Shown: in pieces, positions 1-64,000 of the stretch
How the letters are laid out: every line of letters begins with the position of its first letter
How positions within the stretch are numbered: the first letter of the stretch is position 1
NCBI GenBank assembly: GCA_009103225.1
Contig: RHPI01003642.1
Location: 517,116 to 581,115 of the forward strand
Reading direction: 5' to 3'
Source of the DNA: Chlorokybus atmophyticus
Taxonomy: Eukaryota; Plantae; Mesostigma and Chlorokybus algae
DNA length: 64,000 nucleotides
The notes under the pieces: model-generated
The model's input: only the letters and a program-made list of their open reading frames with translations
Database searches by the model: none
What the model was told of the DNA's origin: nothing
Made by a program: the position numbers and the translations under genes

Positions 1-1197
1 GCCTGGCAAGAAGCTTAGCTTGTAGCCCACCACCTTCCCTGCGTTAAGCTATCAACGTATCACCTCATCAACTACGGTATCATGGCATAGCTGATGCCGC
101 CGGCGCCGCCGCCACCGTCACCGTCGTCGCCGCCGCCGCCAAGGCCGACCCGACACCGCCTGGAGCAAGCACGTGTCACGTTTTGATTGCGCTTGTGTAG
201 ACGGCAGTTAGCGCCAATCGTAGCAGTTGCCGACTAACAGCACAAGTCCGAACGGCGACTTAGGTCAGCGTTTGTGTTAGCCCTAAAACCGAGTGTTAAG
301 GCGGCGCTAACACCCCAACCCTAACACCCCAGTGCGAACCGGGCCTAAGCTACAAGTGCACGTACCGGTAGGGTCGCATGGCAACCTATATCATATAGTG
401 TATTGCATGCGCCGCTTGGCGACTGTTGGCTGGCGGCAGTAATTGCCGATGGACAGTCGGAGATTGTCACTTTGATAGGCCCATAGGCTGCCCATGCAAC
501 TGTAGCATTCATAGGCTGTACCAGTTACATGGACGGTGGTAAACTACATACCAATAGCCGCGAACTCGGCGGTTGTCAATACGCCAGTACAATTGTTAGG
601 GGCTGTCATTGTGACAATGCTTAGCGATAGTAGCCAAATTGCGACTGTCAATGCAGCCAGTGTACCTTATCGGGCTGTCGATGATTCTGTGGTCGCATGA
701 GGCTTTTCTAGGCCATTACTGAGGTTATACAAGTAAGGCTATAAGTCATAACATCTGACATTGCTTTCGTTTCATATAAATCATTAAATTAAACATACTA
801 TAAACTACGCTTAATAATGCAACATACGAACAGCATCAACATATGTATTCATGGTATGATATTAACGGTTGTGAACATTATGATAATGTGATGACTAACA
901 AACTATATATTATGTAATAAACACGCGCTACGCATGGATGTAAATTCGATATTAGTATTTACACTAATTTTATTATAGATAATTATGATACTTTTTACAT
1001 TCATGTTGTTATACATTACTTCAGACGTATGCAATTTTGCATATGAAAGGTCTAAATGCACATGTGTATGCGCATTAATATACTTACAACGATGTATGTA
1101 CATGAAATTATAGATATGAAGTAATTGCACGACTGCAAAATGCGGCTGCAACACGTCGACAATTTTTGCTTGTAAATGCCTTAAGCCTAAACACATG

Positions 1198-1240
<43 letters not shown>

Positions 1241-1332
1241 ATGTATATATATGCATATATACATATATATATATATATGTGTATATATACACATATATTT
1301 ATATGTATACACATATCCATATATACATATAT
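1198..1332. repeat. (CA)n/(TA)n microsatellite and AT-rich low-complexity tract
   Basis: Directly visible acacac...atatat run with interspersed c/g. Confidence 0.95.
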
Positions 1333-1339
1333 AGACCAC

Positions 1340-1446
1340 AAGTGGACAGCCGCAACTGGTCGGCGGCTGTCAAGTGAAATTGTACATGGACAGCCGGCTG
1401 TCAATACATACATTGACAGCCGCCGACCATTTGCGACTGTCCACTT
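1340..1446. repeat. Inverted repeat (34-bp arms) with a central 14-bp palindrome; possible tiny MITE or hairpin end
   Basis: 1340-1373 aagtggacagccgcaactggtcggcggctgtcaa versus reverse complement of 1413-1446 (2 mismatches); gacagccggctgtc at 1389-1402 is self-complementary. Confidence 0.8.
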
Positions 1447-1598
1447 TATGGTAAGTGGCGACAGTCGGTGCGGCCTGTCATTTTTATGATACACACTATG
1501 TACACTGTACCTATGTACAATCATACTTGTACTAACAATACTTTAGTCATGGTACACGTGTAGCGCGCCTTGCAGGGGCCGCTAACCAGCAACATTGC

Positions 1599-1849
1599 TG
1601 GTCCATGCCGCCCCATACATGGTGCGGCACGGAAATGTACGGTTCGCGGCTGCCGGGCCGCTGAGCCGCGGGCCCGCTCCTGGTCCGCATCCTGGAACCA
1701 GCGTAGAGTAATGGTCCGTGCCGCACCATACAAGGTGCGGCACGGACCATGTGTGGTGCGCGACTGCGCGCCAGATATTGGGGCCCCAAAATAACCATGG
1801 ACGGTCCGTCCCTCGCGGACCAGACACTCGTGGTCCGCGGGGACGGACC
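1599..1849. repeat. Cluster of GC-rich hairpins
   Basis: Perfect 17-bp stem at 1711-1750 (atggtccgtgccgcacc-atacaa-ggtgcggcacggaccat), a degenerate copy at ~1599-1637, and a ~18-bp stem at 1803-1849. Confidence 0.75.
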
Positions 1850-2559
1850 ATGGGGTCCGTGGAAGGACCATGCATGGCCCTTGAACGTCAGCCGTGTGTA
1901 TCAGTTCGAGAGATGCCTCGTGGTCCATCCGTAAGTGCACCTCGTCGTGGAGGTCGGCACCAGTTGTCCACATTGTCCAGTGTTCAACCAGGCAACCGTC
2001 GCCAACCAATCGCAGCACCCCGCGCTAACACCCAGCACATCACAACAACTCCACCTGACACCGCAGTCGCAAGGGCAAGCTAGACTGCATGCGTTCCTGA
2101 TGCGCTGTGCACGTTGCTTCTTGCTCAACTTCTAACTTGGATGCTTGCTTCTTTCATGACTAGCACAGTGACTCACTGCATGCGTTCTGGATACACTGTG
2201 CACGTTGTTCTTCTTTTGCAACTGTGAGGGTTGCATCTTTCATGGCTGGCAGCATGACTCATGTGGTTGTGCTTGCAGAGGGTCGATTGGAACCCCCAAC
2301 CCAAACGCATTTGGCCGTGACGTGGCAACCTCGGCCGTCAGCAACCCTTCCCCAAGCAAGTGGAAGATTGGCAACGAGGTAAGCACTGTATAACACTGTG
2401 TGTATGTGTGTAACGGATTGTTCTTTTGTGGACAGCATTTGCGAGATGCCGTTGTTGAAATCATAAACGGCCAATGGGTAGAGAGCCACGTTTATCCCAA
2501 AGAGGACACTATTCGTAACGTCATGTCAAGTGCTGTAAATGCTTCATGACCGCACTGCA

Positions 2560-2900
2560 CCGTGACACTGACCAACCTGCCCGTGACAGGTAGTTGGCTT
2601 CGACCATGACGACGAGGCCGATGCGGCCAAGTTCTATGAGGTGTACTGGACTCCCAAGGAGTGCCCCTTCCACTGGAGTATCGCCTTGAAGAAAGCTACG
2701 CAGGTCCGGTCTGAGAACGTCACCAAGATCAAGCATGTCTTTGAGAAGGAGTACAAGTGTACACTGTTTAACAGCAACAAGCGCAAGTGAGTTGGGTCCC
2801 TCACCACCATGTCTGCTATGCAACACTGCCTTCTTACTCAGCCTCCATACACACGTACTCATCTCGCCTATTGCAACCGATTCAATCAGGCACATCGACG
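2560..2900 (-). mobile_element. Degenerate Ty1/copia RNase H-like remnant
   Basis: ORF 2521-3039(-) contains CVWRLSKKAVLH...LALVAVKQCTLVLLLKDMLDLG, resembling copia ISWxSKKQ...AL..AVKQA.WL..LL.ELG; it lies next to the copia LTR. Confidence 0.4.
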
Positions 2901-2942
2901 CCCTAATGGACCCCGCGACCCAAAACGCCCAGATGCGCAACG

Positions 2943-3975
2943 TGTTGACATACACACGTGCAAGTGACACGCCAACAACATCAAACACAAGCATGACTGC
3001 TACTGCCGCCATAGCAGCCGCACACATGCTACATCGCAACCTACTTGTGCCTCCTTGTTACTCACGACCTTGTGGTATCTTGCAACTCCATCCTCAACCA
3101 CCCTTGTCAATGTAGCAACCTTGCGCACACCATGGCCATCTTTATGTCCACGTCCACATGCTTCTGTGTATAGCCTCCAAGCTTCACACCTCCAGGATGC
3201 TCCATGTCCAGCTTCCAAGTGATCACGCTTCCAGGATGCTCATCACGCTTCCTCGCATGCACCTTCAGCCAAGCACTCCACATGCTTCAACCAAAGTACC
3301 AAGCACTTAACCGTGCTTCACCATGGACTGCCCTCGCTCCCTTTCTCGGAAGGTCCATCAAACACTCCACCGTGCTCGACCTCAAGGGTTGCCATCTGCT
3401 CCCCTTCCTTCCACCAAGCACATTAACGTGCTTACCACGGGTTGCCTCTCGCATTCCTTTAACGCGCTTCACCACGCTCCACCAAGTATTCCTCGCACTT
3501 TGCAACACGAGCTGACATCTTCAGCTCCCACGAATCAAGGACGCCTCCTCTTCCAAGTACTTGACGTACTCTTCTTCAGTCACCAGAAGATCTCCATCAT
3601 CTCCTCCTCTTGGTCCATGTACTTCCGCATCTCCTTGTGGGCCAGTAGTAGCTCCATCTTCACACTCCAAGTGCTGTAGTCGTCAACGTCCAGTAGTCCA
3701 ATCGCGATCTTCAAGCCGTCCATGCTGGTGGCCTTGGTTGGTTGCCCTCTCTGCTCACAGACCTCACAACCCCACACTACCACAAAGCAACTACAGCTAC
3801 ACATACAATTGTAACACACTCCATCAACCTATACAAGCATGTGTGGGCCCATAACCTGTTGACATACACACGTGCAAGTGACACGCCAACAACATCAACA
3901 CAAGAGCATGACTGCTACTGCCGCCATAGCATCCGCACACATGCTACATCGTGACCTCTTATCTTCATTGCAACA
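2943..3975 (-). mobile_element. Miniature (internally deleted) Ty1/copia LTR retrotransposon
   Basis: 5' LTR 3857-3975 (119 bp, TGTTG...CAACA); PBS GGTTATGGGCCCA at 3844-3856(-); gag N-terminus MDGLKIAIGLLDVDDYSTWSVKMELLLAHKEMRKYM (DUF4219-like) from 3723; degenerate PPT ttgaggatggag; 3' LTR ~2943-3086. No TSD found. Confidence 0.8.
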
Positions 3976-4189
3976 AGTCTGGGCTTTATACCCCGCCAGT
4001 CTCTACACACGTCTACATTGGCAAGCACCGCGTGCGTTATACTCAGCCGATTGCTGTTTTGTAAGCTACGCTGTCTAGCTCACAACCAGAGCTTTCCAAC
4101 AAGCTAAGCCACGTATGCTAAGCTTACATATCCACGAAGCTACGCGATTTCTCCCAAGGCTCTACCAATCAGCCTAGTCCGGAGTCCGT

Positions 4190-4949
4190 CATGACTCGAC
4201 CGTCTTGCTAAGTCTGGAGCCCACGCGCTTCTTCCTGGTACCTTCGACCCTCGACTCCTGTATGAAGGGCAAGCTGACCGGATACAAGCATCACGCATGT
4301 AATACCTTCAATCTTGGAGGTGTGAAGCTTGGAGGCTATACGCAGAAGCATGTGGACGTGGCCATGGTGTGCGCAAGGTTGCTACATTGACAAGGGTGGT
4401 TGAGGATGGAGTTGCAAGATACCACAAGGTCGTTAGTAACAAGGAGGCACAAGTAGGTTGCGATTGCAGAGCCCGTGGGAGCTGCAAGTGGTGGAAAGCA
4501 AGTTGACTAGAGGAGTCATGGGCTGATACCAGCGGCGGAGGCACTGTCAACGAGGACAGATGCACCGGGTGCATGAAGGTAACATGTATGTACAGCAAGG
4601 AGCAAGGTTGGTGGTCAACCATGAGGCTCGAGTTGCTGTGGAAGTGAACGACTTCAAGGTCATCCATGAGAAGCATAGAGGCGTGAGAATAAAGGTGAAG
4701 GCTTGCGTGAGAGCAAGCGGTGTGCGTGAGTAATGGAGGAGCTGATGTTGAAGGACAAGCTGCCCGCGTGGGAGTGTTGAAGGTATTACATGGGTGATGC
4801 TTGTATCCGGTCAGCTTGCCCTTCATACAGGAGTCGAGGGTCGAAGGTACCAAGAAGAAGCGCGTGGGCTCCAGACTTAGCAAGACGGTCGAGTCATGTA
4901 TGAAGGGCAAGCTGACCGGATACAAGCATCACCCATGTAATACCTTCAA
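4190..4949. repeat. Fold-back of copia-derived sequence
   Basis: Arms 4190-4311 and 4777-4898 are near-identical inverted copies; partial third copy at 4895-4949; 4312-4464 is the inverse of 3033-3197; DSCMKGKLT resembles the copia pre-integrase CxxCxxGK motif. Confidence 0.85.
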
Positions 4950-5041
4950 CACAACGCGCTCCAAAGTAAGTCACAGGCACTATTCTAGCCTGGTGCAGGC
5001 TCAATTTGAACTATCTTTTTGGTGACTAATGCCTTGTCGGT

Positions 5042-5739
5042 ATGACTGTCGCAGATAAGTCATGGCGGAGATTTGAGGTGACCGACACTGCAGACCCGGA
5101 GCGGAGGAGATACATCAATGAATGGGGCAATCCAATAATCTGGCACATGATCGTGCAATGCTGGTCTTACGCCGTCACTACACCTGGTCGCCGGCAGCTA
5201 ACAGTCAACCACCTCGCATACCTGTTGCTTACGGTGAGCACTTTGATCTCCATCATTAGCAATTCAGGAATGCTGTAGCCCCAAACTACAGGCTTGCAGA
5301 CGCGTTGCAGTGAATAGTGGCTTTCGATGCCACTAAATCATGCCTGTAAACTACGCAGGTGGAGCGCATCCTAAAGGGCAAGGATGGAGACCCTCTCCTA
5401 ACTGCCAGCATAGACACACATGAAGAGTGCCTCAGCGAAATCAACACCATGATCATGTCAATGAAGCGGGAGATGAGGCAACGGTATGCAGCCCTCCAGC
5501 CATTCACCCTTATGAAACGCCGCACTGCATCTTGTGTCGATTACCTCAAAGATCCCAATCGGCGCCGGCCGCAAGAGACAGCAGCTCGTGACCCGCTCGC
5601 TAAGGCAGAAGCGGCATTTAATTGGCTGGCACAACCGTTTGAGGAGGAAGAGCAAGCTCCGGTGTGTCCTCCACAGGCCCCAGCGCGTGGTGCTTTGTTC
5701 CGTAATGACGAGACTAGCGATGATGGAGAGGAGCTGTAG
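5042..5739 (+). CDS. Possible two-exon orphan ORF or gene remnant, function unknown
   Basis: ORFs 5042-5278 and 5359-5739 could be joined by a gtgagc...ctacgcag intron (~5235-5358); protein-like composition; no family recognised. Confidence 0.25.
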
Positions 5740-6124
5740 CGCAGTTTGTAGTCCGTTTAGCTAGTAGTGTACATAGCTACAAGGCTCTTGTGACTTATTG
5801 TTGTGCATCTTAAAGCAGCTCAGTCAATCGTCATTATGCTCATGCATGTCAATACTTGCATCCCTATAATATACAACAGAATTGCATTCGAGTTACATAA
5901 TTGAACTACAAGCCTTGGCAAGTGACTGAGAGACACTGTACACATTTCAGGTACCTGTACACCGCACAGGCACATAACAATGCTGGCAGTCAGTGACAGT
6001 CGCGTGTAGTCAAGCTATGCAAATACATATGACGACAATTAGGCATTAGTCACCTTCAGTTGTTAAAGAATGCCTCAACTTGTCGATAATTACCGTTGTA
6101 GTTGGTGCTTGTGAATTAGGCTTA

Positions 6125-6389
6125 GTCGCCTGCGCTAGACTGGTGTGTAACCTGCAGGTGCCTGTCACATAAGCTGAGTCACTTAAATAAGACTGATGTG
6201 TAATTTGCAAGTGCCTGCTAATTAGGTGTAGTCACCTGTTAAGGCCTGATGTGGAACTTGCAGGTGCCTGTAAATTATATAAAGTCACCTGTTAAGGCCT
6301 GATGTGTAACTAACAGGTGCTTGTAAATTATATCAAGTCATCTGTTAGGGCCTGATAGGTAACTAACAGGCGCCTGTTGATTAGGCATC
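6125..6389. repeat. 53-bp minisatellite, 5 degenerate copies
   Basis: Units start at 6125, 6178, 6231, 6284, 6337 (gtcacctgttaaggcctgatgtg.aact..caggtgcctgtaaattatat.aa). Confidence 0.9.
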
Positions 6390-8902
6390 AAATGTTAAAG
6401 ACTAAATTGTAACAAAAAGGGCCTGATAGTAACGAAAGTTACTATTAGGTCCCTGTATCAAGATTACAGGTGGACTGAGCCACGACAGTCTAGATTAGTG
6501 TCCTCAGGTGCACGGCCGTTGCTAATATGTAGTCGGCCGGCAGGGAAAACATATTGCGACGAGCATACACACCTGTGTGGGCTGGAGGGGGGGCTGCGTC
6601 GCTGCATGGCTGAGCCACTGCCTGGCTGAGCCGCTAGGGGAGCAAGCCGCCTGCAAGTGTGCGGCGGTAAGAGGTGAAGAGGGGGCAGGCAGGCAGCTCG
6701 GAGGAGGGGGGGTGGACCACCATAATAACAAAAACACACACATCAACACTAACAACAACAATTGCTAACAACCACCACAACCACCACATTCAAAGAGTGA
6801 GACAAACNNNNNNNNNNNNNNNNNNNNNNNNNNNNNNNNNNNNNNNNNNNNNNNNNNNNNNNNNNNNNNNNNNNNNNNNNNNNNNNNNNNNNNNNNNNNN
6901 NNNNNNNNNNNNNNNNNNNNNNNNNNNNNNNNNNNNNNNNNNNGGGGGGGGAAGGCGGGGGAGAGAGAGAAAGGCAAGCAGGCAGCACAGCACAGCACAA
7001 CCAATTCGCCGGGGCTGCCTGGAGGGTGGGAGGGCTGTGAGCTGTTACCGCTTCCTCCCTGCCGTTGAGAGGGGCACCGCCGCCGTCGCTGCGCAGCAGT
7101 ACCTGTCGCTGTCACTGCTGCGCAGCGCCTTTTATTATATACGGCGCTGGCGGCTGTCATAACTTTTCAAACAGCCACCATCGTGCCGGTGCAACGGCAC
7201 AATGCGCGGGTCGCGCGGGGTCACCGCGGCGCGCGCAGCAGGCTCGCGGTGACCGAGCGGCGGGGCGTATTGCCAACATTATAATGCAATAAATTGTTAC
7301 ATACGGAAATTGCGTCGCGCATGTGCAAAACGGCCGCGGGGGGGCGGGCATTGTTTTGGCCATGTACACACACACACAATTCTTATCATAATGTAGTAGG
7401 ATATTCAGATTGAGTAAGCAAACATCAAATATGATAATTGAACGTTTTAGCTTACAACACTTGTGAATAATTATTGCAAAAGACTTATAATTACATTACA
7501 GTCGTTATATGTGTGTAAATCGGGCAAAAACTTTGCACACCTTGCAAACAAAAATGCATGAATGCTTTGGCATATGCTGCTTGCCATAAATGTGTCATGA
7601 AAAGCGACCTGCCCGCGCCTTGCTGCCAGAGATGACTGCCATCACGAGCAATGTTGATGTGACATTCACCGTTACCAATTGTTGTCATAAGGCGACGGCC
7701 ATTACCGTATTTACCCCGTCAGAGTCCCCCCCTTTTTATACAGTCCCCCCCTCAATTTTGCCGGGGGGGAGTCTACTCGGGGGAGGACTCTATTACCACC
7801 GGGGACTTTATTATGTAGCAGACGTCACCGACTTCGTCACATGTCATTGACGAGTCACGCTTAGATAGCGTAACTCGTCACGCTTTTAACAATTAGTCGA
7901 CGCTTTGCGGTCGACTAATCGTACTAGTCGGCCGTTAGGCCTAGACCTGGTCGACGGACAAGGTCTAAACCGACTGGTGACAAGGTGTCGGCTGCCGAGC
8001 AGGCGGGTGACGCCCGCCGGAGTCGGTTTGAGTCTGCTAAGGGACCATCAAGGAGTCGGTTTAGGGTTCACAATTGTATAGCAGGTGCCGGTTTACGATT
8101 TATAAAACGCGGTTGAGGCACTGGCGGCGCAGCTGAGTGACGTAGCGCTTTAACGTGACTCACCACCAAATCGGTTGTAAAGCATTAGGTTGTAACAATT
8201 AATTACTTGAGTACATCACAGCCAATCACTTCGAATTGGCATGCTCTCAAAGCTGTAGGCTAAAAATACTATCATAATAAAAACAACCTTAACCAATACT
8301 AGCAGTATTGCTTTATTATTGTTGATGATAATATTTTTATTATTTTTATTATTCTTGTCGACATGTATATATGAATATAAATCTATAGTAATAATAATGC
8401 AATTAAATTGTATAATAAAGTCATGTGCAGGGATGTAAAAATATATTAATACATTTTACATTTACGATACATGTATACATTTATCATGAGGATGATATTT
8501 TTGGGTATATTACCATAATGTACATGGTGTGTTGTATTTCAGGCTTATGTTAACATGCAATAGTATCATAAAAATATATTATATTATATACTAAATGATT
8601 AATCTTGCATAAACATATGCACGTGTATTATATGATTGAAGCTCATCATAAGTGGCATACCAGCATTTAATATTTATTGCAAGAGTTTTATACGATTATT
8701 GCATGTTACCATATGCTACTCATATGTGGATTGTGAATACATGTATCATATGATATAAGTGTCACTATTGTATGAGAGTGTAGGCATGCAATATGCAACT
8801 TGAATGCTTACACAGCATGTGTATAATTATGTGTATGATACCGTATGTGCACGTGATGTGCACAATCATGTACTGTGTGTCTTTTACCTTCTCTCTGGCC
8901 TA

Positions 8903-8992
<90 letters not shown>

Positions 8993-9379
8993 NGTCGACA
9001 GTACGGTATTGTCTATTGCCTATCTTACCACCAGTCTTCACATGTGCAATAGTCAGACAGGTTCACCCCTTGCATGCTACATTCCTGTTACATAATCCTT
9101 ACGTGTATAGTATGTGACTGTGGGCGTGATTGCACATTGGCTGTATGACTGTACACATTCATGAGAGTGCATCAGTGCCTGACCACATGTACATTGCATT
9201 GCTTGTCAAAGTGTGTCACACATGTGTAAACTCTATGCAGCGACACGCAATGCGCAATGCCCGGAACTGCTAGTGACTGTTGCTGACTCTGCAGCTATTG
9301 CTATTTTCTTGCAAAATAGAAGCGCAATACTGTAGTCGTGTGGTTTACACTACAATAGCAACTACTCTGTGAGTTGCAA

Positions 9380-12300
9380 CTACTCTATGGGACGAGAAGC
9401 ACGAGCCAGCTCCTCGAAATGCTTAAAAAGTGCGTCCATCGATTGCTTGCGGTTGTCGCAACCCCGCCGCAATTCTTCAATCTCCTGAATCACAGCATCT
9501 GACGCCTCTTCAAAAGAATCGTTTGTGGCCTGTTGCCAAGCCTCCACTTGTGCAAGCATAGCGCCCCATAAGTGCTTTCGCCGGTTGTACATCTTGCGCG
9601 TGCGCTCTACGCCCTTGCGCCAATCCGGGCGATGTTCCTCCAACCAAAGTACCGAGGGCGTCCCAGGTGCTGGCTCACCGACAGCGTACTCGTGCCAAGC
9701 TTGCCGAACGGTCTGAATGGCACTCATGGGTCGAAGGTCATAGCGCGCTGGTTCAGGTATCTGCTCCTGTGATTCTGTAGCTGCGCCTCTGCCGGTGGCG
9801 GTGGCGGTGGCAGTGGCAGTGGCACCAGGTGCATGTGCAGTGCGAGCCTGAGCTTGCACAGGTGGTGGTGGAGGTGTCGGCTCCGAGGGAGTTGCGCGTG
9901 AGAACAGATCGCCAATGGGCCGAGACAGCACATTCATAATCTGACGAATGTCGGTAGTAATGGCCGCAATCTGCGTGGCAACCTCACTACGCATGCTACA
10001 CATGGTCTCCTCGAGACGGCTTGTTGCCACGCGCTGCCACGATGACGACTCGCGGATATCTCGAAGCAGACCGCGCAACTGTCATTTAAGCACAAACATC
10101 ACTCACGACCAACCAGTGGCATCATTGCCACCCAAGTATTTCATTTAGCTTGTCTACGCACCTGAGGGGGAATATATGTCATGCGTGGTTGCTCTGTGGT
10201 GTTGTTGCAAAAAGCTTGCAGCGTCGCTTTGTAAGCGAGAAAATCCGAGCGAGCAAAGATGGGATGACGGCAGATGTCGTGGTCTGGGCAAAAGTTGTGC
10301 CAGTATACCGCCACATCTTGCACAAGAACTACGCGCAGCCACACCAGCAACCCCAAAAAATTTTCTGCGGCAGTGTCGGTTACCGTGCTTGTTGATGGTA
10401 ACGACCTATTGATCTGCAATATATAGCGCAACAGTCAGTACAGACATGCTTTGCACCGGGGATACGCTGTTAATGTTGATGACAGCTAGAAGAACATGGC
10501 CACAATTGACGCTCACCTGCTTGATGCGCTCAAGCTCGCGATCCACCCATGGCCAAATAAGGCGCAACAAAGCCTCTGGTGGAGCCTGCGCAGCATAAAA
10601 TACAAACATATTCATTGGAGCACTATCTTGTGGTAATGCCCCCCTCACTCTGCTCATGTTTGTCATGCCATGTCATACCTTTGCTGCTCTGGGAATGAAG
10701 TAGGCCTCAAGGTCATGCTTGTCAAAACCAGCGCTTGCCAGCAGCATCTCTGTTGGCATGTTCCTCACATATGACTGCATCATCTCTCCAGCCGCCCAAC
10801 CACCAAGGCGTGCAATAGCCATGGTGTTGACCCCTTTCGCATCTGCTGCTTGCGAACCGCTCACACGACCAGCGTGGCACTTCTTCCGCACATAAAGGCC
10901 TGCTGCTTTCTGTGCTTTCTCAATATGTCCATACTGAGTGCTGTAGGAAATGGGGCTGACCAAACGCTTGCTGACTGGTCCACGCAATGCATGCGACAAG
11001 AAGCGATGATACCATTGTTGTCGTGTATCAAAGCATGGCGGATCATCATCTCGGAGATGAAAGTAATCAAACAATGTCAAGGCAGTTCCCCCGACCGCGC
11101 AAACTTGCACATTCTTGTGCCTCAAGGCGCCTATATTTGTTTCATGCCCGTTGTGGTTGGTCTTGCCGCCATCGCTTTGTATCATCATGCATGGCGCTCC
11201 GCCAGTGCTAGCGGGCCCAATCTCTTCTATACAGTCCAACCAGCAATCCGCAAAGCCTGCAATGCACACATTTTATAAGAACATGTAAAACAACCATCAA
11301 TCTGGCGCATCTATCCACACATGCATGGGCTTACCTGCTCTGCGCTGGAGCTCGCTACGTGTGATAGCAACTCTTTGCCATAGATAGTCGCTTCTGACTT
11401 GGGTGTCCGTATGCGTATTTGCCTGCATGAAGTTGACGGCAATCTTCTCGTGATCACTCTCTTTGATGCGGTCTGCCATGGTGCCAGCCTGTCTGTCTTC
11501 ATAATTGTCTCGCTTCCTGCAAAGCATGTTAGACATAAATGCGTTGGTTCATCACATCATGTACCATATACTCTTACCTTGCGCGCTTTTGTCTTTGAGC
11601 CCACGATAAAAGACCCTTCACCTCTGGGATTTTTCGCAAGCTAGGCACCTGCGTGCAGACTCTGTTCGCACCAGCACACATGCATATATGTCACACATGC
11701 ACCAAATGTCACTCGCACTTACAGGACCGTGCACTCCTTCCAAGGCGTGTTGCTGTTCAAAGGCAAGTTGCACTGCCTTCGCAGCGTTATTGAGTTGATG
11801 GTAACTCAAGTTGTTCCGATTATGCATACAAAACTTTTTGAACTTGTCCTCTGTGATGCGGTATGTATCAGCGGTTGCTCTAAGCTCCCCTCCCGCCCAT
11901 GCCCTACAATACGCATAGAACCGCTCAAGGCCACTACTGTATTGCTTCTGCGTCGCCTCACACCTAAGGTCTTTCAGAATCTGTACACAGACATATATCA
12001 ACACGCTTGCACGCACGCAATCACAGCCCCGTCCCCCTCCCCTTCGCTCCCTCTCACATGTCCGCATGCATTCAGTCTCCCCCTCCCTCTCTCCCTCTCT
12101 CCCTCTCTCCCTCCCTCTCTCTCACATGCCCGCATGCAGTCCCCCTCTCCCTCCCCCTCCCCCTCCCCCTCCCCTTCGCTTTGTCCCACATGCCAGCATG
12201 CAGTCCCCCTCCCCTTCGCTCTCTCTCACATGTCCGCGTGCATTCAGTCTCCCCCTCCCCTCCCCTCCCTCTCTCTCCCTCTCTCTCACATGCCCGCATG

Positions 12301-12721
12301 CAGTCCCCCTCTCCCTCCCCCTCCCCCTCCCCCTCCCCTTCGCTTTGTCACACATGCCAGCATGCAGTCCCCCTCCCCTTCGCTCTCTCTCACATGTCCG
12401 CGTGCATTCAGTCTCCCCCTCCCCTCCCCTCCCTCTCCCTCCCTCTCTCTCACATGCCCGCATGCAGTCCCCCTCTCCCTCCCCCTCCCCCTCCNNNNNN
12501 NNNNNNNNNNNNNNNNNNNNNNNNNNNNNNNNNNNNNNNNNNNNNNNNNNNNNNNNNNNNNNNNNNNNNNNNNNNNNNNNNNNNNNNNNNNNNNNNNNNN
12601 NNNNNNNNNNNNNNNNNNNNNNNNNNNNNNNNNNNNNNNNNNNNNNNNNNNNNNNNNNNNNNNNNNNNNNNNNNNNNNNNNNNNNNNNNNNNNNNNNNNN
12701 NNNNNNNNNNNNNNNNNNNNN

Positions 12722-12766
<45 letters not shown>

Positions 12767-12954
12767 CGCACACACACAAAAGAAATTACCTTAGCTACCG
12801 CCTCTCTGTCTGCGTCGTTAACAACCGGCTCCCCATCCTGCTCCCAAGTGCCTCCTGCACTTCGTACCCTCTCCTGCTCCGCATCAAAGTCTTCTTCACC
12901 CGCTGGTTGTTCATCTTCGTGCGTTGCAGCCCGCTTTCGCTTCCTTCCCGCCAT
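9380..12954 (-). CDS. CryptonF-type tyrosine recombinase (NDC10_II-like) with C-terminal GCR1_C DNA-binding domain, ~757 aa, 8 exons
   Basis: Exons 12954-12790, 11980-11723, 11648-11578, 11516-11335, 11256-10679, 10585-10517, 10413-10162, 10078-9380, all GT-AG and in frame; motifs NYEDRQAGT, ITRSE, GGKTNHNG, GALRHKNVQVCAVG, KKCHAGRVSG, LGGW, MQSY, YFIPRA, IWPW, LRVVLVQD, HPIF; GCR1_C-like TVRQAWHEYAVG...WRKG...YNRRK; NLS RKRKR. Confidence 0.9.
12030..12759. repeat. Pyrimidine-rich minisatellite (~165-170 bp unit, about 3 copies), N gap and (CT)n in Crypton intron 1
   Basis: tgtccgc.tgcattcagtctccccc recurs at ~12059, 12231 and 12394; (CT)n at 12722-12759. Confidence 0.85.
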
Positions 12955-14649
12955 CTGTGCAACCAACGGCAATGCTTCCTTGTGCAATAATGTGCGATAA
13001 TGCATTATGACATTGCACCGCGCACTGTGCATGCTTCGAACGCTATGCACATCACGCAACTCGCGGTAAATGTGCTGTATAGTGAGAGCCATTGTGCACA
13101 GCACATGTTACTATCAAATGGCAGCTAGCGAACACACTATTACACATGTATATACAATCAATATGGTCTATGGTCATTGTGCTTGGATGCTGATGATAAT
13201 GATGATGACTTCGGAACAGTGCAACATACCTGTTACATGCCACTAGCATAGATTGCGTCCACCAGGCCTATCAGATGACAAGCACTACGTAGAACAACGA
13301 CGGCAACACAACAGGCCAAGCAACGTCTATCAGAGCCGCAGTTCACTCAACAACCCACCGCCCCACGTAACGCCACTGCTGCTACCGCCGCCGCCGCCCA
13401 AGCCGCCCACGCCGACCAGGAGGTCAAATTTGGTTAACTAACAAGTAAATTGAGGCCACGTGCGGTGGCCCGACCGCGGTTAGCTGCCGGCCGACCGGTC
13501 GACCGGCTGGGCCGGCGGCAGAGGTCCCGCGTTACGCCAGCTGCCGTGTCTTGAGCGTAACTCGCTCGTTACCTTTAAACTCCAGCAGTTTCGGGCGGGA
13601 GGTGTCGGGCGGCCGACACCCCGCCTGTCGATCGGGCACACACATCGTCACCCAACCCGTCACTCACTCTGCCGTTTCCTTTAGGCCTAGAGGGTTTGCG
13701 GCAGCCGACGGTGCGGCTAGGCGGCGCCCAGTGGGCGCGACCGTTAAATTTACGGTTGATGGCATTGCACCGCCAGCCTGTAAACAGACGTTCATTCCAC
13801 CTATATTTTAGCCTTTTACATGCGTCCTTATGGTTTTTAAATGCATCTTATCAATTTACCATGATGCAACCAGCTAGCATAAGTGATTCGGCTGTTGACC
13901 ATGTTTGATGACGCAGTCACTAAAGCGTGCAATCAATTAGTGTTACATGGTAGAGTGGATTAGTTAGTTAGAACGAGGGTGAGTAGTGGCGGCATGTCTT
14001 TGGGGTATGGGGCCTGCCCCGACCTCGTACCGCCAAAAACGCGGCCGTTTTAACCACTAACTGTGCTGCAATTACACCGAATCTCTAGCGAATTTGGGTC
14101 GCCGTTGGTAAGCAGTTGCCGCTGAGATAGTTTTCAGCATCTATTGCGTATCTCTGCAATAATTGGCCATTTCGCTGCCTTTTTCAGCAACGGCTATTGT
14201 CACCGTTGCGATCCCATTCGATCAACTCATGCGTGACCAAATGGTGGCCTAACGATGCGCTTTTCGTTTAATTAATTCTTAACTATAAGATAATTCAGGT
14301 TAGCATTATTGTGATGGTGGTAACCTTGGCATTACATACTGAATGTTGCAGCACGTACCGTGGCGTAAACGTTACGTTGAAGATTAAGTTTTGAAACACT
14401 TAACTGCAGGTTGCCAACCATATTGCACCATATTGCAGCATATGTGCTGCATTTTGCAACACATCAGAGATATCAACATGTATCAATGTATCAATGTATC
14501 TCTACATCTATTAATATTATTTCTGTGACACATACAGATGATCAACATGCAGCCATAAGCGGCCACGTATGCAGAACTGTGCTTAATTTTTACATTTGTT
14601 GGCATGCGTTTAAACAATGGCATGTGCTTTGCACGGCCACGATCATTTA

Positions 14650-15390
14650 GGCAGATCCAACGGTGTAACGCTTGTACTCGCCGCCTAGCCAGTGAGAAGC
14701 CGGGCCGCACATACTGCCGCGCAGCCCGGCAGTCGCGGGTGCCGAGTGATGGCCCGACCAAAGCCGCACCACTACTTATCTCCGCACGTAACGTGGCAGA
14801 AACGTTAGTACTTAATGTATTATCTTAGTACATGTGGGACATGTAAATGTGCACCATGTTGTCCTCAATTTTTGCAATACATACTATATGCATAATACAT
14901 ACATTATATGCAATATATATAAATAATATGTATAAGATTACATGTATTATGTATATCATGCACATAAAAGTACGTATATATACTACTATAGTATCATACT
15001 ATTATATGCATATAATGTGTATGATGCTGTGTATCATTATATAACATATATGTACCCTATCGTGCATGTGTAATAGAATACATGTATGATGTAAGATTAC
15101 TCGTATATAAGTGCGTATTTATATCACATCTGATTTGCACTTATGGTACATATATGCTTATATGTAGTCATAAATGCATATAGTTATTAAGAGCATGATA
15201 AATAAAGTTTGTATCATTCGCATATATTCTAAGCAGTTGCATGACATGGGGATGAGCTTTGGACGGTCGAGATGTGTTTTGACAGATCGAACGGCCGAGC
15301 TTATAAGTGTTGCCTAGCCAATGAGAGGAAGGCGGGCGGCGCATACCACGCAGCCCGGCAGTCGCGGGTGCCGTATGTCACTGATGGCCG
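14650..15390. repeat. Two degenerate ~110-bp direct repeats inside the TIR element
   Basis: Identical 25-bp core cgcagcccggcagtcgcgggtgccg at 14720-14744 and 15349-15373, each preceded by gcctagcca.tgaga. Confidence 0.8.
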
Positions 15391-17073
15391 TCGTGCGTGG
15401 TGCGCGTGTGATGTGTCTTGTGCCCTAATGCCGGCCGGCCGGCCCAATCACACGCCCAATCAGCCGCACCGCTAGTTTGCACGTGTATAATGCTGATAGC
15501 ATGAAGAAAAGAAGATAATATGCATCAAGTGTCATTATTGTCCCCTTTGAGGGAAACACAGAAAGGGAGGGGGGACTCTGATGTACAAATTCACTCCCCC
15601 CCACAAATTTGCCAAGGGGGACTGTATTTGGGGGGGGACACTGACGGGGTAAATACGGTACATTCATCGCAGACATCAGCCAGACAATACAAACATATTG
15701 ATTGTTGCCTCAAAACCTTGCATTTGGTGACCCGAAGTAGCGTCGACAACGGCATGTCGCTTTCTGTCTTCCCACCATCGCCAGCACACGTGCCACAGCC
15801 GTGCGCTTCCTTTCCTCGCCAAGTTCCACCCCAAGTCCAATGCTTTCCCCACAACGTACCCAATCACCGCACCCACAACCATCAACGGTATGTCAACCAT
15901 TGCGGGCAAGCTTGTACCGTCTGCCAAGAGATTGGTTTGGCGCTGTGAAACGCGAGGGGGGCCCCGTACAGTAGCGCGCGGGCTGGTCCAGGCCGCCTGG
16001 CGGGAGCGCGGCCCGGAGGTATTGGGAGTAGACCTGGGTCATTCCGTGGGTTTGCAGCTCGACTTCCTGTTACTCCGGCTCGGGAAGGGATCCTTTCCGA
16101 GCCGGATGGGCTTGTATGCTAATATATGGCGGATCCTTCCGGAAGAAGAATGACACTAACAGGTCGGAAGTTCACGGAAATTCGTCTTACAAGCAATGCA
16201 AATGCGTGTTACTTAGCATAACCATAATATGTAATGAATTCCTGCTTGTCAGAATGTGAAAGGCATTCCACCCTAGCTTTGAGTTACAATGACAAGGTTT
16301 ACACACGTGCCGTATTTACATGGTGCGCTCATACAGCCAGTTTGTATGCTCCAAAGCCATGATCATGGTAGAAACGGATTGCAATATCATTGATGTGAAC
16401 ATTCGAATTCATTTAGCAATAAGGCATTTGCCATGTGCAATCTATCACTCAAGTGAAAGCTGATTAATACGCATGATGCATGACCAACGATATATGATAC
16501 TAGGACATACATAAACGCATATCACTTTACTGCAATATGTGGCATCATGCCAAATCAATGTGCATGTCATGGGACGCACATGCATAACGCAATATGAACG
16601 TCTTGAAGTCAGTGGCATGTATTACGTTTACTATGTGATGCATGTGGCGAGAGGCATATAATAGTGACATTTCAATACAATCTTCATTATTACGCTGTAT
16701 CGCTTTAATAAGTTTTACGTACGGTTGTTACAATATTGATTTGTAATAACAATTATGATCCGAAACTCTCAGCAAGGATTGTGGTAAGCCAAAGAGAGGT
16801 CAGTCTTGAAAGCAGCTACAGATGTTCACTTGATGTGTCCACATGTGAGGTGCTCGACTTGAATATGCAAGTTGTTGGTATGCTACTCCGTCTATCGCTC
16901 GTAAAGATGGTGACTCATGTTGAGCTTGGGGGTTGTGTGTGCACGGTATTCAGACGGTTGTTCATCATAGGTGTCTATTTTCAGTGTTCAATTGCCTTCA
17001 CGGCTTTAGTAGGTAAATGAACAGAAGTAACATTATAGATACAAAGCTTTCAAATAAACAAATGTAATAAGTG

Positions 17074-17463
<390 letters not shown>

Positions 17464-18125
17464 TAGCCATTGTTAATCATATATGAAATATTGTAGGTGT
17501 GCGCATGCTAACATAACATGTAATCACCTTCTAATCATATTATGGTTATCATACGCGTGAATAAATTGTAATCTGGGCAATAGGTGCCACCCATTACCTC
17601 GACTGATAAATGATGATCATATTTAAAAGACAATCGCAGCATGGTTTGCAAATTTAGTTAATAACAAATGATCAACGGCACTCTGTACACTCCATACACT
17701 TGAATTTCTCATAAAACTTATACCTATAAATGTGACATGCTAATGGTGGAATGCATTGTGTATTGCCACCATAAGCGAGGTAAGTTGAAATATCTGTAAT
17801 CTATTACTATCATATGTACCCATACAAAGAGCCCCCTTCCCCCTCGTTTGGGAGACCCTCTTCCCCCTTCTAAGTAAAGACTGCCCTGTCAATAAAACTG
17901 CATGAAGTCAATGTCCTCAGGCCAGGCAGGCGGTATCACTCTTGGCACATTACATTGCATGCACTAGTAGTGTCGCACCGCACGTCATGTGGACTCGTAT
18001 CTAACGAGCATGATCGCCCACAAATATGCTATGTGAATGCTGTCCATCTTTTGCGAACTATGTACAATTCCATAACATGAGGTGTCGCTTCTCTAAACGC
18101 ACTTTATCCGTCACCATCTTTGCTC

Positions 18126-21100
18126 TCACTGTCTTTGACGCCTAGCACCAGCAACCCTCCCCCCAGCGGAAGCCGCATTGTCACGGATGATATTGCGCCT
18201 CACCGATGTGTTCGACTGCGCCAGCTGTCTCTCCACCTCCGCACTGCACACAACAATAGAGCTTATACACCTGGCACATGCCATGGCTATGATACTACAC
18301 AACAATGCCAACAACGTTTGTCCGCAATGCGTGCGCATGTGGGCGCGTGAGCTCGTGTGTCTCTGTGCATGCAACACCCTGCGCATACACCACAACACCT
18401 TACCTCAGCTTGTTCTCTATGCGCGAGACCGCGACGGGCGCGACGTACTGCGGTCGCGTGCCTCTTATCTCGTACATCCAGTCCATCTCCTCTGTTTGTA
18501 TGATCAATCTCGCCACGAGCACGCGGCCGTACTCGCGCGGGGAGAACGACACCGTGAAGGGCGTGCCGGGGTCGTCGGGAGTCATGGGCCGCACCATCGC
18601 GCGGGAGGGAGAGATGCCGAACTCGGGAGGGGAGTCCGGACCGAAGAAGGCTATGCAGGGAGCTGTGCACATACAACAACATTGTTATCAGGACTGGGAT
18701 ACAAGATGAGTGCGACGTGTGGGTGGGTGTGTGGGTGTGGGTGGGTGCGCGCGTGTCTGTTGTTGCACCTGGTGTGTGCAAGGGGCTAGGGATGTGGATG
18801 ACAGCGGTGCCGGTGTGGTTGACCAGGGACTCGATGGTGATTACGCCGTCAAGGACGGGCTCAGTAGCCTATGGTTGACGCAAAATCAGTTGCGGATAGG
18901 GCGAGGGCACGTATGGTCTGGTCAGTGTGTGTTGTTCACGCGCACACACGCACATTTGCAAACGCATGCACGCACCCACGCGTGCACGCACACATACACA
19001 CACAGAGCACACCTCCAAGTCCATGTCAAATCGCCAGCATCCTCCGCTGCTCTTTGTGACGACGAGTGTGGCGCTTGTCTTCATCACCTTCTGCGGCTGG
19101 AAGGACACGCGGTACTTCGCCTTCGGCACAGCGCCCTCGGCCTCGCCCTCACCCTCCACCACAGCAATGTCCTGCATACCAACAAGTTCCAACCACCATA
19201 TGGACATGTGCAACACCGTATCGGGCAGCAGCAGAGAAAGATTCTAGTAACCAACATACTGTGATGATGGGTTGGACAGTGAGGGCCCGACGAAGAGCTG
19301 TGGCGTCCGTGTCGGGGAGCACGAGTGAGTGTGTGACGCTCTCCGGGCGGGAGGATGAGAGCCGTAGACCGTGTAGCGGGAGCTCCACTTCCTCGTGCAT
19401 GGCACTCCTCGCACGACACTGTGGACAACATCATAAGTGACCGCCCTGTCTCAGAGTTGCAGTAAGAGTAAAGGGTTTTTCTCACTTGGAAGCGGATGGA
19501 CATGCCGCTGGGAGGGGCCTCAGATACGCCCACGATAGGGTAGCGCCAGGCCAGGTCCTCCTCCATCTCCACCGTAAGCTCCGCCTTGTACTCGGTAATC
19601 TCATCTGTTGATAAAGAACGAGAGTCTTAGCATTACACCAAAATATGTGCGCTGGTGTGTCGAGTGCGCGCGCAGACCTTTGCGTGTGTGTCTTGACACG
19701 AGTGACCACACTTGCCTGGGGTGAATGAGACAGGGATCTGCAAGAATGCGAACGGCGCAAGTGTGACATTGCGTTGGCGCTTGAGCATGATGCGGAATGG
19801 CGGCGTGCGCATGACATCGTTTGCACTGCTAGTGTCCTCCGTTCCGTCCTTCCCGCCGCGGGAGGCGTCTGAGAGCGATATGGCGACCTGGAGAGGCACG
19901 GGGAACGGGTTGCGGAAGGTCACGAGGGAGGAGACAGTCTGGCCCAACATCGCGCCCACCACTTGTGGTTCCATCATCGTCGGGGGCGTGCCACGCCCGC
20001 GACACCTACAAGAGAGCTCGTCTCATCAGCTTTGCTGATACACACACGCCCACACGCACTCGCGCAGGCACGCATGCATGCATGCACGCACGCTCACACA
20101 CGCGCACACAGACACATGACAATGATGTGGACTTGCGTGCAAGCGTACCTGAAGACCCAGGAGCCTACGGCGGCGTCTCCGGCCTCGATCTCTGCCTCTT
20201 CCTCAACGTTGAGTGAGGACGGCGTGTACTCGACGCGCGCCTCTGCGCTTCCCCGCGCAGGCAAGGTGATACTGCATGGCCAACCACATCACCTCAGCCA
20301 ACCCAGCACTATACTCACACCACACAACCATAAAACACCTCCAGCCGCTGCTTACGTGTTGGGCACGAGCGTGAAGTTGCGCGGGTTGCTGCTGGCCGAC
20401 CGCAGAGCCACTTGGACGTCCAGCGGGTTGTTGAACGTCACTGCGTGGTGCTGCTTCTTGCCAACTGTACGCACGCACAAGTCAGTCACCCTGTTTGTCG
20501 ATAACAAGTGTGACAACCTTAGCAGAGTTTCCTCTTGCCTTCGCAGATCATGTCAGGTAGCACTGTTGGCGGCGCCGCGTCCGCAGCGAGCTCGAGGCGG
20601 TACCAGTACTCGCCCACGCTGTCGCTGAAGAAGTGAACAGCGCCCTCCTCCTCGCCAGGCTGCCAAACAAGATGTGTGCGTGTCAGCGAGTGGCTGATTG
20701 GACATGACGGCTGTCAAAGCCTGTGTGTGCGTGAGTACCCTTAGCGGTAGGTATGCAAACTCGTATGCCCGCATCTCTCGTGCCTCCAGCTGCAGCTTCT
20801 TGGGACCAACGAGCCCGTGACCCTGCGTGTGATTTTGGAGCAAGCACACTTAATCAGTGAGTGCGTGTGCATGTGTGTGGGCGCACGCGCGTGCGTGTAT
20901 CTGACTGCCTCTCTTGCCTGGAGGACGACTTCGAAGGTGACGGGGTGGTCCACAGGGTTGTTGACATGTATCTCCAGCGTGACGGGTGACCTTACGGCCG
21001 TGCGTGCCACAACCACATCCTCGGCCGGTGGCGGCGCCGCTCTCACCTCGATCGCGAACCACACGTACCTCCCGTTGGGTGCCGTGAACGTGACGGACCC

Positions 21101-24100
21101 AAGCGCCACGCCCGACCTGGCGGGACTCAGCTGCAGCTCGTAGTCGGCAGGCCGGTCCGACACAACACGTAGCGTACGCGGCTCGGGGTTGCTGAGAGGT
21201 AGGTCTGATGTCACTGTGTAGATCACCTCGCTACCAGCGCGGCCGCCATCGCCTCCGATGTTGGGAACTTGGATGGTTTTGGACGTCGTCTTACGGGCCT
21301 GACAATCGATGACGATCAGGCCCTCGGACAGAGGCTCCTCTGCAACACCTTTGAGAGTAAAGAAGCTGTTCTCGCCGGAACCGCTGAAGCTCAACTGCAG
21401 CTCTGTGACACAATTGTGTCAATGACACCCACCCACACACACGCATGCACACACGCACACGCACGTCCAAATGCACACGCACATGCCCGCACATGGACGT
21501 GCACACCGCACAGCTACCTGTTACTAAGTGTCCACATCACTTCTTGCTCACCTCCGGTGCATTCTCCCATCCACGCCGGCCGGAATGTGACACTATACGC
21601 CCCGTTCTGTCCCGCGGGTACCGTCACCTCGCTCGGTCCCCCGAACGCGTTGTTTCCCGTGAGTCTCGCGGATGCCGTGAGCGGCCTGTCTCCGTTGGCG
21701 TTGACGATCGGGATGTCCTGGGAGCAGCGGCCGCGGGCGGGGCACTCGAAGTCAAGGGAGGAACGGGAGGAGGAAGAGGAGAGGGAGAGCTCGGCGTCGA
21801 GGAGACGGACGTCGAGGGGGGAAGTGAGGAGCAACCTGGTTGGATGAGGACATGTTGTTTGCGCAAGGCATTGAATGAGTTATTGAACACGCACGCACGC
21901 ACGCACGCATGCATGCATGTGCGCGCACGCATGCGCATGCACTCCAAAAGCATGCGCGCGTGCGCACACAGACGCGCACACACAACTAGCGCTATAATGC
22001 TGCAAGACCAACCTGACTGGGTACACGCCAGGGCCTTTATGGTTGAGCGTGAGCGGTACGCAGTTGCTGACAGTCACCCCAGCAACTTCACCTCCCCCCC
22101 CCCCCCCACCCCCACCCCCACCCTCTCCCCCTCCTCCTCCTCCTCCTCCTCCTCCTCCACTTTTGCCACCCGCAGGCGTCTTAGTCCCACTGCCACTGCC
22201 ACCTTCACGGGCGCCCTCGTACAGGACAACCTCGGCTGGCACAGACACGTACGGGGAGCTGCTGCGGACAGAGTACTTGACGGTACGGGAGGCAACACCA
22301 CCTTCTTGTACACCGGTTGCCCTGAAGCAGGTGTCACGCTTAGTAGTTATGTGTGCGTGTGCGTGTGCGTGCACGCATGTGTATGTGTGCCTGTGACACC
22401 AACATACACATACCTCATGATATCAGCCTGCTCCTTGATTCTGTACCCCGGGTGTCGTTCCATGAACATGCGCTTCGCAGCCTCAAATTGCTGGCTGACC
22501 CATGGCACGGGCAGCTCGCGTACGATCACGTTGTTGTTGTTGCCGGCGGATGCGCTGACAGCGGCCTCGCATTGGAAGCGCACCGGCGCGGAGGCTGCCG
22601 GCGTGGGCAGACGCGCGTCGCCGATTAGTAAGTATGTAAACTCGCCGAACTCCGCGTCCACGAAGATGAGCTGTTGAGAGAAGAGGCTGGTGAGAAGGTG
22701 AGAGAGGGCATGTGGATATGTACTTGTCAAGAATCAGTCGTATCTACATGTAAGGAAAAACGTGCACTGCAGTGAACTGGGCGCTGTACCTGGCATGCGG
22801 ACTTGCCAAAGGCAAACGGCAGGTAATGTATAGTCACCTGTAACATGGTTGCGAAGGTTTTGTTAATGCGCATATGTAGGACATTACACATACACTCACG
22901 AACAACACAACAACAGTTGTGCCAACACACCTTGCCAGTTTCTCCCTGTCGCAGTTTGAGTCTCGTCTTGTCACATCCAAAAGGCATTGGCCAGGTTGTT
23001 GTGACTGATCCGCCACCATCAACCACAGGCACACTCGGCATCTCTCCTCCCTCAGGTGGCTTTGCTACGACGCTCACAGCAAAGTCGCACTCGCCGGGGA
23101 ACGGGTTGACCACCTCCATATCCTGCGTCACATACTCATACATGGCAGCCGCTACCTCAAGCGTTCTCAGCGGCGTGCGCGAGTGCACTTGACACATGAG
23201 TGCGAACACGAGCGTAGCTGCGGGCGCCCCGGCCCCCGCGTTATTACTCTTGACTGAGGTGAGAGTCAACCTCGCCTCCTGTGCCTTAGCCACCTGCGGC
23301 GTGCACTGAACAGCAAACAACCCTCTACTCCTTGGCTCGAGCCGGATATAGCTTGCAGGAAGATCAAAGTCCTTAGCACCAGCGAGGCGTGCGAGGTACG
23401 CCACGGGACGAGTACCCGGGTTGGTTAGTTCAATGTGTTTGAGGAGAGTCTCGCCGAGACGGCCGGCGAAGGAGACAGGGGGTTGGCGAGGGATGAGTTG
23501 GGGAAGAGCGGACCAGAGGTAGAGGAGGAAGAGGAGTGATTCGCGGGGTTGAGGGCGTAATATGTCGTCTTCGTCGAGAGGGTAGGCTAGAGACAGGTCG
23601 CGGTAGAGTGATACAACAAGACGGGCGTTCTCGCGGACTTGAGACTCGTCGCGGCAAGGACGATGCAGCGCGCCCTCATTCGCACGCAATGATGGCCTGC
23701 ATAGTGGTGGTGAATGCTATCACTATGTCACACATAGGGCTCTGATGTTGTTGGGTTACTTGTACTGACCTGTGGGAGGCGAGGAGGGAGAAGAGGGCAA
23801 GGCCGTCGCGTAGGTGTGTGGTGAAGTTGGTGAGTCGGTAGTAGCACGAGGGTAGGACGATACGGAAGTGGTGGCTAGCCCAACGCAGAAGCACGCTCTC
23901 ACCCGGACTATATATGTTGCTCCCCGCATCTCCACCAACCGGCACCACAACGGGCGGGCACCCTTCCCCGCCAGTTCCCGGCAGAGCCTTGAGCGCCCTC
24001 GCCGTTACGCGTGAGAGCGCAAACACCCTCACCACCTGCGTGGCGACGGTGTACCACGCCGCCGCGGACACGTGGGCCCACACGCCTTCGAGCCTGCGCC

Positions 24101-27100
24101 AGTGGGCGATGTCGGTCTCATCAACGGCCTTGTCCTTGTCCTTGTCCTGCTCGCGGGCCGCCAGCACGCGCTTGAAGTCCTCCAAGTCAAGGAGGAACTC
24201 TGGCTTAACGGCGTTGAGGAGAGCCCCGCATGAGCGGAGGTGAACCAGGAGACGGTCGTACTGACCGAGGAGCTGCATCGCCTGCTCCTTCCTACTGTTG
24301 TGCTTGTTGCCACCGACGGTGTTACTGTTTCCGATAGAAGTCTTCGCGCCGACGCCGGCCTTGCTCCAAGCAAAGGGCTTACCAGAGAGAAGCTCCACGA
24401 GGTCGACCATCGCGCGGCCCTTGCACGCGACCATCTCCATAGGCATATTGCCGACGTCACCCCATGCACGACTGGTAGTGGCGCTCAGCCACCTCAACAG
24501 CGCTGGTGATGCACTCGCAGATGATAGAGCCTCCTCAGATACAACTGGCATGCGGAACCCTTCAACCCCAGGCACAAGCATCACTGCCTTGGATTCTGCC
24601 AACAGTCAATAACTGTTAGTTCGTTGCAAGTGTCTTTGCTTGCAGGAGGAGATAGTGTTAGGTATCTCCATCACGCACCGCTGGGAGCGTCAAGCCGCAA
24701 GAGGGATTCGTTTGTCTGCACAAAGTGGTGGGTGGTGAGAAGGCAGGCATCAGCAGTGCCGGTGACGGGTATGCTGAAGACGCCTGCGCCGTCGTCCGTA
24801 AAGTCTATCCGCGCCGTGAAGGACATCGGCTTGTCCGACACAAAGGAGACCTCCACAGGCAGCCGCGCCTTTGCAATGCCTGTGATTCAGGTACTCATTT
24901 CAGTGAGGTGTACATGTTGGGGGGTGTATCAATGGTATGATGTCACATACCAATCATGATGCCTTCGGGGAAGTGAACCTCAATGGGCACGCGTGTCTGG
25001 TCGACGGGTAGCTTGTACTTGAGCTCGAGGTTGTCGTATCCCTGGTTGATGACAGTGAACTTTGCGGTCGCTTTGACGCCGAGGGGGACCGCGGGTAGCG
25101 CCACCTCACGCGTGTCAAAGCAGAGCCGCGGCATCGCGCCCGTCCCGCGCACCTCAAGCTCGAGGTACGGCTTGTCCATCCCGGCGATGGCCAACGGGAG
25201 AGTACAGGAGTAGGTTATATTCTCACGCGGGGAGAAGACTGCACGCACTGTTGATATTTCTCCAGGTGCTAGCTTTCCCATCACAGGCACCAGCTGGAGG
25301 GCTCCCTTGAGAGCCTCCAGCGGGTCTGTGTTAAAAGACCAATCTATAACAACACTGTCGTTGTTGCGTATGGTGAAGTCAACGGCGTACGGTATCTTCT
25401 TGACGGTATCTCTCAGCACGATGCGGCTGCCAAACTCGACGCCAGTTTTGCTAAGAAGCAGCCGCGGCTTCAGCCCCTGCGCCGATACGCTCCTCGCCAG
25501 CTGGCTGTTGTCGCCGTTGCCCCCCGCGATGGTGAGAGGGAGCGGGAAGGAGAACGCCGAGGCGATACGCCGAGGACGGAAAACCATCGCGAGCTTGAGC
25601 TTCTGGTTCGGGGCGAGCGTGATGGCGTATCGGTTGAGAGAACCTGGAGGTAAATCCTGATCGTCACTGTCATGCTCCTCCTCCTCTTGCTCGACCTCGG
25701 TGGTCTCGGGGCCGTAGTCGAGCGCGAACTCGGGTCGGTCGGCAAGGTCTAGCACGAGCGACGCGGGTACAGAGCTGGTGTTGTTGAGCGAGAGGTCGTG
25801 TCGGGCGGCGCCACCAATGTACACACCCCCGAAGCTAATTTCGCCCTGCTCTACGGTCACACTGGGCACGACCGCCTCTGCTTTCACAGCAAGCTCCAGA
25901 CCCCTCTTATCACCTCCTCTGGTAACAGCCTTTACGCGTATATCCACCGGGCCCTTTGTTGTCGGCTCCAACACCAGTTCCATCTCCAATGTGGTTCCCC
26001 CACTCACTCGGCCTCTATCAGGAGTCACCTTCAACACGCCTTGCAGGGAGGCCTGGTCGATGAGGAAGACGGCGTCGTTGCCAGCGGGGTTCTTGAGCGT
26101 GACGGTGCGTGCGTGAGGCATCCCTGTGGAGACAATCCCAAAGTCCACACCCTCCTTCTCCTTGAAACCGCAGTGCCCGTCGGCCTTCTCCCCACGTAGA
26201 CGCACCCTCTTGCCCGCGCCCCCACCGCCACGCACCATCAGCGTGATGGACCCCTCGTAAGCCGCTCCCCCAGCCAATGCACCCTTACTCCCACTCGTGC
26301 TGTTCACGCCGGGTGCCCACGTAATTGTCACGGGTAGCGAGGCCTTCTTCTGCACCTCCCCGTGTTGGGGACTCACCGTGAAAGGGATGGCTGCGGGCGG
26401 GGCGGGAGTGTTGCCTGTTGGGTTGGAGCTTGGAGGTCGCTCACCCGCACCCTCCCACCAGAAGGACACCGCGTGGGCGTTGGTGTTGGTTATTACTATC
26501 GTCTCCTGAACGCTCGGGTCCCAGTTGTCCGGGCTGAATGTGAAGTCCACCTCCTCCCTGCAACCCATCAGTTCCCGCAAATAAGTAACTCACTACAATC
26601 GCATACAACATTGAATATCACATAAGCCTGTACCGTGACAGCTTTAGAGATACTGGCACGACGTCCGCCTTGACATCAAAATAGAATGTGTGCGCGGCAC
26701 CGTTGATGGAGTACGCCACAGTGCGTCGGAAGGCTCCGATTGCATTAGACACAAGAACAACATTGAATCCTGCTGTGGCTCCCGGTCCCACAACCTGCAA
26801 ACAATCCCAAAGTCACCACGACAGCGCTCAACAGCAGTAAGTCTAACAACTCTTCACCTGACAGTGAGGAGAGGTCTCGGTGAGGTCAGGGCAGCTCTCA
26901 AGGTTGAGATGCACAAGGACGGCGCGCGTGAGACCGTTGGAGACTGTGAGCCACCGCGTGGTCTGCGCTGTGGCAGACACTGGGCCAAAGTCCAGCACGC
27001 GCGGACCAACAGCCACCTTCACTATGTCCGAAGGCTGCAAGTAACGGTTGAGTAGGTAATAGTAATATGAATGACGCGCACACACACACACACACACACA

Positions 27101-30031
27101 CACATGCCTACCTGAAGAGGTGCAGCACAGTCTTTGACTTCCTGCGTTGTCGCCGGCTTGCTATGCCACCTTGATCCCCCTGGCCTTCCCTCTCCCTCCC
27201 ACGCCGGCATATTCCTCGGCCTCACCGGCGCCATCATCTCTGTATCAGGTCTCACAACGACAGCAGCACCTGCTGTTGGACCCTGTGGCAGCGGCAGCAC
27301 AGGTGGCGCGAGGCCCGCGGCGGGACGCATGCCGAGGTGGAGGTCGTCTTCGGGTGGCGGGAGAGGGAGGCTCCGCTTGTCACGCAGAGAGCGAGAGGCG
27401 CGAAGGTAAGACACGTACGCCGTACGATGCATGTGCTGCTTCTCGAGGTCCTCGGCGAGCATGGTGAAGTCCGTGATGGGACCCAAGTGCTCCTCCTCCC
27501 AAGGGTGCTTACGCTCGAAAGGTTTCAACTTGAACTCGGCGGGCGCATCAGGGTCCACGTAATGCCTCGGCTGCGCATGGTAGTGTGTGTCAGTCAGATT
27601 GTAGACACGAAAAGTGATACAACTCACTGATACAATCACCACTATACTCACTCTGATGAAATCTTCTCGGATTTTGTCGGGGCCGCCGAGTGTGTTTATT
27701 CTGGGTCCCAGGAGTGGGGCAGACCCATGTACAGAGAGGGTGAGCTCATGTAGTAGGACGCCCTCGTTGCGTGTGCTCCACACACGCACGCGCACGGTTT
27801 CACGGTGGGTTCCGAGGGCCCGCGGCGCAAAGGTCAGCACCATGTCCGCACTCTGACCCGGCTGCAGCCGCCCCCTCCCAGGCCGCGCAGCGAAGGATGG
27901 GGATGAGGAGGACAGCGTGAAGGACAACGGCACAGCTGTCTGAGACTGAAGGGATACGAGGGTGTCGAGACATGTGGATGTTGGAGTTGCCCCGAAGGAT
28001 ATCGCAATGGACGGCGATACCACCAGCTGCACACATGAGAGTCCAGTCAGTGACTTTGCTGCAAACTGTTTAGCCCTTTGGTCACTTATACTTGCCACAC
28101 GAGGTTGCGTTACTGACCCAAATCAGTCCCGAAACACAAAACATGCAGTATATATCCGTAGGGAAAACACCCATCAAACCAGTAGCTTGTGCTTGCCTGT
28201 GCTTTGCAGGCTTGTGCCGTGACCGGCAGGCGTAGTGGCGTCTCTGGCGAGCCGTCGGAGGTGACATTGAGTGCACAAGTTAGATCCTCAACGAGCGGCT
28301 CCTTCTCTGCAAGTGTGGCAAACCCTTTGGCTCTGTCCTGCTGCTTGGGCGCGAAGGTCACGGTGAACGGTGCGAAAGAGAAGGGTGGGACTGTGCCGGA
28401 GGCGGGGGAGATGGAGAAGCCCATGGTGGTGGGGTTGGCGTTGTTGGTGGCGGTGGAGTTGGAGTCGGTGTTGTCATTGGTGGGAGATGGTGATGAGGTG
28501 CTAAGAGCTAGCGTGGCGGTGTAGGTGATGGGGTTGGGGCCGGCGTTGTGCACGGCGGCGGGAAGGACGTGGCTCTCCCCGTGGCAGAGTGGGGGGAAGG
28601 CTAAGGCCAGGAGAGGCTGTCTTTGAGCCTTGAAGGTGTTGGTTGTGGCCTTAGGGTTGGGTTCAATGTCGGTGACAACATCAAATGCTGCCGGCACCGC
28701 CACAGCCGTCACCTCCACGGGCACGGCGCGTCCCTCGGGTGAAGCCCTCACGTTCACGCGGCCGTACACCGCCCCCGCTGCCCCGGACGACGCAAGCCTC
28801 GCCACCACCTCCTGTTGTCCCGCATGCATGTAAGCGTAAACAATCACGCATGCATGTTGGATTATACTATGTGTGTACCTGTCGGCTGGCGGGTGGGATT
28901 GTGCCGCTGCGCGGGTCGACATCAACAGGTACAGCCTCGCGGTCGTACTCGACCTCAAACGGCGTGGCAGCCAACCTATTCCTGTTGACTATACTGAACA
29001 CTTTCTCCCCTCCCCTCCCAGCTCCATCAACCCCACCCTCCCCCTTGTCCTGTCCACCCATAGGCACATAGCCAAAGTCGAGAGCCGCAGGCTCCACACT
29101 CAACTGACCCTCCCCTCCCCCAACCCCACCAACTCTCCCCACCAACGGCACCCCAACGCAACCCTCCTCTACCTGAACCAACAACGTGTCGAAGTAGTCA
29201 TGCTTCAAAGTGTCATTAACACCAACACCTCCCTCCCCTCCTCCTCCTTCGGGTCCTGTTGTTGTGTTGTTTGGTGGTTCGAATATCACTTCAATGGCGG
29301 CTTCGAGGCCCGGCGCAAGACGCAAGGTCTGGCTGTTGTTGGAGTGGGCCAAGCGAAAGACGGGAAGGGCGGGACGGAGGACGCGAAGCGTGCGGGCGCG
29401 GGGACTGACATTGCGGACGCGAAGGGAGAGAAGGCGGGGAGCGTGTTGAGCATCGTGCGTCTGAGGAAATGGCAAGGTAAGGGTGGTGCATGGTGTATGT
29501 GAGAATGTATCTAAGGCTCCAGTGCGCTTCCTTGCCATAACCCGTGTTTGGTGTGTTCTTCAATGGCTGATCTTGGCTGATGCTAGTTGCATGAATGTTT
29601 TTGACAGTATTGACCTTGGTTACAAACACTTGCAGTGAACACCTTACCAACATGGTCCCAACTAGATACCAGCGTGCATATTGCCTTGTTGTCATACACT
29701 GTAGGAATATCTTATGAGTTGGAATGCGCAGCAAGGTAATAATCATGGAGCGTCACCTGTACAGCTTCGAATTCCAGCTGAGCGGGGAGTACGCGCAGGA
29801 AGGAGCTCGCAGCATCTGGTGCGATTGTGGCTCCCTTGCCCCCCAGGCTGCCTCCCGTGGTAGACAGTTCTTGAGAGGCCACCATTGTTGTGGCTAAGGT
29901 ATAGATTGCTTCATTTCTGGTTGAGCCTGAGGGGTGAGAAATGCAAACCAGCCGTTGTAGCGAATGGCTTGCAGCCTGGAGCGGCCCAGTTGCAGATCAG
30001 CTGTTCAAGGTGTTGACCCCTTCTTCAACAT
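18126..30031 (-). CDS. CFAP47: Cilia- and flagella-associated protein 47 (multi-exon; ASH/Ig-like repeats and calponin-homology domains). Start codon uncertain (~29900-30031)
   Basis: N-terminal LRVLPAQLEFEAVQ/LRVRNVS...LAPGLEAAIEVIFEP; Ig-like repeats (YSINGAHTFYFDVKADVVPVSL, FGGVYIG, LKHIELTNP); CH domain VLLRWASHHF...LTNFTTHLRDGLALFSLL; C-terminal FTVSFSPREYGRVLVARLIIQTEEMDWMYEIRG. Confidence 0.9.
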
Positions 30032-30333
30032 CACTGGCGTCGTCCCCCCTTCTGCTTTGCCACTGCGTTGAGGCGGCGGCGGCGGTAGCGGTGGCGGTGG
30101 CGGTGGCGGCCTGTTAGGGTTGGCACCGCCACCCGCCACGTGGCACCGCCAGCTGAGGCTTGATAGAGTTCAGCTGTCTGTCACGTGACGTGCAGATATC
30201 AACGTAAGCGCATCGTTGTGGCCCACTGACACCTTTTATGCCGTTCATTTCCAGGTTAAGTAACCGGGGTCCTCGCTGCAAAGCGTGTGAATGACCGCTG
30301 AGCCTGACGGCGGTCACGGCAGCAACAAGCGCA
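30032..30333. promoter_or_regulatory. Putative bidirectional promoter between CFAP47 and SOD, with palindromic G-box/E-box
   Basis: Head-to-head genes ~300-450 bp apart; GTCACGTGAC at 30180-30189. Confidence 0.4.
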
Positions 30334-32058
30334 ATGGCGTCCATGGCGGCGGCGGCGACGGCGGTGTTGGGGACGCCGTCCTTTGCTACGACGACGTTGT
30401 CTGCTCCATCACTAAAGAGGCGGCAGAGGAGTCAGCTTCGCCGTCGGGGGTCTAGCCTAGCACCCAGGGCTTCAGCCCAGCAAAATGAGAACGGAGGCGT
30501 CACGGAGCATGCCCCCACCCGCCGCAGCGCTCTCATCGCGGCGGCGGCGGCGGCGGTTGCGGCGGCGCCCCTGACCGACCTCCTCGGTCTGCAGCGTAAC
30601 CAGGCACTCGCTGCGGCACGGTCGGCCAGCGTCGAGCTCATCCCAACGAAAGGATCCGACGTCAAAGGTATGCTATGCATGCAATCAGACTGAACTCAAC
30701 CTAAAGAATGCATAACACCTTCGTGAAGGCAATATCAGTCTAAGACCGCAGCAAGGTGCTTGTTTGGAGGTTGCGTTTGATGACTTAAACTTGCGACTGG
30801 GGTAATGGATGGTTAGGGAGGGGGCAGAAAGGGTTGAGGCGGGCACAGTCAGAGCGACACGAGGGGAGTGGGATAGTGGGAGAGATGACAAAATGTGGTT
30901 GCTACTGCTGTGTTGAGTGGCTAGAGCAGCGAAGGGAGAAGGCTGTTCGTAGCGGTGGTGGGAGCAGCACCTACTTAATGCATTCGCACCATACTGTGCA
31001 TGCACGAGCAAGTGCATGCAGTTGTGGTATGCAATTGCATGTTAGACCACGGCCTTGCCAATACTGAGTGACCATGCAGCAATCACTCCCATGCACAGGC
31101 ACGGTGAGGTTCACGGAGATTACCACAAAGTATGGCAAACCGCTCGTGCAAGTGGACGTTAACATTTCGGGGCTATCCCCCGGAAAGCACGGGTACGCAC
31201 ATGACAGTGATGCTTCTTGTTTTGCTGACTGGCCTGAGAGGTTTGCTGACTCTTATGCTTGCGCATGCACCTGCTTGGCTCTGCACAGCTTCCACATCCA
31301 CGTAAGTAACAGCGGTGTACTCTGTGACCCAGACTCAATGCAGAGGTTGTAACTTGGACATGGTGCTTCACAGGAGATCGGCAATGTGACCTGCGATGAT
31401 GGTTTGTGCACTGGAGGCCACTTCAATCCAGACAAGCTTCCGCATGGCGCGCCAACCGCCACCAGGAAGTTTGGTGAGTGTTGAGTAGTAGCATAGTCGG
31501 TGGTGCAGCTTTGCGTGAATGTATGACAAGAATCAACTGTTGCCACTGCAGGTGCGAGTGCGAGCCACTTCGTTGGTGAAGGCGTCATCTACTGGCGGCA
31601 CGCGGGAGATCTCGGCAACATTGACGCAGACTCGGTAGGCAGACTTGGTTGACCAAATGCACTTGCAAAAGTTGTAAAGTTAAGCACTTACACATTCAGG
31701 TAAACGTGCCCGTCCTTGTGGCTGTAGTACAACTTATGTTGTGCGCATGGATGCTGCTGTGCTGCAGTCTCTATGTTGCACTCATGTCTTCTACCGCTAT
31801 GACACTCAGAATGGCGTGGTGAAGAGCACGTTCACAGACCCCGTCATCAAGCTCACAGGCGCCAACAGCATTGTTGGGCATTCCGTCGTGGTGCACTTCA
31901 AGGAGGACGATCTTGAAACGCAGGCAAGCACTGCATCATCCATTGATTGTTTGTCATTTACACAGCACGAATGTGCGCGGTTGATAACCCTGTGTCTGTT
32001 GTGCTTGCAGCCCACCGGCAATGCGGGTGGTCGAGCAGCATATGGAACAATTGTGTAG
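30334..32058 (+). CDS. Cu/Zn superoxide dismutase with predicted bipartite plastid/thylakoid-lumen (Tat) targeting, 261 aa, 7 exons
   Basis: Exons 30334-30667, 31099-31192, 31289-31301, 31374-31473, 31552-31634, 31810-31923, 32011-32058; motifs GKHGFHIH, GGHFNP, PHG, RHAGDLGNI, SIVGHSVVVH, PTGNAGGR. Confidence 0.93.
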
Positions 32059-32743
32059 GAGTGTCTTGAATTGGTCTTGGACAGTACTAGAGTAGCAACC
32101 ACTGGTAATGGTCTTGTTGGGCATGCCATTTGTGCCAACATCACAACCCATGCGCTGTCATGTACACATGCTGCCACACGCGTGTGCTCTGAGCATGTAA
32201 ACCCGCTGCTGCCGTTAGTGCTTGGATGCATGTTGCAAGCAGTTTGCACACCATGGTAGAAGTGCTGCAGTGAGTGACAAGCCAGCGCGCGTAGCGCCGC
32301 AGCACTGCTGGTCTGCAGATGAGCTTCACACGAGTCCATCGTGCAATCCAAATAACTTGGCATCATCTGGCCCAACAGCTTCATGAATATTTCACATTAC
32401 TGGTAGTAGTCCCAGCGGGTGGAAGCAAACCCATCTTGTCAAATAAGGCAACCATGGGATCCCTGCACTGGTGGGCATGCCACTGCACAGCCATTCCTCC
32501 CGTTGATCAAACATTCCATCCACCGCCCAGGGAACAAAGTGTGTTAGCCCAATGTTGACTGTGTCAACACTTAGGGGCCGGATACTGACCACCTTGCACA
32601 GCTGCGCCCGGGAAAATCGCAGTGCCCCGAATCACTGCGGTGAGCAACTCGCAGCGTGTGCAAGTCTGCAGCACATGACATTGCCTGTTTTGCTGGTGAC
32701 GCATGGAACTGTTTGTTCTGCATTGTGTCGGAACCAACTCGAC

Positions 32744-34650
32744 TCAGCTTTGTTTGCCCATCTCTCGCGACCTTTCGGCTGCAGCAATCACCGCGTTCAT
32801 GATCCCTGCCCTCACACCCCCTTCCTCTAGCGCCCGCATGCCAGCAATGGATGTCCCTGTGTGCCGCAGCATAATAGCAGTTTTATTCGTCAAGCTGCCA
32901 GTGTGCGTATGTGCGTGTGCATGTGGATGTGCGCTCGCGCGCTTGTTTGTGTGACACTGTGCAACAAGCAGCGGGCACTGCTTGTTGCACACGGACCTGC
33001 AGGCGAGCAGACCGAATCCTTCAACGCTCCCGGATGCCTCCCATCTTCAAGAACCATCTTGGCAGCGCCCAGCACCGTCTGGGCCGCGAGGGACTGCGCG
33101 ATGTCACGTGGCAACCCCGCCACGACACCGCCGTCCGCCATGGCTTCAATCACTGTGAAGATGAACGCCGGACCGCTCCCACTGGTAGTTGATGGCACGT
33201 TGGTATGTTGTTTGACGTGATAATGCGTGATGGAAGAAAAAGGCAAGCCCTGACCTGAGGCCGGTGACAGCGTCAAGCAGCTTTTCTTCAAGCGTATGTA
33301 CTCGACCAACAGCACCAAACAAAGTCTCCACCAATGCCTTTTCCTCCTTCGTACAGTTCTGCCCCACAGCACCAGATGCTGATGGTCAACGATTAAGAGA
33401 GTGCAAAGGACGCTACAACCGTTGCTCTATGACAATAGCACGTACAGCAACATCTAACAACTGCACATCGACCAACACTAGCTGTAAAGTAATTCTCATG
33501 AAGTAGAGCACAATCGCACCTCGCAGCAGTGCAATACAACCATTTAAATGCTATGCACACGCCTTCGTTCCTGACCTGTCCCATAGCGATGGCACCGGCG
33601 GTTGAGCCGACAAGGCAGCAGATGTTCGGCATGACGCGCACAACTTTGCACTCAGGGCCTGCACCAGACTGGAGGGTGGAGAGCGTGATGCCTGCGGCGA
33701 TGGAGACGAGGAGATGGTTGGCTGTCAGCTCCCCCGCCAGCTTGGCCAGGACTCCCGCTACGTGCGGTGGCTTCACTGCGAGGATCAGCACGTCCGCATT
33801 CTTGGCCACGTCCACTGCCGACGTGTACGCCGTCACCCCCGCCGCCTGCCATCACCGCGACGGCAACACTGTCATGGCACCGTCCTTGTGTCAAGCATTA
33901 TTGAATGATGGACACTTGGTATGCTCTTGTAAGCTTGGCTGTTGTCTTTGCTACCAATCGCGAGACATATAGGTGATGACCTCTTTACTGATATGCCACG
34001 TGTTTCTCACGCGAAAGAGCCAAATCTCATTTGCAAAACTAAACGACTCCGGCCATTGCTGACTCACTTATAAGCTGCACAAACGCGACGCAATAAAAGA
34101 CGAAAGACTGACGACTCAGTGTTTGCGATGGCCAACACCATGTGGTATGCTACTCAATGTGGACGTTCATCACAGTATTATGCATGGGTGTGCATGGTAG
34201 GTAGACGAAACGAGAGATGATGTTCTCACAACCTCCGCCGACCACAGCATGAACCAACTGTTACTCTTATCAACTTGGACCTTTCAGTAAGGCTGTCACC
34301 TGAAAGACTTCTCTGCGTGAGGAGGCGACGTCCGTGGCGCACATGGAGCCGGGCTCCACGACCCCTGCGGAGATGAACCCCCTGGCCAGCGCCTCGGCCA
34401 TCATGCCCGCCCCGATGAACCCGACTCGCTGGTCCACTGGCGCCATGGCCGCCGACGACGCCGCCGCCGCCCAGGCGGAAGAGGAGAAGGGTCTGGTGCT
34501 GCTTGATGCTGGGCGGTGGCGCTGAGCGTGCGGCTTGTTGCTGCTGCGGAGGACTACCAGAGCAACGCGGTGGCTGCTGCTGAGCTTGAAAGGGGTGACC
34601 CCGCCTCTCCACAGACCCGCAAGGTGCTGGTGCAGCACCCTCACGGCCAT
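32744..34650 (-). CDS. P5CR: Pyrroline-5-carboxylate reductase, 5 exons, with N-terminal extension
   Basis: [13 protein letters not shown] Rossmann motif, [55 protein letters not shown]. Confidence 0.95.
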
Positions 34651-36302
34651 GCAGCGACCGCCACCGCCACCACCGCCGCCGACAATGCAGGTGGCGTAAT
34701 GGCGGGAATGGCAGATACGCTTCTCCGTTACGTAACCAAGGCAAGGCGTGTTTGAAACACGTACATGTGTGGAACACACCACTTCAGTCACTGAAGTGTT
34801 GCACACTGAAGTTCAACAGCTCATGTTGCCTCAAGTTCAAGGGCACATGAAGACTCTTGAAGCCTAGATTACGAAGCATGAGGTTTAATTCATGCCATGG
34901 ATATCCTTACCCTATGTTATGAGAACACTTCCTGCACAAAGACCACAATACAACACCCACATCATTAACTACATGCTTTGGCTTTCATGTGCTATTTCAG
35001 CTGAGCCAACCTTTAATTGCACGACACCGACATGTTGAACTACTCAGTTGTATTTGTTTATATCATCCGAGCGAAATATTGTTGACTCGCACGGTGCGAG
35101 TCAATAATGTTGACAGTCAACATAACCTATACCATGCGAGTCGCACCACATATTGCACGTAAGTGTATATATACCGCATTTCTAAAGCACAACCATGCTT
35201 CTGATACATAGCATTATGACAATAGTACTCACATATCGTATAAATGCATGCACAAGGTTAATTTACATATAGTGCGAAACGGCAATGTGCATATGCTTTA
35301 TAATACCATGCGATACGTGATGCATATATTATAAGCTACACTTGAAATCCAATTTTAAAACATTTAAACACAACATAAGTAAAGCGCTGTACATTTCAAC
35401 TCAATGGTAAAGTTAGTTTTTAATAATGGATGTAAAATACTTATCATAGTATGATTTATTGTGCATTATAACAACACACAATATATAACACACAAGACTT
35501 GCGGTAAAGCAAGCTACAAGAGTGGTTACAATGCAAATGCAATCATAAATAACAATTAGATAACAATAAGCCAACAACAAGCAAGCAATTTCAGTGGGGG
35601 CTAAGACAGAGATATGTTAATGCATGCCACACTCATATACAAAATCTGATATATGCAAGCCACCCATTATCATCGACATAAACTGCTTATGTAAAAACGC
35701 AACGATAGTACCAGCTATAATGAACAGTCATATGATCAAGTGGTGAGGCGTGTGTTCAATGGTATCTTGGAGTTACATTACGATGTGAGGTAGGTAACTC
35801 CATTATTTATTATAGGAGCCTACATTTGTACCCCACTGTTGTTAGCAAACACCCATTACTTAGCTGGTGATTAATATTGTGAAATAGCAAAATAAAACAA
35901 TCAAACGAGGTGAGGAATATGGGTTGGATTAAGGAGTTTATGTACATAGCGTATGACGCGCTGTTGTGCGCACACAACACCGTATGTGTCGAGGTGAACC
36001 AAGTCATTTACCGAGGTTATCACACAAGCAGAAGTACCAACCGGTATGAATGCACATTGATCATGAGCATATTTAAAGCTAACTCACTTGGTCCAAGTTG
36101 TGAGATAGCAATCCACATGCAGGCTTGATTGAAATGTTAAGGGGCTCTTGCTACAGCCTTACGGGTATGCATGTGCATATGCATGTCCATTCATAGAGCA
36201 CACAACGTCAATGAGCTCTTCACACTCATGCCATTGCAAACACGCACGAGTCAATGACACATATCTCGAGAATCTCCGTCGCATCAAGCTACATGCAATC
36301 CC

Positions 36303-36690
36303 CCTACTTAATGCATTCGCACCATACTGTGCATGCACGAGCAAGTGCATGCAGTTGTGGTATGCAATTGCATGTTAGACCACGGCCTTGCCAATACTGA
36401 GTGACCATGCAGCAATCACTCCCATGCACAGGCACGGTGAGGTTCACGGAGATTACCACAAAGTATGGCAAACCGCTCGTGCAAGTGGACGTTAACATTT
36501 CGGGGCTATCCCCCGGAAAGCACGGGTACGCACATGACAGTGATGCTTCTTGTTTTGCTGACTGGCCTGAGAGGTTTGCTGACTCTTATGCTTGCGCATG
36601 CACCTGCTTGGCTCTGCACAGCTTCCACATCCACGTAAGTAACAGCGGTGTACTCTGTGACCCAGACTCAATGCAGAGGTTGTAACTTGG
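36303..36690 (+). repeat. 388-bp identical copy of SOD segment 30970-31357 (probable assembly artefact)
   Basis: Appears identical at offset 5333; starts after a short C-run and ends at a single N. Confidence 0.85.
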
Positions 36691-36803
36691 NACATGCATT
36701 GGAGCTGAGCCAACTCAGCTCCCTTAGCCAACCAATCACGCACCCAAAAATACAGCAACTCGGTTGAGAACACCGCTCAAAACACGTTTCAAACACTCTC
36801 TTG

Positions 36804-39089
36804 TCACACGTGGTCTACCGCTGCAAGCTTCTTCCGTCCGTTGTGGCGCTGGCCGCCTCCACTGTTGAGTTTCTTGGGGAACAAAAAGGACAACCCATAC
36901 GACACGAGGTTGAGCACCGCCATCGCACCAAAAGCGATGTATTGCCGGAAAGGGAAGGAAGGGCCGAGAGACACCGAAGCGGACCACACCATCCCGCCAG
37001 CCTATCGCACAATGTAAAGTCAGATGGGAAATATGGCTGCAGAGTCCCAGAACCATAATCATGCGCAGACAAGTTGTGTATGCACGCATGCGTGCGTGTA
37101 TACGTGTGGGTGCATGCAAGCGCACACACGCGCACACGTACATGCTCACACACGCGCGTGCGCACTCATATAGATGTGTGTGGTTGCGACGTCTGTAGGT
37201 GCGCATTTGCATGCACGTCTGTATGTGTCAAGATTGGGTTCTCACCGCTGGTCCAAACGCGCGTGTAAAGTTCGCGAGCGAGTGCGCGAGTCCGTTAACA
37301 GCCCCCAGATCCCTCGGTCGGCACGACGCGTTGATGAGGACCATCACTCCCGTGAATGCCGTGGCTCCCGCGGCGTCCTTCAGGAACGCCATCAGAGTCA
37401 TGACACCCCACAGCAGAGGCGGGGACGAGAGAACCCAGGACGCCGTGCATAAGGGGGTAAGGAAGAATATGGGGAGGGAAGCGAGCAGACCCATGCGATA
37501 CAACGTCAACTGAGGGAACCACCTGAGCAAGAGACAAAAATGCATCAGTGCTTTGTTACTGATGGCACAATCGCTTTGGTAGAGTGGTTTTTGGGGGCCA
37601 AGTCCACACCGTGTGGTGGCGGGGTAGCAGCACAGCGTGTACACGAACAGCAGTACGCCCATGATGGACACGGCGATGCCGATCTGCGTGGAGGCGAAGC
37701 CCAGCCCACCGTCGCTTACCGCCGTCGCCGCAAACATCGGAAACACCTCATCTGCACATGTGTGAATGTTAGCGTGTGCGAAGGTCTGTGATGTCGCTGT
37801 GACACTGACGCACAACTCACCGTGCAGTATGTAGAACAGCGCGATCATGGCGTACGACCCCGTGGAAATCAGCACCCCCGAGCTGCGCCACCATGGGCGA
37901 TCCGCATCCACATCACCCCCGCTCTCTATTGCCGGTCTCTTCTCCCCTGCCTTGACTGTACTTGACACGAGCTTCTCCGCTTGCAAGCCGTGCGCTTCAT
38001 CATCGGTATCGCCCAACATGCGCTTGCAGCTGTTGGGACCCAACAATGAACACGTGTCGTCGGTGTCATAGCCTCTGCCGGGTGATACCAACGACAAGGG
38101 CAACATGGGATAGGGCTTGATGTTGGCCTCTTCCTTCTCCTCCTCCTCTTCCTTATCAACATCATCATGTGGGCGAGCGTTGGCCAGCTGCACCATCTCC
38201 AGGTTGATCATCGGGTTGACTTGTGTTCCGGGGGACAGGATCTCCTCTATGGTATTGCCATCGACACACACATCCAACATAATCCTTTCCGGGTTGTTGT
38301 GGCTCTTTGTGGCGGGGTATTTGTCGTGGTCGGTGTCGTTGATTGAGCAGCAGTCTGAGGCAGCCACCTTGGAGTAGAGCTTCTGCCTGATGGAGGCACT
38401 GCCGCCGAAGAAGCCGCCCACGCCGGGGTGGAACTCGTCGAGGAAGAAGAACGCAACGAAGAGGTTGCTTGCAAGCATCACAGCCACGGCCGCCATGGGC
38501 GCAAAGTACGGATACTCCTTGAGCACTGCACAAACGTGTGTTGTTGGCACCGGACGCTGTGGACTTGAGAAAATGTGCGTGTGTGCGTGCACGTGCATTC
38601 ATGTGTGTCCATGTGCACATGCACGTGCTCGTGAATGTGTATACGTATGTACATGCGTGCTTGAGTGCATGTGCGTGCGTGTGCATGTGAATGCCATGCT
38701 TACGCGAGGGGCAATTCTCAATCTTATACTGCTCGCACGGTTTCGCCAGCATCCCTCCAATGAACGGTCCGAATGCCGTCCCTACTCCCCACGACAGGCT
38801 GATCATGGCGAACCCCCTCGCGACATTGGTGGAATCGCATATCTCCCCGACGATCGTCTTGAGCGTCAGCATGCAGCCGTTGAGGAGACCCCCCAGCAGA
38901 CGGGCGTAGATCGCGCCGGGGAAGTCGCGGGCGAGACCGAGGAGGAGGACGGAGAAGATGGAGGCGACCGTGGAGATGTGGATCACGGGCTGGAGGAAGA
39001 GAGTGTTGTTGGTGATGGTGATGGTGATGGTGGGGTTGGGGATGGGGATGGTGGTGGTGGTGGTGTTGATGGTGATGCATGTCATGCGT

Positions 39090-39123
<34 letters not shown>

Positions 39124-40094
39124 CACACCTTGCTGCCAAGGTAGTCGCAGAGCAGACCCCAGAAGTAGCCGGTGAGGAATTGCGCGAGCGGGAAGATTGA
39201 AGCCTAGCATGGTGGATCGAGTGTTGGGTTACTACTACTTGTACGAAGCACACAAGCGACGTCATGCAGCAATCAACATTCTCTGGGCTTACCAGTAGGC
39301 CGGCGTACTTGCCGACGGCCTGAGGGTTGCCCCTAGCGACGCCATAGTCTTCAACCATAAACACCATCTGAGAGGATAAAAACGCCGACAGTGTCGTTAG
39401 AGTGAAATCGGATGCTATGCCAACTATGCATGTATGCGTGCAAGCCATGCACAGTGCTAGCATGTGCATGCAAGCAGTCCTTGTGCACGAACTCGTGCAT
39501 GCATGCACGAGTTGGGTACAACAAAGTTGCTGTTGGCAGCACTGTAAACAGCACGAGTTCAAAGGTGCAACTTACAATGGGAAAAAGCGCAGCGAACTGT
39601 ACAGCCTGCGTGAATTGAATCCACCTGGTCAAGCAGAACAGGTTAGGTCCAAACAAAACCCAAAGGTGTTCTAGTAGCGGTGAAGACCGCCTTGCAACAC
39701 AAGGTCGAAGGATGCCCAGCAATGAGACTGCATTTTCTTTACTCACCCTATCACCCACATCTCCTTTCTGCACAACACCAACAGCATCAGCAAGCAGGAC
39801 TCATTTGACCTCCCCCTCCCCCCCTACCACCACCACCACCACCACACACACAACCCATGCCCACCTCGGCAGCGGCCTTGAGTAGAACACTTCAGCGCCG
39901 CTGTCTTGCTCAACACCGCTCCCGCTGGAGGACGCCGCATCGTCCTCGTTGTTGCTGTCACCCTCCCTCCCTTCCATCTTGTGCATCAGGTCCGTCTGCA
40001 CAGGGACTAGGCTGGGTGGGTGGGCGCTGTGTGTGCGTGCCTCCGCACCTGGGATGTTGTGGGTGAGTGCCCATAGGCCTAGTTGTGAGGCCAT
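36804..40094 (-). CDS. MFS transporter, ZIF/ZIFL (zinc-induced facilitator-like) family; start at 40094 or a downstream ATG
   Basis: Exons encode AALFPI-MVFMVEDYG...GKYAGLL, FWGLLCDYLGSK-PVI, ARLLGGLLNG, GPFIGGMLAKPCEQY, LKEYPYF, GGLGFASTQIG, GAVNGLAHSLANFTRAFGPA. Confidence 0.88.
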
Positions 40095-41335
40095 GCTGAA
40101 ACGAAAGAAAGAGTCGAGAGCACTGCTTGAATTTAAGTAGTAGACAGTAGTAGGCTGACAAGAAGGCACTGAGGAAAGTACAAAGGAGGCGTCGCAAACA
40201 CCCCCTGTGCTTTCCTGACTTCTTATGTGATGCGAAACCAAAGAATGATGATCCAGACATAGATCCGAGACCACCCCCCTTCTTGCCTACCCTCCTGTCC
40301 CTCCCTCTACCTGTTTTGCGCTGCCCTCAGATGCAAGCCCAGCAGGTTGGCACAGGAGACCAACAAGCACTCGAGCCGTGTGCACGGGGTTAACAACAGC
40401 TGCAACCACCTGAAAGCTTGCAAGAACAACAAACCCCACACGTCAACTCTCAACTCAATCTGCAAAGGGGCGATCACTGCAACACATTGCTGACAGTGCA
40501 CCGACAATTCCAAGCCCATTACTCCTCACCTTCTCACCCACAGCGACGGCTCTACCTCACGCACAAACACCTGCTCCCTTTTTCAACCCCCTTCTCCGAG
40601 GGCGCCCCTCCTTCCCCTTCTTATGACCTCCCTTCTCCGCACCCCCCTCTGCTCTGCCCCCCACACCTCCTCAACCTCTCCGCCGCCGCCCTGCACACGG
40701 AGCGCCCCGAGGCCTTAGGCTGTGTGATGGCTTGATGGCTCCGCCCCCCCCCCCCCCCCCCCNNNNNNNNNNNNNNNNNNNNNNNNNNNNNNNNNNNNNN
40801 NNNNNNNNNNNNNNNNNNNNNNNNNNNNNNNNNNNNNNNNNNNNNNNNNNNNNNNNNNNNNNNNNNNNNNNNNNNNNNNNNNNNNNNNNNNNNNNNNNNN
40901 NNNNNNNNNNNNNNNNNNNNNNNNNNNNNNNNNNNNNNNNNNNNNNNNNNNNNNNNNNNNNNNNNNNNNNNNNNNNNNNNNNNNNNNNNNNNNNNNNNNN
41001 NNNNNNNNNNNNNNCCCCCCCCCCCCCCAAGTTGGGATGGAAATGGCTGTCAACAACCCAACGCCAGCCCAGCTTTAGCACTGCTCTGCTCTGCGCCGCT
41101 CACGTGGCCTGTCTATAGAGAACGACGACGTTTCACTCGGACATCGACGTGACGCTTGCGATGTAGCGGTTGTTGACGTCGATATCACCGGCAGCCTAGA
41201 ATTGTCGGGCATTGTTGCGTCGCCGTTCGACGTTGACAGGGGAGACGCTGCGTTCCATTGGTCTGACATGACATTCGCTTCTGCTGTAGGTTGGGTTGTT
41301 AGGGATTCAAGCAGGGGCGGGAAAAGGGCCTGCCT

Positions 41336-41376
<41 letters not shown>

Positions 41377-41934
41377 GGTGGTGGAGGCTGTGAGAGCGGG
41401 GGTAGGTATGGGCATTTTTGTGTACACCTTGATAAAAGGGGGCGTTACCTTCACGTGAGAAAAAACTATGGAGAGGGGAGACTGGCCAGTTGTGTGTGCG
41501 CCCACTGGCTGGGTCGCGCTGTGTGGTTGATGGCTGCTGTAACCGTCTGGAATCTGTGTGCAGTTTGCTGATGCTGAGCGGCATTCAACAGCAGCTTGTA
41601 GCCGTTTGGCCATTTTCCTGTGCTGCGGTCGGGTTTGGTATTGAAACGGCTTTTCTTTTGTCAAGCATACAATTTGTGCAAAATGTTTTCGAAGAATAGA
41701 TGTTCAACAAATCGGCGTCACGCACAGTAGGCGGATCGGCGGCCTGTCTTAAGCACGTAATGGAATCCCTCACAATATTCATGTGCATGTCAAGAGCTGC
41801 ATTGCGCCATTGGTAATTACAATGTAGTGATTTGGCCGCTTACCGCCACAGCTATGGCAGCAAACAATGCGGGAGCAGTAGCGCATGCAACGTGACATAT
41901 TATGATGCAAATCGACACAGCTCTTATGCAGGCC

Positions 41935-44182
41935 ATGGAGATGGCCTCAGCTCAGAGTCTGCACTGCCGGCAAGCAGCACCCTCTCACCACCACCACAGC
42001 TGTCCCAGTAACCATCACACAACAACCAGAAGCACACACAGACATCGCTTGCCAGCTGACACAGCCAGACAGGCTTCCAGAATTACACCTGCAAAGCTCA
42101 TCACCCGGTGCAGTTCTTCCTCACACGAGTCCAACTTCGCCTTCATCGGCGGTGTATTTGGTAAAAAGAAGCCCGCTGAGTCCGAGGCTGAGCTCGCCCC
42201 TCCCCCTCCTCTCCCAACCACAGAGAAGTACACCGTCAAGCGTGGCGACTGGCTGTCGTACGTGGCCAAGGACCGCGGCATCTCATTCGAGGCGCTCGAG
42301 GCACTCAACCCAGGAGTCAACCTCGACTACGTGCTCCCGGGAGACGTCATCACCGTGCCGATACGACCGGGAGCCTTTGTTGCCGCCAGCCTGGACACCG
42401 CTACTAAGGCCGTCGTGACCGAGTACAAGAAGGAGGTCAAGCAGGCAGCAGAAGCCAGGGTAAGGGCTCTTCTTTTGCATCTTGCCTATGACTGACACAA
42501 CAACATGTTGACGTGTGGAATGCGTGTGTGCGGTTTCACAGGTTGCCAATCAGTCGACCTCAGACACGTATACAGTTCAATCTGGCGATTATCTCTCGGG
42601 CATTGCCGAGAGGCAGGGCATCACGACGAGGGAGCTTCTCGACCTGAACCCTCAGCTGAACTACTACTCTGATCTATACGTTGGCGAGCAGGTAAAAATT
42701 CCGTACATGGCTCCCGCGCCGGTGTGCCCGCCTCCCCCTCCCAGCGCGAGAGCCAACAACAAGGGTGGGCTGGACCTGCTCGGCTTCACCAAGACCGAGA
42801 CCTTCACCATCGTGACTACTCTCGGCCAAGTCATCCAGATCTTTGCCATCTTCTGGTGGGTTCAGAGACGCAAGACCGTCGTGCTCGAGCAGGATGAGGG
42901 TTACTACGTGCCCTTCTCCCTCATCAACCCCATACGCGCGACCCTCGCCGGCGACAGGCCCTTTGTGAGGACACGCGGGCCAACGCAAGAGCGACTCCTC
43001 GTCGAGTCCTACAAGGTCTTCAAGGCCATCTTCCCCATTCCGGGCGTGTTCAACGTGGTCGAGAGCATTGCTGGTACAGTCGTTGAAGCCGTCAGCCCCA
43101 CCGTCAAAGCGGTCGCGAGCAGCGTGTCCAGCGTGGTGAGACCGAAAGCTCCCGACAACGGCGTGGACACAACGTTGGAGACTCCACCACGCCCAATACC
43201 AAAATCAGCACCAGCGCCGGCCCTGGCTGCATCACAAGCAACCAAAGCAGCAGCGCCGCGCAATACGATGACATCTAAGCCACTTGTGGCCACGCCAACC
43301 CCACCTCAGGCTCACACTCAGCCTCAAATCCCAACAGCGGGCTCGAAGCCCACAGCGGAGGTGACGGCGGCGGCGATATCTGCGGGTATGGCAGATGTGA
43401 TGCCGATGAGTTACGGCTACTCCGCCAAGCGTAACGTGTCGGACGCGGTGATGGAGGCGTGTTCAGTGGCTGCGTTCAAGCTGGAGAGAGCGTCGCCCTC
43501 CCTCGCCCTCATCGCCGGGGACGCGCTCATGCAGGGAGACTCGTCCCGCCAGCTGTCTAATGACATGCTCGCGTCGGCACGCTCGGCCCTGCCAGACAGC
43601 TGCGAGGTGTGTGGCGTGAGCACGAGCAGCAGCGGGGACACAACTCCTACCGGCAGTAGCAATGGCACGGCGGGCGTGTCGGTCCTGCTGTTCGGCACCG
43701 CGGACAGTCTCTTCTTTGCGAGCGAGGCTGCGGAGCAGTACGGCGTGAACTCTATCGTGTTGGAGGCAGCCCGAGCGGCGGGCCGCGCCATGCGTGAGCA
43801 GGCGAAAGGGAGGGCTCTCAAAGCAATTGTGTTCTCTGCCCCGCTCGGGAGCGACGCCGCCGCCATTGAGGGACTCAAGAGGGACTTCCCGGACCTCCCC
43901 GTTTACGGCGTGACCGCCATCAGCATGGATGATGAGGACCATGGCATCATTGGCAACAACAACAGCAGCAGCAGCAGCAGCGGCCAGCAGCAGCAAGCCA
44001 GCTGGAGCGTGGTTTCGAACAATGCTGTGCACACGTTGCCCGGAATCAGCGTGTTCGGCGTGGCTGCGGATTCGCGCTTCAGCGCAGCCACCTTTGCAAC
44101 TGTTGTAGCGCAGTTCTTGTTTGGGAGGAGCTCGTATGTGAGAGCAGCACCGCCGACCGCACCCGCCTTGACTACGGCGTGA
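41935..44182 (+). CDS. Predicted plastid membrane protein: transit peptide, 2 LysM domains, TM helix, Pro/Ala/Thr linker, FIST_N-like domain (~721 aa; alternative start 41902)
   Basis: Exons 41935-42459 and 42542-44182; LysM1 YTVKRGDWLSYVA...LNPGVNLDYVLPGDVITVP; LysM2 YTVQSGDYLSGIA...LNPQLNYYSDLYVGEQVKIP; TM TFTIVTTLGQVIQIFAIFWWV followed by QRRK; the FIST-like call for the C-terminus is less certain. Confidence 0.8.
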
Positions 44183-45173
44183 AACAACAGCATAGAATTT
44201 TGGGAAAAATATTCTATGCTGCCGAGTTGATATATTGTAACTGTTGTACATTTTTACAGTTTACAGAGTGAGTCCTATATACAAAGCGAATCTGTCTTTC
44301 ATCGGTCTCAGAGCAAAGTGATACTTTTGCGCGCGTGCTGATTGCTGAGTTGATAGACAACTGCTCAATTGGTTGACAAGTACCCAGGGAAACCTCTTTT
44401 CAATGGCTCTGTTGCATCGCATTGCAACTGCCTTACAACAAGGTGTGCGTTATTGTATACAAGTTCAGGTGTCGGATAAAGGACATGTGCAACTTTGCGG
44501 CAATGCATGTCGGTCGAAGGACCAGGAGGCATTCATCGTTGGCATTGGTCAGTGTTAGATACTCCGCAACAGAGTGCTGGGTGTTGAACGGCAGCATGAA
44601 AGGGGGCTCCGATAAACGCGCAAGCTAAAGGGAGAATCCCAGATGTTCTCCTTTACCCAACCTGCCCTGAAGCGGCCCATTCATGCACCCGGTTGTGACG
44701 ACAGGCTGCACTGCATTTCAACATTCATGCAGTAACTTGGTGGGAAACGGGTGTTTCTGTGTAAAAATTATGTGAAGTGCTGTGTGGCACACGCACAGAC
44801 ATGCAACATGCACACTAACATCAACATGCACACTGCATCTTTAGTATACAAGTTTGCATACAAACTCTACCAGGGTAAACACTATCACACTACGACGCTA
44901 CTATTACTGCCCATCCCCAATAGACACATGCATGCAAGTTGACATGGTATTATCTGCCCACAGGGCCGTGTGCATGCCACGGTGCCTGTGTGTGCAAGTG
45001 CCTGCGTGTATATGTGTGTGCATACCTATGCAAGTGTGAGTGCGTAATTGCAAGCGCCTGTGCCCGTGTATGCATGGTTGTTACATAATGCATAGCACAG
45101 TTTGCAAGCATGCTCTGCGCATGGTGTGTCACAATCACCATATCTTTGCTATGGGCTGGGCAAGTTCTTGATT

Positions 45174-45332
45174 ACACCTTACGCGTGCATGAGTAGCAAG
45201 AATAAGCTGCTCGCACAATACCGTCAAGAGTACAACTAGGCTAGCATAATCACACCTTATGCGTGCATCAGTAGCAAGAATAATCTGCTCGCACAATAAC
45301 GTCAAGAGTACAACTAGGCTAGCATAATCACA
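45174..45332. repeat. 78-bp tandem duplication (2 copies)
   Basis: acacctta.gcgtgcat.agtagcaagaataa.ctgctcgcacaata.cgtcaagagtacaactaggctagcataatc at 45174 and 45252. Confidence 0.9.
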
Positions 45333-45493
45333 AGAGCACAGGCTTGTTCGACATAATCCTGCCTGCTGGACTACCTGGTACATCAATACACTGTTGCTGT
45401 GTGCGGACAATAATCATCCACAATGAACGAAATAACGTTTCATGTGGCGACTGACCATGTGGAAAAGTCTGAGCCCTTCTTGGCTCAGCTAAA

Positions 45494-46152
45494 CTACCAC
45501 ATGTGGCCATCATCCACGAGCCATTTGATGCCGCCAAAGTTCTCAATGCTGCCACCATGGACATGCTCGCGGCCAACATCGCAGACCTGCGAGCCCGTGG
45601 GAAGCTCCATGGCCTCCCACGCCGTGAAGCATGTTGCAACCTTTTCGCTCGCCACGGCCTCAACGCACCACCGGCAACCCTTCACCTAAGCACACAGATA
45701 CATTACAAACAGGGTGTACAACTAGTGAAAGCCAACTCACTGCTGAAAGACTAGATCGCTACCACGCTACAGGTCTGTTTCAGCGAGGCGTGTCAATGTG
45801 TGAATGAAAGTTAAGATTGCATGGACATTAGTACAAACATACACATGCCTAACACACAGCAACTACAAGTTGCCATGGTTGTCAACATGAGTGTAGATCA
45901 GATTGTTGCAGCCACATTAACGGGCTAACAAGGCGTGCATGCCAACACCCTGACAGTCCACAAGGTGTGCACCTGCACGCAGGATTCGGAGGTGTCAAAC
46001 TGGTGGCAGAGCTTCTCATGGGCGTGCTTGGCGAAACCATTGGCGTAGTGGTAGGGGTTGGGAATATCCGCCTGAGCCGGCGCCGGGGCGCAAGCGAGCA
46101 GGACGATGGCCAGCGACAGCACAAGCACACGGGCCGCCGAGCGATTAGCCAT
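45494..46152 (-). CDS. Small secreted cysteine-rich protein (123 aa, PSI-like C..C...GCRWC...C...C pattern)
   Basis: Exons 46152-45973 and 45685-45494, GT-AG, phase 0; signal peptide MANRSAARVLVLSLAIVLLACAPAPAQA. Confidence 0.7.
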
Positions 46153-47868
46153 CCTTCAGAGCTGTTGTTTGACTTCTGTAGTTGTCAATGTCCAGGTAGT
46201 GTAATCCTGCAAGAGGAATGACAGTGGTGACGATGAGACTGCAGCAGACTGGTGCAGTATGGGGATTGACCGGGACCTGACCGCCTAACTCCACCCAAAG
46301 CCAACGCACGGCCATGCATGCAGGTGACAGCGTGTGAATGTTTGTGCGCGTGAGTTCACAAAGCCGGCTGCCTGTCCAGCTGTCAGCTCATGCCCACGCA
46401 TAACACGGACGGCACAGGCCGGCCAGCATGCTGAGTCGGTTCAACAGGAGAAGCTGCAACTGAGCGCAAAGCACGAGCAACAACCAGCCCATCAACCCTA
46501 CGGCATGTCAAGCCAAGTCTTGAGCTCTAGCCAAGGCAGACGACAACAATGACGGTACGACCGAGCCAGACATGACCTGACCAGACCACGGCAACACGGC
46601 AAGCATCCCGCTAGGCATACCAAAAACGTCTTGACAGCTGCCTCCCAAGCCACGCGCACCCCTCCCTGCCCAACAACCCAGCGACTAGCAACACCGCCGC
46701 CGCCGCCGCCTCCACCGTCACGCAGCCAGCTCAGCTCAGGTTAGCCCCACCACACCAATGGACCGAGCTAAGCTAGCTCCACCATCATCATTGCATGGGA
46801 GGTGTGAAGTGTACCTTTCGTTTGACACGCGCACACGCGTGCGCACGTTGCGATCCGGATCGGAAGCAGGCCAAGCAAGGGGGGGAGGTGATCCGGACTG
46901 ACTGAGGTGCTTGCATCGACGACGTCGGTGCAACAATGGGTCGACGTCGGTTGTCGGTGACTGCCGTTGTTCGCTGGGTGCTGGCCTGTGTATTGGTCAG
47001 GCGGCGGCGGCGGAGAGAGCTTGAGAGAGGGTGAGCGAGAGTGTGGAAGACTGTGACAGTATGAGAATCTGAGAGGGAGCATTGCTTGCTTGCTTGGTGA
47101 TGGAGATGGGCAGCAGCGCAGCAGGTGTGAGTCACGTATTCTGCAGGATGTTGCACGCAGCCGTGTAGGTGGGTGAGCAGCAAAGTTGTGTACGGATTGT
47201 TGTTGTGTGAGGTTCTTTGCTATGTCTGCCTGCCTACTTCACTGGCCAATGTCGTTGAGTAAGAATGTTACATGTTGTTTAGTTCCCAGTCCTTGATAAG
47301 TGAAACACTACTGCCAGGCAGATGCTTCATTGTTACTGCATTGTCGATGGGGTTGTAGCTCACAAACTCAACAGTGATTGCCAGCTCTTTTTTATCAAGC
47401 TTGTTAGCGATAGCTCAATGACAGAGGTCAGGTCTAAGCCACTGGACGCCGCTTTGGCTTAAACTCTGTGTCTGTAACAACCCACTGCGTGCGTGGCCCA
47501 TCCCACCCATGGTGCCATGCTTTTGCATGTCATGCGCAAACACGTTGCAGCTGTAATTGAGTGGCGACGAGTGTTGGTTGGACGGTCATGCAAGTACTCA
47601 ACGAGCGCGTGTTCGGTCACGAGCGTGTCATGTGGTATCTTGCGGACGATTGTGCTGTGTATGCATATGTCGTTATTCTATTCAGGCGCTGCGCACAAGG
47701 CCATGCACACAAGCGATCTATTCTATGAATCGCAGGAGTAGCTTACAACTTACACCTGCTGCCACCACAACCACAGGTGTCTATGCAAAGGGTTGTATGC
47801 GCGGTCAATGACTCACATGCTGGTCGCCAACTCCCACATCATGACACCATGTGTCAACCAGGTTGGCA

Positions 47869-49374
47869 ATGCGGTCAAAGCTCACTCTCAATGGCGGCGA
47901 CAGCGGCGAGCCGCTCCTCCCGCGCAGCCGAGGAGAGGAGACTCCACGCAGGCGCAGACCCAGCGGCGTCCTTGTTGCCTGCGCATACATGCTCTGCGCA
48001 GGTAGCAACGTGTCAATGATGCTTGCTTGCTTGCTTGTTGCTGGAGAGTGACCCATTCATGTGCAATCGCAGTGCTGCTTGTTATGTTCAACAAGGCAGC
48101 GCTGTCCAGCTACAACTTTTCCAATGTGAACGTCATCACCCTCATGCAGGTGAGTCCAGTCAGTTTGACATGTTGACACAAACTTGCATAGGTGCATACT
48201 CATATGCTGCATTGCATCACAGCTGCTGTGTGCAACGTGTTTGCTCACGGTGTTGGTGAACCTGCGCGCCATTACACTGCGCAACGACCATGCTGTTGGA
48301 GGGGTCGGCCCCCGCTTTGTGCCGTTAAAAACAATGAAGCTGGCTGCTCCCGTCGGCCTGGCCTACCTCATCTACATGGTACCCACGCACACACACATGC
48401 AGTACCACTTTCCGTCATTCATTCGGCACCAAATGGCATATGTGTACGTGCGCTTCCAGATCGTCGGTATGGCGGCGTTGCGAGGCGTGAACATCCCGAT
48501 ATACGCGACGCTGCGCCGTACAACTGTGGCCTTTACAATGACGGCAGAGTACATCCTCGCGCGCAAGAAGCACTCGTGGCCAGTCATCGGCAGGTACACG
48601 AGCATGCGTGTTATAGCTTCACATGCACGCATGTGTCCAAGTGTTGAGCTGAGTGATGATGATGGTCCCCGTGTCATATCGCAGTGTGGCTGTGATGGTC
48701 GCAGGGGCGCTGCTGGCGGGCTTGCGCGACCTGTCCTTTGACGCGTACAGCTACGGCGTCGTGATACTGTCCAACGCAACCACGGCAGTCTACGTGACCG
48801 TCATCGCCAGAACAGGCACGGCATGAGGACAATGTGGAACTTGGTTTCTTTTGCAAGACAACAGAGGCAAGATGAGTTGTATGGTGAAACAACGACGATG
48901 GTGTCATGCAGGGAAGGCGACGGGGCTCAACAGTTTTGGACTCATGTGGGTAAATTGTGTAATTGCGACTCCCCTCCTCTTCACGTGGTGCATGTTTAGC
49001 GGCGAATTGAGCAGCGCGCTGTCATTCCAATACATACGCGACACTGGCTTTCAGGTAATCCTATTGGTGAGATCAGTAATACACTGCATCAATGTGTTTC
49101 ATCCTGAACGATATGTTGTCTACAACTGGTCTGTGTGCAGCTTGTGATTTTCTGCTCGTGCGTGCTGGCCTTTGCCCTCAACTACACGGTGTTCCTCAAC
49201 ACGGCGATCAACTCGGCGCTCACTCAGAGCGTGAGCGGGAACCTCAAGGACGTCGGCACCGTCCTGTTCGGGTGGTTCGCCTTTGGGGGACTGCCCTTCG
49301 ACCCCGTCGTGATGGCGGGGATACTGCTCAGCTTCGCAGGATCCGTCTGGTATGCCGTCATCCAGTTGAGGTAG
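47869..49374 (+). CDS. Nucleotide-sugar transporter, UGNT1-like (putative Golgi UDP-GlcNAc transporter), 7 exons
   Basis: AYMLCAVLLVMFNKAALSSYNF, RGVNIPIYATLRRTTVAFTM, RDLSFD, IARTGKATGLNSFGLMW, CSCVLAFALNY, NSALTQSVSGNLKD, FGGLPFD closely follow Arabidopsis UGNT1 as recalled. Confidence 0.88.
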
Positions 49375-50730
49375 CAGTGTGGTCGGTCCCGTACCTCACA
49401 GATGCGAGGCGGTGCAGCAACAAGCGTGTGTTGTGCGATACACACTGCTTGCACAAAAGCGTTGGGACCGTTGGAGTTGATGGCAGTGTGAGCTTGTTCT
49501 AGATCAATTCGTTGCAATCGCGTTCATTGCCGGTCATAGCGGCAGGGTGCAATCTGCACAAAGTAATGTCTACGTATGTTGTAAACATTAGCTTTACACA
49601 CAAATTGAAACGGCGATGGTTGAACATGAAATGAGCTTACGAACAAAATCAGGTGCAAGGCGACCGCTGGCATCGCAATAAGCTTAAAGCCTTACACAGA
49701 GAGGCTGATGACGTTGCTTCACGCTTGCTCTTGAACATGACTTTGCGTTCAAGAGCGCGTTCATACTGCTCTTGAAGAGCAGTATGATCGTGCAATTTGT
49801 ATGCGGAGGGTGTGCGCGAGGTACGCACACCCAACAGTGTATCTCACATCATGTACAAGACGTTTAGTCAATTTTTTGACAAACACAATTTGATGCAGGC
49901 AACTAGCATCAAGCAAGCTTTGATGCCTGCCAGTCCACCATGCATTATCGATGGGGTAATGCAAATCACGAAAATTATGCATAACATGAGTAAAGTATAC
50001 GAAGGTAGAAGTTATGATGTTCTAAGACCAATTGTGTTTAAGGGCTGAGAGCTGTTTTTAAGTTACATCCTCCAAACTTCAGATCCCGAGTTTACAGTCG
50101 TCAATATGCACAAAGGTAACAAAAATGTCCAGCGCGTATACCAATGAGGCTTGTTTAAATGTCGAGCGAGTATACCAATAAGGCTTGTTCATATGCAAAT
50201 GGCTGCCGCTAGCCACATTACTGTGCTTATATATACATATCAACTGAGTATCATATGAGGCTTAAATTGCGTACCATCACAATTTGTTATTTGGCAACTC
50301 AACATGCTGTTGATGCCACCATCGGTACACACATTCGCAATCAGTCTTCCATTGAATATAGCAGCCATACATACCCACTTTTACGATTGTCCTGAATTAT
50401 ACATAATTAAACGAAATTCACTAGCTTACAGCAGAGCTGCGCGAAGCATGCTCTAAGAACAAAGGAAGGTGTGCTCACATATGGTACAAGCATGGGCACA
50501 CACAAGCAAAGCAATAAACTAGGCGGGGGCCAAGGTAGAGCTCTTAAGATGCAACTTTAGGCTAGACCCTGAAACCACAACGGTGGTGGTGTGGGAAGCA
50601 AGCAAGAGCACAGCAAGGGAAGGGGTGGCAACTTGCAGAGCGCAGGGATATGGAAATATAAATTGTGTACATTGCTATATGCAAGTTTTGTACTGTTGCA
50701 AAGCATAGAATGCAAGCTTATGAACACATA

Positions 50731-51040
<310 letters not shown>

Positions 51041-51894
51041 TATTAATTGCATCTTTCTCATCAAAATGCCTTATTTTAAATGCGTAACAAAGAAAGCACG
51101 GAATGCATGCTTATATTTCGTTAGCATCAATGACACGTATGTTTATCAGATACATAAGCTCTTGTTAAGTACACACATATGTTAATTCTTGATGTGAGTA
51201 TAAAAAGCCGTCATGTGTATACATGTATGTACATACACAATACAACTACGTAGCAATTACTGTTATTATGCATTCAATTATATTACATGCAAAATGCAAG
51301 TGTGACAACATAATAAACACGGCGAAAGTTTGTAGGCGCATATTATTGGCGAGCTTATGCTACTATATCATTTGCTTGACCATGTGCATCACATAAAGCT
51401 TAAATGCAATGTGCAATCATCATATGTGCCTCTAGCGCTGCTAACATGCTACACACTTCACCTGTGGTGTACGTATATCCTTTGATGTTCAAAAACCAAT
51501 TGTGTGCATGCAACTGTGCATTGTGACATCCAGCATGGCAACACTAGCATTCTGGCATTTAGCTAATGTCATGCATACATCCCAACTTCTGTGCATTGTG
51601 ACATGCAGCCTGGCAATACTAGCAATTGCATGGACACATCTCGACTTTTCTGCTGGCACGCCGTGCATGCGTTTGTGAAGGACATGGCATTAGGTAGCTT
51701 TGGCATAGATGATTCACTGCCGCAGCATGCGCCACACTGTGATGGCAACAGCAATGATCTTTCCCTAGTGTTCCCTAGCAGCAGGTAACGTTAACGTTAG
51801 TGCCCCCTGATAGGTGACTCGCTAGTGTCCCGCGGCACTGGCGGTGGCCCAGCCTAACGTGTACCAGCAACAACGGCCTAGCTTGCTGCAAGTC

Positions 51895-54800
51895 ATGGAC
51901 GCGGGCGGCGGCGACGTTGGTGGAGGTGAAGGAGGAGGAGGAGGACGAGAGTCAAGGCTACCGTTCGAGAGGGTGCTCGTCACAGGAGCGGCGGGCTACT
52001 TGGGCAGCAACCTCGTGCGGGCGCTGCTGAGGGGCTTGCCTTCCTCGTCCGGCAGCGGCTTCGTCCGAGCGCTAGACCGCCGCCCCTGCCCCAGCGGCTT
52101 GGCCCAGCACAAGGCGCTCAAGTACCTACAGGGTGACCTCACCGACCGGGCTTTCGTGCGAGAGGCTTGCAAGGATGTGCAGGTAGACAACTGAGTGGTT
52201 GCTTGGGGCTCGTGGCTAGGCATGCATGCAAGTAGCAGTTGCTGCAGGCAGCGCGATGGAAAGCGCCGTTTTGCATTCACTTGGGTGTCATTTTGTGCTT
52301 TGATTCATTTTGTTTTCTTCTGCTTCTTTCCTTTCTTGCAATTGACATTGGTGGGTTGGTTGAGCAGTTCGCTTCACATGTTAGCGGCTCGTTTGAGTCG
52401 TTATTGGTTGTGCGGCCGTTATGTTTGTTGACCTATGTGCCTGAAGAGTATAATAGTGCATGCTCAGCAACACTCGCGTTACAACTCGAATGTACCCAGT
52501 AGCATGCACAATCAAGTTGCTCATGCTATGTGTGCGATGAAAAGCGCTCCATCATCGTATGCACTTGCGAGCGCTGACAGGATGCTTATGCTACGTAAGC
52601 CCCCCCCCCCCCACACCGCTACTAAGGCCGTCGTGACCGAGTACAAGAAGGAGGTCAAGCAGGCAGCAGAAGCCAGGGTAAGGGCTCTTCTTTTGCATCT
52701 TGCCTATGACTGACACAACAACATGTTGACGTGTGGAATGCGTGTGTGCGGTTTCACAGGTTGCCAATCAGTCGACCTCAGACACGTATACAGTTCAATC
52801 TGGCGATTATCTCTCGGGCATTGCCGAGAGGCAGGGCATCACGACGAGGGAGCTTCTCGACCTGAACCCTCAGCTGAACTACTACTCTGATCTATACGTT
52901 GGCGAGCAGGTAAAAATTCCGTACATGGCTCCCGCGCCGGTGTGCCCGCCTCCCCCTCCCAGCGCGAGAGCCAACAACAAGGGTGGGCTGGACCTGCTCG
53001 GCTTCACCAAGACCGAGACCTTCACCATCGTGACTACTCTCGGNACAAGTCCGCAGTCACAGTGCACGCACGCGGTGGCAGCTTAGTTACAAGGCAAGTT
53101 TCTTACACAGTGGCTGCTGGCTTTCCACTCTCGTTTATTATTAAACATGAACACAACTTGCAGAGCCCCGCATAGTAAGGGCTGGCAGGATTGTAGAAGG
53201 AATGAGGCGGGGGGGAACTTGCTTTGAAACTTATTTTTGGGAACAGCAGCAGTACTGGCACCTTGACTTTGTAACATGCATATACACAGCTGGTGCTACT
53301 TCCAGTGCTTGCAACAAGGCATACTGTGTTTGAAGAAACGTCACTTCCAGGTGGTGTTCCATGTGGCTTCAGTAATCAGCACAGTTGCTCCGTACAAAGA
53401 ATTGAAGCCTTCAAATATCGACGCCACCACGATGCTTCTGGAAGCATGCCAGCAGGCAGGAGTCAAAGCGTTTGTATACACGTCATCTACAGCAGTCATT
53501 TTTCAGGTGAATTCGTAAACTATAGACGCACACGCAAAGGAGGTTGCACTTTGCAGGTTGCATCCAGCAGTTGGCACATCTGCATGGCAGATTGTCCATG
53601 GTGCGGGCTATAAGTAGTACTACATACAGTGGCTGCAGGCGTTTGCTGATCTGGTGCGTCATGTGCAGGGCCAACCCATTTACAAAGGTGATGAGACCAT
53701 TCCCTACCCAGATCCCACCAAGTATGTGGATGGCTACTCCTTGTCGAAGCAAAAGGCGGAGGAGTTGGTGCTTGCGAGCAATGGCAAGCAAGACGTGGCG
53801 ACTTGCGCGCTTCGCGCAGCAGGCTTCTACGGTCCTGACGAGCTGGTCCATACTGCGCGCGTCTTGCGTTTGGCAAGTACGCGCTGGTTCTGCTTCTGCT
53901 TCTTCTTCAGCTTTGATGCTTGTAAGATATATCTGGCAACTTAGCTTCATGTGGCTGGCTTCCTTCAGCATGCCTAGGACTCATCAATCACGTTGTACTT
54001 GCAGAATTGGGCTTGCTGCTGTTTGCTTGCGGCAATGGGAACTCCCTGACGGACTGGGTGTACATTGATGATCTGGTGGATGGGCACGTGCTAGCCGCCG
54101 TTGCCCTCATGAACAGCAATCGACGCGAACGTGTTTCTGGACAGGCTTATTTCATATCTTCACATGAAGCTATCGATTGCGGAGACTTCTTCAAGTTAGT
54201 CAACAGTCACTGGCCCTCCTTTGCATGCATTCTGCTTGTTTTAGTCTGCCATCATTCACCTCGGTGCGTCTTCATCACTGCAGGCCTATTGTTAAGCAGC
54301 TGGGATATGAGTTTCCCACTGTGCGAATGCCCTTCCGGCCGCTCTTCGCCTTTGCAACCATCATGGAGTTTCTGTGGTTGGTGCTGCGCCCCATAGGCAT
54401 TGACATGCAGCAGATGCCCCTATTTCTGTCGCGAAGTGAAGTTGTCAAGCTCTGCACTCCACACTTTTTTAGCTCTGCAAAAGCTTCCCGCGACTTCAAC
54501 TATGTACCAGGTGCTTTGTCAAGTCTACAAGCAGTCCACAAGCACAGCGGTTTGCAGTGCCTGCAGTGCTTTAGTTGAGGTGTTACTCCTGGTAGATGCG
54601 GCAACAAGTTGCTGATGCTCTTCTGCAGGCAAAACCAAGGCTACTGAGGGCTTGCAGCTCACCATTCCATCGTACGTCAAGACATATGCGACGCCGCTTG
54701 TTCGCGGAGAGCACTTCATAGTGCCATCCTTGTGGTGGTGGCTGTTGATAGGCGTCGGGTTGTTTCAGCTGTACTTGTGTGCGTTCCAGCCTGCCCTCAT

Positions 54801-55068
54801 GCAGCAGTACACGCCTTGGCTGGGTGCGTATGGCGCGCTTCTGGAGTGGTTCATGTCAAGACCCATGCTTCTTTACGTCATATGGTACGCGGCCTGGCTG
54901 GCGCACGTAGCGGAAGGGGGTCTCGCGCTCAGGGAGAGCCGCAGCCTCAACCATAGCTGGCGCGTGAGCCTTTACTGGTTCGTGCAAACGTTTCTGCTTG
55001 GCTTCCCAAGCTTCAAACTGCTGCTGGCGATCAAGAGGCGAGATGTAAAGCTGCACAAGACTGCGTAG
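51895..55068 (+). CDS. 3-beta-hydroxysteroid dehydrogenase-like extended SDR (SDR42E1-like) with C-terminal TMEM254/DUF4499-like membrane region, 6 exons
   Basis: VLVTGAAGYLG, VFHVAS, FVYTSS, catalytic YSLSK, ALRAAGFYGPDE, DWVYIDDLVDGH, GQAYFIS; C-terminal AWLAHVAEG...YWFVQTFLLGFPSFKLL. Confidence 0.88.
52613..53043 (+). repeat. 431-bp identical copy of LysM gene segment 42395-42825 inside SDR intron 1 (probable assembly artefact)
   Basis: Appears identical at offset 10218; begins after a C-run and ends at a single N. Confidence 0.85.
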
Positions 55069-58000
55069 TGGCCAAGGTAGAGATTAGATTTGTCATTTTG
55101 TGTTGTGCGTAGCATGCTTGACTACAGTTGCGTGGACTACCCGGCTGAAATCTACTGGAACAGTGTCCATAGTTTGGCGATTAGTTAGCAACTAGAATGT
55201 GACAGTCAGCGTTGGCAGCGACATTAAAGGGGCGGTGGTCCCAGGAGTGTAGATATTAGTGCATGGTGGATGGATGCTGCACTCACTTAGTGGACTCTCC
55301 AGACATGACGACCGACATACCCGGCTGCTGTGCAAATGTAGCAAAGCCTGACTTCCGTCCGCCCCATGTGGTTGCGCGTGTAGTGTGTTTGCCATACTGG
55401 TAAATTGATTTACTTAGGTTCTGACAAGGACCAGTTGAGGCCATAGATTCATGCATGCGTGTGTGCATGCACAGTCAAATTGGGTTGGTTGTGGTGGTTG
55501 CATGCATGCTTGCACAATCTTGTTCGACTCTTTTGTACACATCAAGCAGTTCCAGCAAAGCAAATCTGCCGCTGCTTAATTCAACGACACATACAAATAG
55601 CTTCTCTATGCGTTACAAGCTCGTATGTTCCAATCAGCTTGAGGGTCCGCAGATGTATTGGCACCAAAGTCTTCACTGTCTTGGCGCCTTCTGTGGCCGC
55701 CACCCCTTGTGCTATTGTGCACTCGTCCTCCACCTGCTCAAATAGCCACTATGTAGTGCAGCGGCTACAACACTCGGAGGCAAGGCTCAAGGCTCGAGGA
55801 CAGAAGTAAGAAATGACAAATAAGCCATGGGCGGCAACACTCTTAAACACGGCATCGCGCGTGCAAAATTGATTAAGGTTTTGGCACGTGAACCGCTTGG
55901 TGTGCAGTTGGGCAAGCCCAGGGACGCACACATCCATTGCGCATACATGCACACATACACACGGATTGTGCATGTGCTTGTGTGATGCTGCCAGAGTGCG
56001 CATGCCTGTGCTGCCACCACTTAATCAACATCTCGCTCACGCGCACAAACGCACCAGTCCCCTTAAGCATACGTGTACACACTTACAGCCATGCGTTTCG
56101 TACACATGCACGCACACGCTTTTGTGCGCAAGCCCGTGTAGACGACAGCATGTGTCATACAACACTCCGCACAAACGACAATCTGCAAGTCGCTCTCTAT
56201 ACATACATACGCACGCGCACCTGTGTGGATTGGTGTAGTCGCCTCTATATATCGCTTCTACGTGGCTCCGCGCGTAGCCTTGTCGGCCTCTGTCTGCTCA
56301 AGTCGGCCTCCCGCGTGCCTGGGCCTCCGCCATCTCGCCTTGTGCATTGCCTCCCTGCAGACATTCGCCGCTGCACAGGAAGAAAGGGAAGTTGAATATG
56401 CAAGGATGAGTTATCAACTGGAGGTATGAATGTGCGAATGTGATTGAGCCAACATGTGCGACACCTCTCTTGCCTTCTGCTGGCGGTGCTTCTTTGTCGT
56501 GGGGCTGCTTTTTCAATCCTCGCGTGTGAGCTCGCTTCATTTACAGCCGCGACTCACGCCTCTCGCTCCACCCCTTCATTTCCTCACCACCTACGCACAA
56601 CCAACATCGTGTGGGTTTTAGAGATGCACATACCCACATACACTCCGTGTAATGCGTTGGCCGAATCCAATACTACAACGCGAGTATGCACAACGTCCAC
56701 GAGTGCACACTGTTGGAACGTACTATGTCTTACAGACAAGGCCCGCATAAACAGGGTGAACACACACTTACTGAATTTTGCTGGACACAACAAGCCAACA
56801 ACAAGTCCTTAAGCATGTGAAAGCGCCTTGTACTCAATTTTGCCTTGGAAGGGATCTTTGGGGGCGAGGAGGTTGGTGACGTCCTCGAGGGCGAGGGCGG
56901 GGCCGTCTATGCGCACGGCCATGTCCTTACATGGGCTTTGGTGCATAGCGGTAGTGCAAAAGGCATCAAGCTTCACGCACAGGGCCTTGAGAATCACTCT
57001 AAGCCTGCAGGGGAGACATGGGTATGTGTACGTACATGTGTTACTGCATGTGTATTCATATGTCCACAGTTTGTCCACACGTACACACGCTATGCTTGCA
57101 TCTGCAGATACATGTGAATGTACAAGTGCATGTGCACCTGTGCGTTTGTGCAGTCAGGTGGGAAACAGACACACGCACCGCCCATCCCCACCCCACCCCA
57201 TCACCCCTACCCACACATGTCTCCCATGTGTATGTGCGCAATCATACGGGGACAAAGCTTCGTACAGCACTCTATATATTTCAAACATCCAAAGAAGCGA
57301 TACAGTGAGACCCTTGGAGGCAACAAGACTAACATGAACCGTGGTAAGTTGTGGAAAACTCTCATGGACTCTTACAATCTCCCTCCCCAGTCCAATGACG
57401 TTGTGGTCATGAAGATTGCATGACCCTCTTTTTATCATGCTTAACAGAGCGTCTGCGCATTCATAGTCAGCATAGCGACAGAATGCTATTCATTACTGCT
57501 ATAGTGGTATTGCAAGCCTGCAAACACCTGAGATAACTGCTTACTTACTCAATAGCCCAGCCTGTGCAAGAGACAAAAGTCAAGCTTGCAATGCTTTTGT
57601 GCAAACAGTACTAACATTGGTTGCCCAAAACATGCACGGCATGCTTGCCATGCATGTTGAGCCATGTCACAACCTGTGCTTGTATTTTACTAGGGTTGTG
57701 CAACACAAACAAAACCTTTCAATCGAACGTTCATGCACAGGCTGGAACTTACATCAGCAGTTATTGCCTATAAGATTGTCGCCGAGCCGAGCCTGCTCTG
57801 GCCTGGTACCTACAGGCAGAGCAGCGGCGGCCTGGGCGATTTGCGGGTACGTGCCAGGAGCAGGAGTGGGAGATCATCATCGTTATGGTTGCAGTGTGCA
57901 AGATTTATCACAGCGAATCAATTGCCCTCCCGCTATAGCGTGCACAAGCAAGCGCGTCGGCAGTAGCCAGCCAGCCGTGAACAACCACCGCAGCTGACCC

Positions 58001-59393
58001 GGGGTTGTCAACACTGGTTGGCTAGTGTGCTGCATGGATGCGTATGCGAGGCTGGGTTCCTCAAGCCTTGAGCTTACGAATATATGCATACAGTGCCCAG
58101 CATGCGTTGTCCTCTACTTCGCTGATAGCTTACATAGATACTACGGAATGGGGAACGCTATGGTGATTGGAACGGTGGTGTTTTCGTGCAGTGATGTTAC
58201 CACTGAGCGGATTGTCTGTCTATATAAAAGCTACCGCCTGCTGGTAGTATGAGTGGCACATACGAGTGCTCTGAACCTCTGAAGTTCTTGCTTGCAAGCA
58301 AATCAAGTGCGCTTTAGACTTTCATGCCACTGCAAGCTCTTTATTGAGTAGCAGCTTGGGATCCCTGTTGCGTGTTTGTTCGTGCCGAAATTAGACACTG
58401 GGAAGCTTGCATGGTTGCTTTGTGTTGGGTACAAACTTGTTTCTTGTTAACGAGCTATTCATATAAACTTCACGCGTGCTTGCCAGTGTTATATTTTGCA
58501 AGGCGTATCTTCTTAAGGCTCATCATGAAGCCATATCAAGCAGTACTGCAGAGCACGCCTGCAGTTGACTTGTCTAGTGTCTTATTAACAGGTGGAATGT
58601 TGTTATGAGGTACAATCTCTTTCCTTCAACTTAGCCGCCAGTTGCCGCAGTCTCGATCAATAATAAAAGCCAGTCTTCAAGCTCTTAGTATGTGCTTCAT
58701 AGCCCAGATCGTAACCAGTCCCGAGCCCATGCTACAGCACTTTTGAGTTGAGTTGCTTGCGGTTGATAGACGCATTACAACCATCTGCGCACTGCAAGGC
58801 CTCAGTTCAGCAAGAGGCGTTGCGTAGCAGGAGTATATTGCACAAGAGTTATGTTGGTGGGAAGCAACCGGGCGCAGTGCGACCCGAACAGCACCCCGCA
58901 CCCTGCTAGCAACCTGTGTCGGGTTAATCCAACAGCATCTGGAGTTTCTGCTTAAACAGTTGGCTGGATAAGGTGGTGTCCTGTCTCGCATACTTTTACC
59001 CCCAAGGTAGGTTGTGTTGAGCACTAGCACCCTGGTGATTGTGTCCATCACTTTTTTGATTGCAACCTCATATTTTGGTTGACTTTACTACAGGCATTGC
59101 TGTTAGCGCTCGCTCGACGCAAGCTGCTTTTGGATGACGTGCAACTAGAATTCCTAGACAAGTTTTGGACCCTTGAAAGTTCCAGCAACTTGCAAACACG
59201 GTTGCCAGTCTCTTGCGTGCAAGTGCTTTCTGCACGAGCTTGCCTGCAGTTGACACAAGGTGAGTGCTGATCGGGTGTACCAGCACTTATGTGTGCTGCA
59301 ATGGCCATGTGCATGTGTAGATTTGCGCCAGTTGGCCTGTTGCTGCTTGCCTATCTGCATGCTAGCTCAGTTGCGTTTTGTGCGTCGACAGCA

Positions 59394-62190
59394 ATGGCGT
59401 CATCATCTCCGGCGGAAGGGGCTGCTCAGAGCTGGACGATCCCACAAGTGACCTACGTTGCTGTCGACAAGGACTTCACAGATGATGTGCCGCAAGGCAC
59501 ATGGCTTTCATTCCCAAAGTCACTGTTAGCAGTGTTGAGGAGCTGAGAAATGCCATATACTAGGAAACGCTCCAAGCTCAGGGGCAGCAGAGCTCAGGGG
59601 CATACCTTTGGGTGGGGATTGGCGCCTGAGAACAGAAGCGGGGTGGACCGACTTGCCCTCTATGTCATTAAAGGATCTGCGAACCTTGCCACCTCCGCTG
59701 CGAGTGCAACTTGTGCGTCCACCAGCAACATCCACTCAAGGCGCACATCCCTCAGGTGCCCGTCACCTGCACTCAAACATACACAGCCCGTGCTACAACT
59801 CTCATATGTGTACCGCTAGTCTCTTAATTATGTGATATGATGGCTTTGTTACATACTTCAATTTAATTAGCTTGATCAATTTACCACACATTGACATGTT
59901 TATTGCATGTGTAGCATTGGTCCTTGCAAATCTAAGGTGTGTTGTGTAGGTGCTAGCCAAGGGTTGGGTGGTGTTTATCGCGTAAATAGCCTTGAGGGCA
60001 TCGATGCGCGAGCCTTTGTCACGCGGCGTGCAGAGTTGTGCAAGCAACTGTTAGAACTGGTCAACGCCCGTTGCTTTGTCAAAATCAAAGCTCCGCCTCA
60101 GTCAGGCAAAACCAGCATGCTGCAGCTCTTAGAGGTAGCGGGTAAGCGTCAAGGCATGTCCTGCGCATTCATTACCCTTCTCGAGCATCAGCCTCCCTTC
60201 AACTCCAACGACATCTTCAAGCAGCCTGTGGGACAACCGCTGACGCAGCTAGTCCAAGGTGTGTTTGTCGTGTGTGCGTTGTGTGGTCAGCCATGTCTAG
60301 GTGCATGCATTGCACCTTGCTATTGATGTTCACCACAAACTGCCTCATTCCTGCTTGCATTGGCTTCTTGCTAATATGAGAAAGAAAAAGAAAAAGGAAC
60401 AAAAAGAAGAACAATACAAGCACGACAGTGGTGTTGGTGGATGAGGCGCAGATGCTGTACCATTAAGAAGAAACCGGGAGTCGCTTGCTGTGGAGTACTC
60501 TGAAACTGTTGGCGCAAGGCGGATCTCCCGCTTTCGAATTGCGCGTTATCCTGGCTTGCTCGTATGGGCTTCCTCCCAGCTCCTCCAATCCTCGAGATCC
60601 CAGCTCGCCAATGTCCACGCCAATTGCCGTCCCTACTCAGCAGGAAGTCAGCATTCTCCCCAGCGACGTTACTGAAGGTGTTTGCAGTCTGCAGCTGCAG
60701 ATGGACGAGTGGGATGATCTGTGGCGACGCTTTTTGAGTCATTCCAATTTGCGCTTAGCGACAGGCCGTCCAAACGTACGTGTACGAGATTTGCGCAGGT
60801 CAGGTATGAACATTGCATTGGGTGAACTTTGTTACATATGCTTGACACACTACTGTACCCAGCATGTGGGCTTGCGTTCATTGTGCGCTCGTGCGTAGGT
60901 TGGCCTCTTAACATTTTGTCTTGACAAGCTGGAAGAGGGCTTGAGGAGCCCTGAACTTCAGCACGCCGAGCAGATCAATGCACATGCTTTGTAAGTGCCG
61001 ATTTGCCATCTGCATGCTTAAACCATTACGTTGTTTGTTGTACATTAAGGTGCATACAGTCATTCTGGTTTGTGGCTCCTTCACTTTGTGCAAATGAATA
61101 CAAATGACAGATACAAACTAAGCTCAAGAAGGTTTATGGAAAGTCTGGGGACGCTGCGATCCATCTCCACTTGCGATGGGCTCGTAACCATGGATGCCGA
61201 AGTTCCTATCATTATCCGGGAGCTGTTGTGGGCTAGCTCGCTCCCTGACATTTGCACCAGAGCAGTGAAACTTTTGCAACGATTTGGTCAAATTGTAAAG
61301 TGCGGTGACAGGTAAGTTCCACACAGCTTGCTTAACATTGCTGCGTTTGCAATGAGCGCCACAGCAGCCACATTGACAGCACCGCAGCCAACAGTTGTTC
61401 TAAGCGCAACAGTTGCAAGCATAGCACAAAGCTTATCAGGTTGCCTTGTCTGCTGCCAACCTGCAGTTCACAAGTCCCCTCCACTACCATTACCTCTTCC
61501 ATGAATTCTACAAGAGCAAGACGTCTGTGGTTGGGCTAGAGAATATGACGCCTTTGGAGTTGCTTACTAGAGCTCTTGAGCGAATGGATGCAGGTGCTTT
61601 GGGCGAGACCAAAAGCCTTAGTGCGGATGACACCCCTATCGAGAGGCTCTGGCAGATGGAGCTTTATCGAGCCCTTTCAACGCTGTTGCCTGACTCTGTG
61701 GTTGTTTCACCAGATTTTGGGCGAGTACGTGCATGCATGGCTAGATGATTGGTTGCTTGTCGGATGTGTGTGTGTGTGTGTGTGTGCAAAACGTTTGTTA
61801 TCATTATCGCTGACTGCTGTTGCTCTTACACAGAAGTATGGCGTCAAGGGCATGGTTGACTTTTTCGTGCCAGCAATTGGTGTGGCTCTAGAGGTTATGC
61901 GAGACGGCTACGACCCCGATGGACACTCGAAAAGGTTTGAGCCACGAGGCAAATACCGCTTGCTTTTAGAAACGGGAGTGGCCAGAGACTGGGCTGTTGT
62001 TGACCTACGCAGCTCTCGTGGCAAGAAATCGCCCAAGCCGGAGTGCAAACATGCCAAGCTATTTACAACTTATTTCTCGAAGACCTACAAAACAGCAAGA
62101 ATTTCTCTTGTAACGGCGAAGATGTAGCAACGGTTGATGTCATTGGACACGCTGATGCGGCTACGCGGGAAGCTATTGGCAAGTTAAAGG
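59394..62190 (+). pseudogene. Crinkler (CRN)-like gene: N-terminal header, P-loop ATPase and PD-(D/E)XK nuclease; disrupted
   Basis: Walker A APPQSGKT (60090-60113); Walker B VLVDEAQ (60431-); ERLWQMELYRA...VSPDFG, GMVDFF...ALEVMRDG...HSKRF..GKY; stops TAG 59561, TGA 59627, TAA 60464; apparent frameshifts near 59515 and 62075. Confidence 0.8.
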
Positions 62191-62499
62191 TTGGTTGCTG
62201 CAGAAAGTCACATATTGCATTTGCCGGCGCTTGTGTAAAAGATGATAATGTGATGCAGGCTTACCAGCCAGTTAAGCCCTATTCTCCAACAGTGTAAACA
62301 GCTGCACTCATCGTGGTTGCGAGTCCGCGCGTTTGCGCTGTGTGCAGGGTGGTCGATCCGCCCTGCTGATTGGATGGAAGGTATGCGTAAGGTGGTGGCT
62401 GCAGTCCTGCTTCTGGTGATGGGTGCGCGCGCGCACACGCGCACGCGCGCGTCCACAAGCACAGCGGTTCGCAATGCCTTGGTTAAAATGTTGCTCCTG

Positions 62500-63181
62500 C
62501 CAGCTGCGGCAACATATGTTGCCGTTCTGAGTCTTGGTCTTCTTCTGCAGGCACAGTTAAAGCTGCTGATGGGGTTCAGCTCACCATACCATCATATGTC
62601 AACATATGCGACGCCGCTTGCTCGCTACAGACAGCTTCGTATGCCGTCTTTGTGGTGGTGGCTATTGATAGGCGCGGGGTTGTTCCAGCTGTACTTGTGT
62701 GCATTCCAGCCTGCCCTCATGCAGCAGTACACGCCTTAGCTAGGTATGGCGCTTTGTTGAAGTGGTTCATGTCAAGTCCGATGCTAGGATTTACGTCCTA
62801 TGGTACGCGGCTGGCGCATGTTGTTGAGGGAGGTCTCACGCTCAGGGAGAGCCGCAGCCTCAACCATAGCTAGCGTGTGAGCCTTTACTGGTTCGTGCTA
62901 ACGTTCCTGCTTGGCTTTTTCAAGCTTCAAGTTGCTGCCGTTGGAGGTTTCAAGCTGCACAAGACTGCATGAAGAGGTGTACACCTGAGGATCTAAAAGA
63001 CAACGTGGTAAATGGATTCGTCGCTTCATGTTGAATGCGCATAGCTGCTTGACTAGAGTTAATAACTGGACTACCCGGCTGTTGTTCAACTGGAACAGTG
63101 ACCATAGTTCCGTGTTGGGTCAGCAACTGCCATGTGACAGTCAGCGTTGACAGCGAGTGTTAGCGGGAGGTATGGTCCCAT
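62500..63181 (+). pseudogene. Diverged duplicate of the SDR42E1-like last exon with its acceptor site and 3' UTR (copy of ~54595-55243)
   Basis: Collinear similarity including the intronic acceptor cttctgcag; TGG-to-TAG stops at 62737 and 62871; small deletions. Confidence 0.9.
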
Positions 63182-64000
63182 TGCATCTGCTGCATATATA
63201 TGCTAGCCAGCGTGTACGCAAGCAGCATATGCTCTGTGCCCCCATAATTTCAATGCCGTTTTTTGCATGCTTACTTGCTTGCTGACTTGTGCATGCACAC
63301 GCACATTTGCAGTACTGAAGCCTTGGATATGCGCATCAGTCAATGCATGTCCCAAAAGTTGTGTTAAGCGATTGTGACAGTTCATACATATCAACCCTTT
63401 GACTGCTGCACGTCCAAGACTGGCTGTATAAGGTATAAGTCATGTATGGCAGGGCCTGAGAGTCTGCTCGTTCACACCTTGCTGCATATAGTTAACAAGT
63501 CAGTGGTAATTGACCAATAATATGATATAGAAGCAGATTACGTGTACCTAATCAACCCCACACCAAGCCAAGGCGAGTTGGTCTCTTTCCGCCAACACGC
63601 TGGAACAACCTTCTATATGCCTTGTCACAACGTCTGTCGGTGGTGCTGTACATACGCAAAGCATTCACACATTGCCCTTTGCACCAAAGCTTTACTCATG
63701 TGCATTGGTAGTGTGCAAAAGATGTTATGCCTCATATGTGACACTGCTACATACAAATGCACCAGGGTCCCATGGTGCCAGTCGTTCACTACCACACACA
63801 ACAACTGCAGCAGGACTCAGTGCAGCACCTCAATTCAACTCAAGGTGTTACTCGTTCACTACCACACACGATTGTAGCAGCACTCAGTGCAACACCTCGA
63901 TACACCAGGCATCAGGCCATGCCCACAACAACCATATGTCACTTTGCACTTGTACATGACACTACTACAGTTCAATCCCTATGTACCTGCACATTGTACG

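Follow-up and report, generated by a model that had tools for sequence, protein, structure and literature searches.

The 64-kb window, which is the whole stretch of DNA analysed, contains a 7,954-bp stretch at 7705-15658, referred to here as E1. It is bounded by matching terminal inverted repeats (TIRs), and its sole Pfam-recognisable gene is a Crypton. The features of E1 are listed below in the order of their coordinates.

7703-7704, no strand: left-flank TA dinucleotide, a putative target duplication (from the sequence)
7705-7775, plus strand: left TIR; its tip is CCGTATTT, and it contains CAGAGTCCCCCC, ACAGTCCCCCC and an internal palindrome made up of a C-run, a spacer and a G-run
7776-8903, no strand: non-coding interior, block A, without Pfam match
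8904-8993, no strand: second assembly junction, 89 C and then a single N (from the sequence); true sequence and length uncertain
9380-10078, minus strand: Crypton exon 8, coding for the DNA-binding tail (GCR1_C) and containing the TAG stop (9380-9382) (Pfam, exon model)
10162-10413, minus strand: Crypton exon 7, where the NDC10_II region ends (Pfam, exon model)
10517-10585, minus strand: Crypton exon 6 (exon model)
10679-11256, minus strand: Crypton exon 5, catalytic core with K, H-x-x-R, W and Y (Pfam, alignment)
11335-11516, minus strand: Crypton exon 4, containing the first arginine of the catalytic set (TRSEL) (alignment)
11578-11648, minus strand: Crypton exon 3 (exon model)
11723-11980, minus strand: Crypton exon 2, weak SAM-like N-terminal domain (Pfam, exon model)
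12031-12494, no strand: 164-bp tandem array of at least 2.8 copies with 96% matches, running into the gap (repeat analysis)
12495-12721, no strand: flagged assembly gap inside predicted intron 1, bordered by the tandem array and by a (TC)19 run
12790-12954, minus strand: predicted Crypton exon 1, in frame and with a good donor, without homology support
12955-15587, no strand: non-coding interior, block C, in which about 130 bp are duplicated in direct orientation, with divergence (14619-14744 and 15249-15373)
15588-15658, minus strand: right TIR, an inverted-repeat match to the left TIR
15659-15660, no strand: right-flank TA dinucleotide (from the sequence)

The tips of the two TIRs are identical at 27 of the 28 terminal nucleotides, and with the flanking TA counted in, the inverted pair 7703-7732/15631-15660 spans 30 nt with 97% complementarity. 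The likeness extends to about 70 bp, with indels, and the inner blocks ATACAGTCCCCC and GGGGGGGAGT are conserved. An 18-mer of the tip has two sites in all, which are the two ends of E1 (expected 0.01). The left TIR contains nested palindromes, and its DNA fold z value was determined to be -3.3. The inverted-repeat comparison bore out the original prediction of matching, imperfect TIRs of about 70 bp with TA on both flanks; the inner repeat claimed in the same prediction was found as CAGAGTCCCCCC at 7719-7731 and 15569-15585. Rfam and tRNA scans of 6900-17600 gave no matches. In the empty-site reconstruction of E1, the junction was crossed only by a 138-aa open frame without support, so the reconstruction cannot place both flanks in one host feature.

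The Crypton gene was recognised by its matches to NDC10_II (E 1.6e-11), Phage_integrase and, in exon 8, GCR1_C (PF12550; E 1.8e-07, 31.8 bits against a cut-off of 23). The gene model consists of 8 exons with cag acceptors and gt donors throughout, and the resulting 2,274-nt CDS is in frame and encodes 757 aa. The exons were searched and aligned separately, and exons 4-8 are collinear with full-length relatives. No catalytic residue is missing: R53 in exon 4 and K31, H127, R130, W153 and Y162 in exon 5 all lie in invariant columns. Judged by its sequence, the recombinase is of the CryptonF type, having both the catalytic core and the GCR1_C tail, and the gene is apparently functional; the claim that a CryptonF recombinase is the only intact gene of E1 was upheld by Pfam and the exon model. 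Predicted exon 1 encodes 55 aa with a basic KRKR stretch and is the sole coding link across the 12495-12721 gap. The start codon is placed in this exon, in block C, or else within the tandem array.

A length-limited word search with the 198-aa catalytic exon gave no hit. An exhaustive phmmer search yielded 643 relatives, none of them more than about 42% identical, and the best protein relatives were about 37% identical across the catalytic exon. A second copy of the E1 Crypton gene was absent from the protein collection in this search. In metagenome scans, neither the 26-base pattern of the TIR nor the catalytic exon had a match. The Crypton's own termini are not discernible in a single copy, and the visible ends are the TIRs alone.

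A DDE transposase was not detected by Pfam in the ten non-Crypton open pieces of E1, and no DDE domain was found in the 147 open segments of at least 104 aa in the whole window. No further Pfam family, a reverse transcriptase or another transposition enzyme included, was present in E1. Pfam thereby confirmed for both the element and the window that E1 is without a DDE gene, as had been claimed.

The tip of the E1 TIRs, for which the original prediction proposed the Tc2/Kanga type, belongs to a family with the architecture TA, CCGTATTT, about 10 nt and a C-run. Two further, MITE-sized elements with the same tip were located in the window.

17074-17463, no strand: E2, 390 bp as assembled; left flank TG, right tip degenerate (TCATATTT) and followed by TA, interior poly-C/N junction
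50731-51040, no strand: E3, 310 bp as assembled; TA on both flanks, interior poly-C, N and then G17

Altogether, the tip architecture was found at five exact ends and one degenerate end, forming three inverted pairs (expected 0.02-0.06), and TA is present on 5 of the 6 flanks of E1, E2 and E3. The target sites have only the TA in common and are otherwise unalike, as in Tc1/mariner-type insertion. A fourth family end at the 8993 junction was considered and rejected, the sequence ahead of the poly-C being unlike the tip. The part that E2 and E3 have in common with E1 is limited to the first 8-11 nt and the C-run, and because so little sequence is common to them, they are regarded as cousins of E1 and not as members of the same family. 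The literature search for the string CCGTATTT returned primers only.

As assembled, E2 and E3 carry no Crypton; since they are bounded by the same tip, the repeats exist independently of the Crypton. Together with the two assembly junctions inside E1, this favours plain nesting or leaves the question undecided. The reading that we tentatively prefer, at a probability of roughly 45%, is that E1 is a CryptonF inside a non-autonomous, TA-targeting TIR element, in which it was nested or captured. The shell would come from a family of TA-flanked TIR elements, most likely Tc1/mariner-pogo, that has many copies and gives rise to MITEs; being non-autonomous, it would depend entirely for cut-and-paste movement on a DDE transposase from another locus of the genome. 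The CryptonF, which would be autonomous, would have inserted into this shell or have been captured by it, and by analogy with active Cryptons it would move by itself through site-specific recombination via a circular form. Both the mobilisation of the shell by a DDE enzyme and the arrival of the Crypton by nesting are presumed here. In having TIRs, TA flanks, no transposase and MITE-sized kin in the window, E1 resembles non-autonomous Tc1/mariner-pogo elements and MITEs with nested insertions; unlike them, it carries a complete transposon of another class that is apparently functional.

It is highly improbable that the TIRs are instead the recombination sites of the Crypton itself, with E2 and E3 as its MITEs. 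The joined ends would then make an inverted site resembling lox/FRT, the circle junction being a palindrome (…ACGG TA CCGT…) that integrates at TA, and E1 encodes no other enzyme able to act on its ends. However, the target sites are common over 2 bp only, and 2 bp is too short for the known crossovers of tyrosine recombinases. Long TIRs were also lacking around the relatives P0007 and P0001, the flanks of which were examined. The described Cryptons are likewise without TIRs and have direct crossover repeats of 4-6 bp (PMC3212892, PMC9977147, PMC13465315). In Chlamydomonas, the active CryptonF has CACCG at its ends and targets CAYCG (PMC9977147). CryptonF-1_cRei and the other CryptonF elements of Chlamydomonas, fungi and oomycetes (PMC9977147, PMC3212892) share with E1 the NDC10_II-type core with GCR1_C and the complete catalytic set, as well as, in an alga, the intron-rich gene. 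In contrast to E1, they are TIR-free, and short direct repeats mark their ends, either CACCG/CAYCG or 6 bp long.

The original prediction had set a nested Crypton against a composite element moved in trans, and this is still the right frame. The accompanying statement that no described composite was known is contradicted by MarCry-1_FO of Fusarium oxysporum, a fusion of CryptonF and mariner that has TIRs of 16 bp and duplicated TA (Kojima & Jurka 2011, PMC3212892). As in E1, a CryptonF-type gene with tyrosine recombinase and GCR1_C lies within mariner-type TIRs having TA on both flanks. MarCry-1_FO differs in having its own DDE transposase gene, in its TIR length (16 bp against about 70 bp in E1), in its host, a fungus and not a green alga, and in copy number, four copies more than 97% alike being known against the single copy seen of E1. 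The ciliate Tc1/mariner elements Tec1/Tec2, Sardine and Thon (PMC3464196, PMC3212892) also have a tyrosine recombinase gene and TA-bounded TIRs with internal palindromes. In contrast to E1, they encode a DD35E transposase too, their TIRs are 425-700 bp long, and no CryptonF/GCR1_C affiliation is reported for their recombinase.

E1 might be a MarCry-like composite of a streptophyte alga, in which the DDE gene was lost or never present; we consider this doubtful. The CryptonF would be the cargo of a transposase-less element with two independent routes of movement, the shell and the Crypton being moved together by a related pogo/mariner DDE transposase acting in trans and the recombinase being still active. 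The well-kept TIRs, the intact TA on both sides and the fully intact gene are consistent with such a composite. The same can be said of the four copies of MarCry-1_FO that were moved by the mariner route (PMC3212892), and of Sardine and Thon, in which palindromic TIRs, comparable to the palindromes of the left TIR here, are joined with a tyrosine recombinase. Furthermore, the inner TIR motif recurs in the tandem array within the Crypton transcription unit: the array holds five copies of CAGTCCCCC, the core of this motif, and 7 of the 8 sites of CAGTCCCCC in the window fall inside E1. Its presence in the array and its concentration in E1 hint at a closer integration of gene and shell than would be expected after a fresh nested insertion. 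Against the composite stand the single copy, the lack of a cognate transposase in the element and the window, and the absence of a Crypton from E2 and E3 as assembled.

How E1 is read depends also on the assembly. Gaps or junctions are situated at 6808-6943, 8993, 12495-12721 and 17327, and the assembled blocks A, B and C extend over 6944-8992, 8994-12494 and 12722-17326. The junction at 8904-8993, overlooked in the original prediction, separates the left TIR from the Crypton gene; due to this junction and the one at 12495-12721, the left TIR, the gene and the right TIR are on three separate blocks. The C-runs of the TIR/MITE family coincide with assembly breaks. The preferred reading presumes that blocks A, B and C are truly contiguous.

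That three short contigs were joined wrongly by the scaffolder and the gap closer, so that the Crypton contig is misplaced or the TIRs originate from different elements, is regarded as unlikely. The Crypton contig is a multi-copy repeat, which makes misplacement possible, and the poly-C-then-N form of three junctions (8993, 17327 and 51004) resembles runaway gap fill. Exon 1, the only coding bridge over the flagged gap, has no homology support either, and the 90-135 aa that the relatives have ahead of the exon-4 equivalent are supplied by exons 2 and 3 alone. On the other hand, exons 1 and 2 join in frame at canonical sites, and the gap has the tandem array on one side and, on the other, a CT-rich run related to it (85% over 48 nt), a typical cause of a gap within a single locus. 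Both TIRs are of one subfamily, properly inverted and TA-flanked, and CAGTCCCCC ties block B to blocks A and C.

The uncertain true lengths at 8993 and 12495-12721 could also conceal a DDE gene in unassembled sequence at either junction, which would make E1 an autonomous MarCry-like element; MarCry has both genes (PMC3212892). This is quite improbable, as the assembled flanks of both junctions contain no trace of transposase coding sequence and such a gene would by far exceed the gap sizes given, about 90 and 227 bp.

If E1 is a simple nested insertion, which we consider likelier, the repeat catalogue of the alga gains a CryptonF copy that is apparently functional, along with a TIR/MITE family that has TA flanks and bears C-runs. 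If the whole unit transposed, E1 would be the second Crypton-mariner composite to become known and the first to lack a DDE gene of its own, and it would mean that transposons with tyrosine recombinases can hitch-hike on cut-and-paste machinery outside fungi.

The Crypton-bearing stretch at window 7705-15658 (E1) is bounded by an inverted pair, 7703-7732 and 15631-15660, with 97% complementarity over 30 nt, flanking TA included. The original prediction of matching terminal inverted repeats (TIRs) enclosing a Crypton gene was confirmed as a whole: 27 of the terminal 28 nt were identical, TA was present outside both the left and right ends, and each end had the proposed inner repeat, AGAGTCCCCCC, in both orientations within its outermost 90 bp. 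The aligned ends were similar to ~70 bp with indels, the inner blocks ATACAGTCCCCC and GGGGGGGAGT being conserved. The 18-mer tip had just two sites in 64 kb, the two ends themselves (0.01 expected). A 13-bp-stem hairpin (GACGAGTCACGCT ... AGCGTAACTCGTC) was located at 7848-7884, just internal to the left TIR, where CGTCAC motifs are abundant. Near the right end, a non-coding, diverged direct duplication (14619-14744 and 15249-15373) showed 74% identity over ~130 bp, rising to 96% in a 28-nt core.

Features of the Crypton gene in E1 (domains from Pfam, exons from the gene model built on the sequence)
11621-12067, minus strand, SAM-like domain, weak
10676-11269, minus strand, NDC10_II and Phage_integrase
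10144-10431, minus strand, NDC10_II, second match
9383-10078, minus strand, GCR1_C
12954-12790, minus strand, exon 1
11980-11723, minus strand, exon 2
11648-11578, minus strand, exon 3
11516-11335, minus strand, exon 4
11256-10679, minus strand, exon 5
10585-10517, minus strand, exon 6
10413-10162, minus strand, exon 7
10078-9380, minus strand, exon 8, stop included

NDC10_II, Phage_integrase and GCR1_C make up the CryptonF architecture (Kojima & Jurka 2011, PMC3212892), in agreement with the proposed class of recombinase. In the 8-exon model all the acceptors end in cag and all the donors begin with gt, the phases are consistent, and the predicted CDS of 2,274 nt corresponds to 757 aa. Exons were compared with relatives one by one and not as a joined protein; exons 4 to 8, each aligned singly, followed the same order as in full-length relatives, and the catalytic R (exon 4) and K, H-x-x-R, W and Y (exon 5) were all in invariant alignment columns. 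An exhaustive phmmer search resulted in 643 relatives from metagenomes and fungi, with a top identity of 37%, and no further copy of this gene was found in the protein collection. Metagenome scans with the TIR pattern and with the catalytic exon gave no match.

E1 contains two junctions and is therefore put together from three blocks.

Assembly blocks of E1
6944-8992, block A, holds the left repeat
8994-12494, block B, holds exons 2-8
12722-17326, block C, holds exon 1 and the right repeat

The gap at 12495-12721 falls within predicted intron 1. It is entered from one side by a 164-bp tandem array (12031-12494; at least 2.8 copies, 96% matches); on the other side there is a (TC)19 run, and 48 nt of this far side match the array unit at 85%. 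Since exons 2-8, comprising all the conserved coding sequence, are on one side, the integrity of the gene is independent of the gap, and the recombinase can be called intact, as claimed. The connection of the gene to the right TIR hinges on this gap, because only exon 1, which is without homology support, lies beyond it. Relatives have 90-135 aa ahead of the exon-4 equivalent, a length already covered by exons 2 and 3 alone, and an alternative ATG is present at 12067, within the array. The second junction (8904-8993) is an 89-nt poly-C run with one N after it, at 8993. Junctions of this kind were also observed at 17327 and 51004, with poly-G after the N at 51004, and a 252-N gap at 40763 has poly-C on its flanks. 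This recurrent form (window 8904-8993, 17088-17327, 50744-51021, 40740-41030) begins in two cases exactly at the C-run of a CCGTATTT-family TIR. The poly-C junctions resemble breaks or gap fills caused by homopolymers. Contiguity of the three blocks is plausible, and a scaffold artefact is unlikely.

No Pfam family was detected in ten open pieces from the non-Crypton parts of E1, in line with the predicted lack of a DDE transposase, nor did Pfam find one among all 147 window open segments of at least 104 aa, which gave only host genes and the Crypton. It is very unlikely that a DDE gene is concealed in one of the junctions. RNA genes were not found in E1. The host genes at window 18000-64000 (CFAP65/CFAP47/HYDIN-type flagellar Ig domains, Cu/Zn SOD, LysM protein, P5C reductase, 3-beta-HSD/epimerase, TMEM254 and MFS transporter) fit a flagellate-stage green alga.

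Two MITE-sized elements of related tip type, E2 (17074-17463) and E3 (50731-51040), share the window with E1, and the 10-mer TACCGTATTT occurs 4 times versus 0.08 expected. The inverted pair of E3 (310 bp) lies at 50729 and 51042, has TA outside each end, and encloses an interior composed of poly-C, N and G17 in that order. The third inverted pair, E2, has an exact left tip and a degenerate right tip, TCATATTT, flanked by TG and TA, respectively; it also contains a (CCCCA)n-type array, together with a palindrome formed by a C-run and a G-run. The six ends have a common plan of TA, CCGTATTT, ~10 nt and a C-run, with 5 exact CCGTATTT-type ends observed versus 0.02-0.06 in shuffles. Because E1, E2 and E3 diverge past the first 8-11 nt, they represent related families and not copies of one. 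Their target sites have nothing in common except TA, a pattern characteristic of a TA-targeting TIR family that forms MITEs. As tyrosine recombinase crossovers need 6-8 bp, the TA-only targets suggest the action of a DDE enzyme and not of a tyrosine recombinase, and it is very improbable that the Crypton recombinase itself acts on the E1 TIRs.

Cryptons are described as having no TIRs and as carrying 4-6-bp direct repeats at their ends (PMC3212892, PMC13465315); CryptonF-1_cRei, observed jumping in Chlamydomonas, has CACCG ends and CAYCG targets (PMC9977147). A tyrosine recombinase and palindromic TIRs are also found in the TA-bounded Tc1/mariner elements Tec1/2, Sardine and Thon of ciliates (PMC3464196, PMC3212892). 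MarCry-1_FO of Fusarium oxysporum, a CryptonF-mariner fusion with 16-bp TIRs, TA duplications and four copies, resembles E1 in having a CryptonF gene within TA-flanked TIRs but differs in its own DDE enzyme, to which its movement is attributed (PMC3212892); none was found in E1. In a 2026 review it is still listed as the sole Crypton with a DDE partner (PMC13465315). The proposed interpretation stood in part: E1 as assembled is a TIR shell without a detected DDE gene around a CryptonF, but the composite idea is not new.

A transposase-less, MarCry-like composite moved in trans is rather unlikely for E1. It would agree with the good preservation of the TIRs, TA flanks and gene, and with the nested palindromes obtained on folding the left TIR (z -3.3), though the right TIR was unremarkable (z -1.3). 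The inner TIR motif has CAGTCCCCC as its core, and 7 of the 8 window sites of this core are in E1, 2 in the TIRs and 5 in the array (12031-12494) in predicted intron 1, inside the Crypton transcription unit; this clustering was spotted post hoc, and all five sites in the array derive by copying from one or two originals. When the empty site was reconstructed, the only open frame across the joined flanks was one of 138 aa without support.

Long TIRs were not found on the CryptonF relatives fetched with flanks (P0007 and P0001). The metagenomic P0007 and its adjoining GCR1_C ORF (L001:5878-8455) lie between inverted repeats of 18-20 nt based on TTCGTACGAA, which are possibly recombinase-binding sites. 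The tentatively preferred reading, with a probability of about 0.45, is nesting of the Crypton in a non-autonomous TA-targeting TIR element, or its capture by one, since the TIR family also exists without the Crypton, CryptonF relatives are without TIRs and Cryptons are autonomous.

Follow-up and report, generated by a model that had tools for sequence, protein, structure and literature searches.

On the minus strand of the 64,000-nucleotide stretch of DNA analysed here (hereafter the window), positions 9380-12954 carry a predicted gene of eight exons, around which the assembled scaffold places a pair of inverted repeats. Read from the sequence, the gene model comprises 2274 nt, equivalent to 757 codons and a TAG stop, and all seven introns were bounded by a GT donor and an AG acceptor on the minus strand of the window. 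The features of the locus are as follows:

12790-12954, minus strand: exon 1, a prediction only; 55 aa with a basic GRKRKR stretch followed by an acidic run
11981-12789, minus strand: intron 1, which holds the assembly gap at 12495-12721
11723-11980, minus strand: exon 2; 86 aa, N-terminal SAM-like / core-binding region
11578-11648, minus strand: exon 3; 71 nt, GT..AG
11335-11516, minus strand: exon 4, with the box I arginine R218 (codon 11359-11357, motif ITRSE)
10679-11256, minus strand: exon 5; 192 whole codons, tyrosine-recombinase catalytic core (K257, H353, R356, W379, Y388)
10517-10585, minus strand: exon 6; 23 aa, NDC10_II profile positions 247-263
10162-10413, minus strand: exon 7; 84 aa, end of the NDC10_II-type domain (NDC10_II profile 270-316, E 4.8e-10)
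9380-10078, minus strand: exon 8; 232 aa and TAG, a low-complexity linker followed by the C-terminal GCR1_C DNA-binding domain
7703-7772, plus strand: left arm of the inverted repeat, on assembly block 6944-8903
15593-15660, minus strand: right arm of the inverted repeat, on assembly block 12722-17098, shared with exon 1

All homology searches and the structure model were run exon by exon, with the peptide of each exon rather than the joined 757-aa product. Against a family profile built from 72 full-length relatives, exons 2 and 4-8 were found to fall in order and without overlap, at positions 78-162 (exon 2, E 3.6e-5), 199-261 (exon 4, E 1.3e-8), 276-447 (exon 5, E 2.5e-62), 450-466 (exon 6, E 4.7e-7), 475-537 (exon 7, E 1.6e-20) and 546-738 (exon 8, E 3e-17). 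The curated Pfam cutoffs were passed by exons 5, 7 and 8, with NDC10_II colinear over exons 5-7; exon 5 matched NDC10_II at 1.9e-11 and Phage_integrase at 1.1e-5, and the match of exon 2 to Phage_int_SAM_4 (E 0.0039) was under the cutoff. Exon 3 had no significant homology to the 72-member profile; an exon with a length of 2 mod 3 is nonetheless needed at this point to bring exon 2 into frame with exon 4, both of which are supported by homology.

The peptide of exon 1 matched neither Pfam nor the 72-member profile. Its ATG lies at 12954 and its GT donor at 12789-12788, with further in-frame ATGs upstream of 12954, such that the N-terminus is a predicted one. Intron 1, which follows, contains a CT-rich tandem array with a period of 164 bp (12031-12494) and a (TC)19 run (12722-12759). 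The run of N at 12495-12721 sits wholly within this intron, with 68 nt on the donor side of it and 514 nt on the acceptor side, and as the junction of exons 1 and 2 is in phase 0, the length of the gap has no effect on the frame. Both edges of the gap are pyrimidine-rich and of low complexity on the plus strand, which would fit one repeat tract spanning it. Exons 2-8 lie alone on a 3.5-kb block (8994-12494) flanked by the N gap and, at its other edge, by 89 consecutive C with a single N, whilst exon 1 belongs to the separate block 12722-17098. The same poly-C and N pattern was also seen at 17099-17327 and 50748-51004. The unbroken 757-aa frame over eight exons described in the first-pass annotation is therefore solid for exons 2-8 (702 codons), and its continuation into exon 1 runs across the gap and without homology.

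Catalytic site, fold and assignment to CryptonF

The motifs ITRSE (R218), GKTN (K257), HAGR (H353 and R356), GGW (W379) and QSY (Y388) supply the residues that had been put forward as the candidate catalytic R, K, HxxR, W and Y, and all of these were found on conserved columns of the family, with H-x-x-R, W and Y aligned with Cre. Numbered within exon 5, K31, H127, R130, W153 and Y162 occupy columns that are invariant or at least 90% conserved, whilst the box I residue R218 aligns with the conserved arginine of the family consensus llRGE. The spacing of H-x-x-R, W and Y in exon 5 is identical to that of H289/R292/W315/Y324 in Cre. An AF2 model of exon 5 returned tyrosine recombinases in all of the best 28 PDB rows (Z 7.2-4.5, residues 1-178), with XerA, Cre, XerH, IntI and Tn1549 Int among the matches. 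Cre, XerA and XerH have a catalytic domain of the same fold (Z about 7 over roughly 130-143 residues), but are only 13-17% identical, carry other N- and C-terminal domains and belong to prokaryotic or phage systems. Given that both the fold and the H-x-x-R/W/Y spacing match, the chemistry is very likely to be the same as in these enzymes. No Ndc10 chain was found in the PDB by phmmer with exon 5 at E-values up to 1.

From N- to C-terminus, the predicted protein would comprise a SAM-like DNA-binding region, a Cre-like catalytic domain of the type that Pfam calls NDC10_II, and GCR1_C as a further DNA-binding domain. Following its family and the Goodwin model, the recombinase would form a covalent 3'-phosphotyrosine link in cutting and rejoining DNA. 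This model is confirmed for CryptonF-1_cRei of Chlamydomonas. Judged from its sequence, the gene could encode an active enzyme; of the earlier description of the element as apparently active, the complete catalytic set stood, whilst activity itself is a predicted potential and a single copy of the recombinase gene was found within the 64-kb window.

The GCR1_C domain sets CryptonF apart from CryptonS, A and I. In exon 8, residues 120-204 matched GCR1_C (PF12550) with an E-value of 1.8e-7 and 31.8 bits against a cutoff of 23, bearing out the presence of this domain, and HMM comparison placed NDC10_II on exons 5-7 as well. Together, the NDC10_II-type tyrosine recombinase domain, GCR1_C and the complete catalytic set agree with the first-pass annotation in assigning the gene to CryptonF, and the locus is very probably that of a CryptonF-type DNA transposon whose single gene encodes a tyrosine recombinase with an intact active site. 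The recombinase gene is the only one between the inverted repeats, a recombinase-only content as in CryptonF; no reverse transcriptase, RNase H or DDE transposase accompanies it, with neither an ORF longer than 100 aa nor any Pfam match in 7600-9379 or 12955-15948. A DIRS-type tyrosine recombinase element was rejected on the Pfam results, which held NDC10_II and Phage_integrase only, with no reverse transcriptase or RNase H. Membership of the Starships, with their captain tyrosine recombinase, was likewise rejected, the Pfam results lacking DUF3435 and the unit being at most 8 kb without cargo ORFs. A protein atlas yielded nothing beyond generic integrase or DUF3504 clusters, and an Rfam scan of 7000-16500 gave no match.

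Relatives in fungi and green algae

In a HMMER search of 1.84 billion representative proteins with exon 5, the best relative was 37% identical. No close relative was found by a word-index search with exon 5, no relative by a metagenome scan with exon 5 peptides, and no match by an exact look-up of the exon 8 ATG-ORF. The relatives that carry names are all fungal, with identities of at most 37%, and among the matches in 30 cluster look-ups and one neighbour list there were no green-algal members, but only fungal names or metagenome proteins. These relatives share the PF16787 and PF12550 architecture and include proteins of Coccidioides and Histoplasma, two of the genera from which Cryptons were first described (PMC3212892).

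The gene resembles fungal CryptonF of the Crypton-Cn1 type (Goodwin 2003; Kojima and Jurka 2011, PMC3212892) in combining PF16787 NDC10_II with PF12550 GCR1_C, an architecture also seen in uncharacterised relatives from Eurotiomycetes, Agaricales, Tilletia and Circinella, and it has in common with the fungal relatives the GKTN, RH, HxxR, GxW and Y motifs and a protein length of about 650-800 aa. It differs from fungal CryptonF in an identity of at most 35-37% over the catalytic core and in its separate long branch, and fungal-type relatives have fewer introns, intron 5 being missing in the relative on L001; this fungal-like relative itself appears split. In the tree the gene sat on a long branch (1.36), and no sister to it was well supported. 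The horizontal acquisition suggested in the first-pass annotation is not supported by these values as a recent event, and a recent transfer from fungi was rejected on the low identity, the long branch and the lack of supported nesting. On the strength of the tree and the identities, the gene would represent a deep, non-fungal branch of the CryptonF family rather than a recent import.

From Chlamydomonas reinhardtii, Lopez-Cortegano et al. 2023 (PMC9977147) describe CryptonF with a tyrosine recombinase, GCR1_C and introns, present CryptonF-1_cRei as the first and only Crypton seen transposing, by insertion and excision, and name a second autonomous Crypton family in the same species. As an intron-bearing CryptonF with tyrosine recombinase and GCR1_C is, on this account, already published as active in Chlamydomonas, most of the novelty of the present gene is gone; an overlooked plant-lineage Crypton clade, as had been proposed, is not supported, and the contrary possibility that such elements are already common in green algae is partly borne out. 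The two have in common that each is a green-algal DNA transposon with a single intron-bearing gene for a tyrosine recombinase and GCR1_C. Set beside it by description, CryptonF-1_cRei has CACCG ends and a CAYCG target, with no terminal inverted repeats (TIRs) reported in the accessible text, whereas the present locus has a TIR pair enclosing the gene at scaffold level, and a different alga as its host.

The locus contributes a divergent CryptonF recombinase whose identity to any of 1.84 billion representatives is 37% at most, and its host is an alga distinct from Chlamydomonas. Should that host be a basal streptophyte, CryptonF would have a wider known range of hosts in the green lineage, and an old vertical presence would be favoured over recent transfer from fungi. 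The intron-split transposon gene is unannotated and should be masked or annotated as such, and an intact copy is a candidate source of Crypton-mediated rearrangements like those of Chlamydomonas.

Enclosing inverted repeats and other readings of the locus

CryptonF elements carry short (4-6 bp) direct repeats at both termini, which match the target. Terminal inverted repeats are not a Crypton feature (PMC3212892, PMC13465315). At the present locus, the arms of the inverted repeat span 71 bp at 82% identity, with 29 of the 30 terminal bp matching, and the TIR 20-mer has two matches in the window where none is expected. The arms are flanked as CAT|TACCG...CGGTA|CAT, an ambiguous arrangement into which a TA, CAT or CATT repeat would fit; the outermost TA is part of the palindrome itself, so that in the one copy of the unit it is indistinguishable from a target duplication. 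One copy of the motif CAGTCCCCC lies in each TIR and five lie in the intron 1 array, the window holding eight copies against 0.48 expected. Enclosure of the gene by the 70-bp repeats holds at scaffold level only, each arm lying on a different block from exons 2-8.

It is a doubtful though serious possibility that the gene belongs to a unit of 7,958 bp, with the 70-bp inverted repeats at 7703 and 15660 as its boundaries. Such a unit could be a Crypton inside a Tc1/pogo-like TIR transposon with a TA target that has no DDE transposase of its own and depends on one supplied in trans, comparable to MarCry-1_FO without its transposase; alternatively, the inverted arms could be the Crypton lineage's own recombinase-binding ends, which the circular form would join into a palindromic lox-like site. 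The repeat pair is real by its 20-mer count, terminal match and overall identity, its flanks fit a TA, CAT or CATT repeat, no gene other than the recombinase lies between the arms, and CAGTCCCCC is shared by each TIR and the intron 1 array. There is precedent in MarCry-1_FO, where the TIRs are 16 bp long and TA is duplicated (PMC3212892), and in Starships with TIRs (PMC13465315). Against this, the breaks at 8904-8993 and 12495-12721 separate the arms from exons 2-8, the short flanking repeat is ambiguous and could be due to chance, and the intron copies of CAGTCCCCC are tandem within a C-rich array and so not independent; a second copy of the TIR was found neither in the window nor, for the 20-mer, in metagenome contigs, and a Crypton nested in an unrelated non-autonomous TIR element explains the enclosure equally well. 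MarCry-1_FO of Fusarium oxysporum (PMC3212892) is alike in having a Crypton recombinase gene between TIRs and a possible TA duplication, but differs in its mariner-type DDE transposase and 16-bp TIRs, where the present locus has TIRs of about 70 bp, no DDE ORF between them and a linkage that crosses assembly breaks. A MarCry-type composite is not supported, as no DDE, other ORF or Pfam match was found in 7703-15660 besides the recombinase gene. That the Crypton lineage is mobilised as a TIR-bounded unit, whether through its own recombinase-binding arms of about 70 bp or as sole cargo of a transposase-less pogo/Tc1-like element, seems improbable. If its own ends were such arms, the lineage would connect TIR-less Cryptons structurally with TIR-bearing Starships. 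The question of the enclosing repeats would carry more weight.

The 3.5-kb block with the gene body could be a collapsed consensus of several copies. In a further reading, the intact frame would be partly an assembly product, block 8994-12494 being a repeat contig that was collapsed or put in the wrong place, with exon 1 derived from another copy or from no gene. The isolation of exons 2-8 between a poly-C and N join and an N gap, the recurrence of that pattern, which suggests artefactual joins, and the lack of homology support for exon 1 all speak for this. We consider it quite improbable, however: the same CT-rich low complexity lies on either side of the gap, exon 1 is in the right strand and phase with a canonical donor, and exons 2-8 are contiguous, unambiguous and strongly colinear with the family, so that the recombinase does not depend on any join. 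A host gene domesticated from a Crypton, like yeast Ndc10/Cbf2 or Gcr1, with a DNA-binding or chromatin role and no longer serving transposition, appears very improbable. It would account for the intact 757-codon frame with seven host-type introns and the one copy in the window, and the absence of at least intron 5 from the nearest short relative fits long residence in the lineage. The Pfam names NDC10_II and GCR1_C apply here through the domains shared with budding-yeast Ndc10/Cbf2 and Gcr1, but the catalytic site of the domesticated Ndc10/Cbf2, Gcr1 and DUF3504 genes has been lost (PMC3212892), whereas R, K, H, R, W and Y are kept here; with six of six residues retained, the gene does not fit a domesticated gene of these types. 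The seven introns, earlier taken to suggest domestication, do not bear that weight, as Crypton genes in intron-rich hosts carry introns, including the active Cryptons of Chlamydomonas (PMC9977147). Composition and setting also argue for a transposon, with a GC3 of 0.54 in the gene against 0.58-0.73 in neighbouring host ORFs, and a surrounding 18 kb that is AT-richer, repeat-rich and without recognisable host genes. By its sequence, the gene is more likely to be that of a transposon than a domesticated one. A search with a 555-aa LysM ORF yielded bacterial LysM matches alone. A flagellar gene of the CFAP47 type was also observed on the same scaffold.

Gene model and active site

The minus-strand locus between 12954 and 9380 appears from its sequence to be a divergent CryptonF-type recombinase gene whose active site is intact. 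The predicted exons total 2274 nt (757 codons plus a TAG) and all seven introns begin with GT and end with AG, the acceptor reading CAG in 7/7, which bears out the eight-exon, 757-aa open frame reported by the first-pass annotation. Introns 2-7 are 61-103 nt long.

Predicted exons (six-frame translation and motif placement), with Pfam matches scored exon by exon (profile positions, E value)
12954-12790, minus: exon 1
11980-11723, minus: exon 2; Phage_int_SAM_4 16-76, 0.0039 (sub-threshold)
11648-11578, minus: exon 3
11516-11335, minus: exon 4
11256-10679, minus: exon 5; NDC10_II 72-217, 1.9e-11; Phage_integrase 101-169, 1.1e-5
10585-10517, minus: exon 6; NDC10_II 247-263, 0.028 (weak)
10413-10162, minus: exon 7; NDC10_II 270-316, 4.8e-10
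10078-9380, minus: exon 8; GCR1_C 6-80, 1.8e-7 (31.8 bits, cutoff 23 bits)

Independent support for the splice model came from a family profile built from 72 full-length relatives, against which the exons were scored one by one. Exons 2 (78-162), 4 (199-261), 5 (276-447), 6 (450-466), 7 (475-537) and 8 (546-738) gave ordered, non-overlapping matches, with E values of 3.6e-5 to 2.5e-62. Exon 3 by itself had no significant match to this profile, yet joining the frames that homology supports for exons 2 and 4 still requires an exon whose length is 2 mod 3. Exon 1 matched neither Pfam nor the family profile, and further in-frame ATGs lie upstream of 12954; its 55 residues are a prediction, whilst exons 2-8, with 702 codons, are secure.

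The NDC10_II (exons 5 and 7) and GCR1_C (exon 8) domains named in the first-pass annotation were both recovered by the Pfam profiles, and its candidate catalytic residues (R218, K257, H353, R356, W379 and Y388) proved to lie on conserved columns of the family. When exon 5 was aligned with 40 relatives, K31 (K257), W153 (W379) and Y162 (Y388) were invariant and H127 (H353) and R130 (R356) were at least 90% conserved, whilst the box I arginine R218 (ITRSE) aligned to a conserved R of the family consensus. The HAGR...GGW...QSY series matched Cre H289, R292, W315 and Y324 gaplessly and with exact spacing, albeit in a weak match (phmmer against PDB, E 0.28). When the AlphaFold structure predicted for exon 5 (pLDDT 72) was compared with the PDB, every one of the best 28 rows was a tyrosine recombinase (Z 7.2 to 4.5 across residues 1-178; in Cre, the match covers 182-341). 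Together, the catalytic columns, Cre spacing and modelled fold indicate a tyrosine recombinase with a complete active-site set, nothing being missing.

Relatives and origin

With exon 5 as query, HMMER retrieved 640 relatives at E <=0.001 from 1.84 billion representative proteins, the best at 37% identity. The named relatives were exclusively fungal (Emergomyces, Coccidioides, Histoplasma, Penicillium, Talaromyces, Aspergillus, Tilletia, Mycena, Favolaschia, Pleurotus and Circinella), the remainder being unnamed metagenome proteins, and full-length relatives also carried the PF16787 (NDC10_II) and PF12550 (GCR1_C) pair. The same make-up of tyrosine recombinase (YR) and GCR1_C, with no RT, characterizes the CryptonF group of Kojima and Jurka, described from fungi and oomycetes, of which Ndc10/Cbf2 and Gcr1 are catalytically dead derivatives (PMC3212892). 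The name ‘short-chain dehydrogenase’ is attached in NCBI to a Talaromyces and a Penicillium relative (P0189 and P0186); P0189 (1097 aa) has adh_short domains fused to NDC10_II and GCR1_C, probably because gene models were merged, after which the name would have passed to pure Crypton proteins.

A tree of 84 rows covering the exon 5 region placed the window sequence on a long terminal branch (1.36) without a well-supported sister, and the highest identity of that sequence was 35%. These results argue against recent transfer from any of the fungi sampled, and the suggestion of horizontal acquisition was not supported as stated. Neither was that of an overlooked plant-lineage clade, as green-lineage CryptonF elements have already been published. 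Lopez-Cortegano et al. (PMC9977147) describe two Crypton families of Chlamydomonas reinhardtii as autonomous, including CryptonF-1_cRei, which has YR and GCR1_C like the window gene, was the most active element of strain CC-2931, has CACCG ends, a CAYCG target and clean excision, and causes inversions and translocations. By the first-pass annotation's own terms, such elements already being common in green algae would count against its reading, and this published Chlamydomonas example does so in part. Among the papers listed in a literature search, none named Crypton together with Chlorokybus or Mesostigma; should the host prove to be a basal streptophyte, the window gene would extend the host range of CryptonF.

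The nearest short relative, P0011, is encoded on rock-metagenome contigs as two ORFs 54 bp apart. Exons 5 and 6 align to it in one continuous frame, hence at least intron 5 is either particular to the window's lineage or was lost in that of P0011. An NDC10_II ORF and a GCR1_C ORF of a fungal-like Crypton relative occur on L001 (4788-9680), L002 and L003, three such contigs, each time with the same four ORFs in series ahead of them (~169, 210, 234-250 and 223 aa); these lack Pfam matches and may represent additional exons or else conserved cargo of that relative's element.

Transposon gene or host gene

The intact catalytic set favours a transposon gene, since it has been lost from those domesticated derivatives that are known (PMC3212892). 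Likewise, GC3 of the gene is 0.54, against 0.58-0.73 in neighbouring CFAP47-type and LysM ORFs, and the first 18 kb of the window is AT-richer and repeat-rich, with no recognizable host genes. Against this reading, the window holds one copy of the gene, no element termini were recognized, and no second copy was found in any collection searched; with a single copy in the window, the earlier description of the element as active was not supported as stated. Its introns, previously taken to suggest long residence or domestication, are no argument for the latter, as active Chlamydomonas Cryptons are also drawn with introns (PMC9977147).

Elsewhere on the minus strand (22727-28958), long ORFs in a row carry CFAP47, CFAP65-type Ig, ASH and CH domains; judging from these domains, they make up a large flagellar (CFAP47-like) gene, which would imply that the host has a flagellate stage.

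Assembly joins and enclosing inverted repeats

Three C runs, of 89 (8904-8993), 228 (17099-17327) and 256 (50748-51004) nt, are each followed by a single N and resemble joins introduced during assembly rather than genuine sequence. N gaps and such runs jointly split the window's first 18 kb into short blocks. Exons 2-8 stand alone on one of 3.5 kb (8994-12494), isolated by an N gap on one side and the join at 8904-8993 on the other, whilst exon 1 belongs to the block that follows (12722-17098). That N gap (12495-12721) is contained entirely in intron 1 (12789-11981), 68 nt past the donor and 514 nt ahead of the acceptor, and its length has no effect on the frame because the phase is 0 both at the end of exon 1 and at the start of exon 2. 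On the plus strand, both gap edges are pyrimidine-rich and of low complexity, with (TC)19 on one side and on the other a CT-rich tandem array (12031-12494; 164-bp period, 2.8 copies, 96%) that extends into the gap, which fits, but does not prove, a single unresolved repeat.

Repeat comparison within the window also revealed a pair of inverted repeats (TIRs) either side of the gene.

Inverted-repeat pair (~70 bp)
7703-7772: first TIR
15593-15660: second TIR

The two are identical at 29/30 of the terminal 30 bp and at 82% over 71 bp, a TIR 20-mer has 2 matches in the window against 0 expected, and each contains internal (C/G)AGTCCCCCC motifs in both orientations. Their flanks read CAT/TACCG...CGGTA/CAT, such that the flank repeat could be TA, CAT or CATT, none of the three being preferred. 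On the scaffold they bound a unit of 7,958 bp that encloses the Crypton gene.

Cryptons are defined as lacking TIRs (PMC3212892, PMC13465315), and we consider it unlikely that the TIRs and the gene form one mobile unit. There is a precedent in MarCry-1_FO, a Crypton between mariner TIRs (PMC3212892), but that element carries a DDE transposase, whereas the unit here has no ORF besides the recombinase. The motif CAGTCCCCC occurs once in each TIR and five times in the intron 1 array, and joined TIR ends would conceivably form a palindromic lox-like site for the recombinase; the shared motif counts for little, since its intron copies are repeated in tandem within a C-rich array. The main objection is that both TIRs lie on assembly blocks other than that of exons 2-8, and their enclosure of the gene may reflect a nested insertion, a composite unit or a scaffolding accident. 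The right arm additionally contains a 65-bp direct repeat (14683-14744 and 15312-15373; 83%, with a 28-nt core at 96%), of which a weaker third copy lies outside the TIR at 15988-16015.

Follow-up and report, generated by a model that had tools for sequence, protein, structure and literature searches.

LysM proteins of plastid envelopes and FIST domains

Proteins that combine LysM domains with a transmembrane (TM) segment are an established theme at the green-algal chloroplast envelope. LMR1 of Chlamydomonas reinhardtii (Cre09.g393765) is a predicted chloroplastic protein of 202 amino acids, with two LysM domains and one TM segment, and has been seen experimentally in patches of the chloroplast envelope. 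Two further examples come from the Chlamydomonas eyespot: EYE2, with the order transit peptide-LysM-TM-thioredoxin, is found at the chloroplast envelope, and MIN1, an eyespot envelope protein, has the order C2-TM-LysM. A protein-protein role was proposed for the LysM domain of EYE2 by the authors of that study. In plants, LysM receptor proteins (LYK/LYM) bind polymers of GlcNAc through their LysM ectodomains, and DipM links LysM to plastid peptidoglycan (PMC4015805).

FIST domains are best known from bacteria, where the stand-alone proteins are soluble, about 400 amino acids long, and comprise FIST_N and FIST_C parts with a conserved GGSAADH motif. The complete fold has three structural repeats in a pseudo-threefold arrangement. 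NosP uses a FIST domain together with haem to sense NO, and the eukaryotic FIST domain of FBXO22 serves protein recognition, not small-ligand sensing. FBXO22 and proteins of the Toblerone fold form a structural neighbourhood already reported for FIST.

The locus described here, from the alga Chlorokybus atmophyticus, lies in a window of 64,000 nucleotides, the whole stretch of DNA analysed. It is a single, lineage-restricted nuclear gene, encoding a LysM-LysM-TM-linker-FIST_N-like protein. Its first ~290 residues have the layout of LMR1, with a presequence ahead of a LysM pair and a lone TM segment. The likeness is drawn from what has been published on the size of LMR1, its domains, and its number of TM segments; LMR1 has neither the linker nor the FIST-like domain. 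EYE2 and MIN1 differ more, as each has one LysM domain, a thioredoxin-like or C2 partner module, and an eyespot-specific role. LYK/LYM receptors and DipM share LysM domains with the protein, but Pfam and NCBIfam found no kinase or M23 peptidase in it, and it has neither a GPI signal nor an N-terminal signal peptide.

Gene model

Two open reading frames (ORFs) on the forward strand, at 41902-42495 and 42515-44182, lie in different frames and are joined by a short intron into a reading frame of ~721 amino acids, counted from the ATG at 41935 (Table 1). Other in-frame ATG codons occur at 41902 and 41941, and the orthologues described below have N-termini of the form MA.SA, as from the codon at 41941. 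Exon 1 is colinear with the first exons of both orthologues, L001 and L002 (tblastn), and in all of them the intron falls between the LysM domains. The coding part has a GC3 of 0.72, against a GC content of 0.46-0.48 for the intron (0.48) and the flank 3′ of the gene. The domain order assembled from ORFs, Pfam matches, and hydrophobicity, including a C-terminal alpha/beta domain, is the one given in the preliminary description of this DNA.

Table 1. Features of the LysM/FIST-like gene and its partial copy, in window coordinates
Feature	Position	Strand	Content or evidence
Exon 1	41935..42459	+	Presequence, LysM1, and inter-LysM helix region; ORF, donor GT at 42460
Transit-peptide-like presequence	41941..42132	+	Basic, Ser/Thr/His-rich, without hydrophobic core
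LysM domain 1	42229..42360	+	Pfam PF01476, 34.6 bits, E 1.9e-8
Intron, 82 nt, GT..AG, phase 0	42460..42541	+	Frame change between ORFs; acceptor AG 42540-42541
Exon 2	42542..44182	+	Stop codon included, 44180-44182
LysM domain 2	42569..42703	+	Pfam PF01476, 42.6 bits, E 5.9e-11
Single putative TM segment and QRRK	42806..42874	+	TIVTTLGQVIQIFAIFWWV then QRRK; Kyte-Doolittle 1.61
Linker	42875..43402	+	Juxtamembrane stretch, then Pro/Ala/Ser/Thr-rich low complexity
FIST_N-like domain	43403..44125	+	phmmer, bacterial-FIST HMM, hhalign, AF2/Foldseek, six-frame scan
Partial copy of 42395-42832	52613..53051	+	438 bp, 99.5% identical; blastn, ORFs

The partial copy runs from the last part of exon 1 through the intron and LysM2 into the TM segment, and sits inside an intron of a 3beta-HSD-like gene, bordered by a run of 13 C residues and a single N. 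Either misassembly or a very recent duplication of part of the gene probably accounts for it. This misplaced segment, together with N gaps and homopolymer runs nearby, could suggest that the gene itself is an artefact of assembly or annotation, with the LysM and FIST-like parts belonging to separate proteins, or that it is a pseudogene. That reading is very improbable: LysM2, the TM segment, the linker, and the FIST-like domain share one uninterrupted exon of 1.64 kb, other samples supplied two independent contigs with the same order, and both the GC3 signal and purifying selection speak for a functional coding sequence.

The contig contains LysM genes and is characterized by long GC-rich exons and short introns, features that identify it as algal and not human. 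A TGTAA sequence lies 54 nt 3′ of the stop codon, but it is a weak chlorophyte marker here, with about one occurrence per kb of the window and none near the stop codons of the orthologues. An Rfam scan of the window gave no match.

Presequence, LysM pair, and TM segment

Both LysM domains exceed the PF01476 gathering cut-off of 20.9 bits, and a NPGVxLDYV motif in LysM1 is common to the window protein and both orthologues. A Cys/Pro-rich VCPPPPP stretch directly follows LysM2, with the form VCPAPxPxCPAP in the orthologues. The TM segment is borderline in the window protein, where the tabulated hydrophobicity is a mean over 19 residues, and is clearer in the orthologues, with values of 1.76 and 1.84 for segments followed by KGKK or SK.

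Preceding the LysM pair is a poorly conserved presequence of 64-84 residues across the three proteins, in which lysine and arginine together number 8-16 and aspartate and glutamate 2-3. Within it, Kyte-Doolittle hydrophobicity over 10 residues peaks at -0.1 for the window protein and at 1.5-1.8 for L001 and L002, and neither composition nor hydrophobicity revealed a signal-peptide-like core. The same region has no visible twin-arginine motif or hydrophobic domain for lumenal targeting. Its composition is transit-peptide-like and could equally be mitochondrial, since chloroplast and mitochondrial presequences of green algae are hard to separate on that basis.

These properties bear on where the protein resides. 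The order LysM-LysM-TM-intracellular domain is that of LysM receptors, and the Cys/Pro-rich stretch after LysM2 also fits a kinase-less receptor or wall anchor at the cell surface, with outward LysM domains that would bind chitin-like or other GlcNAc wall polymers, or microbial glycans, and a cytosolic FIST-like domain. Such a location is unlikely, as the long, basic, poorly conserved presequence has no signal-peptide core, and LMR1, the Chlamydomonas LysM-LysM-TM equivalent, sits at the chloroplast envelope. A mitochondrial or thylakoid protein, in which the LysM domains would be protein-protein modules and not glycan binders, is distinctly unlikely; the ambiguity of the presequence and the role proposed for the EYE2 LysM domain are in its favor, but no thylakoid-type targeting elements were seen, and the only analogues that have been localized are envelope proteins. 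The plastid-envelope location put forward earlier is plausible by analogy with LMR1 and EYE2.

Orientation within the envelope is a separate matter. The preliminary description placed the LysM domains in the intermembrane space and the C-terminal domain in the stroma. An argument for this from QRRK as a mark of the inner side is weak because basic residues flank the TM segment on both sides. Simple stop-transfer import would leave the LysM domains in the stroma rather than the intermembrane space.

The linker that separates the TM segment from the C-terminal domain had no match in Pfam or NCBIfam. Its sequence is not conserved among the orthologues, with 38% identity even in the close pair L001 and L002.

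A two-repeat FIST_N homologue

The C-terminal domain consists of two beta-alpha-beta-alpha-beta-beta repeats, at ~43406-43693 and ~43709-44062, and ends in a conserved FATVVxQxLxG motif. It also holds an encoded poly-Asn/Ser/Gln insert, including a CAG repeat at 43963-43995. Standard annotation misses it: the isolated domain has no match to Pfam FIST_N (PF08495) even at E<=10, and none in NCBIfam. A word-index protein search with the C-terminal region 285-546 was empty, and region 430-546, from which most low complexity is excluded, had no match even at E<=1; with an alignment as query, the same kind of search added only two FIST proteins and a pair of exon fragments from algae.

Other comparisons point to FIST. 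Among 1.84 billion proteins, phmmer returned only three at E<=1e-3: a fragment of an algal orthologue and two FIST proteins certified by Pfam, with E 8e-5 and 1e-4. A hidden Markov model (HMM) of 400 positions, built from 25 bacterial FIST proteins only, scored 56.1 bits with the window protein, 36.2 with L001, and 31.8 with L002, against best scores of 7.5, 12.6, and 7.9 bits, respectively, among 1000 shuffles of each. The six-frame scan of the window with the FIST profile gave E 6e-16, and hhalign aligned the algal domain to FIST with 97.0% probability (E 8.6e-11). By these sequence comparisons, homology to FIST_N is beyond chance. The relatives are stand-alone bacterial FIST proteins (P0002-like, from Myxococcota/Polyangia), to which the algal domain is homologous over the FIST_N part at ~30% identity.

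Structure prediction bears on this assignment, with a qualification about its input. An AlphaFold (AF2) model of the domain reached pLDDT 74.5 and pTM 0.74 from an alignment in which bacterial FIST rows predominate, and a control run on the single sequence, at pLDDT 40, was uninformative. With the model from that FIST-dominated alignment, Foldseek placed FBXO22 FIST structures (PDB 8ua6, 8ua3, and 8s7d) first in the PDB, at E 3.9e-6, probability 1.00, and a TM-score of 0.47 normalized by query length, followed by hydrolases of the Toblerone fold, and the predicted fold class is that of bacterial FIST. Similarity of FBXO22 to the algal domain is undetectable at the sequence level, and a sequence search of the PDB with FIST profiles was empty because FBXO22 is too distant. 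FBXO22 also differs in having three repeats and an F-box fusion, and recognizes its substrate through repeat 3, which is missing from the algal protein.

The FIST_N resemblance noted earlier thus holds as homology, although only for a cut-down form. The algal domain has two of the three FIST repeats: HMM matches span positions 6-204 of 400 across the three proteins (6-180 in the window protein), and each protein ends ~25 amino acids past its match, at position 180-204. No ORF for FIST_C was found in six-frame scans of the window, L001, or L002. Apart from the missing FIST_C, the algal domain is unlike bacterial FIST proteins in following LysM domains in a membrane-tethered protein and in having lost the GGSAADH motif. 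Among the three algal sequences there is no invariant histidine, and the only invariant residue of the haem-ligand kind considered is Cys67.

These losses weigh on the function first proposed for the protein, in which intermembrane LysM domains read plastid peptidoglycan and a stromal, NosP-like haem FIST domain passes the signal to plastid division or other signaling. Several of its elements are sound: the LysM domains are genuine, the tail is a homologue of FIST_N, NosP senses NO through FIST and haem, plastid envelopes are known to carry LysM proteins, and plastid peptidoglycan is a target of DipM. That the domain works as a NosP-like haem sensor is nevertheless unlikely, given its two repeats, the missing FIST_C, the loss of GGSAADH, and the lack of any invariant histidine; the sequence offers no visible counterpart to haem binding by NosP, and the analogy found no support. 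Pfam, NCBIfam, and six-frame scans detected no enzymatic or output domain in the window protein or at the orthologue loci, and the closest bacterial FIST relatives had no kinase or other signaling neighbors at the two myxobacterial loci checked, hence no obvious kinase operon. LMR1, EYE2, and MIN1, moreover, are proteins of Chlamydomonas, an alga reported to be without most peptidoglycan synthesis genes, and this argues against a need for peptidoglycan. With its topology argument also weak, the haem-based peptidoglycan sensor is clearly improbable.

Orthologues and conservation

L001 and L002 lie on independent contigs from other samples, have the same domain order as the window protein, and are split by introns. 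Conservation between orthologues is highest in the FIST-like domain, with a dN/dS of 0.15 in the FIST-like exons vs 0.34 in the linker, and by this comparison the domain is under purifying selection. An F-box/PI31_N neighbor of the orthologue loci is absent from the window.

These three are the known loci of the architecture. Protein searches found no full-length relative, an exact protein look-up with the exon-1 ORF had no match, and two metagenome scans, one for conserved peptide patterns of the C-terminal exon and one for those of LysM1, gave no confirmed locus. A literature search found no paper combining 'LysM' and 'FIST domain'. The combination of a LysM pair with a FIST-like domain is conserved and rare, and it appears to be undescribed, the last in agreement with the preliminary description.

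A possible tether at the chloroplast envelope

The explanation proposed here, given about an even chance of being correct, is that the protein is an organelle-targeted, single-pass protein in which an LMR1-like half is joined through a long, flexible linker to a divergent two-repeat FIST_N homologue, acting as a tether or recruiter at the envelope. On one face of the chloroplast envelope, the LysM pair would hold the protein to a GlcNAc-containing glycan or a glycosylated partner; for peptidoglycan to be that glycan, the alga would have to make it. On the opposite face, the FIST-like module may bind a protein partner or a small metabolite. As no enzymatic or output domain was detected, the protein would serve to tether, cluster, or recruit at envelope patches, and would not be a signal transducer complete in itself. 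With two repeats only, a FIST domain would be unable to close the pseudo-threefold barrel alone, and its fold or binding site is probably completed by self-association or with a partner.

A bolder version is quite improbable: in a few green algae, the protein would be a trans-envelope sensor whose intermembrane LysM pair reads peptidoglycan or another GlcNAc polymer and is mechanically coupled through the TM segment to a stromal, FIST-derived ligand module, with a third repeat supplied by a partner, thereby linking the state of the envelope or wall to plastid division or signaling.

Significance

With three loci in current data, the family is very rare, and its general importance is correspondingly limited. 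As far as these searches show, photosynthetic eukaryotes had yielded no FIST-related domain before this one, which is also the first membrane-tethered form with FIST_N only that the searches brought to light; it is missed by Pfam and would therefore remain unannotated in algal genomes. For the green-algal envelope, the cut-down FIST domain adds a third kind of soluble module to the LysM-TM proteins. If the LysM side faces a glycan layer, the protein would offer a handle on the identity of that layer and on whether its state is reported across the envelope.

Gene structure and genomic context

The LysM-FIST gene comprises two plus-strand open reading frames in differing frames, with splice sites that are canonical in the DNA and a phase 0 junction (...AAEAR to VANQSTS...), giving a product of 721 amino acids when counted from the ATG at 41935. 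GC content at third positions is 0.72 across the coding sequence, whereas the intron and 3′ flank have GC contents of 0.48 and 0.46. The neighboring genes are eukaryotic and include an MFS transporter exon, a 3-beta-hydroxysteroid dehydrogenase/NAD-epimerase family (3beta-HSD-like) gene, and a large flagellar-associated protein gene with CFAP47/CFAP65-type domains, which marks the organism as flagellate. This gene content places the window in a flagellate green alga, and there is no sign of human DNA.

Features of the window, with coordinates
Feature	Position	Strand	Remarks
Flagellar-associated protein gene	22727-28958	-	Run of long exons; CFAP47, CFAP65-type Ig, ASH and Cep192-like domains
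N gap	40763-41014
N gap	about 50.7-51.0 kb
Single Ns	8993, 17327, 36691, 51004, 53044
(GCG)13 microsatellite	41336-41374		5′ region
First ORF	41902-42495	+
Splice donor	GT at 42460	+	CCAGG/GTAAGG
Second ORF	42515-44182	+
Splice acceptor	AG at 42540-42541	+	TTTCACAG/GTT
(CAG)~11 repeat	43963-43995		Codes a Ser/Gln run within the FIST-like domain
78-bp tandem duplication	45174-45332		~1 kb downstream of the LysM-FIST gene
3beta-HSD-like gene	51844-54393	+	Four exons; downstream
438-bp copy of 42395-42832	52613-53051	+	99.5% identical; single N at 53044
TMEM254-like ORF	54652-55065	+	After the 3beta-HSD-like gene

The N gaps, one of them ~900 bp upstream of the start codon, are flanked by long C/G homopolymer runs that read as poly-Pro/poly-Gly ORFs, suggesting a short-read scaffold of moderate quality. 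The 438-bp copy runs from the last part of exon 1 through the intron and LysM2 into the transmembrane segment. It sits between exons of the 3beta-HSD-like gene, bordered on the left by a C13 homopolymer, and is probably either an artefact of assembly or a partial duplication of very recent origin.

LysM domains and membrane segment

Both LysM domains scored well over the Pfam gathering score of 20.9 (34.6 and 42.6 bits), confirming the preliminary description, and its single putative transmembrane segment, TIVTTLGQVIQIFAIFWWV, is also present, followed by QRRK; this is the sole strongly hydrophobic stretch of the protein, with a borderline Kyte-Doolittle value of 1.61. A largely low-complexity linker of ~175 residues leads from it to a C-terminal domain of 240 residues. 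Residues 1-64 are basic, rich in Ser, Thr, and His, almost devoid of Asp and Glu, and have no hydrophobic core, and this N-terminus speaks against a plasma-membrane LysM receptor, which is an unlikely reading; residence in another organellar membrane is possible if rather improbable.

A FIST-derived C-terminal domain

Pfam and NCBIfam scans of the C-terminal domain gave no match even at E≤10, and word-index protein searches with it returned nothing, including any relative of 300-955 amino acids. An exhaustive phmmer search of 1.84 billion representatives, using the protein from the transmembrane segment to its end, produced three matches at E≤1e-3: P0001 (8e-5), assigned by Pfam to FIST_N (4.5e-19); P0002 (1e-4), carrying FIST_N (4.6e-24) and FIST_C (6.2e-17); and P0003, a 129-amino-acid algal fragment. 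A bacteria-only FIST HMM, built from 21 genomic relatives of P0002, all Myxococcota/Polyangia, and four database proteins, scored the window domain at 56.1 bits and the spliced domains of two algal orthologues at 36.2 and 31.8 bits, against best scores of 7.5, 12.6, and 7.9 among 1000 composition-preserving shuffles of each. Profile-profile comparison of the three algal with four FIST sequences gave 97.0% probability (E 8.6e-11), and in a six-frame HMM scan of the entire window the LysM-FIST ORF was the sole significant match (E 6e-16). The nearest bacterial FIST proteins come from Myxococcota (Polyangia, Polyangium, Enhygromyxa) rather than cyanobacteria, and their gene neighbors in two loci checked are unrelated enzymes, not kinases.

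The AlphaFold and PDB comparison suggested earlier for the C-terminal ~250 amino acids likewise found FBXO22 FIST structures as best matches (8ua6_C, E 3.9e-6, probability 1.00; TM-score 0.47, normalized by query length). The AlphaFold2 model (mean pLDDT 74.5, pTM 0.74) contains two successive beta-alpha-beta-alpha-beta-beta units, and the next-ranked matches were Toblerone-fold cyclic amide hydrolases, exactly the structural neighbors that the FBXO22 structure paper gives for FIST. The predicted fold corroborates the sequence evidence yet depends on it, because the 32-row alignment consisted mostly of FIST rows and a single-sequence control was uninformative, with a pLDDT of 40.

The proposed FIST_N resemblance thus stands as homology but not as a complete FIST, since two of three repeats are present. 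In FBXO22 the FIST domain consists of three structural repeats about a pseudo-threefold axis; all three algal domains align solely to profile positions 6-204 of 400, the proteins end ~25 residues past a common FATVVxQxLxG motif, and a six-frame scan found no FIST_C-like ORF in the window or the orthologue loci. In place of the GGSAADH motif, at least 90% conserved in bacterial relatives, the window protein has YGVTAIS and the orthologues have YAISES. The 62 positions invariant among the algal domains include no His, one Cys (Cys67, in LPxxC), and one Tyr, which lends no support to the suggested analogy with NosP haem sensors. An internal sequence repeat, ..A.A....R..LP....(G).. in each half (window 43403-44125; L001 3342-3695 and 4682-4990), is so pronounced that MAFFT put exon pieces in the wrong place; the loop of repeat 1 holds CxxC (CEVC) in the window protein and C-x5-C in the orthologues, the first Cys alone being invariant.

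Orthologues and constraint

Two contigs, L001 (Logan, reached via P0003) and L002 (a JGI metagenome, reached via a second fragment, P0006), are colinear with the window gene: basic presequence, LysM1 with a shared NPGVxLDYV motif, intron, LysM2, transmembrane segment, linker, and FIST-like domain. In both, a VCPAPxPxCPAP stretch precedes a clear transmembrane segment, basic residues, and a long acidic/Pro/Ala linker, and the FIST-like domain is split over three exons. This recurrent order, together with the single window exon holding LysM2, transmembrane segment, linker, and FIST-like domain, makes an artefactual fusion of the LysM and FIST-like parts very unlikely.

The two contigs are closely related, with domains ~30-45% identical to the window protein. 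Identity between them is 72%, 89%, and 79% in the FIST-like exons, 51% in exon 1 (presequence and LysM1), and 38% over the whole LysM2-transmembrane-linker stretch. A dN/dS of 0.15 (dS 0.94) in the FIST-like exons, versus 0.34 in the linker, indicates, as judged from these substitution rates, that the C-terminal domain is functional and under constraint. Two metagenome scans yielded no additional members, which makes this a rare family in the data now available. Just downstream in both loci, on the opposite strand, lies an F-box gene (L001 6724-8175, minus; L002 14136-15641, minus), whose L002 product has a PI31_Prot_N-like N-terminus; it draws attention because FBXO22, the sole FIST protein with a solved structure, is itself an F-box protein. 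The window lacks a counterpart, and this neighbor is probably only local synteny of two close relatives.

Topology and possible function

The preliminary description placed the LysM domains in the intermembrane space and the FIST-like domain in the stroma, as a candidate plastid peptidoglycan sensor. These sides are not secure, because the flanks of the transmembrane segment carry charges of +2 and +3 and stop-transfer import would put both LysM domains on the stromal side; the peptidoglycan/haem sensor model, possible at a low probability, is without specific support. Envelope LysM proteins are known in Chlamydomonas: LMR1 (Cre09.g393765) has two LysM domains and lies in chloroplast-envelope patches according to the atlas paper, whose tables give 202 amino acids, one predicted transmembrane segment, and a predicted chloroplast location; EYE2 (transit peptide-LysM-transmembrane-thioredoxin) and MIN1 (C2-transmembrane-LysM) are others. 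By published descriptors, not alignment, the LMR1 layout corresponds to residues 1 to ~290 of the window protein. The atlas paper also points out that most genes for peptidoglycan synthesis are missing from Chlamydomonas, and its authors suggest other glycans as the LMR1 ligand.

A literature search found no publication containing both 'LysM' and 'FIST domain', and 'FIST domain' was absent among top-ranked matches for algae, chloroplast, or Chlamydomonas; with the protein searches, which returned no relative in the size range sought, this fits the view that the architecture is undescribed. The parts are of known kinds and their combination is new. By analogy with these envelope precedents, we infer an LMR1-type anchor, whose LysM half would hold the protein at the chloroplast envelope, joined by a flexible linker to a two-repeat FIST-derived module that would serve for binding; as the protein has no output domain, it may act by tethering or recruitment.
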